Below, piece by piece: positions 1 through 64,000 of a DNA stretch of 64,000 bases. Within the stretch, counting starts at the first letter, position 1. The number at the start of each line of letters is the position of its first letter. The DNA is taken from assembly GCA_951406725.2 (NCBI GenBank), contig OX597815.1:71424001-71488000 (forward strand). Reading direction: 5' to 3'. This stretch comes from Octopus vulgaris. Lineage: Eukaryota. Position numbers and translations under genes: made by a program. The notes under the pieces are model-generated. The model was given only the letters and a program-made list of their open reading frames with translations. It was not told the DNA's origin and did not search any database.

Positions 1-168
1 GAAAAAAAATAGTTCACATTCTACGTACTCGTACTTCGTATTTTTTTGTTGTACACAATTTGTGACATCCTGTGCCCACATATGCATATATATATATATA
101 CACACGTATAGATGTAAGTATGTACATATACATATGTATATATGCATATATATATATATATATATGCA

Positions 169-319
169 ATGGGTTTTCTGTCTATTAATCTACTCACAAG
201 GCTTTGGTAGGCCTGAGGCTAAAGTAGAAGTCACTTGCCCATGATGTCACGCAGTTGGACTGAACCCAGAACAATGTGATTGGGAAGCAAGCTACTTACC
301 ATGGCTACTCCTGCACCTA
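169..319 (-). mobile_element. tRNA-derived SINE, family A (5' part)
   Basis: Reverse complement of the SINE head seen at 9422 (GGCGCAGGAGTGGCT..GGTAAGTAGCTTGCTTCCCAA..GGTTCAGTCC..GGGCAAGTG..CTTCTAC..CAAAGCCTTGTGAGT). Confidence 0.8.
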
Positions 320-1308
320 ATATATATATATATATATATGAGCTTGTATAACTGTCTGCCTGCTTTGTGCAACTGAAGTTTATTGAATTGAACAGAATCT
401 GATCTCTGAATTTGGTGAATAGCTTCAATCAGCGCTGAACTTTTAAATATGAGATGTTTCAAATATTTGTACAGGTGCAGACATGTTAGTGTGGTTAAGA
501 AAGAGCTTACTTGACAACCAATGTGGTTTTGGGGTTCAGTCCCATTAGATAACATCTTAAGCAAATGTCTTCTACTGCAGCCCTGGGCGAATCAAAGCTT
601 TCTCAGTGGATATGTTAATGTTAATGACGAATGTTTGTGTGTGTTTATATGTAACTCCTTGTTTTGATATTACAAGTTAATTGTAAACAAACATCACCAT
701 CATGCAAGCAGTGTGATTCATTTGCAATCTTTGATGAAAACCATAACTGTTTGTGGCTAAAAGACTTAGGGAAGAATATTATGTTACTTGGAAGTAGGTG
801 TGGGTCAACAAGAAGAACTTTATTAATTGTAAGCAAATCAACAGAATGGATTTAAACTTATTATCATGTCAAAAATGGAAGTGAGTTCCATATCAGTTGT
901 TTTAAATTGCCCTATTTTTTTTTTCACAGCCTTTTCATGTTATATTTCCTGTCATTCAGATTATAAACTGCTACATTTCTTTCTGTCTCCTGTCCCAGAA
1001 AACAATGCCTTGCTTGCTGAGGTTACATTGAAAATATTAAGCTCTAATACAGCCATATCAGACCAGATATTGATTGATTCTACCAGTATTGCTTGCTATT
1101 GAAAATATAGATGCATTCAAGTTGTTCTATGTGTGTGCATGAATATATATATGTATATAAATGTGTATAACTGTGTATACATCTTCTTTAATAAGTGTCA
1201 TTCTGTACTGAATGACATTCATATCTCTGCACAGCTGGTCTGGTTGGTTGGCTGGTTGGTTGGCTAGTGATCATTTGTCTGGTTTTCGTATCTATTAAAA
1301 AAAATCTG

Positions 1309-1382
<74 letters not shown>

Positions 1383-1778
1383 CATTGCCATTGGCAGTCT
1401 AACAAGCAAACTAGTTAAAATATTAATAACATCCAACTTGTTGTTGCCAATTTCTGTGTGTTAACTTGACTTTTCTTTTATCTCATATTTTTATTTTATC
1501 TTATCAATTTGAGGTTTGGATTCTTTTTTTCTTAAATGAAAAAATAAAAAAATAAAAATTAGATGTTGAAAGTGTTTTTTGCGAGAAAATGTGCTTAGGA
1601 AATCATCTTTAAACATCTACCTATCTCTAAGTCTTCAACACATTTCTTGTATTTCTCCTTGTATCAAGTTACATATATTGAAGTGAATGCTCAGAACCAT
1701 TTCATCCACAATCATTTGAAAGTGTTCCTGTTACAGCATCCATGCACTGTATATGAATATGCATATCAACACCAAAAT

Positions 1779-2178
1779 GTGCAGGTGTGGCTGTATGGTT
1801 AAGAAGTTTGCTTCCCAACCAATGGTATGGTTTCAGGTTCAGTCCTACTGTGTGGCACCATGGACAATTGTCTTTTATCATAGCTTTGTGAATGAATTTG
1901 GAAGACGGAAACTGAAAAACACCCATTGTGTTCTTATGTATGTGTGTGTCTTGTCTTTCATAGTGTGAGGGCTGTAAATGAGTAACACTGTCATGCAAGC
2001 AGTGTCAGTTGTTTCCAATATTCTGCAGAAATATGTCTACTCATGAGGAAATATTACCTTGCTTAGAAGCAGGTAAGGGTTGGGAACAGGAAGGGCGTCT
2101 GACCAAAGAAAAATTCCTTCAATAAACTCCATCCAACCCATGCAGAAATGGAAAGGCAGACTTGAAAACGATGATGAT
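1779..2178 (+). mobile_element. Full-length family A SINE with RTE-derived 3' tail
   Basis: tRNA-like head (GTGGCTGTATGG..GGTTCAGTCC), internal microsatellite, and a tail CCAACCCATGCAG..GGAAA..AAACGATGATGAT matching the RTE LINE 3' end at 29524-29580. Related copies at about 473-850, 2353-2733, 19530-19940, 22400-22560, 28095-28420, 29024-29212, 40025-40446 and 57675-58300. Confidence 0.75.
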
Positions 2179-2731
2179 TGCAAAGTGCTTATCAAAAGAA
2201 ATAAATAAATAAAAGACAAGGTCTTGATATAAGTGATGGTCACTTCATGTTCTGTGACTTCCTTCTTCACTTGAAGCAAGAAAAGAAATCTGCAAAAGGA
2301 AAAATTTACTCATTAAGAATACATGTGTGTGTGTGTGTGTGTGTTGTGTATAAGCAGACATGGCTATGTAGTTAAGTAGCTTCCTTCCCAACCATGTAGT
2401 CTTGGATTTAGTCCCAGTGCGAAGCATCTTGGGCAAGTGTCTTATACTCCCTTGCTTTTGGGAGCTTTGTGAGTAGATTTATTAAATGAAAACTGAAAGA
2501 AGTCCATCATGAATGTATGTGTGTGTGCGTACTTTTGACATCATGTGATGATTGCAAATGAGCATCACCATCATGCAAGTAATGCAGTTTGTTTACTGTC
2601 TGCTATAGTGAAATGTTACCTTGCTTGGAAACAAGTGCAGGTTCGTGACAGTAAAGGCATCTGGCCATCGAAAATCAACAAAATGTTTCACCCATGTGAG
2701 CATGGAGAAGTGGATATTAAAATACTGATGA

Positions 2732-2771
<40 letters not shown>

Positions 2772-3189
2772 CTATAACCATTAATACCTCCTAAATATGT
2801 TCTCTCTCCTTTTTTTCCTTTCAACCCTTTTTGTCAACAAGCATAGGCTCAGAATGTCAAATACTGCCATTTTTCCTGAGTGTCAAACTAATACACCTGC
2901 TTGTTGTTCCCTCACCTGTCTTCGTCTTTTGTTTTCCGTAATTTTGAACTACATACATATATATATATATATATGCATCGTATTCCATTTTATTGATCAT
3001 TAGTGATTGTTTCACCTTTATTACATTGAATGTGCCTTAAGGCATCCCAACATATCTTCAATGCTATTAGCATTGTGAGAATCATCATTCAACAATACCT
3101 GTCTACTTTCTCATCATTTTTTTTTTATGTAGTCTCTTTTCGACAATTTGAAGACATGATACATTTATTAATCACATGCAATTGCTTTT

Positions 3190-3518
3190 CCATATATATG
3201 TCTGTGTAAGTGTCTGCATATGTATGTTTGTGTGTGTGTGTATATGTATATATGTGTATATATGTGCATGTATATATATGTATGTATATATATATATATA
3301 TATGTATCTATATATGTATGTATATATATATATATGTATGTATATGAATGTGTATATATATATATATGTATATAGACCTGCTCGCTTAGCCAGCGGGGTG
3401 GCGTCATTTGGAGGCTAAAACAATGCGAAGCGCATTGCGATGAGGGATGTGTAGCAACATCTGATAGCCTGGTCGGTCATATGATCATGTGATATATATA
3501 TATATATATATATGTATA

Positions 3519-3568
<50 letters not shown>

Positions 3569-3616
3569 TATATGTATGTATGTATATGTATGTGTGTATG
3601 TATATATATGTCTATG

Positions 3617-3681
<65 letters not shown>

Positions 3682-4001
3682 GTATGTATATATCTATGTA
3701 TGTATGTATATATATGTCTATGTATATATGCCTCCGTATGTATGTATGTATATATGTATATATATATATATATATATATTATATATGTGTATATATGTAT
3801 GTATATATACACGTTTGTATATATGTATGTATATATACACATGTTTGTATATATGTATATATACACATGTTTGTATATATGTATATATATACACATGTTT
3901 GTATATATGTATGTATATATACACATGTTTGTATATATGTATGTCTATATACATATGTACCTATATATGTATGTATATATACATATGTATGTGTATATAT
4001 A
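3190..4001. repeat. Compound (TA)n/(TATG)n microsatellite, interrupted by a SINE 3' fragment at 3377-3492
   Basis: Direct reading. The fragment matches the 3' end of the SINE at 9053-9365. Confidence 0.9.
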
Positions 4002-4003
4002 TA

Positions 4004-5291
4004 CAGGGTGGGGAAGCAAAATTTACAATATTTTGAGGCAGGGATTGAAAGACAGTGTACAACCAGTTTGTTTATTGAAAGTCATGAGAATTTATTTGCC
4101 ACAAGACAATTTACATAATAGAAAATATTTTTATTCTATGTGTCCTCCTTCTTTCTCAATAAGTGCCTTCACACGCTTCCTGAAATTTGCACAGGCGTTC
4201 CTCAAATATTCGGGAGACAACTTCTCCCATTCTTCTTTAATCGTATCTTTAAGATAGTTGACATTGCTGTGTAATGTTCTATTGATAGCATGTTCTAAAG
4301 TGCCCCAAATAGCATAATCCAGAGAGTTTAGATCTGGGCTGGAATGCGACCATAAACATGATTCCAAAAAATTGCTAAAGTTGGATTTGCAGAAATCTTG
4401 TATTTTTCTAGTTGTGTGGGCTGGAGCACCATCCTGTATCCATACATAATTACCATCTGGGCAGTTTGCTTTAAGCTATGGCAATACCTGGTATCTCAGA
4501 GTCTTGTAGTAAGTATTAACATTGATCTTTTCATCAGCTTTGTAGAATTTTATACGCATTTTCTTTCCATCAGAAGCCACAACACCAAAAGCCATAACTT
4601 GAGCAGGATGTTTTGTTTTTAATGTCCCCTTAACCTCAGCTGTTGATTTTCCGATAAATCTGTCATTTCTGCTGTTCAGAACAGCATCGACAGTGAAGAT
4701 CTTTTCATCTGAAAAGATTGTTACAATGGAGGACTTTTTCTTGAAACATGTAATAATTTTCTTGCACTTCTCCAATCTCTTTTCCTTCATAGCTGTTGTC
4801 AACAAGTGTTTTGGTGTTCTTGTATAAGATTTTAACCTCAAATCATATTTTACAGCATTTCTAATGGTCTTGTTGTCTACCTCAAGTTCAATTGCCATTT
4901 TTCTCATGGATTTGGTTGGATCCTTTAGGATTTGGGATTTGAGAGCTTTAATAAAAGCTTTGGTACGTCTTTTGTTGATTTCTCAACTTCCAGACTTCCT
5001 CGTAATAGATTTGCTCATAGTCATTCTATTCTTTACCTTATAAATAGTCTTTATGGACACTTCAACTATTCTTGAAATCTCCTTTAGTGTGACGAGTGCA
5101 TTCAGAAAATCACACACTCTTTGACTTTTGCTTTCCTGATTACTCATATGGGCAAAAGTTTCTGAAAAGGTAAGGATAATAATGTTAGGTATGAGTATAA
5201 CATCAATATATGCTAGGTTTCAAAACAATTGACTTAGTGCCTGCTGAGAAAAAAACAACTTAACGTTCATTGTAAATTTTGCTTCCCCATG
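4004..5291 (-). mobile_element. Tc1/mariner-superfamily DD37D (maT) transposon, full length
   Basis: Left end TA|CAGGGTGGGGAAGCAAAATTTACAAT (from 4004). Right end ATTGTAAATTTTGCTTCCCCATG|TA (5269-5291), which lacks 3 bp relative to the left TIR. TA target site on both sides. Confidence 0.92.
4131..5147 (-). pseudogene. DD37D (maT) transposase, two in-frame stops, no frameshift
   Basis: Single frame MSNQESKSQRVCDFL...SGS*EIN...IFSDEKIFTVD...VMAFGVV...QVLP*LKAN...WIQDGAPAH...SSPDLNSLDY...EGGHIE. There are 37 residues between the 2nd and 3rd catalytic Asp. Confidence 0.9.
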
Positions 5292-5355
5292 TATGTATGT
5301 ATGTATATATATATATGTATGTATGTATATGTATGTATATATAAATGTATGTGTA

Positions 5356-5398
<43 letters not shown>

Positions 5399-5403
5399 GT
5401 ATG

Positions 5404-5437
<34 letters not shown>

Positions 5438-5662
5438 TGTATATATGTATGTATGTATGTATATATGTATGTATGTATATATGTATGTATGTATATATGT
5501 ATGTATGTATGTATGTATATATGTATGCATATATGTATATGTATGCATATATGTATATGTATGCATATATGTATATGTATGCATATATGTATATGTATGC
5601 ATATATGTATATGTATGCATATATGTATATGTATGTATATATGTGTATGTATATATGTGTAT

Positions 5663-5710
<48 letters not shown>

Positions 5711-5716
5711 GCACAT

Positions 5717-5750
<34 letters not shown>

Positions 5751-5827
5751 ATGTATATGTATATATATATGCACATATATATATGTATGTATATATATAT
5801 ATGCACATATATATATGTATATATATA
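5292..5827. repeat. (TATG)n/(TA)n compound microsatellite
   Basis: Direct reading. Confidence 0.95.
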
Positions 5828-6283
5828 TTCATTTCTTGCGAGCTTACGCATATCCTCAGCAGTCACATGGATGTGTAATGTCAGTGTTCATAATCGACAG
5901 AGTGTAAGTACCTTGAGAGAAAAGTTGGACCTAAGAAGCATTAGTTGTGGTGTGCAGTCTGCGCTGGTATGGGCATGTGACGAGAATGGGTGAAGATAGT
6001 TGTGAGCAAAAGTGCCACACCTTAGCAGTTGAGGGAACCTGTGGAAGAGGTAGACCCAGGAAAACCTGGGACGAGGTGGTGAAGCACGACCTTCGAACTT
6101 TAGGTCTCACCAAGGAAATGACTAGAGACTGAGACCTATGGAAGTATGCTGTGCATGAGAAGACCTGGCAAGACCAGTGAGAACAGTCAAAATCAAAATC
6201 AAAATCAAACCAAATCAATCAGATATCAGAAAGCAGAACCAAAATTGAGGTCGATCAACATCAGTGGAAATTGCAGCTGTGGT
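5828..6283 (+). mobile_element. 5'-truncated RTE LINE copy with inverted 5' segment
   Basis: 5867-6180 encodes [25 protein letters not shown]../LRWYGHVTRM..GRGRPRKTWDEVVKHD, the same family as 29524-31801. 5828-5866 is the upstream [13 protein letters not shown] segment in opposite orientation. Confidence 0.88.
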
Positions 6284-6661
6284 TAAGTGAACCATCCGAT
6301 ATTTACATATATATGTAAATATATAGAACTTTTGAACTTGGCATACCAATCATGAGCGGTTCTTTCACCTACAGCACCCTCTCCATACCCAGCACAAATG
6401 TCGCAAGCAGCTTTTGTGGCCTTAGAACCTTGATTAAAAGTAAAAAGTAGGTGGTGTCAAAAATGCTCGTTTTTGTTAATTTGACATTCCATTTCAATGA
6501 TCTGAAAATGAATAAATATATATATAGATAGATATAAATAAATATATTTATATACATAGATATATATGTGTGTGTCTATATATATATAAAAGAAATTAAT
6601 GAAGAAAAATGCACACACTTTACATAGTTTTAATAATTTTTGATATATGCCATATTGTGTT

Positions 6662-6694
6662 TGTCAACAGGTTTTGCTTTTGCTAATCATGACA
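6662..6694 (-). ncRNA. Minimal hammerhead ribozyme motif, A3-U8 variant (decayed copy)
   Basis: Minus strand: UGUC-AUGAUUA-GC AAAA GC-AAAA-CCUG-UU-GACA. G12 has changed to A at a CpG site. Confidence 0.55.
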
Positions 6695-7004
6695 GTAAAA
6701 TTTATTTAAATTTGTATTTTCTTAAGAAAGTGTTTTTTGTCCATATTGTGTGTATAGTTTATGAATGATTGATTCAACAAGTAGAAAAATCTAAAGGGAG
6801 GTAATTGTTTATTGTAATTATGGACAGGGAGATTATTGTTCATCTTTCGGTGGGGGAAGGCGAATATATATATATATGTGTGTGTGTGTGTATACACAAA
6901 AATTCAAAAGCTTGAGTAGTGGGGAGAAATATATACAGTGATGGGTATGTAAGCGTGAATCAAATATGTATAGAGATTAAAGTTGGAATGCATAATTTTT
7001 TTTT

Positions 7005-8230
7005 ATTATTGAATCTAAAAGTTTATACTTCAGAACAATTATTTCGTATTTGATGACATCTACTATCGTCAAAAATGTGAAATTGCAATGGGAACAAAAG
7101 CAACCACTGTTCTTGTGAGCCTGATAACAGGTTATTTTGAATTCACCATATATGAAATGTCACTGCAAAGATATGGTTATGCATTTTACCATTACATAAG
7201 AGAAATCTGGAAAAGACACCTGGATGACTGTTTTATCATTTGGAAGGAGACCATTGCTAAACTTTTGGAATTCAAATCAACACTAAATGATATAAATAGT
7301 AACATTCAATTCATAATGGAATAAAGCAAAGCACAGTTCCCATTTTTGGATATTATGATTAAAAAACTGACATTTATCATAAACCAAAGGGCTCAAAGTA
7401 TTATCTCCCTTTTAGTTCATGCCACTCAAAATAAATATCCCCTTTAATTTGGCGAAAATAGTGTTTGATAGAACTACTCGGGACATTCATCTTCAAAACC
7501 TCAGAACAACACTAACTGAAAGACAATATCCACCCTCACTTATAGATGATGGAATTAAGCGTGCCAAGAAATTAGATATAAAAACACTAAGGACAACAAA
7601 ACATAACACCACACCTCATCTCAAAACACTACTGTATATATCAACTCACAACCTTAGAAGCAATGAGGCATAGAACACTTATACAAAATCTTACTTTATT
7701 AACTAGAGACCTAAAAATGAACATCCTGAAGGCAAATAAATTCATTAAATGCAAAAAGCAACACAAATTGCTAAAGAGACTTCTAACAAATCTGAAGTTT
7801 ACACAACAACCACGAAACGAATGGTTAAAAAATGTGGATGCTCAAACTATGGAAAATGCCCCAACGCACTTCAAGGTTGGGATTTCCTTTTCAAACAAGG
7901 AGTGAGGTTCACATTTAAAATCAAATTCACTTGTACCTCTGAGAATCTAATTTATGTAATAACCTGCTTGGGTTGTGGACATCACTATATAGGACAGACA
8001 AGTATGGCATTGAGATGGAGAACCACTCTAAATAAAGAGCAGATCCTGTTCCCACAATACAGAGAGATTCCTTTCCGTGAACACATAGAGATATGTGCAG
8101 TTTTCCCCTTCTACTAGTGAAATTTCACAATTTTCCATTTCTACTAGTGAAAAGATAAACATTTCTTTACAAGAACATTTAAATAAAGAAAATTTATTCA
8201 TCATAAAATAGAGAGCAAATCTACATATGC
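7005..8230 (+). pseudogene. Penelope-like RT plus GIY-YIG endonuclease, degraded
   Basis: NNYFVFDDIYYRQKCEIAMGT..WKRHLDDCFIIW..NIQFIME*..FPFLDI (PLE RT), NIPFNLA..RQYPPSLI (thumb), and FTCTSENLIYVITCLGCGHHYIGQT (GIY-YIG). Multiple frameshifts. Confidence 0.88.
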
Positions 8231-8512
8231 ATGCATAACCAACTTTAATCTCTATACATATTTTAATTCACAATTATATACCCATCGTTGTACATATTTC
8301 TCCCCACTACTCTAGTTTTTCAATTTTTGTGCTTATAATATCTCCCCACCCAAAGAAAGATCAACTATTATCTCCCCTGTCCACAATAATAATGATAACC
8401 AATTACCTCTCCTTAGATTTTTCTACTTCTTGAATCAATCAGTCATAAACTCGACACACAACATAGACAGAAATTTTTTTCTTAAGAAGATACATATTTA
8501 AATAAATTCTAA

Positions 8513-8545
8513 TGTCATGATTAGCAAAAGTGAAACCAGTCAACA
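8513..8545 (+). ncRNA. Minimal hammerhead ribozyme motif, A3-U8 variant
   Basis: UGUC-AUGAUUA-GC AAAA GU-GAAA-CCAG-UC-AACA. The two copies imply the consensus UGUC AUGAUUA GC AAAA GC GAAA CCGG UC GACA. Confidence 0.65.
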
Positions 8546-8676
8546 AACACAGTATAAGCTGTATTAAAAATTATATTAAACTATGTAAAGTGTATGCATT
8601 TTCCTTCTTTAATTTCTTATATATATTACAAACCATCACATGGAGATAATCACGATTCCTCCCTTTCTACTACTAC

Positions 8677-8708
<32 letters not shown>

Positions 8709-8710
8709 AA

Positions 8711-9036
8711 AGCGCATGGCTCAGTGGTTAGAGCATTGAACTGACGACCGTGAGGTTGTGAGTTTGAATCCCGGACCAGGCTGCTTGTTGTGTTCTTGAG
8801 CAAGACACTTTATTTCATGTTGCTCCAGTTTATTCAGCTGTAGAAATGAGTTGCGACGTCACTGGTGCCAAGCTGTATCGGCCTTTCCCTTTCCCTTGGA
8901 TAACATCAGTGGTATGGAGAGGGGAGGCTGATATGCATGGGTAATTGCTGGTCTTCCATAAACAACCTTGCCCTGACTTGTACCAGGTGCATCTTCCTCG
9001 GAGGGTAACTTTCTAGGTGCAATCCCATGGTCATTC
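8711..9036 (+). mobile_element. tRNA-derived SINE, family B
   Basis: A box TGGCTCAGTGG, B box GAGTTTGAATCC, body CTTGAGCAAGACACTT..TGCTCCAG..CAGCTGTAGAAATGAG. A reverse copy lies at about 13405-13710. Confidence 0.8.
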
Positions 9037-9052
9037 TCTGATATATATATAT

Positions 9053-9365
9053 GTGTGTGGCCCAGTGGTTAGGGCAGCAGACTCGTGGTCGTAGGATCGC
9101 GGTTTTGATTCCCAGACCAGGCATTGTAAGCGTTTATTGAATGAAAACACCTAAAGCTCCACGAGGCTTCGGCAGGGGTGATCCCTGCTGTACTCTTTTG
9201 CCACAACTTTTTCTCACTCTTTCTTCTGTTGGCTACAACTTACTCTCACTCTTTCTTCTTCAGTGGGGTGGCATCATTTGAAGGCTAAAACAATGCGAAG
9301 CGCATTGTGACCAGTGATGTGTAACAACATCTGATAGCCTGGTCAGTCACGGTGATCCCGGTGAG
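9053..9365 (+). mobile_element. tRNA-derived SINE, family C
   Basis: A box TGGCCCAGTGG and B box GGTTTTGATTCC. The 3' part (GGGGTGGCATCATTTGAAGGCTAAAACAATGCGAAGCGCATTG) recurs at 3377-3492. Confidence 0.78.
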
Positions 9366-9388
9366 ATATATACATACACACATATATA

Positions 9389-9421
<33 letters not shown>

Positions 9422-9422
<1 letters not shown>

Positions 9423-9700
9423 GGCGCAGGAGTGGCTATGTGGTAAGTAGCTTGCTTACGAACCACATGGTTCTAGGTTCAGTCCCACTATGTGGCACCT
9501 TGGGCAAGTGCCTTCTACTGTAGCCTCAGGCCGACCAAAGCCTTGTGAGTGGATTTGGTACATGGAAACTGAAAGAAGCCCGTCGCATATATGTATATAT
9601 ATATATGTGTGTGTATGTTTGTGTGCCTGTGTTTGTTCCCCCAACATAACTTGACAACCGATGCTGGTGTGTTTACATCCCCGTAACTTAGCTTGGCAAG
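9422..9700 (+). mobile_element. tRNA-derived SINE, family A
   Basis: GGCGCAGGAGTGGCTATGTGGTAAG..GGTTCAGTCCCAC..CCTTGGGCAAGTG..GAAACTGAAAGAAGCCCGTCG. Many related copies occur across the window. Confidence 0.85.
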
Positions 9701-10199
9701 AAAGATTATTGGAGGCTGGTGAGAAAGATTGTTGGAGGTTGGTGAGAGGCAAAGATATTATTCTGCTTAGCGAAGGTATCTGGGAAATGTATAACTGCTG
9801 TCATTCACAGAAAAACTATTGTTTTACCTTGAGAAAAGCGCTGTTGAAATGTTGAGAGAAATTTGGCAATCAGGGATTGAATCCATGCTATGCCTGCATG
9901 AAGCCACTACAAATACATTGTGGAATAAAAAATCCATCTACTGTCATGGAGAAAGTGTAACTGTAAAAATGCAGAATTATCGGAGTAATGGGAATTCAAA
10001 AAAGTATGTATAGAAATGTATGAATGAAGTCTTTAATGTTTAAGATTCAAATTAAGGAAGTGCAATAATAATGCTTAGCAGTTCAAAACTGTGAGTAGTG
10101 AAATGAAATATTAGGTCAGCTGATCATGAGAATAGAATATTGATCATGTGAATAAAATCTGCAGGTGGTATGGGTTATTGGAATTGGGTTTAAATAAAA

Positions 10200-10677
10200 T
10201 ATTAGAAATATGTAGTAGATAGAAGGATCCATTGGAAGAGTCGTATTATCGATTTTTTTTTCAACAATCCAAGTATGTCAGGAGGTTTCCAGACATGAGT
10301 TCTACTCATGTGTCAAAGTTATAAAAGTGATATTGTCTGCAAAAATTAGAAATAGGACATTAAAAAAAAATCAATACTGAAATTAGTAATTGAACATAAG
10401 CAATGAAATGGATTGCTTCCCTTGAGTGTTTAAAAAAATATTGTACAGGTGCTTTGGGTTATTTCCCTTTAGTTATATGAGGTAGATATAAAGGTCCCTT
10501 CCAGAGGCCGTATTATCAATTTTTTCAACAATCTAAGTATGTCACAAGGTTTCCAGACATCAGTTCTACTCACATATCAAGTTTCATCAAAATCAATAAA
10601 ATGATGTAGGAGGAGATAGCTAACAACACCACGAACAAACACACCCACAGGCAGAATTTCCCACATATGTAGTAGAT
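10200..10677 (+). mobile_element. Helitron-like non-autonomous repeat with an internal ~90-bp duplication
   Basis: The end AAGTTTCATCAAAATC..GTAGGAGGAGATAGC..ACACAC..ATATGTAGTAGAT resembles non-autonomous Helitron-type 3' ends. 10235-10320 duplicates 10503-10583. Confidence 0.45.
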
Positions 10678-11492
<815 letters not shown>

Positions 11493-11898
11493 TAACTTTT
11501 GGATCTACCAAGTTTCATTATTAAGGATGGAAAGTAGTGTGTGGCAGGTTTGGTAGCCTTCAACTAACACTATCTCCATCGAGACCCTGCAGTGCAAGTT
11601 GACCATATATATGTAAAGTCAAAAGGAAAAGTAAGTACATTTAGGCAGCAATTAATTGCTAGAAATGTTTGGATACATACAGATCCTCTTTGCGTAATGG
11701 TACAGTTTGGCATATGCCGAATAACATGTTGAAACTGAATAAATAAACAGACAACTTGCATATTGCAGCTGATGTTGAACGTGATGACACTCTCATAGCA
11801 AGCAAATTGAAACCATCAGCATTTGTTAGTTTCAAACAAGAAGCCATAGATGTTGTAACATGGAAATCTAGATTTACTTACGGACACAGCATCTGAAT

Positions 11899-12020
11899 AT
11901 CGCCTGAGGTGATACATATAGATCTTCTTATACAGTTAAATCGTTACGTAACTTAATTTAAACTTAACTTTAAATCCTATATATACAAAGATCTGTATGT
12001 ATTGAAACATTTGTAGCGAT
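11899..12020 (+). ncRNA. Hammerhead ribozyme motif with a long helix II and an A9U substitution
   Basis: Helix I AUCGC/GCGAU, core CUGAGGU, 16-bp helix II GAUACAUAUAGAUCUU/AAGAUCUGUAUGUAUU, then GAAA-C-AUUU-G-UA. Confidence 0.65.
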
Positions 12021-12212
12021 TAAAAATCTGCCTAACTGTACTTACTCTTCCTTTCAACTCTTTTACTTTTTACTTTTTATTTTCACACACGAGGAATACC
12101 TAAGACTAGATTTGGTAGCATCCCATAAGAATACTACCGGCTGTTTGCAATTCTAAGGGTGAATGAGCTCTATTTGTACTCTTATATGTTCTTAACAGAA
12201 CACACCTCACCT

Positions 12213-12257
<45 letters not shown>

Positions 12258-12262
12258 ATATA

Positions 12263-12960
12263 TTGGATTGGCAACTAAGTTCCCGCTGTTTTATTAAATT
12301 TAAATTTTTTAAAAGGTTTAATAAAAAATAACTAATTAATCAATAATGTATTCACCCTTGTTGTTTACAACCTCTTCCCAACATTCAACAAGATTTTCAA
12401 TACCTCATTGGTAGAAATCACCCGATTTCAACTCGAAAAATTGATCTAACCAAGCTCTCAATTCTGCATCAGTATTGAACGAAACTCCATGCATAGCATT
12501 TGAAAGAGATCGAAAGAGGTGGAAATCTGTTGGTGCCAAATCAGGAGAGTATGGCGGGTGTGGCAGCACTTCCCAGCCATGCTTTTGAATGGCTTCCTTG
12601 GTCATATTGGCGATATGAGGGCAGGCATTGTTGTGCGGAACTCCATGCTGCCGATTAGGTCTTTTCTCTTGAATAGCCATGTTGAGTCGTTCCATCAGTT
12701 GAACATAGAGTTCCGTGTTGACCATATGGTTCCATTCAAGCAATTCATAATGGATAATCCCTTTCCAGTCCCACCATACACACAACATTGTTTTATGCAG
12801 ATGAAGATCTTGTTTCATGCACGGTGTCGCTTGTTTACCAGGGCTAAGCCATTCCTTATGCTGCTTCATATTGATGTACAGGCACCATTTTTCGTCTCCA
12901 GTAATGAATCAGTAAAGAAATCGTTACTTGTGTCCATGAGTTGAACAGTGACAAGCAAGC
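12263..12960 (-). mobile_element. mariner transposon 3' half, probably mellifera subfamily
   Basis: TIR TA|TTGGATTGGCAACTAAGT at 12261. Reads ITGDEKWCLYINMKQHKEWLSPG..MLCVWWD..HNNACPH (D to N)..HPPYSPDLAPTDFHLF..GEYIID* with the stop at 12336. Confidence 0.88.
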
Positions 12961-15900
12961 ACACATACACACACACACACACACATGCACATATACACAC
13001 ACTATCTTTCATTTGAATATGAAATTGAGACTGATTTAAAACATTTTTCTTTTTATCATGGATGCAAGATTTGCATTTTGACATATTTGTTTTTGAATTA
13101 ATGGAACTCAAAGTGCAGACAAGTTATGAATAACACCATGTGAAGATTGGGCTGTAAAATCTCTTTTTGGATACCACAAGTTGAAGACTGCTGATGGGAC
13201 ATAAACCTACATTTGTAAACATGACAAGTGTTCCACCATGGGACCAAAATCATCCTTCGAATTTCTCTATCCATTTTTGTAACTTTATTCTTATCAGCGA
13301 GAATTGTATGTTATTGACATCCATAAGAGTTTATAAATTTTTGAGAGAACATGAAATAATTCTTTTTTTTGGAATAGTGGATCTTGAAGCTTACACAGAG
13401 TAAAAGGGTAAAGATCCCCTTTGGTCATGAATGACCATGGGATTGCACCTGGTACATCTCAGGGCAAGGTTGTTTATGGAAGACCAGCAGTTGCCTTTGC
13501 GTACCAGCCTCTCCTCTCTGCACTACTGATGTTATCCTGGGATGGTCAAAGGCCAATACAGCTTGGCACTAGTGATGTTACAACTCATTTCTACAGCTAA
13601 GTGAACTTGAGCAACATGACATGAAGTGTCTTGCTCAAGAACATAGCCCAATCCAAGAATTGAACTCACTACCTCATGATTGTGAGCCTGACCACTGAGT
13701 CATGCACCTTAATACTATGAATACATGTAAATATTAGGTTGAGAATATTTATAGCTTTATGTGTACTTTGAGACCCTCTATTCCTAAAAAAAATTTCAAG
13801 CTGGTAAATTCTCTCAAGTCAGTAAATTCTTTTGATATATGCAAATGTTTTATCCCAAAATTCCTTTTCTAAGACTACAGTTTCAGCATTTTCATCAATT
13901 CAAGGTTAATCTGTGAGGTTCTGAGTTCTACTGTATGGCATGTACCTTATACACTAGCTTCTGATTGACCAATATCTTGTGAGTGGAATCAAAAAGAGCA
14001 TCCAGCTTTAAAAATCCTGCCTCAATTTTTAACCCTGTCTAACCATGCTACCTTGGAAAAACAGACATTAAATGGAACAAATGAGCAATTGAAATTAGCC
14101 TTGCATGTTTTCAGAGGAAATCAATATATATATTCAAAGATATAATCAGCCTCAGACAAATTCTAGCAGCTGTATTCTAAAGATCTTGTAAGGTTGTAAC
14201 CATGTAAGGGCTAGAAATTATTAATAATTAGCTACTTTTGATACTAATTACATTGTAAACTTATTATTTATTCAAAGTCAGTAGGCATCACATGGCACCT
14301 GTGATGTTCTCACTAAGTTGAGTCTTTGAGACAGTTTTAGTTCCCAGTTGGAATACTTCAATTATATTTTTAATGGCTTCACAGTTATGGGTGGGTGGAT
14401 GATCGTGATGACTAAGAATGGGGAAAAGGCACAAACATTACAGCATGTGCCTTCCTCTCAAAGAATCCCAGACTTTGAAACCACGTGAAAGAAAATTTTA
14501 TTTATTCAATGAAAATTGTAACATGAATTGCTTCCATCTGTCTTACATTTTTACAAGACAAAGTGTTTCTGTTTATGTGCGTGAGTTTCTCTGAACTAGC
14601 ATGGATGGTTCAGTGGTTTTTGGAACTAGATAACATCTGGAATTGGTTGTGCAGGTGTTTTACATCTGAATGTGCATTCTGAGACAAATCAGTCGGTCGA
14701 CTGGTTGGTGCAATAGCTTAGTGCTTTTATGATTATGTGGTTAAGAAGCTTGCCTAGCAAGCACATGATTTTATCTTCAGTCCCACTGCATGGTCCTTTT
14801 ACTATAGCTTCAGGTTAACCAATGCCTTGTGAGTGAATTTGTTTCACAGAAACTGTGTGGAAGCCCATCATATGTATGTATTTGTATGTGTATGTATGTA
14901 TCATGTATTCATATTGGTGTGTATGTCTGTGTTTGACAACCACTGTTGACTTGTTTAAGTTCGCATAACTCCTGATGGTTCAGCAAAATAATTATTGGGA
15001 TCAAATTGTTCAACTAACATCCATTTAAGGTGGTGCTTGAACATGGCTGAAGTCCAATGTATTATGTGCTTGTGTGTCTGTGTATAAAGTATAAAGACTG
15101 GTTTATTCTTCCTTTTTCTTTTTTTTTTTTTTTGAAAGTCACTGCTTAATTTTAAAAAGAAACCTATTTATTCTGTAGCTTCGCCCTAAGATATTCAAAT
15201 AATCATACATGTGTACACTAATGACAGTATATTCATTTGTTCATTTAACATTTGTTTTCCATGCTAGCATGGGTTGGCTGGAGACTTATGTGAAGCTGGA
15301 TTTTATGGTTGGATGGCTCTTCTTGTGGCCAACCTTTATTTGTTTTTGAAGGAATAGATTTCTCTTATTCCTCAGATCTTTGAAACATCAGATCTTTACC
15401 ATTTCACTCAAGTAGTAATAAGGGTATGATACCAACATTCATGCTCATGTATGTACATACACATGAGTTCACAACCCCGCCACACGCATGCATACATATA
15501 CAGCAGACTTTGTACAGTTTCCTTCTGCCCAAATTCTTTGATAGGGCAGTGATCTGAATTTAAAAAGCTAGAAAAGATTCATTGTTAGGGATCTTACCCA
15601 ACTCTCTAAGAGTTACATCATCATCATCATCATTTAATGCCTAGTTTTCATGGTTGGATGCATAGTTTTCATGGTTGGACATGGGCTAGTAAGGCTAGGG
15701 GTTGTGACAGGCTAGCTTCGACAATCCACTATTCTGGATTGGTATTTTTTTTTATAAACCCTGAGAAGATGAAGGCAAAGTTGACTGTGGCAAGATTTGA
15801 ACTCAGAGCACATAGTGTCAGAATAAATACCATGAGGTATTCTATCCTACACTGTAACGACTCTGCCAAGTCATTGTCTATATTTTTAACTGCTAGTAAT

Positions 15901-17029
15901 ATTGTTGTTGTTGTTGTCGTTTAGTTTGAACAAAGGGAGCATCTCTTTGATTGAAACCTAATGATACTTAGATGTGGTTAACACATCTTAATACATTCCA
16001 GTTAAATTCTTATATATTAGCAGTTGATAGGAAGCTTATGTAGGCTGATTTCCATTGCATTGCACTTTTGAGAGAGATAAATTGTACAGTAGGATCTCGG
16101 GTAAATTTTCAGGCAGTCATTCTATTTGTTCATAAGTAGACTGATTAAAAATATTTTTAAAATGTTAATTTATTTTGATATTTATATATGTATACTTTTC
16201 GATGATTATTTGTTTTCAATTTTGTTTCCAACCCCTACACTCATAGCTAATCCTTGACGGTGTTCTACCTTTTTTTGCAACAGATTTCCATGCACACCTG
16301 TTGGAGTACAATGTAGAAAAGATTCCTGTGTGCTGCAAACAATACTGATTATTATATGCACTGCCAACATTGAAATATCATTGGTTACTTGTTTTCATCC
16401 AATCAGCTTAAAAGGTTTGTTTTATCTATTCATTTTGTATTACAACTGAATTTGGGTTTTTTATTTATTATTATTTATTTATTTTTTGTTTGTGATTAGT
16501 GTTTGAAGCAACTTACTTTTTTTTTTTGTTTCTTCCCAAAGGGGTGCATGATGTAAATTTGTGACATTTACGTATTTCAAAAAAATGTTATTTAATTAAA
16601 AAAATTTTTTAAAAATTGCTTTTTGTCAAATACATTGCATTTACTGCACAAATGCTTTGAAGCAATACATTTTTAGTTTCACACAAACTTGCCATTTTTG
16701 TCTCCTGTAAACTTGAAATTTCATCTCTGATATAAGAATATTAATACTTTTGGTACCAATCTGCTGGAGAAAAAAGACCTTGTTTTACTATTTGTAATGA
16801 TTCATTTTAATTAAAGGTTTATATCATAATCTTTTGTGAGAATCTTTAGCTAAGTTATGTTAACCTCTCAGAACCAGCATAACATGGAAATAAATGCAAA
16901 AGTGAAATAGGAAAAAAATTTTTACTAAATATCTTTGAACTGAAAAACATAATCTGTATATTTCATCAGAAGTTTAATCACAGAAGGGTTGATATTCATA
17001 TTGTTAAAAACTTATTGGGTCGTAAATAT

Positions 17030-17460
17030 GTAAAGTGTGAGATTGAGAGAACCTTGTCTTCAATCTGACTGTCTCTCTAGTACTGGTACCATAACATGTA
17101 CCTAGTTCACCCTTTAAAGTGTGTGGTTGGAAGTACCTTTTAGTCTTCAACATGACAGCCTCTGTAGTGCTGGTGCCATGATAACCTGTACCCAGTTCAA
17201 TCTGAAGTGTAGGGGTCAAGAGTAATCTCCAGTCTTGTCAGATACATGTCAACCTCTCTAGTGCTGGTGTCACTGATAAAATGCACCCACTACATTCTGT
17301 GAAGTGATTGCTGTTAAAAAAGGCATCTAGCTGTAGAAACCACACCAGAATGAAACTTTCAAGTGAGATGTGATCTTCAGATTAGTCTAGGAGAGCAATA
17401 CTGACCTGTCCCACACATTCCAGCACAGAAATTGGATGTAAAACAGTGATGATGATGATA
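17030..17460 (+). repeat. Degenerate ~80-bp tandem units derived from the RTE 3' UTR, ending in an RTE tail
   Basis: CTCT(C/G)TAGT(A/G)CTGGT..C(C/T)AGTTCA..AAGTG recurs three times, followed by GGCATCTAGCTGTAGAAAC and (GAT)n. Confidence 0.55.
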
Positions 17461-17724
17461 ATGGTCGTAAATGCATTATAATTTCTTAGATTTATCATCA
17501 TCATTTTACATCTGCTTTTCCTTGCTGGCAATTGTTGGACAGGTTTTCTTAAGCAATGCTTTATAGCTGGATGCCCTTCCTCTTGTCAGCCACTTTAGTT
17601 ATTTTATCACATTTAGGAACAATTACAATTCATTTGATTCTGGTTAGTATGGGTTAGATAAATCTACAAATTTTTGATACTTGCATAAACAAGTCATACA
17701 TCTTCAATTGTTTGTCTATCTCTG

Positions 17725-17772
<48 letters not shown>

Positions 17773-20700
17773 ATTATTAACTGCAATTATGTGAACACCT
17801 TCATTAGCTTACCGTTGCTTCTGCTAAAGAAGCAGTGCACTCAGAGCTGAATGCTTGTGCAACATCTTTTAACCCTCTCAGAGCCATTAAAATGAAATGT
17901 ATGCTTATTTTAGGAAGCATTTAAATACATGCCTAAGCAATATCACAATATATATATAAATATAAACATAAACACCAATTCACTATTATAATTTAAGCAA
18001 ATATCGGATTATTTCCAAGAACAAATATAGGAAAACAGCTGAAGTACAAAAACAGGTAAACTAAATTTTCAAATCAAAATGAAACATTGAAAGCTCTCAG
18101 CCCTCTCACCCAATAACGTAATAAATAGCTTAGAAGCCATTCTTTTTCATTAATTAAACAGTCTATCCCATATACAGTGCAGGATGGGATGGCATTTCAT
18201 ATTGCATAACTGAAATAGTTACATTTGAGCCGAAATGACTGGGACTACATAGTTACAAAGTAATGTATGTAAAAATAAGGATTTTGATTTAAATCAAAAG
18301 TTATTTTCCTTAAGGGTCATCATCATCGTTTAATGGACATGTTCTATGCTGACATGGATTGGGTGATTTGCTGCTCCAGTATCTTATTCTATAGCTGAAT
18401 GTCCTTCTTAACACCAACCACTTTACAGTGTATACTGGGTGCTCTTCTCATGCCACCCACACAAGTGAAGTCACCATGCAGCTTGCAAGATTGTAAATCC
18501 TGAGATTGGAGGCTTTATGCTTGGAGATGATGAGTTAAAGTATGACAGAAGGAGAGTAATCAGGGTGGAGCTGGAAAGAGGTAAAAATAGTGGTGATGAG
18601 GTATCCGGATGGACTCTCAAGGTATGCGGTGAGTAGATGTGAGCGGTGGCAGAAGTAGCAAGAGTGTGGGTGGGTAGAAGTTGCAAGAATGTGTTGGAGA
18701 GTGAGATGGGCAATAGTTGGGGGAGATATTATGAGTGAAGAACAAGTGTTGAGGGGTGGATATAGTGAATGGTAGATAAGGGGTGGTGGGCAGTAAGTAG
18801 AATGTGAAACTGACAAAACAATTTTTTATAGACAGAAATCGAAGAATTTGTGGAGAATAAATCAAAAATGCACTTTTTAAAAAATAATTGAAATATGAAC
18901 ACAGATTGAAATAAATATTTTCTTTAAAAATACAATTCAAAATGAAATTCAAACTTCAATAAAAAATAAATTTAGTTTCTTTTTTTTAATTTAATTTGTT
19001 TTGATTTCAGTCTAAGTTTGTATTTGAATTTTAAATTATTATTATTATTCTTGTAATTTGTGTTTATGGAAACTTTTGTCTTTCCATCAATTTGAAAATA
19101 TAAAATAAAACATAAAAAAACCCATTTTAATCTAAATATCATGAAGACGTATATTAGAGTAAATTGTGTGTGAGTGTATGCATTGGTATATATGTGTGTG
19201 TGTGAGTTCTTTGTGTATACTATTTGAACATAATGGATTGGTGTGTAGTCATCAACAAATTAACAAGATTGTTGTTATTGGATTTGATGGACTACCATAA
19301 GAAAGCAATCAAATATATAGTTTGTATGTAGTGTATGCAAAGTATATTATATATATATATCATCTGTGTGTACGTTATGTATGTATGTATGTATGTTTGC
19401 TATGTATTTATTCACACTATATTTACAATATAGTGTTTTTGTTTTTTAACTTGTTAAACATTATGTATAGTGTATTAAAATTAAGAGGTTTTTTCCCCAC
19501 ATTCTTTGTTTTCCATTATTCACTATTAGGGCACAGGCATGGCAATGTAGTTCAGAAGTTTGCTTTGTGCTACATGGCTACTGGTTCAGTCTTGTGACTG
19601 GTACCTCTGGCAAGTGTCCTCTACTGTATGCGCAGGCCACCCAAAGCCTTAGTAATGGATTTGGTAGACAGAAACTCTTTATGTGTGTGTCCTTGTCTTG
19701 ACAACTCACAGTATTTATATGTAAATGTCACTGTCATACAAATGAAAACATGTCCTGCCATTGTGCTGTTCACATTTGAAGGTTTAAGGGAAAATATTTA
19801 CCTGGCTTGGAAACAGGTGAGGGTTTGCGACAGGAAGAGCACCTGACTATAGACAATCTGCTTCAACAAATTTCATTTGACCCATGTAATCATGGGAGAA
19901 TGGACATTAAAATGATTGATAATAATATTGATGATGATGTTGATATTCAAGGTGGTTTCCCAGCATGGCTGCAGCCCAGTGACTGTAATGAGTAAAAAGA
20001 ATAAATAATAATTTGCTGTGAGGAGTATCGATCATCTTGGTCAACCAAATTTCAAATACTTTGTTTTTCCTTTTTTTTTTTTCATTTCATGTACAGTGAT
20101 TATGTGCTAAAAATTTGAATACATTTTCTGAATCCTTTAATCTTTAGTGTATGGAAATATTAAAATCAGTTACCATATTACAAACATTAACTATTACTGT
20201 GTACAAGTTACTGTATTAGAATATTGAATTAATCTAAATGTGTCTATGATTAGAAAACTCATTATATATATAGATCATAGTGATAGACTAATTACGCACT
20301 TTGATGTAAACTAAGATCAATCTCATTAGCTGACCACCTCTCCTAAGTGGTCAAGAAATTCTTTTTGTTTAACTCATGGATCACAAATGTAATTCAATAA
20401 TAAAATTGATTACAACAAATATGATTACAGCATGGGATATTCTAGTGGTCATTATCTAATTAATTAACAAATCAAGTAAATATGCAGGAAAAGCTGTTGG
20501 CACTGACTCTATAGTGTTAGTGGTGGTAGTAGTAGCAGGAGCAACAGCTGTAGTTGTAATTGTAGTAGATTTCCCCAGTTATTTGTTACAGCTTCATCAT
20601 AAGTTACACGATTCTCTGAAATAGCCTGCCAATAAAAGCACATTTCTCTGGAATCTGTTTATTTTCTTTCTCGGATTTGAAAAGGAGAATTTTTCCCAAA

Positions 20701-21264
20701 ATATCAGCTCATTAAATAACCTATATAAATATATTTTCTCTTAGTTTACATTTATTGACATCACTATACTCACTTTGATCATCTCCTCACTTGCATTACT
20801 TAAAGAATGTTGCGAACATTTACCTCATAAGTATATTGTTTCTAATTTTGGCATAAAGCCAGGAATTTTCAGGGAAGGAGTTAGTTGATACCATCAATCT
20901 TTGTACTTGAGTGATACTTTATTTTATCAACCCTAGAGTGATGAAAAGTAGTGTTGAACTCTATAGGATCTGACTCAGGATGTAAAAAGTTACAATAAAT
21001 AGCATAGAGATTTTTATCCAATTCCATAATGTTTCTGCCTTAATTGAAGTTGTACATGAGACCATCTGCAACCCTTGCTTTTGGTAAGGTACTTTTGGGG
21101 TTACAGAATCAGTGCTATCAGATGCCTTGTGAAAGGGACGTTCCTCAATGGAAGTGGTTCCTATAAAGAAAACAACCAGGATTGTTGATGCTTGTGGTGC
21201 AGATGGCTGATGTATTATTTAGTTTTGAAAAGACTCATTTTCAAACGCTCTTGTTGAAGGCTAC

Positions 21265-21515
21265 ATAGTTGATATGACTATTGGCATACTTAACGTGACT
21301 GCCATAGTCAAGTGACTATTGTTATAGTTGACATGACAAGCATCATAACTGACATCATAGGTGAAATGACTAGCACCATTGCTGACATGACAAGCATCAT
21401 AACTGACATCATAGGTGAAATGACTAGCACCATTGCTGACATGACTAGCATCATAGCTGGCATGCCTATCATCATAGCCAATGTGACAAGAATCATAGTT
21501 AACATCACTATAATC
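21265..21515. repeat. Minisatellite: 54-bp unit x2.5 built on a ~21-bp subunit
   Basis: TGACATGACAAGCATCATAACTGACATCATAGGTGAAATGACTAGCACCATTGC is repeated exactly. Confidence 0.85.
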
Positions 21516-22304
21516 ATCATCATCATCATCGGGCCATTTCTCCTGGATGGACCCAAACAACTGCATCTGCCTCAAAGTTAGAATTTTTCACTTGCTTTTT
21601 ATGGTTGGATATGTTTCCTAAGACCAACTACTTTATCAAAGCTTGTCATATATATGTGTGCATATGTGTGTGTGCGTGTGTGTCAGAGAGAGAGAGAGAG
21701 TTTTTGTGTCTCCATGTCTTGACATCACATGCTAATTGTCAATAAACATCACTGTTGTACAAGCAGTGTCATTCGTTTGTAATCCTTTAACAAAAACATC
21801 CAGTAAGTGTGACTGGACATGTTTTCATGGGGAAATGTCACCTTACTTAGAAACATGAGGGTAGGTGACAAAGAAGAGCATCAGTCATAGAAAATATGAC
21901 TCAATGAATTTTGTCTGATCCCTATGAACATGGAAAAGTGGACGTTAAATAATAATGCTATGCACCTCTCTTTATCTCAACACATGTACATTATAATCAT
22001 CATCATTTAATGACCATGTCTCCTGATGACATGGGTTGGACAGTTTGACAGGATCCGATGGGTCCAAGGAATGTATAATGATCCAGTGTCTGCTTTTGTA
22101 TGGCTTCTATGACTGGATGCCCTTGCTAATGTCAACCACTTTAAAGCATGTACTAGGGTCCTGGGGGCTTTTTCTTTCTTTTATTTTGTGTCACCTGCAC
22201 TAGTGAGGTCACCATGCAGCTTTCAAGACTATAAAATCCAAGGTGGAGTGGGGGAAGGACAGCTTTATTATGTGTGCTGGGATTAAAATTATCACATCAT
22301 TATC

Positions 22305-22337
<33 letters not shown>

Positions 22338-22561
22338 TGTATGTGTGTGTATGTTGGGGTGTGTGTGTATGTGTATATATATATATATACACACATATGC
22401 ACCAAGCATGGTTGTGTTGTAAGAAGCTTGCTTCCCAACCACATGATTTCAGGTTCAGTCTCACTGTATGGCACCTTGGGCAAGTGTCTTCTGCTATAGC
22501 CTCAGGCTGACCATAGGCTTGTGAGTGGATTTGGTAGATGGTAACTGAAAGAAGCCTGTTC

Positions 22562-22593
<32 letters not shown>

Positions 22594-23088
22594 TCAAAAC
22601 AATTTGATTCAGACTGTTTGGTATTCTGAGTTTCAAGCATGTCACTAGACTTCAGCCATTGGGATCTGAATGAGAGTTCAATTGAAGAGAGTCGATGTTT
22701 ACTATTGTACATTAGCTTGCGATTGGTCAAGAAAGGTCAAGCGATATATGGCTTGATGTTGGTATTTCAGCAACAGCAATTAGTTGGAAAATACCTCATG
22801 GTGAACAGGGAATAGATTATGCGGTGGACAAGAATTTGGTCGTGTGGTTGGGGGGAAGTAGGAAAGGGCAGTAGATGTGAAGGTATATATGTATATATGT
22901 ACACTCATTCAGACCCCAATGGCTGTAAACTAGCCACACACTTGAAACTCAGAGTGCCAAGGAGTCTGAATCAAACTCCTGTGCTGAGTACCTTTCTTTT
23001 GTTTGTCTACTCACTCGTTTATATATGTGTGTGTGTCTAGTACCTGTCCTCTGGTGCTCCCCTATATTTCTGCACCCCCCCCCATAAA

Positions 23089-23330
23089 AAAAGCACCATC
23101 CGAACGTGGCCGATGCCAGACCCCTCTGGCACCTGTGCAGGTGGCACGTAAAAAACACCCACTACACTCGCGGAGTGGTTGGCGTTAGGAAGGGCATCCA
23201 GCTGTAGAAACCCTGCCAGACTAGACTGGAGCCTGGGGCAGTCCCGAGCTCCCCAGACCCCGGTCAAAACCGTCCAACCCGTGCTAGCGCGGAAAACGGA
23301 CGTTAAACGATGATGATGATGATGATGATG
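23089..23330 (+). mobile_element. RTE LINE 3' UTR copy with (GAT)n tail
   Basis: GGCACGTAAAAAACACCCACTACACTC..GGCGTTAGGAAGGGCATCCAGC..GGAAAACGGACGTTAAACGATGATGAT matches 29524-29770 in reverse. Confidence 0.85.
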
Positions 23331-23565
23331 ATATATATATATATATGTATGTATATATGTATGTGTATCTTTGTTTGCCCCCCATTGCTTAACAACTGAT
23401 GTTGGGTGTGTTTAACTTAGTGGTTCAGCAAAAGTGATAGACAGAATAAGTCCTGGGGTTGATTTCTTCAACTAAAAACAAACCCTTCAAGGTAGTGCTC
23501 CACCATGGCTGCAGTCAAATGACTGAAACAAGTAAAAGAATAAAAGGATATATATATATATATAT

Positions 23566-24121
23566 ATACGAGCACACCCCCCTCTCGTCCAATGGATGGT
23601 GCTGAGTTGTCAAACATTTAAACCAAATGTTCTCAAAACAACTTGTCCGACCATCCCATAGGCTTCCCCTTTGAGGAACACTGATTTAACCTAAATTTGA
23701 GACACCAGCAAAAGAAGAAATAAAGATAGACTTTTTTTCTATTCCAAAGAAAAACGATTTTATTCACACAAATATGCAACCGAAGAGTTAAAGTACCAGT
23801 AATGATAAGGCTGTTGACTGGGAGAACACAAACATGGTTTAAATAGTAAGCTTGGCAGGAAAGAAACGTGCCTTTAAGCAGTACAAAACAACAAAAAATG
23901 GAAGGTGCAGTTATGTAAAGGTTGATGAAAGAAAAGCAGGACAAAAACGGCTTTATCGATCGCATTTTCACCTGGAATCAATTTTTGTAATTTTTTCAAG
24001 ACTTATACACTTCATGATACCATATCAAATTTGAGCGCAATCGGATGGAGGATGCCCAAGATCCGAGAAGACACACACACACAGACAGACAGACAGACAG
24101 AACAGATTTTATATAAGAGAT
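23566..24121 (+). mobile_element. Helitron-like non-autonomous element
   Basis: Begins after (TA)n and ends CAAATTTGAGCGCAATCGG..(ACAG)n..TTTTATATAAGAGAT, as is typical of Helitron-derived repeats. Confidence 0.5.
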
Positions 24122-24794
24122 ATGACAATCTTCCTACAAGATGAGAAGCTCCAAAACAAATGAGATTGCCAATGCCAAAGCAAGATTTAATTGCAGACAT
24201 AAATCATATTGTTGAGATATTACAAATATCTTTTGTTGATGTTGATTCTCTTTGCAAGTGAAATGGGGGTGGAGACCATAGAAGAGCTTGATAAACACAC
24301 GCTTATGAAATACCATTAAATACTGCAGACTCCATATTTTTTTTTGTTATTTCACTATGTTGCTGTTTTATTTGTTTTTGTTTTGTTTTGCATGGTGGGT
24401 TTTAATGTTATGTCATATAACATATTCATCTACACCTTAATTGGGATGAAAAAATGGAAAAGTGAAAAGGAACTTGGTCTGTATGAGATGAGACTCTTGT
24501 AGATATAGACATTCACACTCATTTTTCTCACCCTTTTTTTACAATATTCCTGTATACTTGAAACGGTGTTTACATTCTTCACTTTTGTTCTTGTTATGTA
24601 AACTTACACACACACACTCAGTGTCTAACCAATGTCCTAGGTGTCTGTCTCTCTCTGTCAGTAAAAGACAGCAAGCAATTGCAGAATATGAAATAAATGA
24701 ATATGTGTGTAGGGTGGGAAATGGGGTGGGAGTTGTTATTTGATGATAAAATGTAAAATAAAAGAATTTTTTTTACTTGTCTTTCCCATTACAC

Positions 24795-24912
24795 CTCCAT
24801 CTACAATCACCACCACTGCTACCATCACTACTACTACTACCACCACCATCACTACTATTACCACCACCATCACTACTACTACTACCACCACCACCTTTAC
24901 TACTACTGCTAC
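24795..24912. repeat. (ACC/ACT)n trinucleotide repeat
   Basis: Direct reading. Confidence 0.9.
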
Positions 24913-25726
24913 CCTTCTCTTTTTGTTTCTGTTATTCTTTGTTAAAACCAACCTCTACCCAACTCATATTAGGTGTGGAGTGTTGGTGATTTGCCTTTGT
25001 TTTTCCTTCCACCCCTTCAATTATTCATCCCTCCCCATGCACACACACATACAAATGCATGCACACACACACATACATGCACATATGCAATCCATTTTTG
25101 TACTTATGTGGGAGAGAGGGGTGTGTGTCCCTTGTTTCTTTCTTATAGTTCTCTTTCTCTTGTCCATCCCTGAACACACTTTTGTTTTTTTTTTCTCCAA
25201 CCTCCCACATCTTAACAGCCACCCTGTTCCCCACCTCCAGGTCTTATGGTGGTGGTGTGGTAGTGGTGATGGTGGCAGTAGGGGGTTGCAGTGGTGGTGG
25301 TGGTGGTTGAAGTGGTGATTGGTGGTGATTGGCAGTGGTAGAGGTTGCAATTATTTTTGTTTAGGAAAGAAAAGAAACTCCATAAGTTTAGAGATCAGGA
25401 TTAGATAGTGAGCAGAAGCCTCTCTCTGCTTGCTCTGTGTGTGTGTGTGGATGTAATCAGACAGGCAGACTTGTGCACTATGGATAAAAGAGAAAGCTAT
25501 ATAGTGGTTGTTAGTGGTAGGATGGGGCAGGGTGGAGGTAGATTGGGCAGTTGATAATGATGATGAGGAATATACAGTGACAGAGAGAGGTAGAGATGCA
25601 AAAGACAATAGGGGGAGAATGCACATGCATGTATGCAAGTTTGCATCCACCAGACAATGCACAACATAAAAATATATTGTTGGAGATTGACCAGCAGTTC
25701 TTTTCAGTGGGATTAGCAGTGTGTGT

Positions 25727-25778
<52 letters not shown>

Positions 25779-26038
25779 TAATATATACACCAGTTTATGT
25801 GTATGTGTGGTTATATATATGTGTGTGTATTTATGCATGTGTATGTATATATATATATGTGTGTGTGTGTATACCTGTTTGTGTGTGTTTATGTAATATA
25901 TACAGATAGATATAGATGTGTGTATATATATGTATAGATGTGTATCTGCATGTATGTGTGAGTGTACATGTGTGTGTGTGTATGTGTGTATTTGTGTATT
26001 TGTGTCATTAGTAGATGCTCATTCACAAAACTCATGAG

Positions 26039-26039
<1 letters not shown>

Positions 26040-26082
<43 letters not shown>

Positions 26083-27420
26083 TCTCTCTCTCTCCACTCT
26101 CTTTTCTCTCTCTCTCACTCCACTACCCATTTCCATTATTTTCTTTCCCTTCTCTTTCCCTATCTATCACTTTAAATACTTCAAATTAAAGTATGGTGGT
26201 GATAATACTGCTTTGCCAATAAATAGAATAAATGATAAATAAATAAATAAATAAATAAATTAAAGCAAATGTCACTTTGACCTAAACTTTTTCTTTCATT
26301 CCTTTTGTCTTACACACACTCTCTCTCTCTCTCTCTCTCTCTCCTATTTCTCACTTTTTCTCTGTTTTCATACTTTGTCTCTATTAACTTGCTCTTTCCT
26401 GTTTAATATATATTTTTCCCCTTTCTCTCACTACCACCCTTTCTGTTTTTCTCTCTCTCTCTCCCACTCTCTCTCCCCCCACAACCTCCTATTCTGCTCT
26501 GTTCCTCATTCACATTTATTTACCATTTTTCTGTCTACTCCATAATATTTCTTCTCTTCTTTTTTGCATGTTTGTCTTCTCTAAAAAACATTTTGTGGAA
26601 CTCATATCCATCATGTCTTTTTTGTCCCCACCCCCACCCCATACACACCTTTTTTTCATGCATTTCTTTCTCCTTCTTTTTCTCTCTCCCCCTCTCTCCT
26701 ATTGATGCCCTGCTCCTCCTTTTACACTTTTACTGTATCCACTTCCTTCTCTCTCTGCACTTTTTCCTCACTGTTTTTCTCTCTTTTGTTTCTATTTTTC
26801 TGCATCCCTCCCCCAGTTCCTCTTACTTCCCTCCCTCTCCTCCATTTTCCATGACAGTTCCTCATTTTTCTTGCCATTTCTCTATCTTTTGCTCATTTTT
26901 ATCTCACTCTTTCTCTCTCTGTTTTTCTCTATCTATCTCACTGTCCTTCTCTCAAATTACCCCCACCCACACACTACAGTCTCACTTTACTGTCTGTTGA
27001 TGTCTTCCTTCTGTCTCTCATTTTTTCCTTTCTCTATCTCTTACTGCCTCTCATTGCCAGCCCTTCTCTATCTGTCCTTCCTTCTGCCTCTGCATCTCTT
27101 GTCACCCTTCCCTCTCTCATTACATCCATCTCTAGATTTCTTATCTGCTCCTTCCTCCATCTCTCATTACCTCTCCCTCTCTCATCTCATTAACTATCCC
27201 TCCCTATTTAGTTGCTCCTCTCTCCTTATCTCTTGCTACCTCCCTCCCTCCATCTCCCACTGACCCTTTCTTATCTCTCATTATCGCTCCCCACTCTCAC
27301 CCCTCTCTGCCTATTCTCATCTACTTTCACTTTTCTTCCCCACCCCACCCTTTCTCCTTTGCCACTCTCATTACCAACTCCCCCACTCCCATTTTCTTCT
27401 CTCTGTCTCCACATTCTATT
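26040..27420 (+). repeat. Polypyrimidine low-complexity tract
   Basis: About 1.4 kb of CT-rich sequence with very few G on the + strand. Confidence 0.85.
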
Positions 27421-28560
27421 GTTTATAGCCTAGAAATTCTGTGAATATCTATATTCCATCTATTCATTGTACACCATGTGCTCAAAGTATGATCTGAACT
27501 TCTACCAACACAAATGCCTAACACACTGTTTCAATCTGTCGGTAGGGGGGAAGCGTATATCTTTAACACCTTTGGTAAAGTTATAAACATCAAACATAGT
27601 CCCATCATGCCCCACCCCCACTTTTAAAAGCTCTGGTCTATTGTTGCTTTTGATCAGTGTACACAAACACTACTGAAATTGAAACTGCATCATCATCATC
27701 ATCGACATCATCCTCAACATCAACAACGTCATACGAAATTTGAAACAGTTGAGGTGGCATAACTATTTGCTGAGCAGTATTTCTTCTGGCTCCTCACATT
27801 CAGAGTTCAAATTTTGTCAAGGTTAACTTTGACTGAGTTGACCTTCTGCTGAGATTTGTTAACTTTCATCTTTTCGCAGTGAAGGAAATAAATACCAGTT
27901 AAGCACTGGGGTCCATGTAACTGACTAGTTCCCTTCCTCCTCATTTCAAGTCTTTATGCCTGTCAAAGTAAGGATTATTATTATTGTTGTTGTCCTACTG
28001 CACAAGTGTCTTCCATCTTAGCCTTCGATTAATGCTTTCTGAGAAAATATGGTAAACAGAAACTTGTCATATATATATATATATATATATATATAGGTGC
28101 AGGCGTGGCTGTGGTAAGAAGCATGCTTCCCAACCACATGGTTCCAGGTTCAATCCCACTGTGTAGGACCTTGGGCAAGTGTCTTCTACTATAGCCTCGG
28201 GCCGACCAAAGCTTTGTGAAAGAAGCCTGTCGTGTGTGTGCTTACATTTGCAGTCAGTGTTAACAAATTGTGCCATCAAAGACTTATCAAATAAGAGATC
28301 CCTTACACCTGAAAGACAGGTGAGAGTTAACAACAAGAAAGGTATCTGGTTGAAAAAAACGATGCCTCAGTAATATATTTATGTAACCCATATTAGCATG
28401 GATAAACCAATATAAAATGAAGAATCAAATTATAACAATCACTATGTAAACATCAACAGAATTATTCCAGTTCATCAAATAATTTCAAGTTTGTAAAAAT
28501 ACCTCGTATTTCACTCGGAACTACTTTAGACTACAGAATCCTTTCCTATCCTGTCACTAG

Positions 28561-28667
<107 letters not shown>

Positions 28668-29523
28668 TTTTACAATCCACTTCTCATTGTCTAATTCTCC
28701 TTACCTGTCACTGTATTCATAGTATGCAACACCTGATGTATTTAATTACCAGCTGCATGTATCTAATTACCAACTACTTAGTCAGACTCCTAGTGACTGA
28801 CCCCTTTTGCTTGTTCATTTGATCCTTATTGCTCGTTGGCTTACAACTATTTGTTTACATTTTATTTAATGTCCTGAAATGTGTAACAGTTGCACAGTTA
28901 CTCGTTTCAAATAAGTGTATTACAGTTATTTGATATAATGTAAGCACTACAACATGAACTCTACATGTCTCAATACCACAACACTACCCTTATAATATTC
29001 TTTGTAATATTGTCTATAGATGTAGGCACAGGCTGTTTGGTCAAGATGCTTGCTTCCCAACCATGTGGTTTGGGGTTCAGTCCCACTACATGGCATCTTG
29101 GAAACTGGTGAGGGCTGGTGACAGGAAGAGTATCCAGCCATGGAAAATTTGCCTTAACAAATTCTGTCTGATCCAAGCAAGCATGGAAAAGTGGATGTTA
29201 AGATGATGATGACCTGGGTAGTAGTGCCCTTTTGAGAGCATGATGAACTCACTCAGGGAAGGTAGGGAGGTACTGGGTGTTTAGAAAAGTTGGAATTTTT
29301 CTTAGAAATAAAATATTCAAACCAGGTATGATACTTATACATTTTAAACTTATTTTCAAAGCAAATCTTTGTTGGGATTCCAATATGAGAAGGGTTTTGT
29401 ATTCTTGGGAATCAGAAGCATGGTTGATGATGCAGCAAGTTCCAGTATAATTTCGTCATATAATTCCTCACCCTTTTAGTAATTTCCATAAAAATTTAAC
29501 TTAGGAGTTTCTAGGCTATACAA

Positions 29524-31801
29524 ATCATCATCATCATCATCATCATTTAGCGTCCGTTTTCCATGCTAGCATGGGTTGGACGGTTCTGCTGGGGTCTGTG
29601 AAGCCAGAAGGCTTCATCAGGCCCAGTCAAATCTGGCAGTGTTTCTACGGCTGGATGCCCTTCCTAACGCCAACCACTCCGTGAGTGTAGTGGGTGCTTT
29701 TTACGTGCCACCCGCACTGGTGCCAGCCAGAGCTGGCAAACGGCCACGAACGGATGGTGTTTTTTATGTGCCACCGGCACGAGGGCCAGGCGAGGCTGGC
29801 AACGAACACGAAACGGGGCGGTGCTGGCAACGGTCGCGAAACGGAAGGTTCTCTTACATGCCACCGGCACTGGTAACACATCTGCAATTTCCATTGATCG
29901 ATTTCCATTGATCGATTTCGATTCTGATCCTCACTTGCCTCAATGGGTCTTCACAAGCAGAGTTTCGACATGCCACCGGCACTGGTAGCACATCCTCAAT
30001 TTCCATTGATCGATTTCGATTCTGATCCTCACTTGCCTCAACACGTCTTCACAAGTAGAGTTTTGTGTCCCAAGAAGGGAAGGTATGCATACGTAGGCTG
30101 GCTCCATCCCATGTAGAAGGCCACGGGTTGTGGACTCACTTGTCCTGCCGGGTCTTCTCGCGCACAGCACACTTCCAGAGGTCTCGGTCTCTAGTCATTT
30201 CCTCGGTGAGACCTAAAGTTCGAAGGTCGTGCTTCACCACCTCGTCCCAGGTTTTCCTGGGTCTGCCTCTTCCACAGGTTCCCTCAACCGCTAGGGTGTG
30301 GCACTTTTTCACACAACTATCTTCATCCATTCTCGCCACATGACCATACCAGCGCAAACGTCTCTCTTACACACCACAACTGATGCTTCTTAGGTCCAGC
30401 TTTTCTCTCAAGGTACTTACACTCTGCCGAGTGTGAGTACTGGCATTACACATCCATCGGAGCATACTGGCTTCATTTCTAGCGAGCTTACGCATATCCT
30501 CAGCAGTCACGGCCCATGTTTCACTGCCATGTAGCATGGCTGTTCGTACACACGCATCATACAGTCTGCCTTTCACTCTGTGCGAGAGGCCTTTTGTCAC
30601 CAGCAGAGGTAAGAGCTCTCTGAACTTTGCCCAAGCTATTCTTACTCTAGCAGTTACACTTTCAGCACACCCGCCCCCGCTGCTGACTTGGTCACCTAGG
30701 TAACGGAAACTATCAACTATTTCTAGTTTTTCTCCCTGGAAAGTGACAGAAGTTGGTCTCAGAGCATTTTCAGTGTTTATTGTTCCTGAGCATCTGCCAC
30801 ATACAAAAACCATCTTCCTAGTTAGCCTTCCTTTGACATTGCTGCATCTCTTATGTGTCCATAGCTTACACTTGGTGCATCTTATAGAGTTTCTACCTAC
30901 ACCTTTTCTACAGATCGAGCAGGGCCATCTACCTGAAGGTGTTTGTGATTTGTCTACCTTCCTACTGATTACGACTTTGGTTTTAGCTAGATTGACTCTG
31001 AGGCCCTTCGATTCTAATCCTTGTTTCCACACCTGAAACTTCTCCTCCAGTTCTGATAGCGACTCAGCAATTAGAGCAAGGTCATCAGCATAGAGGAGCT
31101 CCCAAGGGCATCCTGTCTTGAATTCCTCCGTTATTGCCTGGAGGACTATGATAAATAGGAGGGGGCTGAGTACTGAGCCTTGGTGGACCCCTACCTCTAC
31201 CCGGAATTCTTCACTGTACTCATTTCCAACCCTCACCCTACTAGCGGCGTCCCTATACATGGCCCGCACAGCTCTCACTAACCATTCATCTATCCCTAGT
31301 TTTCTCATTGCCCACCAGATAAGGGATCGGGGGACCCTGTCGAAGGCTTTCTCCATGTCAACAAAAGCCAGGTACAGGGGCTTATCTTTGGCTAGGTATT
31401 TCTCCTGCAGCTGCCTTACCAGGAATATAGCATCAGTAGTACTTTTCCCTGGCACAAACCCAAACTGCATCTCATCTAAACTAACTCTCTCTCTAATTAG
31501 TTGGGCTATGACCCTCTCCGTAACCTTCATCACCTGGTCCAACAGCTTGATACCTCTGTAGTTGTTTGTATCTAGGGCATCACCTTTACCTTTGTAGCAG
31601 TTGACTATTATACTGCTACACCAGTCATTGGGTATGACCCCTTTGTGTATCACCTGATTAACTATATGGGTGACTAGGCTATAGCCGACACTACCAGACA
31701 TTTTGAGCATCTCTGCAGTGACCAGACATTTTGAGCATCTCTGCAGTGACCAGACATTTTGAGCATCTCTGCAGTGACCAGACATTTTGAGCATCTCTGC
31801 A
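29524..31801 (-). mobile_element. Young 5'-truncated RTE-clade LINE
   Basis: RT ORF, a ~600-bp 3' UTR with internal duplications, a (GAT)n tail at 29524-29546, and a 28-bp unit repeated four times at the 5' truncation point. Confidence 0.93.
30136..31720 (-). pseudogene. RTE reverse transcriptase (5'-truncated, one nonsense codon)
   Basis: IPNDW..KGKGD..NYRGIKLL..QFGFVPGKSTTDAIF..FVDMEKAFDRVPR..GVHQGSVLSPLLF..LLYADDL..FRYLG..HGSETW..CGV*ERRLRWYGHV..GRGRPRKTW. A single stop lies at 30367-30369 and the frame is the same on both sides. Confidence 0.93.
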
Positions 31802-31860
<59 letters not shown>

Positions 31861-31862
<2 letters not shown>

Positions 31863-32343
31863 AAATTAATGAAGTTGATGTTTGATCATAGAGTGACCAA
31901 TAGTTTCACATCCATAAATGCTGTAGCTTTGTGGATGATTCATCAGACTCTAGTCCAAAGACAAAATTAACCTCTGGTAGGTAGAAAGCCATTATGGTTT
32001 TCCATAATAGACCAGCTATTTATGGACCTGAAGAGGGCAATAGGGGATCTATCTCTTGGGTTGCTATTGGATCGAAGGACTCTTCCAGGCTTAGTCAACG
32101 GACAGGGAATTCCATGCTTGCAGCAAATAGCATTTGAAATGGATGCATGGTGTGAAGATTTTTTAGCAAGCATTCAGTGATCCAGTCTCAGGGTGTCTTT
32201 GAGTAGTCTAGCTTGCTCAGCTATGCAGAGCTTGCAGTGCACACTCCCGTTGATATAGGGTCCAGGTCGTTCTAAGATCTTCTACCTGATATCATATGGG
32301 GTCCCTTCATCTTTTAGGCACCACACATGGCTGGCCAGAGATG
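31861..32343 (-). mobile_element. Penelope-like element 3' fragment (endonuclease C-terminus plus 3' UTR)
   Basis: Minus strand SLASHVWCLKDEGTPYDIR*KILERPGPYINGSVHCKLCIAE../LNAC*KIFTPCIH matches the PLE C-terminal pattern LSxHxWxLK..W.IL..Y..CxLC..E..LN..C.H. Confidence 0.75.
31889..31952 (-). ncRNA. Minimal hammerhead ribozyme, canonical core
   Basis: UAGAGU-CUGAUGA-A(U)CAUCCA..UGGAUGU-GAAA-C-UAUUG-G-UC-ACUCUA, with a 6-bp helix I and a GUC cleavage triplet. Confidence 0.8.
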
Positions 32344-32355
32344 TGTGTGTGTGTG

Positions 32356-32391
<36 letters not shown>

Positions 32392-34345
32392 TAAATATAT
32401 ATATGTGTGTGTGTGTGTATAATATTTATGTACACACACACACATATACGTTATATATATATATGACATGTTGAGAGGGATAAAAAAAGAAAATAAGGAT
32501 AAGGATCATCATCATCATTTAACATTCATTTTCCATGCTAGCATGAATTGGACAGTTTGATGGAAGCCAACAAGCCTCAGGACTGCATCAAACTTCCCTG
32601 TCAGCTTTGGCATGGTTTCTATGGTTTGATGCCATTTCTAATGTCAGCCATTTTACAGAGTGTACTGGGTGCTTTCTTATCATAACACCAGCACTAGTAA
32701 GGTCACCATGTAGCTCACAAGACAAGGAAAGAATGCAGAATTAGGTTCTGTTTGTTTTGAATAATCCACAGTTGACAATTAGTACATGATGTTAAGACAA
32801 GGACACACACACATACATGACAAGCTTCTTTTAGTTTCTATCTACCAAAACCACACACAAGGCCTTCGTCAGTCCAGGGCTACTGTGAAGGACTTGCCCA
32901 AGGTGCTCTACAGTGGGACTGAACCTAAAACTGTGTGGTTTGTGAAGCAAATTTCTTAACTACACAGCCATCATGCCCCCTCTCCCTCTGCCTTATTTTT
33001 ACAAAATTACGCTCCCTCAGTACTATTCTCATCTCAGTTGAGTGAGAGCTTGCCTTGCAAGTTACTCTGGGGATTTCATTTGTGCTAGTACCACATCAAA
33101 AAAACCACCCATCACACTCTGTCAAGTGGTTGGTGTTAGGTAAGGCATCCAGCTGTAGAAAACCTGCCAAAACAGACACTGACATTCAGTACTGTTCTCT
33201 GGCTTGCCAGCTTCTCTCACATCATTCAACCATGCCAGAATGGAAAGTAGATGTTAAAATTAAGACAGTGATGATGACTACAGTGTTAGACATCCCTCCA
33301 AACTACCATTATATCAATTCAACAGCATTCTGTCTGTTATATAGGCAATTATGTTATATACATACAGATTTAATTACGTACAGTCTACACAAACAGCAAT
33401 CATAAAGTAATTAGACCTATTATCCTGTTATCTCTCAAATAAAATCATTGTTTTGAAGTTATGTTAATTTGCCACATGTTGCCAGAAATATGGGAGGATT
33501 TGTCCCAATTCCAAAAATTTCCACTGTCGCTCATCTTTTCAACCTCAATATCATCATCATCGTCTTTTGTTTGATATCTGTTTTCCATACTGGTATGGGT
33601 TGGGCAATATGACAGGAACTGGGAAGCCAGAGGACACATTAAAGTGCAGTATCTTTGATATGACTTCTATAGCTGGATGCCCTTCATAATACCAACCATT
33701 TTGTAGGATGCTGTACTGGGTGCTTTTTATTTGGCACCCACAAAACAAGATACTCTCTCATAATCATCATCTAATGTTCGTTTTCCATGCAGGCTTAGGT
33801 TGGACAGTGTATCAAACATCAGTGTCTGCTTTGACATGATTTCTATGGCTGGATGCCCTTCTTAACACCCAACCACTTCACAATGTGTACTGGGTGCTTT
33901 TTAGGGAAGTCACTGAGTAACTTGCAAGACCCTCATCTGTGGTGGGACTAGTATTGAGAAAGCTGACTTTATGCCAGATAATGACAGGGAGAAAATAAAA
34001 CTAATATTTCCAGTTTATGTTAGAAGCCTCTTTTGTTCTTTTAGAAATATACTCTGTGTGTGTGTGTCTGTGTCTGTGTATAGTTTGAAGAAGTTTATCC
34101 AATTAAGCATTAGTGTACCAGATGTACTGCAAAATATGTAAATAATGTTGTGTATATCAGAGCATAGATTGTTAAAGTCAAAATGCTCACCTCACTCCAG
34201 TAAATACAGACATAGGTGTAGTTGGAAAAAAAAACTTACAGTACAATAAAAAAAGAATATTAAAAGAGCTAATTTGCAAGCAATAACAGGTCATTAGTAT
34301 ATAGTAATCTATTTAATATAAATAGATAGAAAAATATATCTATAA

Positions 34346-35028
34346 ATGAGGGAGTACCTAAAAAACCCAGAATTTTGTAATATTATTTTATTCACTTTTT
34401 TTTTTACCTGTTTACACTTTTATCGCCTTCAAAGTATTCTCCATTTGAAGCTATGCATCAGTCCAGATGTGTTTGCCACTGTTTGAAGTAGCATTGGAAC
34501 TCTTGCGAAGTGATGCCTTTTAACGCCGCCATTGTTTGTTTTCTTCACCTCTGCTACATCTGCAAATTCTGTAGCACCAGCTTTCGTCACCAGTGATAAC
34601 CTTCAAAACAGGTCTGGATCAACTTCCAACTGTTTTTTCAGTTCACAACATGCATTCAACAAGCGAGGCGCAAATTTTACTGCAGCTCTTTTCGTTTGCA
34701 ATTCCTCGCTTAAAATTCGTTGGCAGGAGCTCCAGTACACACCACTCATATCAACAAAGTTTGTCTATGTGTTCGTTGATGATCTGTCAAGATCAGTTCT
34801 TGAATTTTCATGATGTTTTCATTCATTTGGAAGGTTGACAGTCATCCTGAATGAGCTTGGTCCTCAAGTGACAAGTGACCGTCCTAAAGTGTGGAAACCA
34901 CTTGCAAACTTGTGGCAGTGGTCCTGTAAGCTCTTTGAAGCATGACAACTGTTTCAGCTGCCATTTTCCCTAGCAGAAAACAGAATTTCACAGAAGCATG
35001 CTGTTCCTTCATTTCAGCCATCACAAAA
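34346..35028 (-). mobile_element. Internally deleted mariner, irritans-like
   Basis: N-terminus MAEMKEQHASVKFCFLLGKMAAETVVML, then RAAVKFAPRLL, and C-terminus FKQWQTHLD*CIASNGEYFEGD. TIR-like GAGGGAGTACCTAAAAAACCCAGAAT at about 34348. Confidence 0.8.
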
Positions 35029-35314
35029 GTGGTGCCCCAGCATGGCCATAGTCCAGTGACTAAAACAAATAAAAGAAAAACAAAAACGCATATACATACA
35101 AATGCAATCAATCCTGAGGGTTAAAGAGGAAAGAAAGCGTTTTTCTTTCAGAATGTCCATATATTGTTGGCATTATATATATAAGTAATAATTTTAATTT
35201 TGGTAGCATACTGTTTAAAGCACATTCATTGTATTCAGCTACTTGATGTCATCAACAGTATGAATATAAGTGCCACTGGATTTATTTCAGGAATTCCTTA
35301 ATGTCTGTTGAGTA

Positions 35315-35728
35315 TATAACATATGAGAGAAAGCAAAAACGGAATTCACAAGATTCCTTATTAATCACTACAATCGTTTCAATCCATGATGCATCAGTCT
35401 CTCACGGGTGAGATTCTGTACAAATAATTGTAGTGCATCATTCAGTATAGCAGTGCCTCATCAGATGACTTGTCAAAAGGTACTCCACTCTTTAATCTCC
35501 GTTTCGCTTATTTTAATTAAAATACATTCCGTTTTTTGCCTATAGCTAGTGGCATACAAGAGAGCTAATGATTCTAGCTCAGATGAGGCACATCTGCACT
35601 GAATGATTCACCACAACCATTTGTACAGAATCTCACCCATGAAAAGCTGATGCATGATGGGTTGAAATGATTGTAGTGATTAATAAAGTATCTTGTGAAT
35701 TCCATTTTCTTCCTCTCATATGCTATAT
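35315..35728. repeat. ~150-bp inverted repeat (35315-35464 / 35580-35728), Penelope-type end
   Basis: The arms are reverse complements, e.g. GGAATTCACAAGAT..TTAATCACTACAATC vs GATTGTAGTGATTAA..ATCTTGTGAATTCC. Confidence 0.85.
35363..35470 (-). ncRNA. Minimal hammerhead ribozyme motif, canonical core, weak helix II
   Basis: AGUCAU-CUGAUGA-GGC..(long loop)..AUU-GAAA-C-GAUU-G-UA-GUGAUU. A degenerate partner lies at 35580-35681 on the + strand. Confidence 0.6.
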
Positions 35729-36269
35729 GCATCGAAGCTTGGTCAAGTGTCTTCTACTACACCTAAGCCTTGTGAATGGATTTGGTAGACTGAAACTGAA
35801 AGAAACCCATCATATATATATAGATATGTATGTGTGTTTGTCCCCACCACCAGTGTTGGTGTGTTTGTTTCCATAACTTAGCATTTCAGCAAAAGAGTTC
35901 TATAAAATAAATACCAGGCTTACAAAGAATAAGACCTAGGTTCAATTTGTCCAACTAAAAACCCTTCAAAGTGATGCCCCAGCATGGCCACAGTCAGTTG
36001 ACTAAAATAAAATAAAAGATATATATAATCTTCTAAATAAGTCAATAAAATGTTACCTTTATTTTTTTCCTGTCTATTTATTCTCCATCCTTTCTCTCGA
36101 CCCCTCCCCGCTCCCGCCAACCACTTCCTATGTCGGGTATCTTGTTTCTTTCTTAGGATATACACACTACACACACTCGACATCAGCCTAAATATAACCC
36201 ATAACTACTTGTAAGTACATTTTTATGTATGTATGCATATATATCTATCTATATATGCATATATATCTA

Positions 36270-36308
<39 letters not shown>

Positions 36309-37801
36309 TGTGCATATTAGTGTGTGTTTATATGTAGATATATATATATATAGCTTAATAGACTTGAATTTGGAACTTGTTTTACAAAGCTAAGTTTAAA
36401 TCTAAAAAGAAAGTTGCTTTTTTTTTTCCTTTTTCTTCTTTTCTTTTTAGCTTATAGTAATTTCTGCAGGATATATCATGTTGTCCTCCTTTTTCTTCCT
36501 CCTACCTCTCTCACACCTACACATTTATTCCCATGTCTTTGTCCTTTCCCCCTCCCTCATGTATAGAATTTGTAAAGGGAAAGGTTTTGGGAGTTCAATA
36601 ACTCAGCTATTACAATTAGCAACAATATATTTGTGCTATACTCTCAGTATGACACTATATCTGTGCTAGACCATATAATGGTACCTCATTATATTGATGA
36701 CAAATTGCTAGTACTGCACAATAATAATAATAATAATAATAATAATTATAATAATAATAATAATTTCATTTATTTGTCACAAGGGTAAAGGATGAGAAAG
36801 ACAATACAAAGATAGACATAAAGTGTGGGGGTATAATGAAATGATAAAAAATAAGAGGAAAAAAAAACTGGCGGGGAGTTATGATAGAAATGTGGCCCTC
36901 CTGATACAGGAAGGCTTCTAGGGATAATCGAGGAACCCCACTGTCTGAGATTTCCCTGAAACCCCAGGAGCAAGTACTCTCTCCAATTCCTTCTCTCTGA
37001 CTCACAGGTCTACATTTGGAGAGGTACCATCTACTCGGTTTCAAATTTTGGCACAATGTCAGCAAGTTCAGAGGAGTGGGTGAGTTGATTCCAGTGTCCC
37101 CCCCCCCTTCGTACTCGGCTAGTACTTATTTTATCAACCCCAAAGGATGACCTCAAAAAAATTTGAACTCAGAATGTGCAGTCCAGCATTCTTTATTTTA
37201 AAATATATTTAGCACATAAACAGAGCCTGAAAGATTGCTTGGAGATACATGAGATATTTTATAAATATTCCTAGTTAAAGTATCATAAAGTATGAAACTA
37301 TTAGTCGTTCTTTCAGTTGTGTATTAAATTGACATTTATCTCTTACTGGATGGAGTACTTTTTTTGTTGATTCTACTTATATTGAATCCATAAACTGTAC
37401 GGTCACACACACACACTGTTGATAGACTAGTCACTTCAGTATTTATCCCGAGATAACATCTTATAGACTTGCTGTGTTAAAAATGCAATAAATATAGAGA
37501 GAGATAAAAAGTCCACCCCAGCTGAGGCTAGCAGGAGAACCAGATGCATTTTGGCATGCACACACACATACACACACAGTGGGTCACAAAGCTCCATAGC
37601 CTGGGGCTATAATAGAAGACACTTGCCAAAGGTGCCACAGGGTTAAAAGGTAAACTTTTTAACCACATAATCATATTCATCTCTCTTAGCCTTACTGAGT
37701 GGCTTGTTTCACTGAGGAGGTCTCAAAAGACTGAAACATGTCCCTTTTTTTTTCATCAGTTGGATCATTCTAAAAACCAAATCCACTCTACTCTAACAGA
37801 T

Positions 37802-37991
37802 CAGTGGTTTTCAACCAGGATTCCACCAGTACAGTCCAGGGGTTCTGCAAGAAGTTACAAAACTGCTAAAATAGACAGTAATTTTTTAATTTTCCTGTGC
37901 AGATTTGTGTGCATAAGACAAATTATTGCACAGGGGTTCCTCGAGCCAGTGGAATGTTTCGTTGGGGTTCCGCTCCAGCAAAAATCACTTG
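37802..37991. mobile_element. hAT-like MITE
   Basis: Starts CAGTGGTTTTCAACC, has internal GGGGTTC repeats, and ends in a degenerate right end AAAATCACTTG. Confidence 0.5.
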
Positions 37992-38979
37992 ATCTTATTG
38001 GAGTTATCTTCCCTTGTTTTTGTTTTTTTAGAGTCTAAACACCTTCTTGAAAGAAGTTTTGCATACTTGAGGTCTAAATAATCTCAGGTTATCAAAATTA
38101 CTTTTTGCTCGCTAATATCATGTATGATATAAATTCTTTTACTTGTTTCTGTTATTGGATTGCAGCCATGCTGGGGCATTGCCTTGAAGAGTTTGGTCAA
38201 ACAAATCAACTCCAGTATATATTTGAAGTTTGGTATTAATTCTGTCAATCTCTTTTGCTAAATCACCAAGTTGTGAGGTTGTAAACACACTAACACCAGT
38301 TGGCAAGCATGGTGTGGAACAAACACAAGACGCACACACACACGTGCGCGTGTGCACACACACAAACACCTGATGGGCTCCACAATCAAATTCACATACA
38401 AGGTGTTAGCCAGGTGCTGCACAGTGGGACTGAACTTGAGACTATGTGGTTGCCAAGCTAGCTTTTTAAGCACACAGCCATGTGACCCAACTGTGTTTGC
38501 AATAGAGTACAATAGGTTCTACTATCACAAACAGTAGCCATGAATCACCACTGGCATTGTTTGGGAATAAATATGTCTCCTTGTTCCACTTCAGTCTATT
38601 TTAGTAACTAGGTTGAAAGCAGCAGCAGCAGTTGTGTTGATAATGAAATGATTGTCAAGAGAGAGTTCTGTAATCTTTAATACCAGATCACATTGTAGCA
38701 ATAAGATAAAAAGTACTTAAGACAACAGGAGAAAGATATATTTCAGTAACTATTAACATAACACCCCTTCCCTCCTCCTCCACTTCCTCTGTTTGTGTAT
38801 GTGTGTGTGTGTGTGTGGATATATATATATATATTTCAATATTTCCTATCTTTCCCCCCATCTATTCTCCACCCCTTTCATTGGTTCTATCCAACCTCCC
38901 AATATATCTAAACCAAAACACTCTTAATCATCTCACTCTCCTTTATAGTCCCTTATCTATTTCCTACCCTCTATATTTT

Positions 38980-39015
<36 letters not shown>

Positions 39016-39123
39016 GCTTTTCTCTTCATCACTCTGTCTACATCCACCTTTTTACACACTTTCTATCTCTCTGTTTCTCTCTCTCCCCCCTCTCTCTCTC
39101 TCTCTCTCTCTCAATATGTATAC

Positions 39124-39157
<34 letters not shown>

Positions 39158-41215
39158 TTCCTCTCTTTCCTTCACTATCTCCACACACACACATATATTG
39201 TAGAAATAATAGGTCATGTCTACAACTGACATTTGTATTAACAAATAAGCCATATTTAATTCTTCACACGACCTCACATTACCTAGTTATTGGAAATAGA
39301 TAGAAGGTTTTGGGGGAGTTATATTTTTCAGGTTAGCTTTCTATCCAGGATTCAGATTAGCTTTCTATTCACTTCATAGTCCAGAAAGCAGAGTTATGCA
39401 GAAGATTAAAGGCTTACTCATTCAAACATATATGTTGTCTATTCATACCTATATATGAGTGCCAGATTGATTGCTGCTACCCAGGTATAGAAACCATAAT
39501 GATATCTGTTAGGCAGTTGATGATGGGAATATATGTCTGATGTTCTTGATGTCAGTGAATCATTTGTATCTTATATTCTCATTGTTCTAATTTGTCCTTC
39601 ACTATCATAAGTTTGAATTTGTTAAGGGGTTCTTTGTTTCTTGGATTATGGTGATTTTGTTGTTTATATATTATACCATACATTAATAGTGTGTGATTGT
39701 TCTTCATGGTGATCCTAATTCTGGCTAGGGTAATACTTATGTAAAGGTTTCTAGTTTATGGGGATTTAGTTGCATATATAAAATAAATCATCATTGTTTT
39801 GATGTCCACTTTTCTATGCTTACATGGGTCAAACAGTTTATGTTGAAGCAGAATTTTCTACAGCCTGATGCCATTCTTGATGTTAACCACCTGTTTCCAA
39901 GCAATGTAGCTATGTTCCCATTTACTGAACAACAAGCTGTCAGGACATGATTATATGGAGAATTTGAAACAAATGGTACCATTTGAATGAGTCTTTTCTT
40001 TGAAAAGATCTCATCACCTGAATGGTGCAGGCGTGGCTGCATGGTTGAAAGGCTTGCTTCCCAACTATATAGTTTTCAGTTCAGTCCTGTTTGGCATTTT
40101 GGGCAAATGTCTTTTCCTATGGCCCCATGCTAACCAAAGCCTTCTGATTGGATTTTAGTAGGTAGAAACAAGAAAGTAACCTGTTTTGTGTATGTGTGTG
40201 TTTCTGTGTGCCCTTGCCTTAACATTGCATGATAGTTGTAAATGAGCATCACTGTCATACAAGTGGTGTTGTTCAATACTAGTATTCTGTGAAAAGCATA
40301 TTTGGCCATGGGGAAATATTACCTTCCCTGGAAACAGGTGAGATTTGCAACAGGAAGAGCATCCAGTTGTAGAAGATCTACCTCAACAAATTCTATCTGA
40401 CCCATGGAAGCATAGAAAAGTGAATGTTAAATGGTGATGATGATGAATGTATAGTGTCAATGATCTTGAGTTTGAAGATGTATGTTTATTTTATATGAAA
40501 CCTTTTAATAAAACAGAAAAATACCTGAAATTGACTGTAGAAAGTTTTAATCAAGATACAAATGAATTCAAATATAGTTTTACTTTCTATTTATGATTTC
40601 TTGGTTAAGAAGCTCATTTCCTAACCATGTGATGTTGCATTTAGTCCCACCGTGCAGCACCTTAGATAGAAATACATTGATTGGTGCAACATGAAATGAA
40701 TTGCCTTGATAAGGGCACAATGTGCCACTCAGTTCACATGCTGAACCCATGCCATGATGATCATGAGCTCCAAGTCTAAAACATTAGGTCACATGCTAAT
40801 TAATGTATTTCTTAAAAATAGCTTTAAATCAGTTCTGCAGATTTCACTGCTCTTCAGAATAAAGGGTTTCCTTTTTCTTTAAAGCTTTGTGAGCAGGGAA
40901 TTTGAAAGAAGCCCATCATAAGAGAGAGATAGAGACAGAAAGTGTGTGTGTGTGTGTTTACATTTGCTCTTCGCCAAATTCCTCTTGTCAACAAATCATC
41001 CACTGGTTTTGTGCTTTGAAGATCCTTTACTTGGCAAACAGGTAAGTGTTAGTAGCAGGAGAGGCATCCAGCTGTAAAACAATACTTCAATAATATATTC
41101 TCATAACCCATGCTGGGTGTGAGCCATTTTGTAACAGCAGATTTGACTCCACCTAGTTGGCATTGTTTATTCAACACTAACTTATTTGACATTAAACATT
41201 TAAATATCTTTTCTC

Positions 41216-41287
<72 letters not shown>

Positions 41288-41290
<3 letters not shown>

Positions 41291-42038
41291 GAAATATTTA
41301 AGATTAAATCAAATTTCACCTGTGCCTTGGAAAATCTAATCTATGCGATTACATGCTTAAGGTGTGGTAATCATTATATTGGCCAAATAGGAATATCACT
41401 CCGTCAAAGAACCACTCTCCACAAAGAACAAATCTGTCATCCACAATACTGACAGATACAGGTCAGTGAACACATAGAAAGGTGTGCTAGGAACTTTAAT
41501 CCTAATTTCCTAATTTTCCCCTTCTATCAATGTTCACAAAACACTACAGTACAACAAAGAATGAATAAAGAGGCAACTTTTATAAATAAATATCTTCCAC
41601 AACTCAATATGAACACATAACTTAATACAGAACACCACTATCTTTTCAATTAATACCACCCATACATCCTATACACCATTCACATTACAAATCTATATCT
41701 ACCCTAATTGCACCAAATCCAGAACTACTTACCTCCCTTACACATAATCTTTTTACTCAAGGACTAGTAGACCCAACACCGTTCGGTAATCGGTGTGCAT
41801 TCAAAGCAGTGATCAGTAATTTTTATGAAACTGGTATGCTTTTGAATCTCTTTAACAATTCACATGAATGACTTTTATTACTTTTATTCCTACCTCAGTT
41901 CATCTAATTGTATATATCTATCGTTACTTTTCATAAAAAGCCTTTACTTTTTGGGATTTCCAATGTGCATTTTCGCTTATTTTTCTTCTTACTTTACCCT
42001 TACATTTCTACGTATAGTTACTATTTTCTTTCTGTAAC

Positions 42039-42045
<7 letters not shown>
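41288..42045 (+). mobile_element. Penelope-like element 3' fragment (GIY-YIG domain 41288-41620 plus 3' UTR)
   Basis: FKIKSNFTCALENLIYAITCLRCGNHYIGQIG..RTTLHKEQI..SEHIERC..IFPFYQ..NKEATFINKYLPQLN, related to 7900-8230. (TA)n on both sides. Confidence 0.88.
41799..41847 (+). ncRNA. Minimal hammerhead ribozyme, G3-C8 variant
   Basis: AUUCAAAGCA-GUGAUCA-GUAA UUU UUAU-GAAA-CUGG-UA-UGCUUUUGAAU, with a 10-bp helix I (one bulge) and a GUA triplet. Confidence 0.78.
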
Positions 42046-42079
<34 letters not shown>

Positions 42080-42091
42080 TATATATATATA

Positions 42092-42462
42092 TCCGCTCAG
42101 TCAAAGTCGACTCTCAGTTATTCGTTGGATCAGTGTCCTCCAGTCAGTTCTATCCTGGGCCACTTCTTTCAGATTGGCTATGTCCATTCCAGTATCCCTC
42201 TTGATGGTGTCAAGCCAGCGGGTTCTTGGTTGGCCTCTTCCTCTCTTGCCACTGACCATTCCGAGCATGATGTCCTTCTCCAGGGATTTTCTCCACATAA
42301 CATGACCGAAATATGCCAATCTATGCTTGGTGATCCTAGCTTCTAGTGACATTTTCGGCCTGATCTGCTTAAGAACTTCTCCATTGGTGAACCTCACTGT
42401 CCATGGAATCCATAAAAGTCTTCTCCAACACCAAAGCTCGAATGCATTAATTCTCTTCTGGG
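42092..42462 (-). mobile_element. RTE-BovB-like LINE 3' fragment
   Basis: RINAFELWCWRRLLWIPWT..SLEARI..YFGHV..SLEKDIMLG..GKRGRGQPRTRWLD..DRTDWR..ESRL is the BovB-type C-terminus. Flanked by (TA)n. Confidence 0.85.
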
Positions 42463-42480
42463 AATATATATATATATATA

Positions 42481-42830
42481 TCATCATCGTTTAACATCCG
42501 TTTTCCATGCTGGTATGGGTTGGACGGTTTGACTGGTGACTGGCAAGCCAAGAGGCCACACAAGGCTCCAGTCTGATCTGGCAATGTTTCTACAGCTTGG
42601 TGCCCTTCCTAATGCCAACTACTCTGAGAGTGTAGTGGGTGCTTTTTATGTGCCACCGTCAAGGAGGCTAGTCAGGTGGCACTGGCATCAGCTATGTTCA
42701 GATGGTGCTTTTTTATGTGCCACCAGCACGGGGAGCCAGTCAGGACCTCTGGCAGCAACCCCTGCATGAATGGTGCTTATTGCGTGCCACCAGCACTGGT
42801 ATCGGCTACAACTACAATTTCCATTTGATT
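42481..42830 (-). mobile_element. RTE 3' UTR copy
   Basis: Matches 29530-29900 in the same orientation. Confidence 0.8.
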
Positions 42831-45163
42831 TTGAGATATATATATATTTGTACATGTGTGTGTGTGTATCTAGTTAGATTTGTACATATATGTAGTATCT
42901 CTTTCCCTCCCTCTCTCTCTCTCTCTCTCTTTATGTGTGTGTGTGTGTGTGTGTGCATATCTCTCTCTAATAATAGTCTCTCTCTCTCTCTCTCTCTCTG
43001 TATATTTTTGTGCCTGCATGTATCTGTGTGTCTGCATGCAGTGCCAAAACTGTACTGTCGCCAAAACAAGTTCAATGTCCAGTCAGCCAGGTCAACAGCG
43101 TCGAAGCAGCCTCACCCAATCACATCACTCCAATCCATGCTAGCCCAGAAAAAAATACAGACATAAACAAATGAACAAGACAAACTTAGATTATTAATGC
43201 ACTTGTTGCCTTATTACAAAAGTTTCCAAAAGTTTTTGACATATATGTTTGAATATTTTTTTTTATTTTTGCCATTAAAATCTTGTAACTATTCAAAGGT
43301 CAAAGCACTGTTAATTTTGTTTTATTTATGCTTTTTTTTATCTCTATTTATTTATTATATGAGTTAGATTTCTTGGATCATTTGTTTGACAGCTTTGATA
43401 ACCTACCTTGGTTTACTGAAGTAATATCTTAATCCAATCCCAAAGTTTCTGTAGAGCAAGGCTAAATAAAATCTAAGACATTATTAGCATTGCTCAAAAA
43501 TGTTTTAATTGTTTTAGTTTTATTCTTATGAGTGTTTTGCATTCATTTTTAAATGCCAATATTGGTAACCAAATATATTACCCTAACTTCCAAGTTACAT
43601 ATGATGTTCTTCAGTTAATCTGACAAATAAAAGACATGATAAATGTTAACTATACACATTTTATTACAATATGTGTGTGTGTGTGTGTGTATGATGAAGA
43701 TCTCTTCATGGTAGCTAAGACCTTTTAGAAATAGTAGCCTGAAGTATATGTTGTTGTTATTATGCCAAGCTGTTGTATGTCCAAATTTGGCCAAATGCAT
43801 TTTTTTTCAATATTTATTTTTGTTTGCAATAGTCACTTCTTTTGGTTAAATTATTGTATCTCTAACTGCTTCAGATGCCAAGATACCAAAAATTGTTGAA
43901 GTGTAGTACAACGTTTTGCTATGAAACCATTTTTTCATTTTCTGAAAAAGCTACGTTTTGGACTTACGACACTTTTGCATAATAGCAACGATGTGTAGTT
44001 CATACATACACATATACTGTCTTAAGTATATGTATGTATGAACTAATGCCAGAGCCCTGTATATGGTAGCTAAAGTCCTTTAGAAATAGCAGCTAAATCT
44101 CCCTCAACCACATCCTACTGTTTTGTGTGTGTGTGTTGCAAAGAAATTCAGAAACAACTTATTCTTTGAAAAATAAATGAATTTCAAAAGACATTTAGCT
44201 AACATCAAAAGGATGTCACAGCTGAAGGGAGAAAGAGCTACACCAGAACTTGGCTGGTAGTCATTTTCACCTGCATAGACTGGAGCAGCATGTAATGAAT
44301 TGCTTTGCACAAGGGCACAATGTGCCACCTAGTCCAGGTGTTTAACCCATGACATGAAGATCAGGAGCTTCTAATCCTAACCATTAGGCTACATGCTAAT
44401 ATAGTTCTTACTTATAAATAACTTTAAAATTAGTTTTGCAGATTCCACTGTTCTTCAGGATAAAGGGTCTCCGGTTCTTTAATATGTGCTCCCATTTAGT
44501 TCCTGGTCCAGTCTCACTGTGCAGCACCCTGAGCAAGTGTCTTCTACTATAGCTGTGGGCCAACCAACGCCTTGTTATGGAATTTGGTATACAGAAACTG
44601 AAAGAAGTCTATCATATTTTGGGGTGTATAAGCCTGGGCCAACCACTGTCTTGTTAAGGAATTGTTAAACCAAAAAACTAAAAGAAACCCAGCAAGTGCA
44701 TGTGTGTGTTTGTTCATGTTTGTTTCTTGTCACTTGACTAATGGTGATAGCTTGTCTCCATTCCCATAACTTAGTTGTTCAGCTAAAAGAGACTGACAGA
44801 ATAGTACCAGACTTATAAATAACTACTGGTGTCAATTTGATTGACTAAATGTGTCATGGTGGTATTCCAGCATTGCTGCAGTCCAGTGACTAAAGCAAAA
44901 GAATAACATAAAGTATACAGGACCTATTAATTGGGGAAATCCCCCAAAAGTCCCAAGCTTGTAGAAGTCTGAGGCTGTAAATTATTTCATTATTTTGTTC
45001 TCTTCATAGGAGTATGGCTCGGGTGTAATATTACTCAGATGATAAATTTATAAGCAAATAATTGGAGCTGGGGTTGTTGTTCTTTTACCTCAGGACTCTT
45101 GCAACTGAACAACTTACATTACCACATCATTCTTGTCTTGACCACTTCACATCTAGAACAACA

Positions 45164-45396
45164 TTAATCCTTTAGTATTTAAACTGGCTATATCTGGCCA
45201 CAATATTATATTCTATCAGTTTTATGCTCAAATTCACTTGATCTGGCATCTCATACCTATCCCACAATGCCATTTTAAAAACAAACAGTCTCATCATCGA
45301 AATCTTAAGGTTATAAGATGATGCATGATTAATGCAATACAATATGAATAAATAGGCATTAAATTTTGCAGAGTAATCCGAATGCTAAATGGTTAA
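45164..45396. mobile_element. TTAA-flanked MITE (piggyBac-type ends)
   Basis: TTAA-TCCTTTAGTATT..AATGCTAAATGG-TTAA. Family copies at 45564-45771, 57915-58140 and about 60225-60428. Confidence 0.7.
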
Positions 45397-46927
45397 ACAA
45401 TGTCCTTCAGTTCAAAAGACAACTGGGCCAGTAGCATAGTTGTGAGACAACAAGGGGGCTGTCTGTCATGGGCAATGCTTTTATTGCATTTTATAAGCCT
45501 GTATTGGCTTGGTAGTCACAGTGGGGATGGCAAACTGAAATATGCCACCAGACAGGGCATGCTTTAACCCTAGCCAAAATATTTAACCTGTTTTATATTG
45601 AAACTGGCCAGATCTGGCTTCTGTCTGCCCACAACCCTACAATTTCATTCTAAAAATAAACAATCACATCATTGAAATCTCAAAGCTACAAGTCAATGCA
45701 TGATTAATTCAAAACAATGTAAATAAACAAATATTACATTTGACAGAATAATCCAAATACTAAAGAGTTAAAGAAAATTTAATTGCTATTTCTAAAATGT
45801 TGTACAACTGTGTAAAGGCTTTTCATTGGTACAATAACCATATAATGGTATCTATCACTTAGTAATCACATTTTACTTTTACTGAGTCAAACAAAGGTGA
45901 CTCAGTCTATCTCACTGTAAACATCAACAAAAATTGTTAATATATTCAGTATATAGTTAACTGGCAAAAAACAAAAAAAAAAACAAATAGAAAATTTTTA
46001 CATTTCAGGAAAAGCTTGAGATTTTTAGCTGAAACATCAAATAGACTGAATTGTCATTTCTAACAATGGGTTGGCTAATTTGTCTATAAGTAATTAATTG
46101 TTTCTTAATACTAATGTTATTTCTAGTCTCACTTTCATTTACAACTTGCTGTGATATATATGCCTAACTGCATTTACAGGTTGGTTAAGTGTTTTCAGTA
46201 TTTCTTGGTTAAAGACTGAGTAGGAGAGAGGCAGGGAGAAGCAGAGAGTTACTCCTTGTTTTTTTGGCACAGTTTTGCACTCTTTCTTAGAGTACACATA
46301 GAGAAAAACTAGACAAAGAAACATTTAACAATAACAACAACAGCAGCAGCAACAATAACAACAACAACAACAATAATAACAATAATAATAATAATAATAA
46401 TTAATAATGAATAAATAAATACGTAAAATGTGTAGACAGAAAATTTGTGGAACCTTTCGCTAGCTAAAAAAAAAAACTGTATTAAAATAACATCTGTTCT
46501 GACACAACATGCCTGAAGATGCTTGATAATGTAAACATGTATGTGTAAAAACAAGAAAGCTTTTTGAAAAAGTTACAAGGAGAGAGAGAGTGTGTGTATG
46601 TGGGGTGGGGTAAGGTTCTTAACAGGTAGATTGGATGGGTGAATGGATGAATGCATGGAAGGGCAAACTTAGGTTACGCATTTGGGAAAACAGTAACTGG
46701 AATGGAATTGTAATTTTTAAGGTTTCAAAAACATCAATCATTTTGTTAAAACTATTTTGATATTATTTCTCTTAATTTACAATCTTTCAACTATTGCACA
46801 CAGACTAAAGCTATATTAGTGAATTTGGTAGCAGAAACTGAAAGAAGCCTGGCTATATATATATATATATATAGATGAGTGTATTTTTCCCTTGTTAAAA
46901 TGTCTTACTGACGAGTGTCATTTCTTC

Positions 46928-47012
46928 ACTTCTCTGAAGAGAAGATTACAGTGCTTTACACCATTTATTCCTTTGGAATCATAGTGAAATATTCGAAACA
47001 TGTGTCAGAAGT
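46928..47012 (+). ncRNA. Minimal hammerhead ribozyme, canonical core
   Basis: ACUUCU-CUGAAGA-GAAGAUU..AAUAUUC-GAAA-C-AUGU-G-UC-AGAAGU. Confidence 0.82.
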
Positions 47013-47046
47013 AAAAGTATTTGAATTAAACATGCGTTAAACTCCA

Positions 47047-47077
<31 letters not shown>

Positions 47078-47159
47078 GTATATTACGGAGATGTACTTGC
47101 ACAGCAAGTGACCTGATCTGAGATCATGTGCTGAAACAAAAACAATTGCAGTACAGAAT

Positions 47160-47210
47160 TTTGTCAGTGAACAGGTCGCGGTCTGAAAGCGACGAAAATA
47201 TTTTGACAAA
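47160..47210 (+). ncRNA. Minimal hammerhead ribozyme, G3-C8 variant with an extra nucleotide after A9
   Basis: UUUGUCA-GUGAACA-G-GUCGC GGUCUGAAA GCGAC-GAAA-AUAU-UU-UGACAAA, with a 7-bp helix I, a 5-bp helix II and the palindrome AAUAUU. Confidence 0.72.
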
Positions 47211-47312
47211 TTAAATTTAAATGTTGAAGTGAATCTAACAGTTTTTGTGTGTTTCTTAAATGGCTTATAAACACCTTCCACGTTGCAATTGTTTATATAT
47301 ATATATATATAT

Positions 47313-47345
<33 letters not shown>

Positions 47346-47434
47346 TTATATATATATATATATCACATATATGTATATAATATATATTACATATATATAA
47401 CATGTATATATATATATCACATGTATATATATAT

Positions 47435-47486
<52 letters not shown>

Positions 47487-47564
47487 TATGGACACACACA
47501 TACACAAACATACCATTTCTGAAAGATTTATTTCTCCCTTCTTCTTTGGATATTTGCTGTTCAA

Positions 47565-47890
47565 AGAAGAGATTTCCTTCTAACTATTCTGCTATAGCAT
47601 CCAAGTTGATGAAGATATTTCACAAAAGTGCTCCATTTCAATTGGATTTACTCTGTAACACCAGTTGTCTTAACACAAGAATTTATTTTCAACAATCTGC
47701 TTGGCACCCCACAGACACTCGTCAGAGGGCCCAGGTTGACCTGAGCAGGATGGTGTTGAATTCTTTCCTTCGCTGGTGAATTGTACAATCATCTTGTTGC
47801 TGACTGGCAAGAGGAATCCCAAGGTTTTGTGTAATCTTTCACTGGTTAAGTCCACCTTCAGTCTGACACACAATATGCTCTATTTGAAAA
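47565..47890 (-). pseudogene. Tc1-like transposase N-terminal (HTH) fragment
   Basis: Minus strand KITQNLGIPL../NKMIVQFTSEGKNSTPSCSGQP..FVKYLHQLGCYSRIVRRKSLL resembles the Tc1 GRP and RKPLL motifs. Frameshifted. Confidence 0.55.
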
Positions 47891-49758
47891 AAACAGACAA
47901 CTCATTTGCTTCTGGTGTTAACAGCTAGTTGCTATAAACATTTAATACACTGTAATATGAAGTGAAAAGTAATAATACAACATTAACAAGTTTAAAGCAG
48001 TAGGTAACGTCTGCACAGATAACACAATATAATGAAGAGAGTCTATTTCTTTTGAGATGTATGTGTGTCTGTAGTAATAACAATAATAACCCTTGGATAG
48101 TTTTTCCATCCAGTGATTATTATTATTATTACTATATTTATCCTGTATTATATCAGCACAGCTTGGTGCAACCCCCAAAAACTCGTATCACCTGTTGGCA
48201 TCGTCAGACTGTAGCCAACATAATAGAATAGGAGCTATTATATGCATATTCAAAATGTTTCCTGTAAACTTAAAGGATATATATATATATAAGACTTTTT
48301 CGTTTTTCCTGAGCATCAAACTAATACATTTGCTTGTTGTTAATGCATCTGTCTTCGTCTTTTGTTTTTCTATAAATTTCAACTATATATATGTGTACAT
48401 TCACACACACACACACACATTATTAAAAGGTAAAGATGGATAGGTGGTTGTAAATGGCATCAAAACACTTATAAAATAGCTATACAGAAGTGAGCGTCCT
48501 GTAGCCAACGCATATTTGCCTGGACTCTTCCCTTCATTTGAGATTGGATTTTAGGTAACTGATCTGATCTGAACTCTAATTGTCAGTGTTTTTTGACATG
48601 TTCTTACTCATTGTGTATGTGTGTGTTTACATTTAGACTCCACAGGTGTGATCTATGAGCAGTGGTGTTGTCAATTCCGACAACAAATTTTCAGCTCTCA
48701 TAGCACTTTTGATGATGTGTGAAATAAGAAATCTCTTACCTGAAAAACAGGTAATGGTTAATGACAGGAAGGGTATCCATCTGCAAAAAGAAATGCTTTA
48801 ATATATTTATTTTATCCATATCAATATGGAAAACAGATATAAAACAAAGGATATACCTTCATTTATATCAAGAGTTGACAGTCTACTCTGAATTTCAACC
48901 TGAACTATGCTATTTATGACTACCATGAACAGTCAGTCCCCAGATGTAACTCTGAGTAGACTGTCGACATTTAATATAATAAATATATCTATCCACTCTA
49001 CCCAGTGCATTGAGTTCTATATCAGGTAATATATTTTACAACTCTTGCGTTATTGTTGTAAGACCTTTCCAAGTGAATACAATCATTGAAATTGACAGGA
49101 CCATCCTACTTGCATTAGCTTGGAACATAAAATGGACATGAAACTCAACAGCGTCTAATTTTTAGAACATTCCCTTTGGAAATCAATTTTGCATTACTGC
49201 GCGTCCAATAGTCCACTGTGAAGAATTTCATTTCGCTTAAACCTGTCCTTCTCATTCTTGGCCTCCTGTTGCACTACCTTTGATTGGTAAAGAAGTTTTC
49301 ACATGCATGCACAAGGATACATACATGCATTTTTATTTGAAAACATTTAAATGCTGCATACACATTTACATGCTCATGCTAATGCATTATGCATACAGAC
49401 ATTTATGCAATATATCTACTCATACATTGGCATGATGCCCACATTGTAATACATTGTATACCACATAAACACAACTGCACACTCAGACATACAGATGCAC
49501 ATTCATGTATATAATAAGCATAAAATGTTCATACAGGTATATACACGTTCATAGATAATGCTGCATGCTTGAAAAATTTTGTTATCATGCATGAAATTAC
49601 ACAAAGGCACACACATGAAAGTGTGCACATGCAATCCCAAAAGCATGCTTCGATGTCCAAACACTAGCACATGCAGACATGGCCACATGTACATACATAC
49701 ATACAGAGACAAATTTATATATATATATATATGTACACACACACACACATATATATGT

Positions 49759-49794
<36 letters not shown>

Positions 49795-49803
<9 letters not shown>

Positions 49804-50212
49804 GAATTAGAGATAAAACCACTATTAGGCAACTCAAACAGTGATAGACATAAACCAATACATAAATAACAAATAATATAAATATAATTAATATAATATA
49901 TATATATATAAATTTTTTTTTCCCCAAAAGTATAAAAAGAATGATAAATATAATATAATAAGTTACTATACTTATTATATTACTTATTATTATAATAATT
50001 ATTTATTATACTTATTATTACTTATTATATTTACTTATTATATTATATTTATCATTCTTTTTATACTTTTTGGAAAGAAAAAAATTTATATATATATGTA
50101 CTATATATTATATTAATTATATTTATATTATTTGTTATTTATGTATTGGTTTATGTCTATAACTGTTTGAGTTGCCTAAAAGTGGTTTTATCTCTAATTC
50201 ATATTTATATAT
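49795..50212. repeat. AT-rich ~170-bp inverted repeat
   Basis: ATATGAATTAGAGATAAAACCACT..GGCAACTCAAACAG..CAAAAGTATAAAAAGAATGATAAATATAATATAATAAG has its reverse complement at 50035-50212. Confidence 0.9.
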
Positions 50213-53200
50213 TTATACTGTGAAATTTGATTTAATACTAAATCTAATGTTTCCCTGTTAGTTTGGAGCTATATTCCCTAATATTATTATTATTATTATA
50301 TATATATAACAAAACATTTGTAGAAACACAGTCACACATAAAGTATGTGACTATCTTCACACCTGAACTACACTTACACACTGATGAGCCACTATCCTAC
50401 AACATATTGCTTACAGTTGTAAAGATTAAATAAGGTCGAATTGTGAGACATCCTTACTCATAGCTGGTTCTCAAGCTTATAGGGAGAACAATTTTACCTT
50501 AACAACCATTATCATTATTGATATCATTTCTTTAGTGGAGTGGGTGTGGGTGTAATGTATTGCCAGTGTCAGACATAGAATCTGGTCTTAAGCATGACAA
50601 ATCCATACATGACACCTACTTTTAAAAACTCACCCAAATGGCTGTGAGCAAAGTATGATTTTCCCAATCAGTTGATGTATTACTTGGAAAATTAAGTTGC
50701 TATTTGCTGGAATGAACTCTCTCTTCTCTGCTTATATTGAGAAGTTAAGTAGCTGATTTAATGAGACAGAGGCCAGAAAGTTCAAACAGAACTTTATAAA
50801 GCAGGTTTTCTGTCTACAATGTAGATGAAGAATTAATAAAATTTAACAAGAACAGTGAGAAAACTAGCTGAAATCTACTACAAACTAATCTTATGCTTAA
50901 CTGATCGAATCTCAGCCAGGTTCCCTTTTACATATTTAAGAAAATTTACATATTTATTTTTTAACATCCCTAGTGGTATCACCACTGTTAACTTGTGGCA
51001 CCTCTTCTCGTTGGTATGCATTATTCATTTTCATTATATATTCATTTTCATTATATATCCGCATGTATACATTTACTCTGCATTTTCGTTTTAACACTCT
51101 TGTTTATCAAATATCATTAACTGAGAAGTCTTGGACATTGAGTCAAAAGTTCTAGTTGATGAGCCTTGTTTAACCATTTTAGTTCCTGACAGAAAACTAT
51201 TTCTATTATCTTTTCATTCACAGCCTGCACATCACTTGCCTTGCCATATTATCATCATTGTTCAATATCCATATTCCATATTGGCATGAGTTGGACATTG
51301 ATAATATTAATGAGTTACTTGAAGCTCCTTCATCTTCAATTACTATTTTGTAATCTTTACTCTTCTGCGAGCTGCTATATCCCTAAAGTAGAGAGCTGGT
51401 GGAATCATTAGCATGTTGGACAAAATAATTAACAACAATTCTTCTGGCTCTTTACATTCTGAGTTCAAATCCTGTCTAGGTTAGCTTTGCCTTTCATCTC
51501 TAAGTTTGATAAAGTAAAGTACCCATCATGTTCTGGAATTGATGTAATCAACTTGTTCCTTTTCCTCAAAGTTGTTGGCATTGAACCTTGCTACAGTCTC
51601 ATGTCTCATTCAGGGATAATGTTGTGATCTTAGTTGCTTACACACCATGGAAACCAAATAATGGCTGTATGTGTCCTGAGGCTCAAGAAAAAAAAATATA
51701 TTCCTAATTATAATCATAACCAGATAGTATTAATATCTTGCAATGGACAGCCTTGTTTCCATCTTGTTTTACCATTTTCTTGTTTTATTTTCCCCAAAAA
51801 ATAACACAATTTAATCTGGTTGAGTTATGATGCAAATTACTGCAGTTTTATTGCATTAGTCCTGCAGCCAGAGATGCATTGAGTTGTAAAAATCAAACAA
51901 AACAGTTTAGTGCTACAAATGTTGGTATTTTTCACTTGTTATATATGAGAAATTATGTAAATAACCGAAAGGTCGTGACATTTCTTAGTACATATCCTTT
52001 AAAACTTTCTTTTATTTTCTTACTTTCTTTCTCTTTGTTTTTGTTTCAGTTACATTTTCATCAGTAATTTTACTCTTTGTATTCATGAAGTAAGTTTCTG
52101 TGTTATCTCTGTTTGTCTGTCTTTGTGTTTGTGTATGTGTGTGTGTGCGCGCACACATATGAAACATAGTGAATTACAGTTTTCCTATCAGCCAGATGGA
52201 ATCCATTAAAGTGTTTTACTATTTCAACATTAGTCTGCAACAGGCTGATTCTAAAATTCATGACTGAAAGGAATAAAAGTTCTGCAATGATGCCATTTTA
52301 ATGTGTAATGGCAATATGGTGAAGGTGCCTATCTAGTGTAATAAGGATCACATGTTCATTATTTTACTCCTAGCTTCACGTTTTCCTTCTTGTTCTAATT
52401 AACCAATACCCTACGCAGATTACACTGAAGTGATTAATTTGTTTTACTTTTGCATCCGGAAAGGAAGCAGTGCCCATGTCCTATTACAGGGCCTCTGAAA
52501 CAGGTGGGAGGATGGAAGGAAGGTGTCTTCAAACTGGGGATCTGGCCCAAATACAATCTATTCAACAAACTTTCATATTGTTTCACTCAAATGGCTTGGA
52601 ATTGATCCAAAGCTTTGACAAAAGACACTTATCCGGGATGCCACACAGTGGAACTGAACCCAGAATGTCATAGTAGCAAAGTTAACTACTCAATCATGCC
52701 CGTACCATTTATTTTTACACACATGCATGTACATATGCACATGTGCACACACAGCAGGATGGAACCTGGGACCTCGTACTTGCAAATTTAACTTGTTAAC
52801 TACTCAATCTTGCCCATACCACTTATTTTATATGCAAGCTCATATACACTCACAGATAGACACATAGGTGTACACTTATACAAACACATGCATGTGCAAA
52901 CATGCACACACTTGCTCTCGCACACACAAGAATAATCTTGTAGAACCAATTTACCGATAGTAATACATCTTTGGTGAAACAAGTGAAGCGTTACAACAGA
53001 ATCCAACAGCAACATGTATCGCAGCAAGTCTGTATCTTCTCAGTTGCTGCCATATTTGGAGATGTGATGCTTCTCTGGAGACTAGTCTAGTTCACACCAA
53101 ATATATAACATCATTGATTCTTGAACAGCTTATCCATCCATTATCAACTGCATTCTTCATTCTTCTTCCATCAGACATAGAACAGGAATAAAAATTTTAA

Positions 53201-53928
53201 AAAATGGAAATAAAATTAGCACTGCAAGGACAGTTCCATTGATAAGAAAGGACGACTGTCCTGGAAAATATTGCCCAGAAAAGATTTCATTGTTATGCAG
53301 TGTGTATGTCTATGTATGTGTGTTTGTGTATCTGTGTTAATATTTATATGTTCAATGAATATGTATCAGAGTGCATGTGTGTGGCAGTTCTTTGGCAGTC
53401 ATTGTATGAATAGTCTCGGGTATCTAGTTACAGATACTAATTCATAATAGTCTTATGGGAAAATTCTAGCTGTATTTCTTTTATCATCATCTTGTTATTT
53501 TCTGTATCAGGTTTTCTTGTTCATTTATTATTATTGTTGTTGTTGTTCTCTCTCCTCAAACCCTCATCCTACAATAGACCCACCACATTTACTGAAATTT
53601 GATCTCTGCTCTGAGAATTGCAAAGGTGAAGTAAAACAATTTGATAACAGATTAGACCATATGACACTGCTATGGTTTTTGTCCATCTTTTGGTCAAGAC
53701 ACTTAATTCTATATGGCTATGAATCTATATGATTAAGAAGGTCACTTCCACAGTGGGACAACGGGACTTCAGATTCAGTCCCACTTGGGCATTTCATTTC
53801 TAATATGCCCCTTCCCCCACAGTCAACCTCTGCCTTGTTAGTGAATTTAGTAGCTGGAAGTTGTGTAGAAGCCTAGCATGTGTGTGTATGTGTATAATCA
53901 TCATTTAATGTTCATGTTCCATGCTGGC

Positions 53929-53973
53929 ATGGGTCAGATAGTTTGACAGATCCTGTCAAACTATCTGACCCAT
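53929..53973. repeat. Perfect 21-bp hairpin with a 3-nt loop at the end of an RTE-tail copy
   Basis: ATGGGTCAGATAGTTTGACAG-ATC-CTGTCAAACTATCTGACCCAT. Confidence 0.92.
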
Positions 53974-54194
53974 CTAAGGACTACATATACACCACACACA
54001 CACTAATATTGAACAACGAGAATGAGTGCTCAACATTACATTAGTGGCTAAAAATGTTTTGTGTAGAAGTTAAGGCTACCATTGGTTTCATGTTAAGGGG
54101 GGGGTCCTCAACAATTATCAAGCCTATCACATGGAACATTGGTGTTCGTTTCTGTTTTGGACTAAAACACTAATATGTATATGTATGTATATAT

Positions 54195-54245
<51 letters not shown>

Positions 54246-55538
54246 TCATCATTTTGATGTTGACTTTTCCATACTTGCATGAATCAAACAGAGTTTATTG
54301 AGGTAAATTTTCTACACCTGTTTCCAGGCAAGGTAATATTTCTCTATGGCCAGACATGTTTACGCAGTCTATTTGAGGTTCTTTCATAATAACTGAGTAT
54401 GTATTTATAATGTGTCTCCAGGTGTATGTTTAGGATATATACAATAATGTAAGAATTGTAAAATATATTATCTGATATAGAACTTAATACACAGGGTAGA
54501 GTGGATAGATATATTTATTACATCAAAAGTTGACAGTCTACTCAGAGTTTCATCCAGAGATTGACTATTCATGGCAGTCGTAAACAGCCTATTGTGTGTA
54601 TGGGCGTTTGTGTGTGTGTCTGAAGGATCTTTAAGTGTATGCATGTGTATTGTGTATGTTTGGGGTATATACTTATGTATGTATAAGAATGTATAAGGTA
54701 TGTCTCCAGTTGTGTACCTATATATTTTGTATGTTTGGGATATACATTTGTGTGTATTGTGTTTGTTTGGGTGTCTGTTTTTGCATTTGCATATATGTCT
54801 TTTGTAGTATGTAAGGAAGTGTATTTACACTTAAGTGTCTTAAAGAATGTATTTTCGCTTCTGTTTCGGTTTCATGTTCTTCCTTGATGGGACTGGGGTC
54901 ATTCCAAGTTAGTGTCACCCTATGTAGAGCTGACTGGGTCTACTAGTGCTCTCCATCACTGGTGGCCCTGTGTCAGCCCCTCTGCATCCTCCAAGGTAAT
55001 GTCGAGCCTCTGAAGATGTATTTTCAGAAAATGTTTATATATCTGTGTATTGAAGTGTATGTGTTATGATGGCAGTGCAAAAAAAAAAAAATATGGCCAA
55101 CACAAGTAAGGATTTGACTATATTGTTCCATGTTTACATGAATATTTTTCAATAATAAAATTTAAGTAATTCTATTGTTTATTACTTTTCTGTAAGCCAA
55201 ATATGAAATTTATAACACTGTAGTATTGATGATGATGGTACTACTACTACTACTAATAATAATAACAATAATGATGATGATCATGATGATGATAATATAT
55301 GCCTGTAGCAATATGTGTTATGTATTAATTTTTCTTGGAGGAAAAATTTATGAGAAATCTGATGTTTTCATGAGTCATGAGCATATTTTTAATAATTTTT
55401 TTATTAGTGTGGGTGGGAAAGAGAAGACAACACAAAAATCACACACACTCACTCACGGACGGACTCCCCCCCCTCTCTCTCTCTATCTCTCACCATTTGT
55501 TTTTCAATGAAAAGTATTTTATTTCTGAATTTGTATGC

Positions 55539-55571
<33 letters not shown>

Positions 55572-56475
55572 GGTTGTAGTTGTTGATACCATTATTTTAA
55601 GATCTAATGTTGTTTTGATTATCTTCCTTGATGTGTGGTGATGAGTGGGGAGAAGAAAGGTAGAAGTTTATTGGGTTTGATTACATGTTGCTTGAGGTTA
55701 TTATGACTTTTCCAGTTATAAAGAAATCAAATCATCATCATCATCATTGCTATTGTCAATAATATCACCTTGTATCTATCTCCTGCTACCCCACCCCCAC
55801 CCCTCAAGTTTGCAAGTGTTTGGAAATAGGTCCTGCCCAGTTACAATTGCTGCTACATCAAACTGTATTGCAGGTATGATATATCTGATTGTAATGTCAT
55901 TATTATCACCGTCATCAATGTATTACTCTCAATCATCATCAAAAGTCAATATGAGAGTTTCTCATATGGTAAATACTGCAGTATAGATTGTTTAAATAGA
56001 ACATCCATGGGGATAAGTATTATCTCTCAGGTGCCTCCGTCAGTAATATATATTTTTTTGACAAACTAACTGGCTAATTATGACACCACTACTTGTTCTG
56101 GCACTGATTTTCTATATATTGCTGGCAAGGCGATGAGTTGCTGCTATCTCTAGTGGTCAAACATTCATCATTGACAAAACCAAGGAAGGTTGGAATCACA
56201 AAATCTGGTGTTCTCAATGCTGGAGATTGTGGGAATTTATCTCCCAGCTAGTGATATAAACAACTGTGAATTTTGCATCAAAAGCCCATCTGAGAGTTTC
56301 CCTCATGATATTTACCACAGTATAGTTTTTCCTAATAGAATATCCACATTTAAGTGAGGATAAATATTACCATTTTTTGTCATTTTATAATTTTTGAATA
56401 CTTGCATAAGACTGTGACCAAATTTAATTGGTAGGTTGTGTTCTGTTGCTGTACTAAGTGTACCGATAAGAAACA

Positions 56476-56671
56476 TACCATATTTGATGATGTATAAGAT
56501 GCACTTTTTTTTCTCTAAAGTATCTCATAAAATCACCCTGGGTCCTATACACAATGTTGGGCCTATATCACATGCTTTAATACACCAAAAACTTGTTTTC
56601 CTGTTCATGAACAGCTGAAATTGTGGTGCATCTTGTATACCTGTGTGTCTATTATGTTATGAGATACAGTA
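56476..56671. mobile_element. pogo/Tigger-like MITE
   Basis: TA|CCATATTT..TGTATAAGATGCAC ... GTGCATCTTGTATAC..GATACAG|TA. Confidence 0.5.
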
Positions 56672-57914
56672 ATACAATATATTGTTACAGTATGGCTAAA
56701 TGGTTAAGAAGCTTACTTTGCAACAAAATACCTTGTGTTATCTGTGCTAGCTCTTTACATTCTCAGTTTAAATCCTGCCAAGTTCGACTATGCCTTTCAT
56801 CCCCAAAGATTAACAAAATAAAGTACCAATCTAGTACTGTGAGACTCAAGCGTATCAACTAACCCTTCCCTTCAAAATTGCTTAAAATGAGAAACCATTA
56901 TCTTGAGAAACCAGTGTCATCATCATCATCATCATTATTATTGTTGCTTAAGTGCATTTTATCTGTGTTTATGTTCATGGTTCAAATTTCACCAAGGTTG
57001 ACTTTGCCTTTCATCCTTTTGGGGTTGATAAAACAAGTACCAGTTGAACACTGGGGTCAATGTAATTGACTTATCCCCTCCCACGAAATTGCTGGCCTTG
57101 TGCTAAAATTTGAAACCGTTATAATTTTCATGGCAGGTAGAACACTGGATGTAACAAGGTAGATAATAGGCCAGACCATACTTTTTGTGTGTGTGAATTT
57201 AAATCCCTTGAATTTCAACTTTGTCTTTCATCTATCCAGAAGTCAATAAAATACATACCAATAATAAACTATGATTAAATTAATCAGCTCTACTTTCCTT
57301 TCTCAAAAAACGAAATTTGTTCTGCTTATTGGTTGGTTATTTTGTTCTTTTGTGTTGTTGAGCATGTAAGTACCCTGTGAACAGGGTATGCAATTTTTTT
57401 TCCTTTATTTTTTCTCTGTCAGCTGCTATAATTCTGTCCAAAGAAATACATGATGTTAATTACTTTTATATATAAAAAAAGGGGGAGAATATCAAAGGGG
57501 AAGGTAGATTTAGATATTTATTTTTCAATTTTGTGTTTCATTTCAACTGTCGAAAAATTATTTTAGGCAAGACTTTTTAGTGAAATCATTAAATTGTAGC
57601 ATCTCAAGCAAAAAATCAAAACAAAAACAAACGAAATTATATAGCTTGCTGTCAAGCAACTTGGATTCTGTTCAGGCATGGTTATATGATTGAGAAACTT
57701 GCTTCTCAGCATCATGGTATCTGATTCAGTCTCAGTGAGTGGCATCTTGAGCAAGTGTCTTCTACTACAGACTAAAGCTGACTATAGCCTTGTCAGTGGA
57801 TTTGGCAGGTAGAAACTGAAAGAAGTCCATTGTGTGTATGTGTGTGTGTGTCTCTCTCCTTGTCTTGATGTTGTGTGATTGTTATGATTGAATATCATTC
57901 ATCTACAATATTCT

Positions 57915-58140
57915 TTAACCCTTTGGTATTTAAACCAACCATATCCAGCCCAAATACTCTGCCTGTTTTATGTTCAAACTAGTTAGAACTGACCTTTCAT
58001 ACCTACCCTACAATGTCATTCCAAAAATATATTACCACATTACTGAAATCTCGAAGTTGGAAGATAATAGTTGGATTAATTCAAAACAATGTGAATAAAT
58101 AAACATATTTGATATAGTATTCTGAATGCTAAAGGGTTAA
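57915..58140. mobile_element. TTAA-flanked MITE nested in a family A SINE
   Basis: TTAA|CCCTTTGGTATT..AATGCTAAAGGG|TTAA. The SINE body resumes at 58141. Confidence 0.8.
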
Positions 58141-59201
58141 AAGACGTGTCAGGGTATGGGGAAATATTACATTGCTTGGAAACTAGTAAAGGTTGATGAC
58201 AGGAAGGGCACCCAAGCATAGTAAATCTGCCTTGATAAATTCTGTGCAACCCATGCAAGCATGGGAAAGTGGACATAAAAATGATGATGATGATGATGAT
58301 TTTTAGTGATACCACCTTGTCTTCATTTGGAAAGAGTTAAACAATAGAATTTATGAATAACAAGTCCATATTGATTTGAACATTGTCATTGAAAGAGAAT
58401 TCAAAGCTTCAGACTAACAATGTCTTAACAGGAGCAATTTTTAGAACTGTCTGCCACTCTAGCAATTTGGTCTAATGATTAGCACCCACTTGTCTTGTTT
58501 TGTGTAATTGTAAAGACTATTTCTGTACACACACTTCATTCCACCTGCTTCATTCCTGAGTTCAGTCTTCTTGCTCCTTTATACTCCTCCTCCACTTTAT
58601 ACTCTATTCCTTTAAGTGAGTTAAGATTGTTATAACTGTATATCAAGTGAAAATATAATTATGAGAAAAAGAGAAGAGAGAGAGAGTGAGAGACTGACTG
58701 ATGTTTAAGTGAACTGGATCAGTTGAAAAGTATTTGAATCAATTACAAAACCTTGTTAGTGTCAATTACCCACACTCACTTCATGTCTAATATATATGAT
58801 GATAATTGAAGTGGTTTTATAATTTTTAGGGTCTTTTAACCTTAAAATATTGTTAGCATAGGTAGTAGTAGACTACTGCTTTTGCTTAGATGTCTATTGT
58901 AGCCAGCCTACTGTTTCCACCAACAGTCTTGTGTACACTTTGATGCTTTTAGAGTCCCATGCAGGAACCACAAATATTTACTGCAGTTGAAACATGGGTA
59001 TGCAAGCAGTTATGTGACATACCTGGATGGGTATCTGTCACCTGTGTCTTCTTTGATTTCCACTGATTCTTCTCTTGATTTCCAGTTGCTTCACTGGATG
59101 ACAGCTGAGGTGTTGTCAGTTATTAGAGTTGACAGCAATAGCTCCTTGGTTTTCACTGCATTGTTGCACTTGGTCAAAGCAATTTTCAGTTGTTTGTAAT
59201 C

Positions 59202-59520
59202 CTTTTGTTACTAAATTTGTATTAAATTACACTGCTTTCATTTCAGTTAATTTAGGAAATAATGAATTTAGAAAAATAACCTTGTCATTATTAAGCTTGT
59301 GTTTAGAACAGAAATTTACATGAAGTTTTAATGGAAGATTTTAATTTAGATCATTTCGACACTTTTGTTACTATATTTCTTTTGAACTACACTGCTTTTG
59401 TTTCAATTAATTTTGAATATAATGAAGAATTTAGTGAAATAATTTTATCATTATTAAGCTGGTGTTTGGAACATAAATTAACATGAAGTTTCAAAGGCAA
59501 GTTTCAAGTTAAATCACTTT
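59202..59520. repeat. Two diverged tandem ~160-bp units
   Basis: CTTTTGTTACTA..ACACTGCTTT..TCATTATTAAGCT..ACATGAAGTTT occurs at about 59202 and 59362. Confidence 0.75.
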
Positions 59521-59584
59521 AAGGCAGCAAGTTTACATTGTAGTATCAAAACAGTTAACTCCCTTCTCTTGATCTGTTTCTCAT

Positions 59585-59890
59585 ATTATGTTTAGGATAG
59601 AATTACAGAAACCTATCCAGTGCCTTTTGATTTTACTAAAGGGGAATCAGGATTGGTTTCAGGATTTAGTGTAAAGTATGGATCACTTGGATCTGCATTA
59701 ATATTTATAGCTGAGAATGGAAACATTATATTTAGAACATTTTTATGTGGCACATTATTTTTAGGCAGAGTTTTGATAAGTAGATATGAATTAATAATGT
59801 TGCTAATTTGGGGTTATTAAAGGTTTTGTTTGTTTGAAATTGTGCAAGCTAAGCTGCTTTACAAGATTATGTACAATTATTGAGGGGCAT
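59585..59890 (+). pseudogene. ND1: Nuclear mitochondrial insertion (NUMT) of NADH dehydrogenase subunit 1
   Basis: [38 protein letters not shown] (invertebrate mitochondrial code) matches the ND1 signature PFDxxEGESELVSGFNVEY..FMAEY. Degraded on both sides. Confidence 0.85.
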
Positions 59891-60492
59891 TCATTTAACA
59901 TATCCAAACTGGCACAATTAATATTAAGTGATTATAGAATCAATTCTTTGGCAGATGGCAAGAATCTCAATGTAAGGTACCAATAATCTTACCTGGGTAT
60001 AATTGTATAGAGGTATCCATTCACAAGACTGTGTTCTGGATACCCTTATATGGAACTGTGTAAGTACCCTTCAGTGTGACTTGTAGATAAGTTAGGCTCG
60101 AGGCAGTAAGTTTGATATGGAGATGGATATTTTTCTACACATACACAATCTTCACAACTTTTTTTAAAGTACTTATGGGCAAGAACCTTATTTAGCTGTT
60201 TCCATTAACCACCTAACATACATATTGCTCTGTCAAATGTAATACTTATTTATTCACATTGTTTTGAATTACTCACGCACTATCTTGTAGCTTTGGGAGT
60301 TCAATGGGGTGATTGTTATTTTTAGAATGACATTGTGGGGCAGGTGTGAGAGGCAAGATCTGGCCAGTTTGAACATAAAACAAGTAGAATATTTGGGCCA
60401 GATATGGTTGGTTTAAATGCTTGAGTCAACACAGCTGATGGATTGACTCTGTGTAAAAATTCTTCTTTCCTTTCCTTTCTCTCTCTCACTTA

Positions 60493-60536
<44 letters not shown>

Positions 60537-61555
60537 CGTGTTTCAATGTTAGTTTTATTTGGCAACATGGCTGTTAATTCCCTTCTGCCATTCCTATAAC
60601 TATCCTGTGGGCTGAAAGTTTCTGGCTGTTTGCCTGTCTGATTTTCTCTTTGCTTCTGTCTCCCCTTCCACAAAAGAAATATTTCAAAATTATATATCCA
60701 TAATTATTGGTGCATGTCATAATATATTACCATTCTTTTGTCTTTGAATCTACCCCAGTTGTATTATGAGCCTCCACTTATTTCTTACATCCCCTTTACT
60801 GCTACTAGAAGTCTCACTGCCATTACCCTTACATTATACCTCCATTATCAAATTCATCTCTACCGCCTCCTCACTATAAACCTTCAGTCCCAGTGCTGTA
60901 GTTTAGAAATAATGATAACTTCTCTTTTGAAAATTTGCTGTTAAGTCCACAGGGAGTGAGGTACTCCTCAGCTTTTTGTTAAGGCATGTCTCTAAGGGAA
61001 GGTACTACTGTGTCCACAGCTACACTGGTGGTATATAAGTGGACAGACAGGATCTGGGCTGGCAGTCTGGGCTTAGCAGTTAGATCAGAAAAAGGATGTT
61101 TCCAAGTATAAACCCTCACTGTCTCTCAGTGCAAGTGAAGAGCTGAAGGCTAAGGGAGTCAACCCTGAGACTAAACTGGGTCAGAAGAGGACTTCAAGCC
61201 CATTAGTCCTGTTCATCCTAAAGAGGACAATTGAAAGTACACACACACACACACACTGCAGTGGTGATACTTGTTGTGTTCCAATGTTTATTGTGTTTTT
61301 AACACAAGTCTATAAAGAGATTTTTATCTCAGACAATTACACACCATTTTGCCTTCTGACAGTGTATATACATCTAGTCTGATACACAGATGCAATATGT
61401 GTGTGTGGTGTGTGTGTGTCTATTTTCATTGTACACATGCATCCCTTACTGTTTTTTTTTTCATATTTCTATGCTTTCACAGTGCTATGTGTTTTGCTTA
61501 CCTCATTTCATGCATTGTTTCATGCTTATCTCACAATCATACTCATTTTGTTTTA

Positions 61556-61593
<38 letters not shown>

Positions 61594-62497
61594 GATGATG
61601 ATGATGATGATGGTGATGGTGATGATGATGATGGTGGTGGTGGTGGTGGTGGTGATGGTGGTGGTGGTGGTGGTAGCTCAGTTTTGAGCTAAGTCATTAC
61701 TTGAATCTGCTCTTAAATAAGAGTAGTTTGGATGTGGCTTTTCAACTCTGCCAGGGACCAACACACTTTTGCACCAAAAACATAGCAATGATGAGCAACT
61801 CTTACAGCAGGTATTCAGAGAGCTTACCTACCATACTGACATATGCCATCATTCTCTCACGGAATTTTTCATTGAGTGTTTTGCATTTTCCAGCTACTAT
61901 CAGCCATATGCAATACATAACAGTGATGTGAAAAACCAAGTGATGCCTATGCCTGAAGCTTTATTATAAAGTGAGGAAAGGTCTTGTACAGGGCCAGTCC
62001 CACTTTCTAAACAAGAACTAGTCAACATCATTAGATGCAGACAAAATCACAAGTGTTACATCAGTTTTCCTCCTCTAAAAGAGATGTCTAAACAAAGATT
62101 CAGGGTTTCTCACTCCCAGCTGTTAGATAGATGGTCTTCTGCTTGGAAGCTATTTTGTTAGGTTAATGCAGTTGATATCTGTACAGGATTTGACATATGT
62201 TGTAGTTGTGTGTCAGTATTTAAAGCTAGACGTTAAAAAAATTAGAATCTTGTCTGATCAAATGCATGAAACATTTACTTACTGCTAGTTGTAGGTAATA
62301 AATAGATAAACAGACATTAAAAAAAAATTATGACATAAAGAGGATTTCCTCAAAAGAAGCAGAATAAAAATGATAATGATGGTGGTGATAATGATGATTC
62401 TTTCGAAATAAAGTAAATAAATAAAAATCAACATTGCAAAGATATTTTCAGCTTAAACAGATACACTCCAACCATCTCCATGATCTGTAAATGAAAA

Positions 62498-62543
<46 letters not shown>

Positions 62544-64000
62544 CACATGTGTTCTATTAAAAGAAAGGATGGCATTGTGCGAGCATGTTTATCATTGTTA
62601 AACCCAAATATCATTGCCTTCTTGCCAACTACCATTCCAATGATAATTTGACAAGCTCCTTCTTCATCTCATTCCATCTCTTCAGTATTTGTATGATTTT
62701 TTTTTTTCCTTTTTCTTTTTCGGTGTCTGTTTTGCCTAATTTTCTGAGATGTGCATATCAAGATCTACCATTCCTAGCATGCTGCATAATTTTATTTTTT
62801 TGTTTTATTTTATTTTTCTTGTTCAGCATTTATTATGCACTTTTATTTTCCATCCCATTCCTTGCAGCTTTCTCGCTCCTCTTTCTTCCTCTCTTCCTAC
62901 ACTTCCTCTACCTTTCCTCTCTCTCAATTGTCTCTCCTGCTTCTCCCCCTCTACTGTTTTTCTCTCAATCACCTTTCTCCCCCTCTCCTCTTCTCATCTC
63001 TCTCCAGTCTCTTCCTACCTCTCTCTCTTCCCCCTTCCCTCTCTCTCTTTCCCTCACACACACATGCTCATTAGTTGTCAATAAGGTGTCCAATGTGTAG
63101 TGAACATGCAGTGTTGAATATCTGGTGAACAATAAAACACCATGTTAAGATGTCTAGAGATAATTTAGAAAGTCTGCTGGAAATTTTGCTGAGTAATAAA
63201 AGGAACAGTGTTGGAAATCTGCTGGACAGTAAACTTAAATGGATGACATAGAGTTGTGTGTATACACCAGGAGCAGCTATTAGTTTATTGTTTCTGTTTT
63301 GTTGTCATGACTACATGTTAACCCTTTGATGAGATTCAAATTCCTGGCAACTAATGCCACTATACATCAGTACTGGATCCATAGTAGTGATATATATATA
63401 TACATACACACACACACACACTACATACATACATACACTCACTCTCATTATATATCATCATTATTTAATGTCCACTTTTCCATACTTTCATGGATCAGAT
63501 GGATTTTCTTGAGGCAGATTTTCTATGGTTTGATGTTCTTCCTGTCTCCAGCCCTCACCTGTTTTCAAGCAAGGTAATATTTCCTCATGGCCAGACATGT
63601 TTTTGGAATGAATGACATTGCTTGTATAACAGTAACACTCATTTACAACTATCACTATCACACAGTGTTAAGACAAGGCGACACAAACATACACACACTC
63701 ACACACACATACATACATACATGCGTGCACACACACATAATTACATACCAACAAATTTGAAAAAAAAATAGAAATACTTGGTTCCTCGGAGAATGAGCAA
63801 AAGAAATTGACACAGATTCTCCGGTTTGTTAGACATTACAAAAATTCTCCACCTGAATAGATGTACACACTTGGGTGTATGCTTCGACAGTTCACCAAAC
63901 ATACCAACTTAACCGCATATTTACAAACACTGGGACCTCTTTTAGCACAAAAATTCTTGCAATCCAAATTCAAAAAGTCTTGTTACTTTGTTAGTGATCA

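What the first reader, a model, noticed from the sequence alone, without database searches (positions are those of the whole stretch)
8513..8545. A3-U8 hammerhead of only 33 nt, present in both arms of a Penelope-like element
Both diverged arms (6662-6694 minus, 8513-8545 plus) keep AUGAUUA. Their differences fall at inferred CpG sites and complement each other, giving UGUC AUGAUUA GC-AAAA-GC GAAA CCGG UC|GACA. This would be an extremely small hammerhead with a 2-bp helix II and a rare A-U core pair. It lies about 300 nt downstream of the GIY-YIG ORF, where PLE ribozymes are expected.
Basis: partly seen in the sequence, partly recalled or inferred. Interest (0 to 1): 0.75.

Follow-up and report, generated by a model that had tools for sequence, protein, structure and literature searches.

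The report
Tiny jumping-gene hammerheads swap core pair
This is a decayed copy of a very small hammerhead motif, likely a slow self-cutting RNA, at the ends of a jumping-gene family; related families in the same animal genome carry four different letter pairs at one core position but never the textbook pair, which would hide them from standard searches.

Summary
Confirmed and extended. Both arms of a truncated Neptune/Nematis-type Penelope-like element (RT plus GIY-YIG) hold the motif. All 8 differences from the family majority sit at CpGs. The true loop II is GAAA, not AAAA. The intact 33-nt form occurs in 43 exact copies, and its core in 671 (reversed controls 0).

Sister families keep the same 8-nt helix II and CCGG palindrome but pair positions 3-8 as A-U, G-C, U-A or U·G. 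Helix I covaries. Canonical C3-G8 on this scaffold has 0 matches in the genome. Isolated 35-nt motifs of the A-U families fold best as a double hammerhead.

Likely mechanism: slow, dimer-dependent cleavage after GUC in tandem transcripts (untested). Both window copies are probably dead.

Already in print: U3-A8, U3·G8, 2-bp stems II and 34-35-nt PLE hammerheads. I found no natural A3-U8 or G3-C8 in the papers searched, but Lünse 2017 was unreadable. The scan previously noted A3-U8 in another genome and 3-8 covariation elsewhere in this one. Verdict: new variant of a known kind.

The parts
8513..8545 (+). Minimal type I hammerhead motif, right arm. Helix I 8513-16/8542-45; core A3 U4 G5 A6 U7 U8 A9 8517-23; helix II hairpin 8524-31; G12 A13 A14 A15.1 8532-35; palindromic helix III hexamer 8535-40; predicted cut after 8541. 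Decayed at 8526, 8531, 8538 and 8542; probably inactive.
6662..6694 (-). Same motif in the inverted left arm. G12 lost, palindrome broken, C17 changed to U; probably inactive.
8231..8626 (+). Right pseudo-LTR (3' UTR and terminal repeat) of the element
   Evidence: 79% to left arm; copies share the 3' end near 8626
8627..8678 (+). 'Tail' extension, present only at this end of the insertion, followed by TA/TG microsatellite (end approximate)
   Evidence: PLE tail described in passages of PMC8557442
6582..6993 (-). Inverted, 5'-truncated copy of the pseudo-LTR (left arm), without tail, ending in TA repeats
7019..7437 (+). Broken, 5'-truncated reverse transcriptase (residues 217-362 of the 635-aa ORF in L098, 67-79% identical)
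   Evidence: L098 ORF matches Pfam RVT_1 at E 1.1e-6, just under the curated cut-off
7425..8238 (+). Broken RT thumb, decayed CX4CX2C linker (about 7833-7859) and GIY-YIG endonuclease (motif about 7950-7994); stop at 8236-8238
   Evidence: L098 ORF matches Pfam GIY-YIG at E 1.6e-6, above cut-off

Best explanation
The stretch is a decayed copy of a very small hammerhead motif in the terminal repeat of a Penelope-like retrotransposon; in intact tandem elements two such motifs likely pair through a 6-nt palindrome and are predicted to cut the element's RNA slowly after GUC.

Shown: the motif sits about 300 nt after the endonuclease stop and, in tandem copies, 172-210 nt before the conserved start codon of the next unit. 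U4 G5 A6, A9, G10.1-C11.1, GAAA, the CCGG palindrome and U16.1 are kept across families whose flanks differ. Helix I covaries. Positions 3-8 pair as A-U, G-C, U-A or U·G, and position 17 is C, A or U.

Predicted by folding: the monomer is marginal and the double hammerhead is favoured.

Inferred: cleavage is slow and probably needs help from the element's own protein, as reported for the Anolis element. It would trim the 5' end of read-through transcripts, removing the upstream AUG that A3-U4-G5 creates. Most RNA used for reverse transcription would still carry an uncut or re-ligated site. The two copies in this window are probably dead and point in opposite directions.
For: Copy numbers: 43 exact copies of the 33-mer; 671 intact cores, 92 of the first 100 listed being A3-U8 by hand count; reversed controls 0.

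Copies chosen by endonuclease protein, not by motif: U8 in 19 of 19, A3 in 18 of 19, with helix I changed on both sides. Helix I pair 2.3-1.3 over 139 copies: G-C 68, A-U 50, G·U 6, non-pairs 15.

Same scaffold with 3 not A and 8 not U: 121 matches, control 0. By hand count of the first 100 listed: 90 Watson-Crick, 4 U·G, 6 non-pairs. The U·G family is confirmed in 23 of 27 copies. These families lie 3' of related endonuclease ORFs.

Structure count on 17 rows: 87.6% of cells paired, covariation 0.634 against 0.174 +/- 0.035 shuffled and at most 0.216 slid; pair 3-8 formed in 17 of 17. G17 gives only 8 matches, all variants of these families. Non-CpG core sites differ in 6 of 330 cells against 188 of 2710 in flanks, p = 7e-5.

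Dimer minimum-energy fold of 35-mers L034 and L082 is the double hammerhead, -16.5 and -13.3 kcal/mol against -4.2 and -2.6 as monomers. Contigs of runs labelled as three other organisms show listed variation within the motif only in loop II (4 rows not shown).

Published parallels: dimer-only, weak cleavage of PLE min-HHRs; protein-assisted cleavage and partial rescue by G3-C8 in Anolis; slow but real cleavage with a 0-1 bp helix II.
Against: No cleavage data, and no raw RNA reads were available.

With 75 nt of context the hammerhead dimer was not the minimum-energy fold in any of 5 valid cases, although the palindromic duplex persisted. For the G-C and U-A 35-mers other folds also won. The inner pair of helix II forms in only 11 of 17 rows.

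The rows were hand-picked from pattern hits that fixed the core, G10.1-C11.1 and helix III, so only helix I, pair 3-8 and the inner helix II pair are real tests. The rows are also related, and the 3-8 changes are few events (three groups on a tree of 26 rows).

Genomic 5' ends show no pile-up at the predicted cut: 7 distinct insertions among 30 loci run through the upstream motif, and 1 starts near the site. The core-versus-flank test is inflated by alignment noise in AT-rich flanks. Rfam finds nothing, but it also missed a canonical control.
Confidence: 0.75

Rival explanations
1. The hammerhead fold is kept mainly as a structural signal (protein binding, RNA dimerisation, or positioning of reverse-transcription start 80-135 nt downstream), and cleavage is negligible in vivo.
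For: Every insertion that carries the motif was copied from RNA with an intact site, and 7 distinct insertions run through the upstream motif. The clade never uses C3-G8. In Anolis, catalytic mutants did not affect insertion in vitro and no RNA-seq read ends were found at the site (passages).
Against: Position 17 follows the cleavage rule (C, A or U; G only in 8 scattered variants). G12, A9 and pairing at 3-8 are kept across families. These are catalytic-state features that a mere binding site would hardly need.
Confidence: 0.15
2. Both motifs cut and the unit re-ligates into a circle of about 3.9 kb, which is the template for reverse transcription. Cleavage is then efficient, and intact sites in the genome reflect re-ligation.
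For: It explains copies longer than one unit, with variable 5' ends passing through an intact motif. It was proposed for PLEs in PMC4209133.
Against: Uncut read-through RNA from tandem copies explains the same pattern. Unprocessed RNA was the dominant substrate in the Anolis assay. I have no circular-RNA evidence here.
Confidence: 0.08
3. A3 is fixed because A3-U4-G5 is the element's start codon, or the whole match is chance.
For: A3-U4-G5 reads AUG, and in the Anolis element the ORF starts inside the hammerhead.
Against: The conserved start lies 172-210 nt downstream, in varying phase. The frame from the core AUG closed after 3-18 codons in 4 of 5 tandem copies. Sister families have G or U at position 3. 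Chance is excluded by controls of 0.
Confidence: 0.02

Closest known systems
Minimal type I hammerheads (min-HHR) of metazoan PLE pseudo-LTRs; Cervera and De la Pena 2014, PMC4209133 (read: main text parts 1-3 of 4, supplement file 2 parts 1-2 of 3 plus search passages; file 1 not readable)
   Same: Type I topology, short helix I, palindromic helix III that needs a dimer, G10.1-C11.1, position in both pLTRs. U3-A8 is reported for Schistosoma, and a U3·G8 row appears for Saccoglossus.
   Different: A3-U8 and G3-C8 occur in none of the 56 rows of Fig. S3. Helix II here is 1-2 bp in an 8-nt hairpin, against 3-8 bp. There is no extra nucleotide after A9. The published descriptor (cuganga, stem II at least 3 bp) would miss all these families. 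Total size (33 nt) is only 1-2 nt below the smallest rows there.
PAc (Poseidon, Anolis) hammerhead; PMC11167929 (passages)
   Same: pLTR hammerhead near the ORF start; tail signature; cleavage dispensable for insertion in vitro; engineered G3-C8 partly active.
   Different: Natural C3-G8 core; the ORF starts inside the ribozyme there, 172-210 nt downstream here; different PLE clade.
Natural core and stem variants; Perreault et al. 2011, PMC3088659 (passages)
   Same: U3-A8 seen in nature; stem II often 2 bp and once 1 bp.
   Different: The passages read name U3-A8 only, in scattered examples, and not as a retroelement clade.
Short-helix-II type I hammerheads of chrysoviruses; PMC13725137 (passages)
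   Same: Type I, 1-2 bp or absent helix II, slow cleavage (about 1e-2 to 1e-3 per min), located upstream of an ORF.
   Different: Long helix III, so active as monomers; viral; no 3-8 swap in the passages read.
Short-stem-III PLE hammerheads that cleave as dimers; Lünse, Weinberg and Breaker 2017 (not held; known only from a reference list and review passage, and from recall)
   Same: Palindromic short stem III, dimer cleavage, PLE association.
   Different: Cannot tell. This paper may already contain A3-U8 or G3-C8 representatives.

Membership tests
Type I hammerhead ribozyme | U4 G5 A6, A9 and G12 A13 A14 core | tested here: met
   In 33 copies not selected by motif: U4 32, G5 32, A6 31, A9 33, G12 29, A13 33, A14 33. 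The left window copy itself lacks G12.
Type I hammerhead ribozyme | Base pair between positions 3 and 8 | tested here: met
   A-U in this family; G-C, U-A and U·G in sister families; paired in 17 of 17 rows; 94 of the first 100 rows by hand count.
Type I hammerhead ribozyme | A15.1-U16.1 pair and H17 (not G) cleavage site | tested here: met
   A15.1 33 of 33, U16.1 31 of 33. Families use C, A or U at 17; G17 only 8 matches.
Type I hammerhead ribozyme | Helix I closing the motif, with covariation | tested here: met
   All 5 pairs show changes on both sides; 82% of cells paired.
Type I hammerhead ribozyme | Helix II starting with G10.1-C11.1 | tested here: met
   G 30 of 33; C 26 of 33 plus 7 U from CpG decay. 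Inner pair weak: 11 of 17 rows.
Type I hammerhead ribozyme | Site-specific self-cleavage | not testable with these tools
   No assay; no raw RNA reads.
Type I hammerhead ribozyme | Match to an Rfam hammerhead model | tested here: inconclusive
   No hammerhead hit in window 4000-12000 or in 5 short loci, one of them a canonical C3-G8 control.
Type I hammerhead ribozyme | Loop I-loop II tertiary contact of fast hammerheads | not tested
   Not searched for systematically; loop II varies freely.
PLE min-HHR as defined by the Cervera 2014 descriptor | CUGANGA box (C3-G8) | tested here: not met
   0 genomic matches for C3-G8 on this scaffold. I therefore file it as a variant, not as a member of that descriptor class.
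PLE min-HHR as defined by the Cervera 2014 descriptor | Stem II of at least 3 bp | tested here: not met
   1-2 bp; descriptor text.
PLE min-HHR as defined by the Cervera 2014 descriptor | Palindromic helix III allowing a dimer; location in pLTR | tested here: met
   Self-complementary hexamer; dimer fold; found 3' of the ORF and 5' of the next unit.
EN+ Penelope-like element, Neptune/Nematis type | RT followed by C-terminal GIY-YIG in one frame | tested here: met
   635-aa stop-free frame in L098; the window copy is broken.
EN+ Penelope-like element, Neptune/Nematis type | CX2-5CxxC linker before the endonuclease | tested here: met
   CX4CX2C at residue 504 of the L098 frame; definition from PMC8557442 passages.
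EN+ Penelope-like element, Neptune/Nematis type | pLTR, inverted 5'-truncated copy, one-sided tail, TA targets | tested here: met
EN+ Penelope-like element, Neptune/Nematis type | Placement among reference RTs (Neptune versus Nematis) | not tested
   No reference PLE sequences available; the tree holds this genome's copies only.

The most novel reading that the evidence does not exclude
A whole clade of Penelope-like elements has been selected for a throttled hammerhead. It is stripped to an 8-nt helix II and uses any 3-8 pair except the textbook C-G, because the element needs mostly uncut RNA for reverse transcription and cuts only when its protein or a second copy permits. Such motifs escape CUGANGA-based searches and would be a widespread hidden class, the first natural set covering A-U, G-C, U-A and U·G on one scaffold.
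Probability: 0.25. Interest if true: 0.7.

Novelty: new variant of a known kind. Interest (0 to 1): 0.5.

Why it matters
The 3-8 pair sits next to the general acid and is C-G in nearly all natural hammerheads. One retroelement clade here carries four other pairings on an otherwise fixed, near-minimal scaffold, which gives a natural series for measuring what the core tolerates. It also makes an open question testable: whether PLE hammerheads are tuned to be slow, and what they do for the element. In practice, published descriptors and Rfam miss these motifs, so hammerhead counts in animal genomes are probably too low.

Tried and rejected
- Rfam: no hammerhead hit in the window or in 5 short loci, control included.
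- Pfam on 6 window ORF fragments: no RT or GIY-YIG hit; a longer copy was needed.
- Core AUG as the ORF start: rejected.
- Intron from the GTAAGT-like site about 55-70 nt after position 3: no consistent acceptor AG before the start (0-1 AG in the last 60 nt); unresolved.
- Other A3-U8 families with a different helix II: 71 matches, mostly decayed members of the same families, plus one further subfamily.
- Pile-up of 5' ends at the cut site: not seen in 30 loci, several of them the same insertion.
- Sequencing runs: no RNA holder listed and contigs only, so no ends or expression could be read.
- Metagenome scan: 2 hits in GC-rich contigs, no PLE protein match, at most partial helix I; treated as chance.
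- Folding with 75-nt context: hammerhead not the minimum-energy fold; the L261 row missed the motif and was dropped.
- Rows dropped before counts: 3 partial hits; 10 partial hits (19 of 29 loci used); 26 of 71 rows used for the tree.
- Literature searches for natural A3-U8 or G3-C8 found none. Not held: Lünse 2017, Przybilski and Hammann 2007, Hammann 2012, Nelson and Uhlenbeck 2008, Long and Uhlenbeck 1994. Their contents, and supplements of Craig 2021 and Perreault 2011 that I did not open, may bear on novelty.

Full report
1. Observation. They are the only 2 matches to the core pattern in the window, and 100 shuffles gave none. The genome is a 2.8-Gb animal assembly; earlier scan notes call it octopus-like, which I did not check. 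A DNA search gave 1546 first-look candidates, of which 40 were scored. In 33 aligned segments from 30 loci (3 partial hits dropped), A3 and U8 are each present in 33 of 33 and loop II begins with G in 26. The family motif is therefore helix I UGUC/GACA, core AUGAWUA, helix II GC-GAAA-GC, then GAAA, CCGG and UC. That form has 43 exact copies. All 8 differences of the window arms lie at CpGs. Both window copies have lost the palindrome; the left also lacks G12 and the right lacks the helix I pair next to the cut site.

2. The element. Between the arms lie broken RT and endonuclease frames. The endonuclease query has 12,893 first-look candidates. A 635-aa open frame in L098 matches RVT_1 and GIY-YIG and has the CX4CX2C linker of Neptune/Nematis elements. 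The layout is the typical PLE insertion: an inverted 5'-truncated pLTR, a tail at one end only, and TA flanks. Walking 5' through overlapping copies reached tandem junctions where the same motif precedes a conserved start codon by 172-210 nt. The unit is about 3.9 kb from motif to motif, pieced together from overlapping copies rather than read from one.

3. Evidence that the fold is selected. Copies chosen by protein belong mostly to a younger subfamily with helix I UAUC/GAUA, N7 = A and loop GAUA (18 of 19). A third A-U subfamily has helix I UAGUC/GACUA. The intact core occurs 671 times, and 92 of the first 100 listed are A3-U8 (hand count). Excluding A3 and U8 revealed 121 more matches on the same 25-nt scaffold: G3-C8 families with A17, U3-A8 families with U17 or A17, and a U3·G8 family confirmed in 23 of 27 copies. 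Many of these loci lie 3' of related endonuclease frames; measured distances were 165-209 nt for the U-A and G-C families. On a tree of 26 endonuclease rows the A-U copies form one group (97/98), the U-A copies another (92/98), and the three G3 rows are unresolved. Canonical C3-G8 on this scaffold has 0 matches, although canonical hammerheads exist in the genome in other repeats. On 17 hand-picked rows the structure scores 0.634 in covariation against 0.174 shuffled; pair 3-8 forms in 17 of 17 rows, the inner helix II pair in 11 of 17. The core and helix III were fixed by my patterns, so they are not tested by that count. They are tested, whose copies were not chosen by motif. G17 is nearly absent (8 matches). 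Contigs from runs labelled as three other organisms vary within the motif only in loop II among listed differences.

4. Mechanism. Helix III in a monomer would be 2 bp with a 2-nt loop, which is not stable; the hexamer ACCGGU is self-complementary. For the isolated A-U 35-mers the dimer minimum-energy structure is the double hammerhead. With longer flanks, and for G-C and U-A copies, other folds compete, so folding help would be needed. I infer slow cleavage after position 17 when the two pLTR motifs of a tandem transcript meet, probably assisted by the element's protein as reported for Anolis. The upstream cut would leave a 5' end about 150-185 nt before the start codon and remove the short upstream frame opened by A3-U4-G5. 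Genomic copies derive from RNA with intact sites, and 5' ends do not pile up at the cut. This fits slow cleavage, but also a circular template or a non-catalytic role. That engineered 3-8 swaps keep activity rests on passages in PMC3088659 and PMC11167929; details for A3-U8 are recalled from Przybilski and Hammann 2007, which I could not read.

5. Comparison. It works like the dimer-dependent min-HHRs of Cervera and De la Pena 2014 but fails their descriptor on two counts. U3-A8 and U3·G8 appear in that paper; A3-U8 and G3-C8 are in none of its 56 aligned rows. Two-pair stems II are known, and published PLE motifs come within 1-2 nt of this size. Nine literature searches found no natural A3-U8 or G3-C8, but Lünse 2017 and several kinetic papers were not held. 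Other papers seen: PMC8557442, PMC6765202, PMC3884650, PMC6155905 and PMC10085705 as passages; bioRxiv 10.64898/2026.07.22.740005, part 1 of 5. Earlier scan notes report A3-U8 in a PLE of another genome and 3-8 covariation elsewhere in this genome. I did not test either, and they are not support.

6. Verdict. Real feature, correctly read, in two probably dead copies of an abundant family. New variant of a known kind. The notable part is the clade-wide use of four non-canonical pairs on a near-minimal scaffold. Interest 0.5.

Noticed in passing
window 41288-42060 (+); motif position 3 at 41809: Decayed 3' end of a second PLE from the G3-C8 family (72% to L117 and L210), with endonuclease fragment and a damaged hammerhead whose helix II region is 11 nt.
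   Followed up: partly
L133-L139 (G000:C1:20002273-20004547), L145-L147 and many other places: Tandem arrays of about 359-bp units, each with a canonical C3-G8 type I hammerhead and CCGG palindrome; looks like a non-LTR retrozyme family, with inverted array halves.
   Followed up: partly
L195-L205, L215-L244: The element has about 1.2 kb of apparently coding sequence upstream of the RT N-terminal region, starting MP/MS-x-P with a coiled-coil-like stretch. Whether it is one long frame or a separate ORF1 was not resolved.
   Followed up: partly
window 8583-8590 and equivalents: A GTAAGT/GTAAAG donor-like site follows the hammerhead in both A-U subfamilies; no consistent acceptor before the start codon.
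   Followed up: partly
L247 (G000:C1:191170300-191170450); G000:C15:63465440-63465500; L112/L113: Very short back-to-back inverted stubs that fold over at or just before the hammerhead.
   Followed up: no
window 4131-5219 (-): Broken Tc1/mariner-like transposase (weak HTH_Tnp_Tc3_2 and DDE_3 hits).
   Followed up: no
window 5935-6132 (+), 8700-9030, 9050-9350, 9420-9700: A fragment resembling the C-terminus of a LINE/RTE ORF and several SINE-like repeats next to TA microsatellites, judged by eye.
   Followed up: no
window 10151-10580: Two diverged direct copies about 265-284 bp apart.
   Followed up: no
L065 (-), near 1068: A 586-aa open RT frame of an unrelated non-LTR element beside a PLE copy.
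   Followed up: no

What the first reader, a model, noticed from the sequence alone, without database searches (positions are those of the whole stretch)
41799..41847. G3-C8 hammerhead in the 3' UTR of a GIY-YIG Penelope fragment
The motif has a 10-bp helix I, core GUGAUCA, a 4-bp helix II and GAAA-CUGG-UA (inferred ancestral CCGG). The upstream endonuclease is clearly related to the one at 7900-8230, whose ribozyme uses A3-U8. Two related elements therefore differ by a compensatory change in the catalytic core.
Basis: partly seen in the sequence, partly recalled or inferred. Interest (0 to 1): 0.75.

Follow-up and report, generated by a model that had tools for sequence, protein, structure and literature searches.

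The report
Swapped-core hammerhead in Neptune retroelement
This is a worn copy of a likely self-cutting RNA motif (hammerhead) at the tail of a jumping gene whose lineage has changed one paired pair of core letters again and again while keeping it paired, which suggests the cutting shape is still being selected, although cutting itself is untested.

Summary
The motif is real and lies in the 3' tail of a dead, 5'-truncated Neptune-type Penelope-like element. G3-C8 is a family trait, not decay: of 78 related copies, 36 are G3-C8, 37 are A3-U8 and 5 are unpaired. The cleanest compensatory change is therefore inside this family, not between it and the element at 7900-8230, whose A3-U8 arose separately (AU test p=3e-11). 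Genome-wide, 4541 motifs of this CCGG type are U3-A8 (2822), A3-U8 (1195), G3-C8 (108) and C3-G8 (5); 19 of 23 relatives from other animals keep C3-G8. Helix I has a bulge, and the window copy has two CpG-type hits, so it is probably weak or dead. Cutting is untested; copy ends show no sign of it. Natural U3-A8 and lab-made G3-C8 are published. I found no natural G3-C8 or A3-U8 in print, but could not read Lunse 2017. The scan noted swapped cores earlier on other DNA of this genome. Verdict: a new variant of a known kind.

The parts
41287..42045 (+). 5'-truncated dead copy of a Neptune-type Penelope-like element (family A), between two (TA)n tracts
   Evidence: 3' end inferred from the start of the (TA)n tract
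41291..41617 (+). GIY-YIG endonuclease remnant with an in-frame stop at 41450-41452
   Evidence: 58% identical over 107 aa to the intact 811-aa ORF of L247; weak Pfam GIY-YIG, E 0.035
41776..41796 (+). 6-bp hairpin just upstream of helix I, kept in the A families; role unknown
41799..41808 (+). helix I, 5' strand
41809..41815 (+). core G3 U4 G5 A6 U7 C8 A9 (G3 = 41809, C8 = 41814)
41816..41826 (+). helix II and loop; window copy has U at 11.1 (family C) and one extra U in the loop
41827..41836 (+). G12-A15.1, palindromic helix III arm (CUGG here, CCGG in the family), U16.1, A17; predicted cut after 41836
41837..41847 (+). helix I, 3' strand, with one bulged U
7019..8230 (+). decayed RT and endonuclease of the related family B element
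8513..8545 (+). decayed A3-U8 hammerhead of family B (A3 = 8517, C17 = 8541)
47160..47210 (+). second G3-C8 hammerhead (family C), different design: extra G before a 5-bp helix II, AUAU arm, U17
   Evidence: 18 of 20 copies G3-C8

Best explanation
This is a decayed copy of the minimal type I hammerhead motif in the tail of a Neptune-type Penelope-like element, from a family whose core pair 3-8 is G-C instead of C-G, and the intact family RNA likely cut itself slowly after A17 by pairing with a second copy. Shown: the motif, its place about 190 nt behind the endonuclease frame, the family states, and repeated double changes at 3 and 8 that keep a Watson-Crick pair. Inferred: two motifs pair through the self-complementary ACCGGU arm to build helix III, possibly helped by the element's own protein; the 3-8 pair forms in the active fold and holds the 2'-OH of residue 8 at the cut, so any Watson-Crick pair is tolerated and mismatches are purged in the active source elements. 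Inferred: cutting is slow or partial, since nearly all inserted copies were made from RNA that runs through the site. The window copy itself is likely weak or dead.
For: Family: 36 G-C, 37 A-U, 5 unpaired of 78 copies (sample partly chosen by state); r2 = 1.0 between 41809 and 41814, the top of 377 column pairs. The A-U subfamily differs from the G-C subfamily nearest to it at 12 of 1170 columns, of which 5 are clearly its own changes, and 2 of these are positions 3 and 8; chance about 1e-5 to 3e-4 for the named pair. G-C is the older state: it is kept in relatives up to about 23% diverged. Genome census: 4130 of 4541 motifs have a Watson-Crick 3-8 pair, in all four forms. Tree: host lineage 100/99, at least 3 changes of state inside it; A3-U8 families are rejected as one clade, p-AU 2.7e-11. 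Helix I pairs with different sequences in each family. The 3-8 pair is seen in the tertiary-stabilised structure and not in minimal-hammerhead crystals (PMC3884650, passages). C3G/G8C partly rescues cutting in a Penelope-like element hammerhead, which needs the element's protein (PMC11167929, passages). Minimal PLE hammerheads cut weakly as dimers (PMC4209133).
Against: No cutting assay. Only 2 of 87 copies begin at the predicted cut, no more than ordinary 5' truncation gives. 94 of 107 aligned copies (the reference included) run at least 140 nt past the cut, so insertion used uncut or rejoined RNA. The PAc study found cutting dispensable for insertion in vitro and no RNA-seq ends at the cut. 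Each switch is one event copied many times: the counts are copies, not independent events (about 4 events in this lineage, counting the loss of C-G). Helix II has only 2-3 bp in these families. In the window copy the dimer arm falls from -8.3 to -3.2 kcal/mol and G10.1-C11.1 is G.U.
Confidence: 0.7

Rival explanations
1. The hammerhead fold is kept as a protein-binding or RNA-folding element (for reverse transcriptase loading, translation of the upstream frame, or dimerisation) and no longer cuts at a useful rate; 3-8 pairing is kept for shape only.
For: Copies run through the site; no pile-up of ends at the cut; catalytic mutants did not impair PAc insertion in vitro; G3-C8 gives only partial rescue in the lab.
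Against: G12, G5, A6, A9, A13, A14 and U16.1 stay fixed and position 17 is A, C or U in family majorities, the pattern expected of a cutting core; the 3-8 pair belongs to the active fold. The census patterns required these letters, so only the homology-based alignments bear on this.
Confidence: 0.22
2. The states at 3 and 8 are neutral passengers of a few successful source elements; the apparent pairing is linkage plus A+T-biased mutation.
For: Few independent events; U-A and A-U dominate in an A+T-rich genome; 411 of 4541 motifs are not Watson-Crick, and a U3.G8 group recurs in the rows.
Against: Every family majority sampled is Watson-Crick paired; U-A to A-U or G-C needs two transversions; 2 of 5 clear changes in 1170 columns hit this pair; G-C arose against the A+T bias and lasted through about 23% divergence.
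Confidence: 0.05
3. The window motif is a canonical hammerhead that decayed to G3 and C8 after insertion.
For: The copy is dead and has 11 differences from its subfamily majority in 321 nt.
Against: G3-C8 is shared by 36 of 78 copies and by older relatives; one copy of 78 has C3 and none has C3-G8.
Confidence: 0.01

Closest known systems
Minimal type I hammerheads in pseudo-LTRs of metazoan Penelope-like elements (Cervera and de la Pena 2014, PMC4209133; read parts 1-2 of 4 of the main text and part 2 of 3 of supplementary file 2; file 1 could not be searched)
   Same: Place in the element's terminal repeat, no real helix III, short palindrome for dimer pairing, G10.1-C11.1, many dispersed truncated copies; a U3-A8 core variant was reported in Schistosoma mansoni.
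   Different: G3-C8 and A3-U8 cores: not in the text read, nor among the 44 alignment rows of Fig. S3 that I saw (of 56), which all start with C3 or U3. Helix II is 2-3 bp with no extra nucleotide after A9. Here non-canonical pairs are the rule for a whole lineage.
Natural U3-A8 hammerheads (Perreault et al. 2011, PMC3088659; passages)
   Same: Covariation at the 3-8 pair in nature.
   Different: Only U3-A8 is named in the passages seen, as a rare variant; purine at position 3 is not.
PAc (Poseidon, Anolis) hammerhead and its C3G/G8C mutant (PMC11167929; passages)
   Same: A PLE hammerhead in which G3-C8 partly restores cutting; RNA used for insertion is uncut.
   Different: G3-C8 there is a lab mutant; PAc belongs to Penelope/Poseidon, and its ORF starts inside the motif.
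Neptune/Nematis clades of Penelope-like elements (Craig et al. 2021, PMC8557442; passages)
   Same: RT followed by a CX4CX2C linker and a GIY-YIG domain with internal cysteines; insertion in (TA)n; inverted 5'-truncated partner copies.
   Different: No reference Neptune or Nematis proteins were in my tree, so the clade name rests on motifs. Their hammerhead searches used CUGANGA, which would miss these motifs.

Membership tests
Hammerhead ribozyme, minimal type I | Three-way junction with helices I and II and an open helix I | tested here: met
   Helix I 6+4 bp, helix II 3 bp in the family; helix I sequence differs between families and still pairs
Hammerhead ribozyme, minimal type I | Literal core CUGANGA | tested here: not met
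   GUGAUCA here; C3-G8 in 5 of 4541 motifs of this type; no Rfam hammerhead hit
Hammerhead ribozyme, minimal type I | Watson-Crick pair between positions 3 and 8 | tested here: met
   73 of 78 family copies; 4130 of 4541 genome-wide
Hammerhead ribozyme, minimal type I | U4 G5 A6, A9, G12 A13 A14 A15.1, U16.1, H17 | tested here: met
   All present in the window copy and in the majorities of homology-selected copies
Hammerhead ribozyme, minimal type I | Palindromic helix III arm for dimer formation | tested here: met
   ACCGGU in the family, duplex -8.3 kcal/mol; ACUGGU in the window copy, -3.2
Hammerhead ribozyme, minimal type I | Site-specific self-cleavage after position 17 | not testable with these tools
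   No assay; copy-end test gave no excess at the cut; only contigs, no raw RNA reads
EN+ Penelope-like element | RT with C-terminal GIY-YIG endonuclease | tested here: met
   Family A copies match up to 729 of 811 aa of the intact L247 ORF; Pfam RVT_1 E 2.8e-7, GIY-YIG weak
EN+ Penelope-like element | 5'-truncated, inverted or tandem insertions with a tail, often in microsatellites | tested here: met
Neptune (or Nematis) clade | CX2-5CxxC linker before the endonuclease and CCHH inside it | tested here: met
   the linker lies upstream of the window copy's 5' end and is read from longer copies
Neptune (or Nematis) clade | RT groups with reference Neptune elements | not tested
   No named reference elements were in the tree

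The most novel reading that the evidence does not exclude
A whole cephalopod-like Neptune lineage has abandoned the canonical C3-G8 pair and cycles among U-A, A-U and G-C because a slowed ribozyme is favoured: the 3-8 pair, with position 17, is a rate dial that lets enough RNA stay uncut to serve as template. Searches that demand CUGANGA miss over 99% of these motifs here, so animal hammerheads may be widely undercounted.
Probability: 0.25. Interest if true: 0.7.

Novelty: new variant of a known kind. Interest (0 to 1): 0.5.

Why it matters
What hammerheads do in Penelope-like elements is open: they cut poorly in a tube, and cutting was dispensable for insertion in the one reconstituted element. 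Repeated double changes at a pair that exists only in the active fold are natural evidence that the catalytic shape is under selection. The lineage gives a ready series for the bench: matched natural G-C and A-U versions that differ almost only at this pair, and a young intact U-A element with its protein. It also shows that standard descriptors and Rfam overlook these motifs.

Tried and rejected
Rfam scans found no hammerhead, in the whole window or in 41700-41950. Cleavage signature in copy ends: 2 of 87 copies start within 2 nt of the cut; 22 copies start in the 30 nt before G3, so this is background. A suspected cluster of 5' ends about 22 nt before G3 (start site or splice site) dissolved into ordinary truncation. 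Idea that position 17 avoids pairing with position 3: G3-C8 motifs have A17 in 98 and U17 in 2 of 100 listed, never C, and family C has U17 in 20 of 20, but this is two lineages, about a dozen rows are segmental duplicates, and the young U3-A8 family has A17, which could pair; inconclusive. Wobble intermediate: G3.U8 occurs in 24 of 4541 motifs, scattered over families; two separate family A insertions share it, but with a loop variant seen in the A-U subfamily, so back-mutation is as likely. Sequencing runs: no RNA holder listed, contigs only; run X13 laid nothing. Copy-level protein tree did not resolve family A. Plain MFE folding does not give the hammerhead fold for a monomer, as expected without helix III. 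Family C could not be tied to a coding element; the RT frame in L276 lies downstream and looks unrelated. Papers not held: Lunse 2017, Przybilski and Hammann 2007, Arkhipova 2017, Martick and Scott 2006 and one further id.

Full report
Observation. The motif is at 41799-41847 as described. Core G3 is 41809, C8 is 41814, A17 is 41836. Helix I has 10 pairs interrupted by one bulged U. The motif lies about 190 nt behind a GIY-YIG remnant (41291-41617, one stop) in a 5'-truncated element of about 760 nt between two (TA)n tracts. Rfam does not detect it.

The family. A DNA search of the 2.8-Gb genome gave 1815 first-look candidates, 40 scored, 30 fetched. Of these 30, 17 are G3-C8, 11 are A3-U8 and 2 are unpaired. 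A pattern that left positions 3, 7 and 8 free found 55 exact copies: U8 in 32, C8 in 21, G8 in 2. After fetching 40 of them and adding loci (chosen for G3-C8), 78 copies aligned: 37 A-U, 36 G-C, and one each of A-C, A-G, C-C, G-G, U-C; one more short A-C copy appeared. Positions 3 and 8 are in complete linkage, r2 = 1.0 over 63 copies, the highest of 377 pairs of variable columns; other subfamily markers reach 0.64 with them. The window copy differs from its subfamily majority at 11 of 321 positions, among them C11.1 to U and CCGG to CUGG, both CpG-type. It is a fossil of average age (about 5% from the majority).

Direction of change. Older relatives (A1, A2, A3; about 1.5%, 6% and 23% from family A) are G3-C8 and branch first, so A3-U8 is derived here. 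Over 1170 columns the A-U subfamily differs from the nearest G-C subfamily (5 copies) at 12; with A1 as outgroup 5 are clearly its own (up to 8), and two are positions 3 and 8. The chance that a named pair is among 5 to 12 random changes is 1e-5 to 3e-4, or up to 5e-3 if any of 16 pairs would count. Contigs of three runs under three organism labels show both letters at both positions; a fourth run laid nothing.

The neighbour at 8517. Its family is A3-U8 in 35 of 36 copies, with a 2-bp helix II and C17. The two endonucleases are 67% identical over 51 aa. A third motif at 47167 is G3-C8 in 18 of 20 copies with a different design.

Census. One pattern (H at 2.1, free 3, 7, 8, G10.1, C11.1, GAAACCGGUH) has 4541 matches against 13 for the control: U-A 2822, A-U 1195, G-C 108, C-G 5, G.U 24. 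Limits: these are exact matches to one helix III type, G at 2.1 is excluded, and copies are not independent. Canonical cores are not rare in this genome: CUGANGA with any 4-nt arm has 1379 matches against 288 for the control, among them retrozyme-like tandem repeats. The shift is a property of this lineage, not of the genome.

Tree. A young U3-A8 element has an intact 811-aa frame with the CX4CX2C linker and cysteines inside GIY-YIG that mark Neptune and Nematis. Relatives were fetched from metagenome and genome contigs (82 loci), probably animal DNA carried along. Of 33 tails examined, 26 had a hammerhead-like motif and 7 had none. I put 23 in the tree (left out: two near-copies with C3-G8 and one doubtful motif): 19 C-G, 2 U-A, 1 U.G, 1 C-U, states read by eye. 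The host families form one branch (100/99) with D (U-A) first, then A (G-C, nested A-U) and B/E (A-U, U-A) (family-majority rows, two long rows and one short family left out). The nearest branch with known states is 13 of 13 C-G (its link to the host branch 88/83, not starred); eight closer database proteins have no DNA context. At least 3 changes of state lie inside the host branch, and the A-U families are rejected as one clade, p-AU 2.7e-11. So the two window elements are not one step apart; A3-U8 arose twice.

Mechanism. In the active hammerhead, 3 and 8 form a Watson-Crick pair that minimal-form crystals lack (PMC3884650, passages); G8C lowers the rate 1e5-fold and C3G partly restores it (PMC8495972, passage; PMC11167929, passages). 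A single pair closing four nucleotides has no stability as plain secondary structure, and the flanking 2.1 and 9 do not pair in families A and B, so keeping it points to the tertiary fold (inference). Helix III can form only between two motifs, through ACCGGU, as proposed for minimal PLE hammerheads. Against a strong role for cutting: 94 of 107 aligned copies run at least 140 nt past the site, and only 2 of 87 begin at it. I therefore favour slow, dimer- and probably protein-dependent cutting in the source elements (0.7) over a purely structural role (0.22).

Known and new. Minimal hammerheads in PLE termini and natural U3-A8 are published. Searches for G3-C8, A3-U8, G3C8, A3U8, 'positions 3 and 8' and octopus with Penelope gave G3-C8 only as a lab mutant and no A3-U8. 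Passages of PMC7761336, PMC6765202, PMC7229834, PMC13725137 and PMC6962438 added nothing on this. The most relevant paper, Lunse et al. 2017, and the Terminon paper were not held, and one supplement of Cervera 2014 could not be searched; they may hold such variants. Earlier notes of this scan report swapped cores on other DNA of this genome; I had reached the family and census result before that look-up.

Verdict. Real, a new variant of a known kind, interest 0.5.

Noticed in passing
window 47047-47313 (core 47167-47173): A second G3-C8 hammerhead family of different design, 3168 first-look candidates in the genome, 18 of 20 copies G3-C8, with tandem units of about 166 bp in L282. Its coding element was not found; it may be an independent origin of G3-C8.
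   Followed up: partly
L247 2030-6116: Young, apparently intact Neptune-type element: 811-aa RT-endonuclease frame, two upstream frames without Pfam match, inverted partner 99.8% identical, U3-A8 hammerhead about 150 nt behind the ORF.
   Followed up: partly
L220-L226, L235, L236, L140: Tandem repeats of about 359 bp with a canonical C3-G8 type I hammerhead, retrozyme-like. G at position 2.1 kept most of them out of the census pattern.
   Followed up: no
G000:C1 rows (e.g. 21474845, 34574028, 34574434): A recurring U3.G8 wobble version of the D-type motif; possibly a real subfamily and a path between U-A and C-G.
   Followed up: no
L371, L373: Copies with internal deletions that remove the hammerhead core between short direct matches, as from template jumps across the structure.
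   Followed up: no
L276 4086-5320: RT frame followed by an endonuclease-like region of another Penelope-like type (Hydra-like by recalled motifs, untested).
   Followed up: no
window 30367-31905 (-), 42101-42490 (-), 4131-4982 (-), 12405-12908 (-): Remnants of RTE-like LINE reverse transcriptases and of Tc1/mariner transposases (named from recalled motifs).
   Followed up: no
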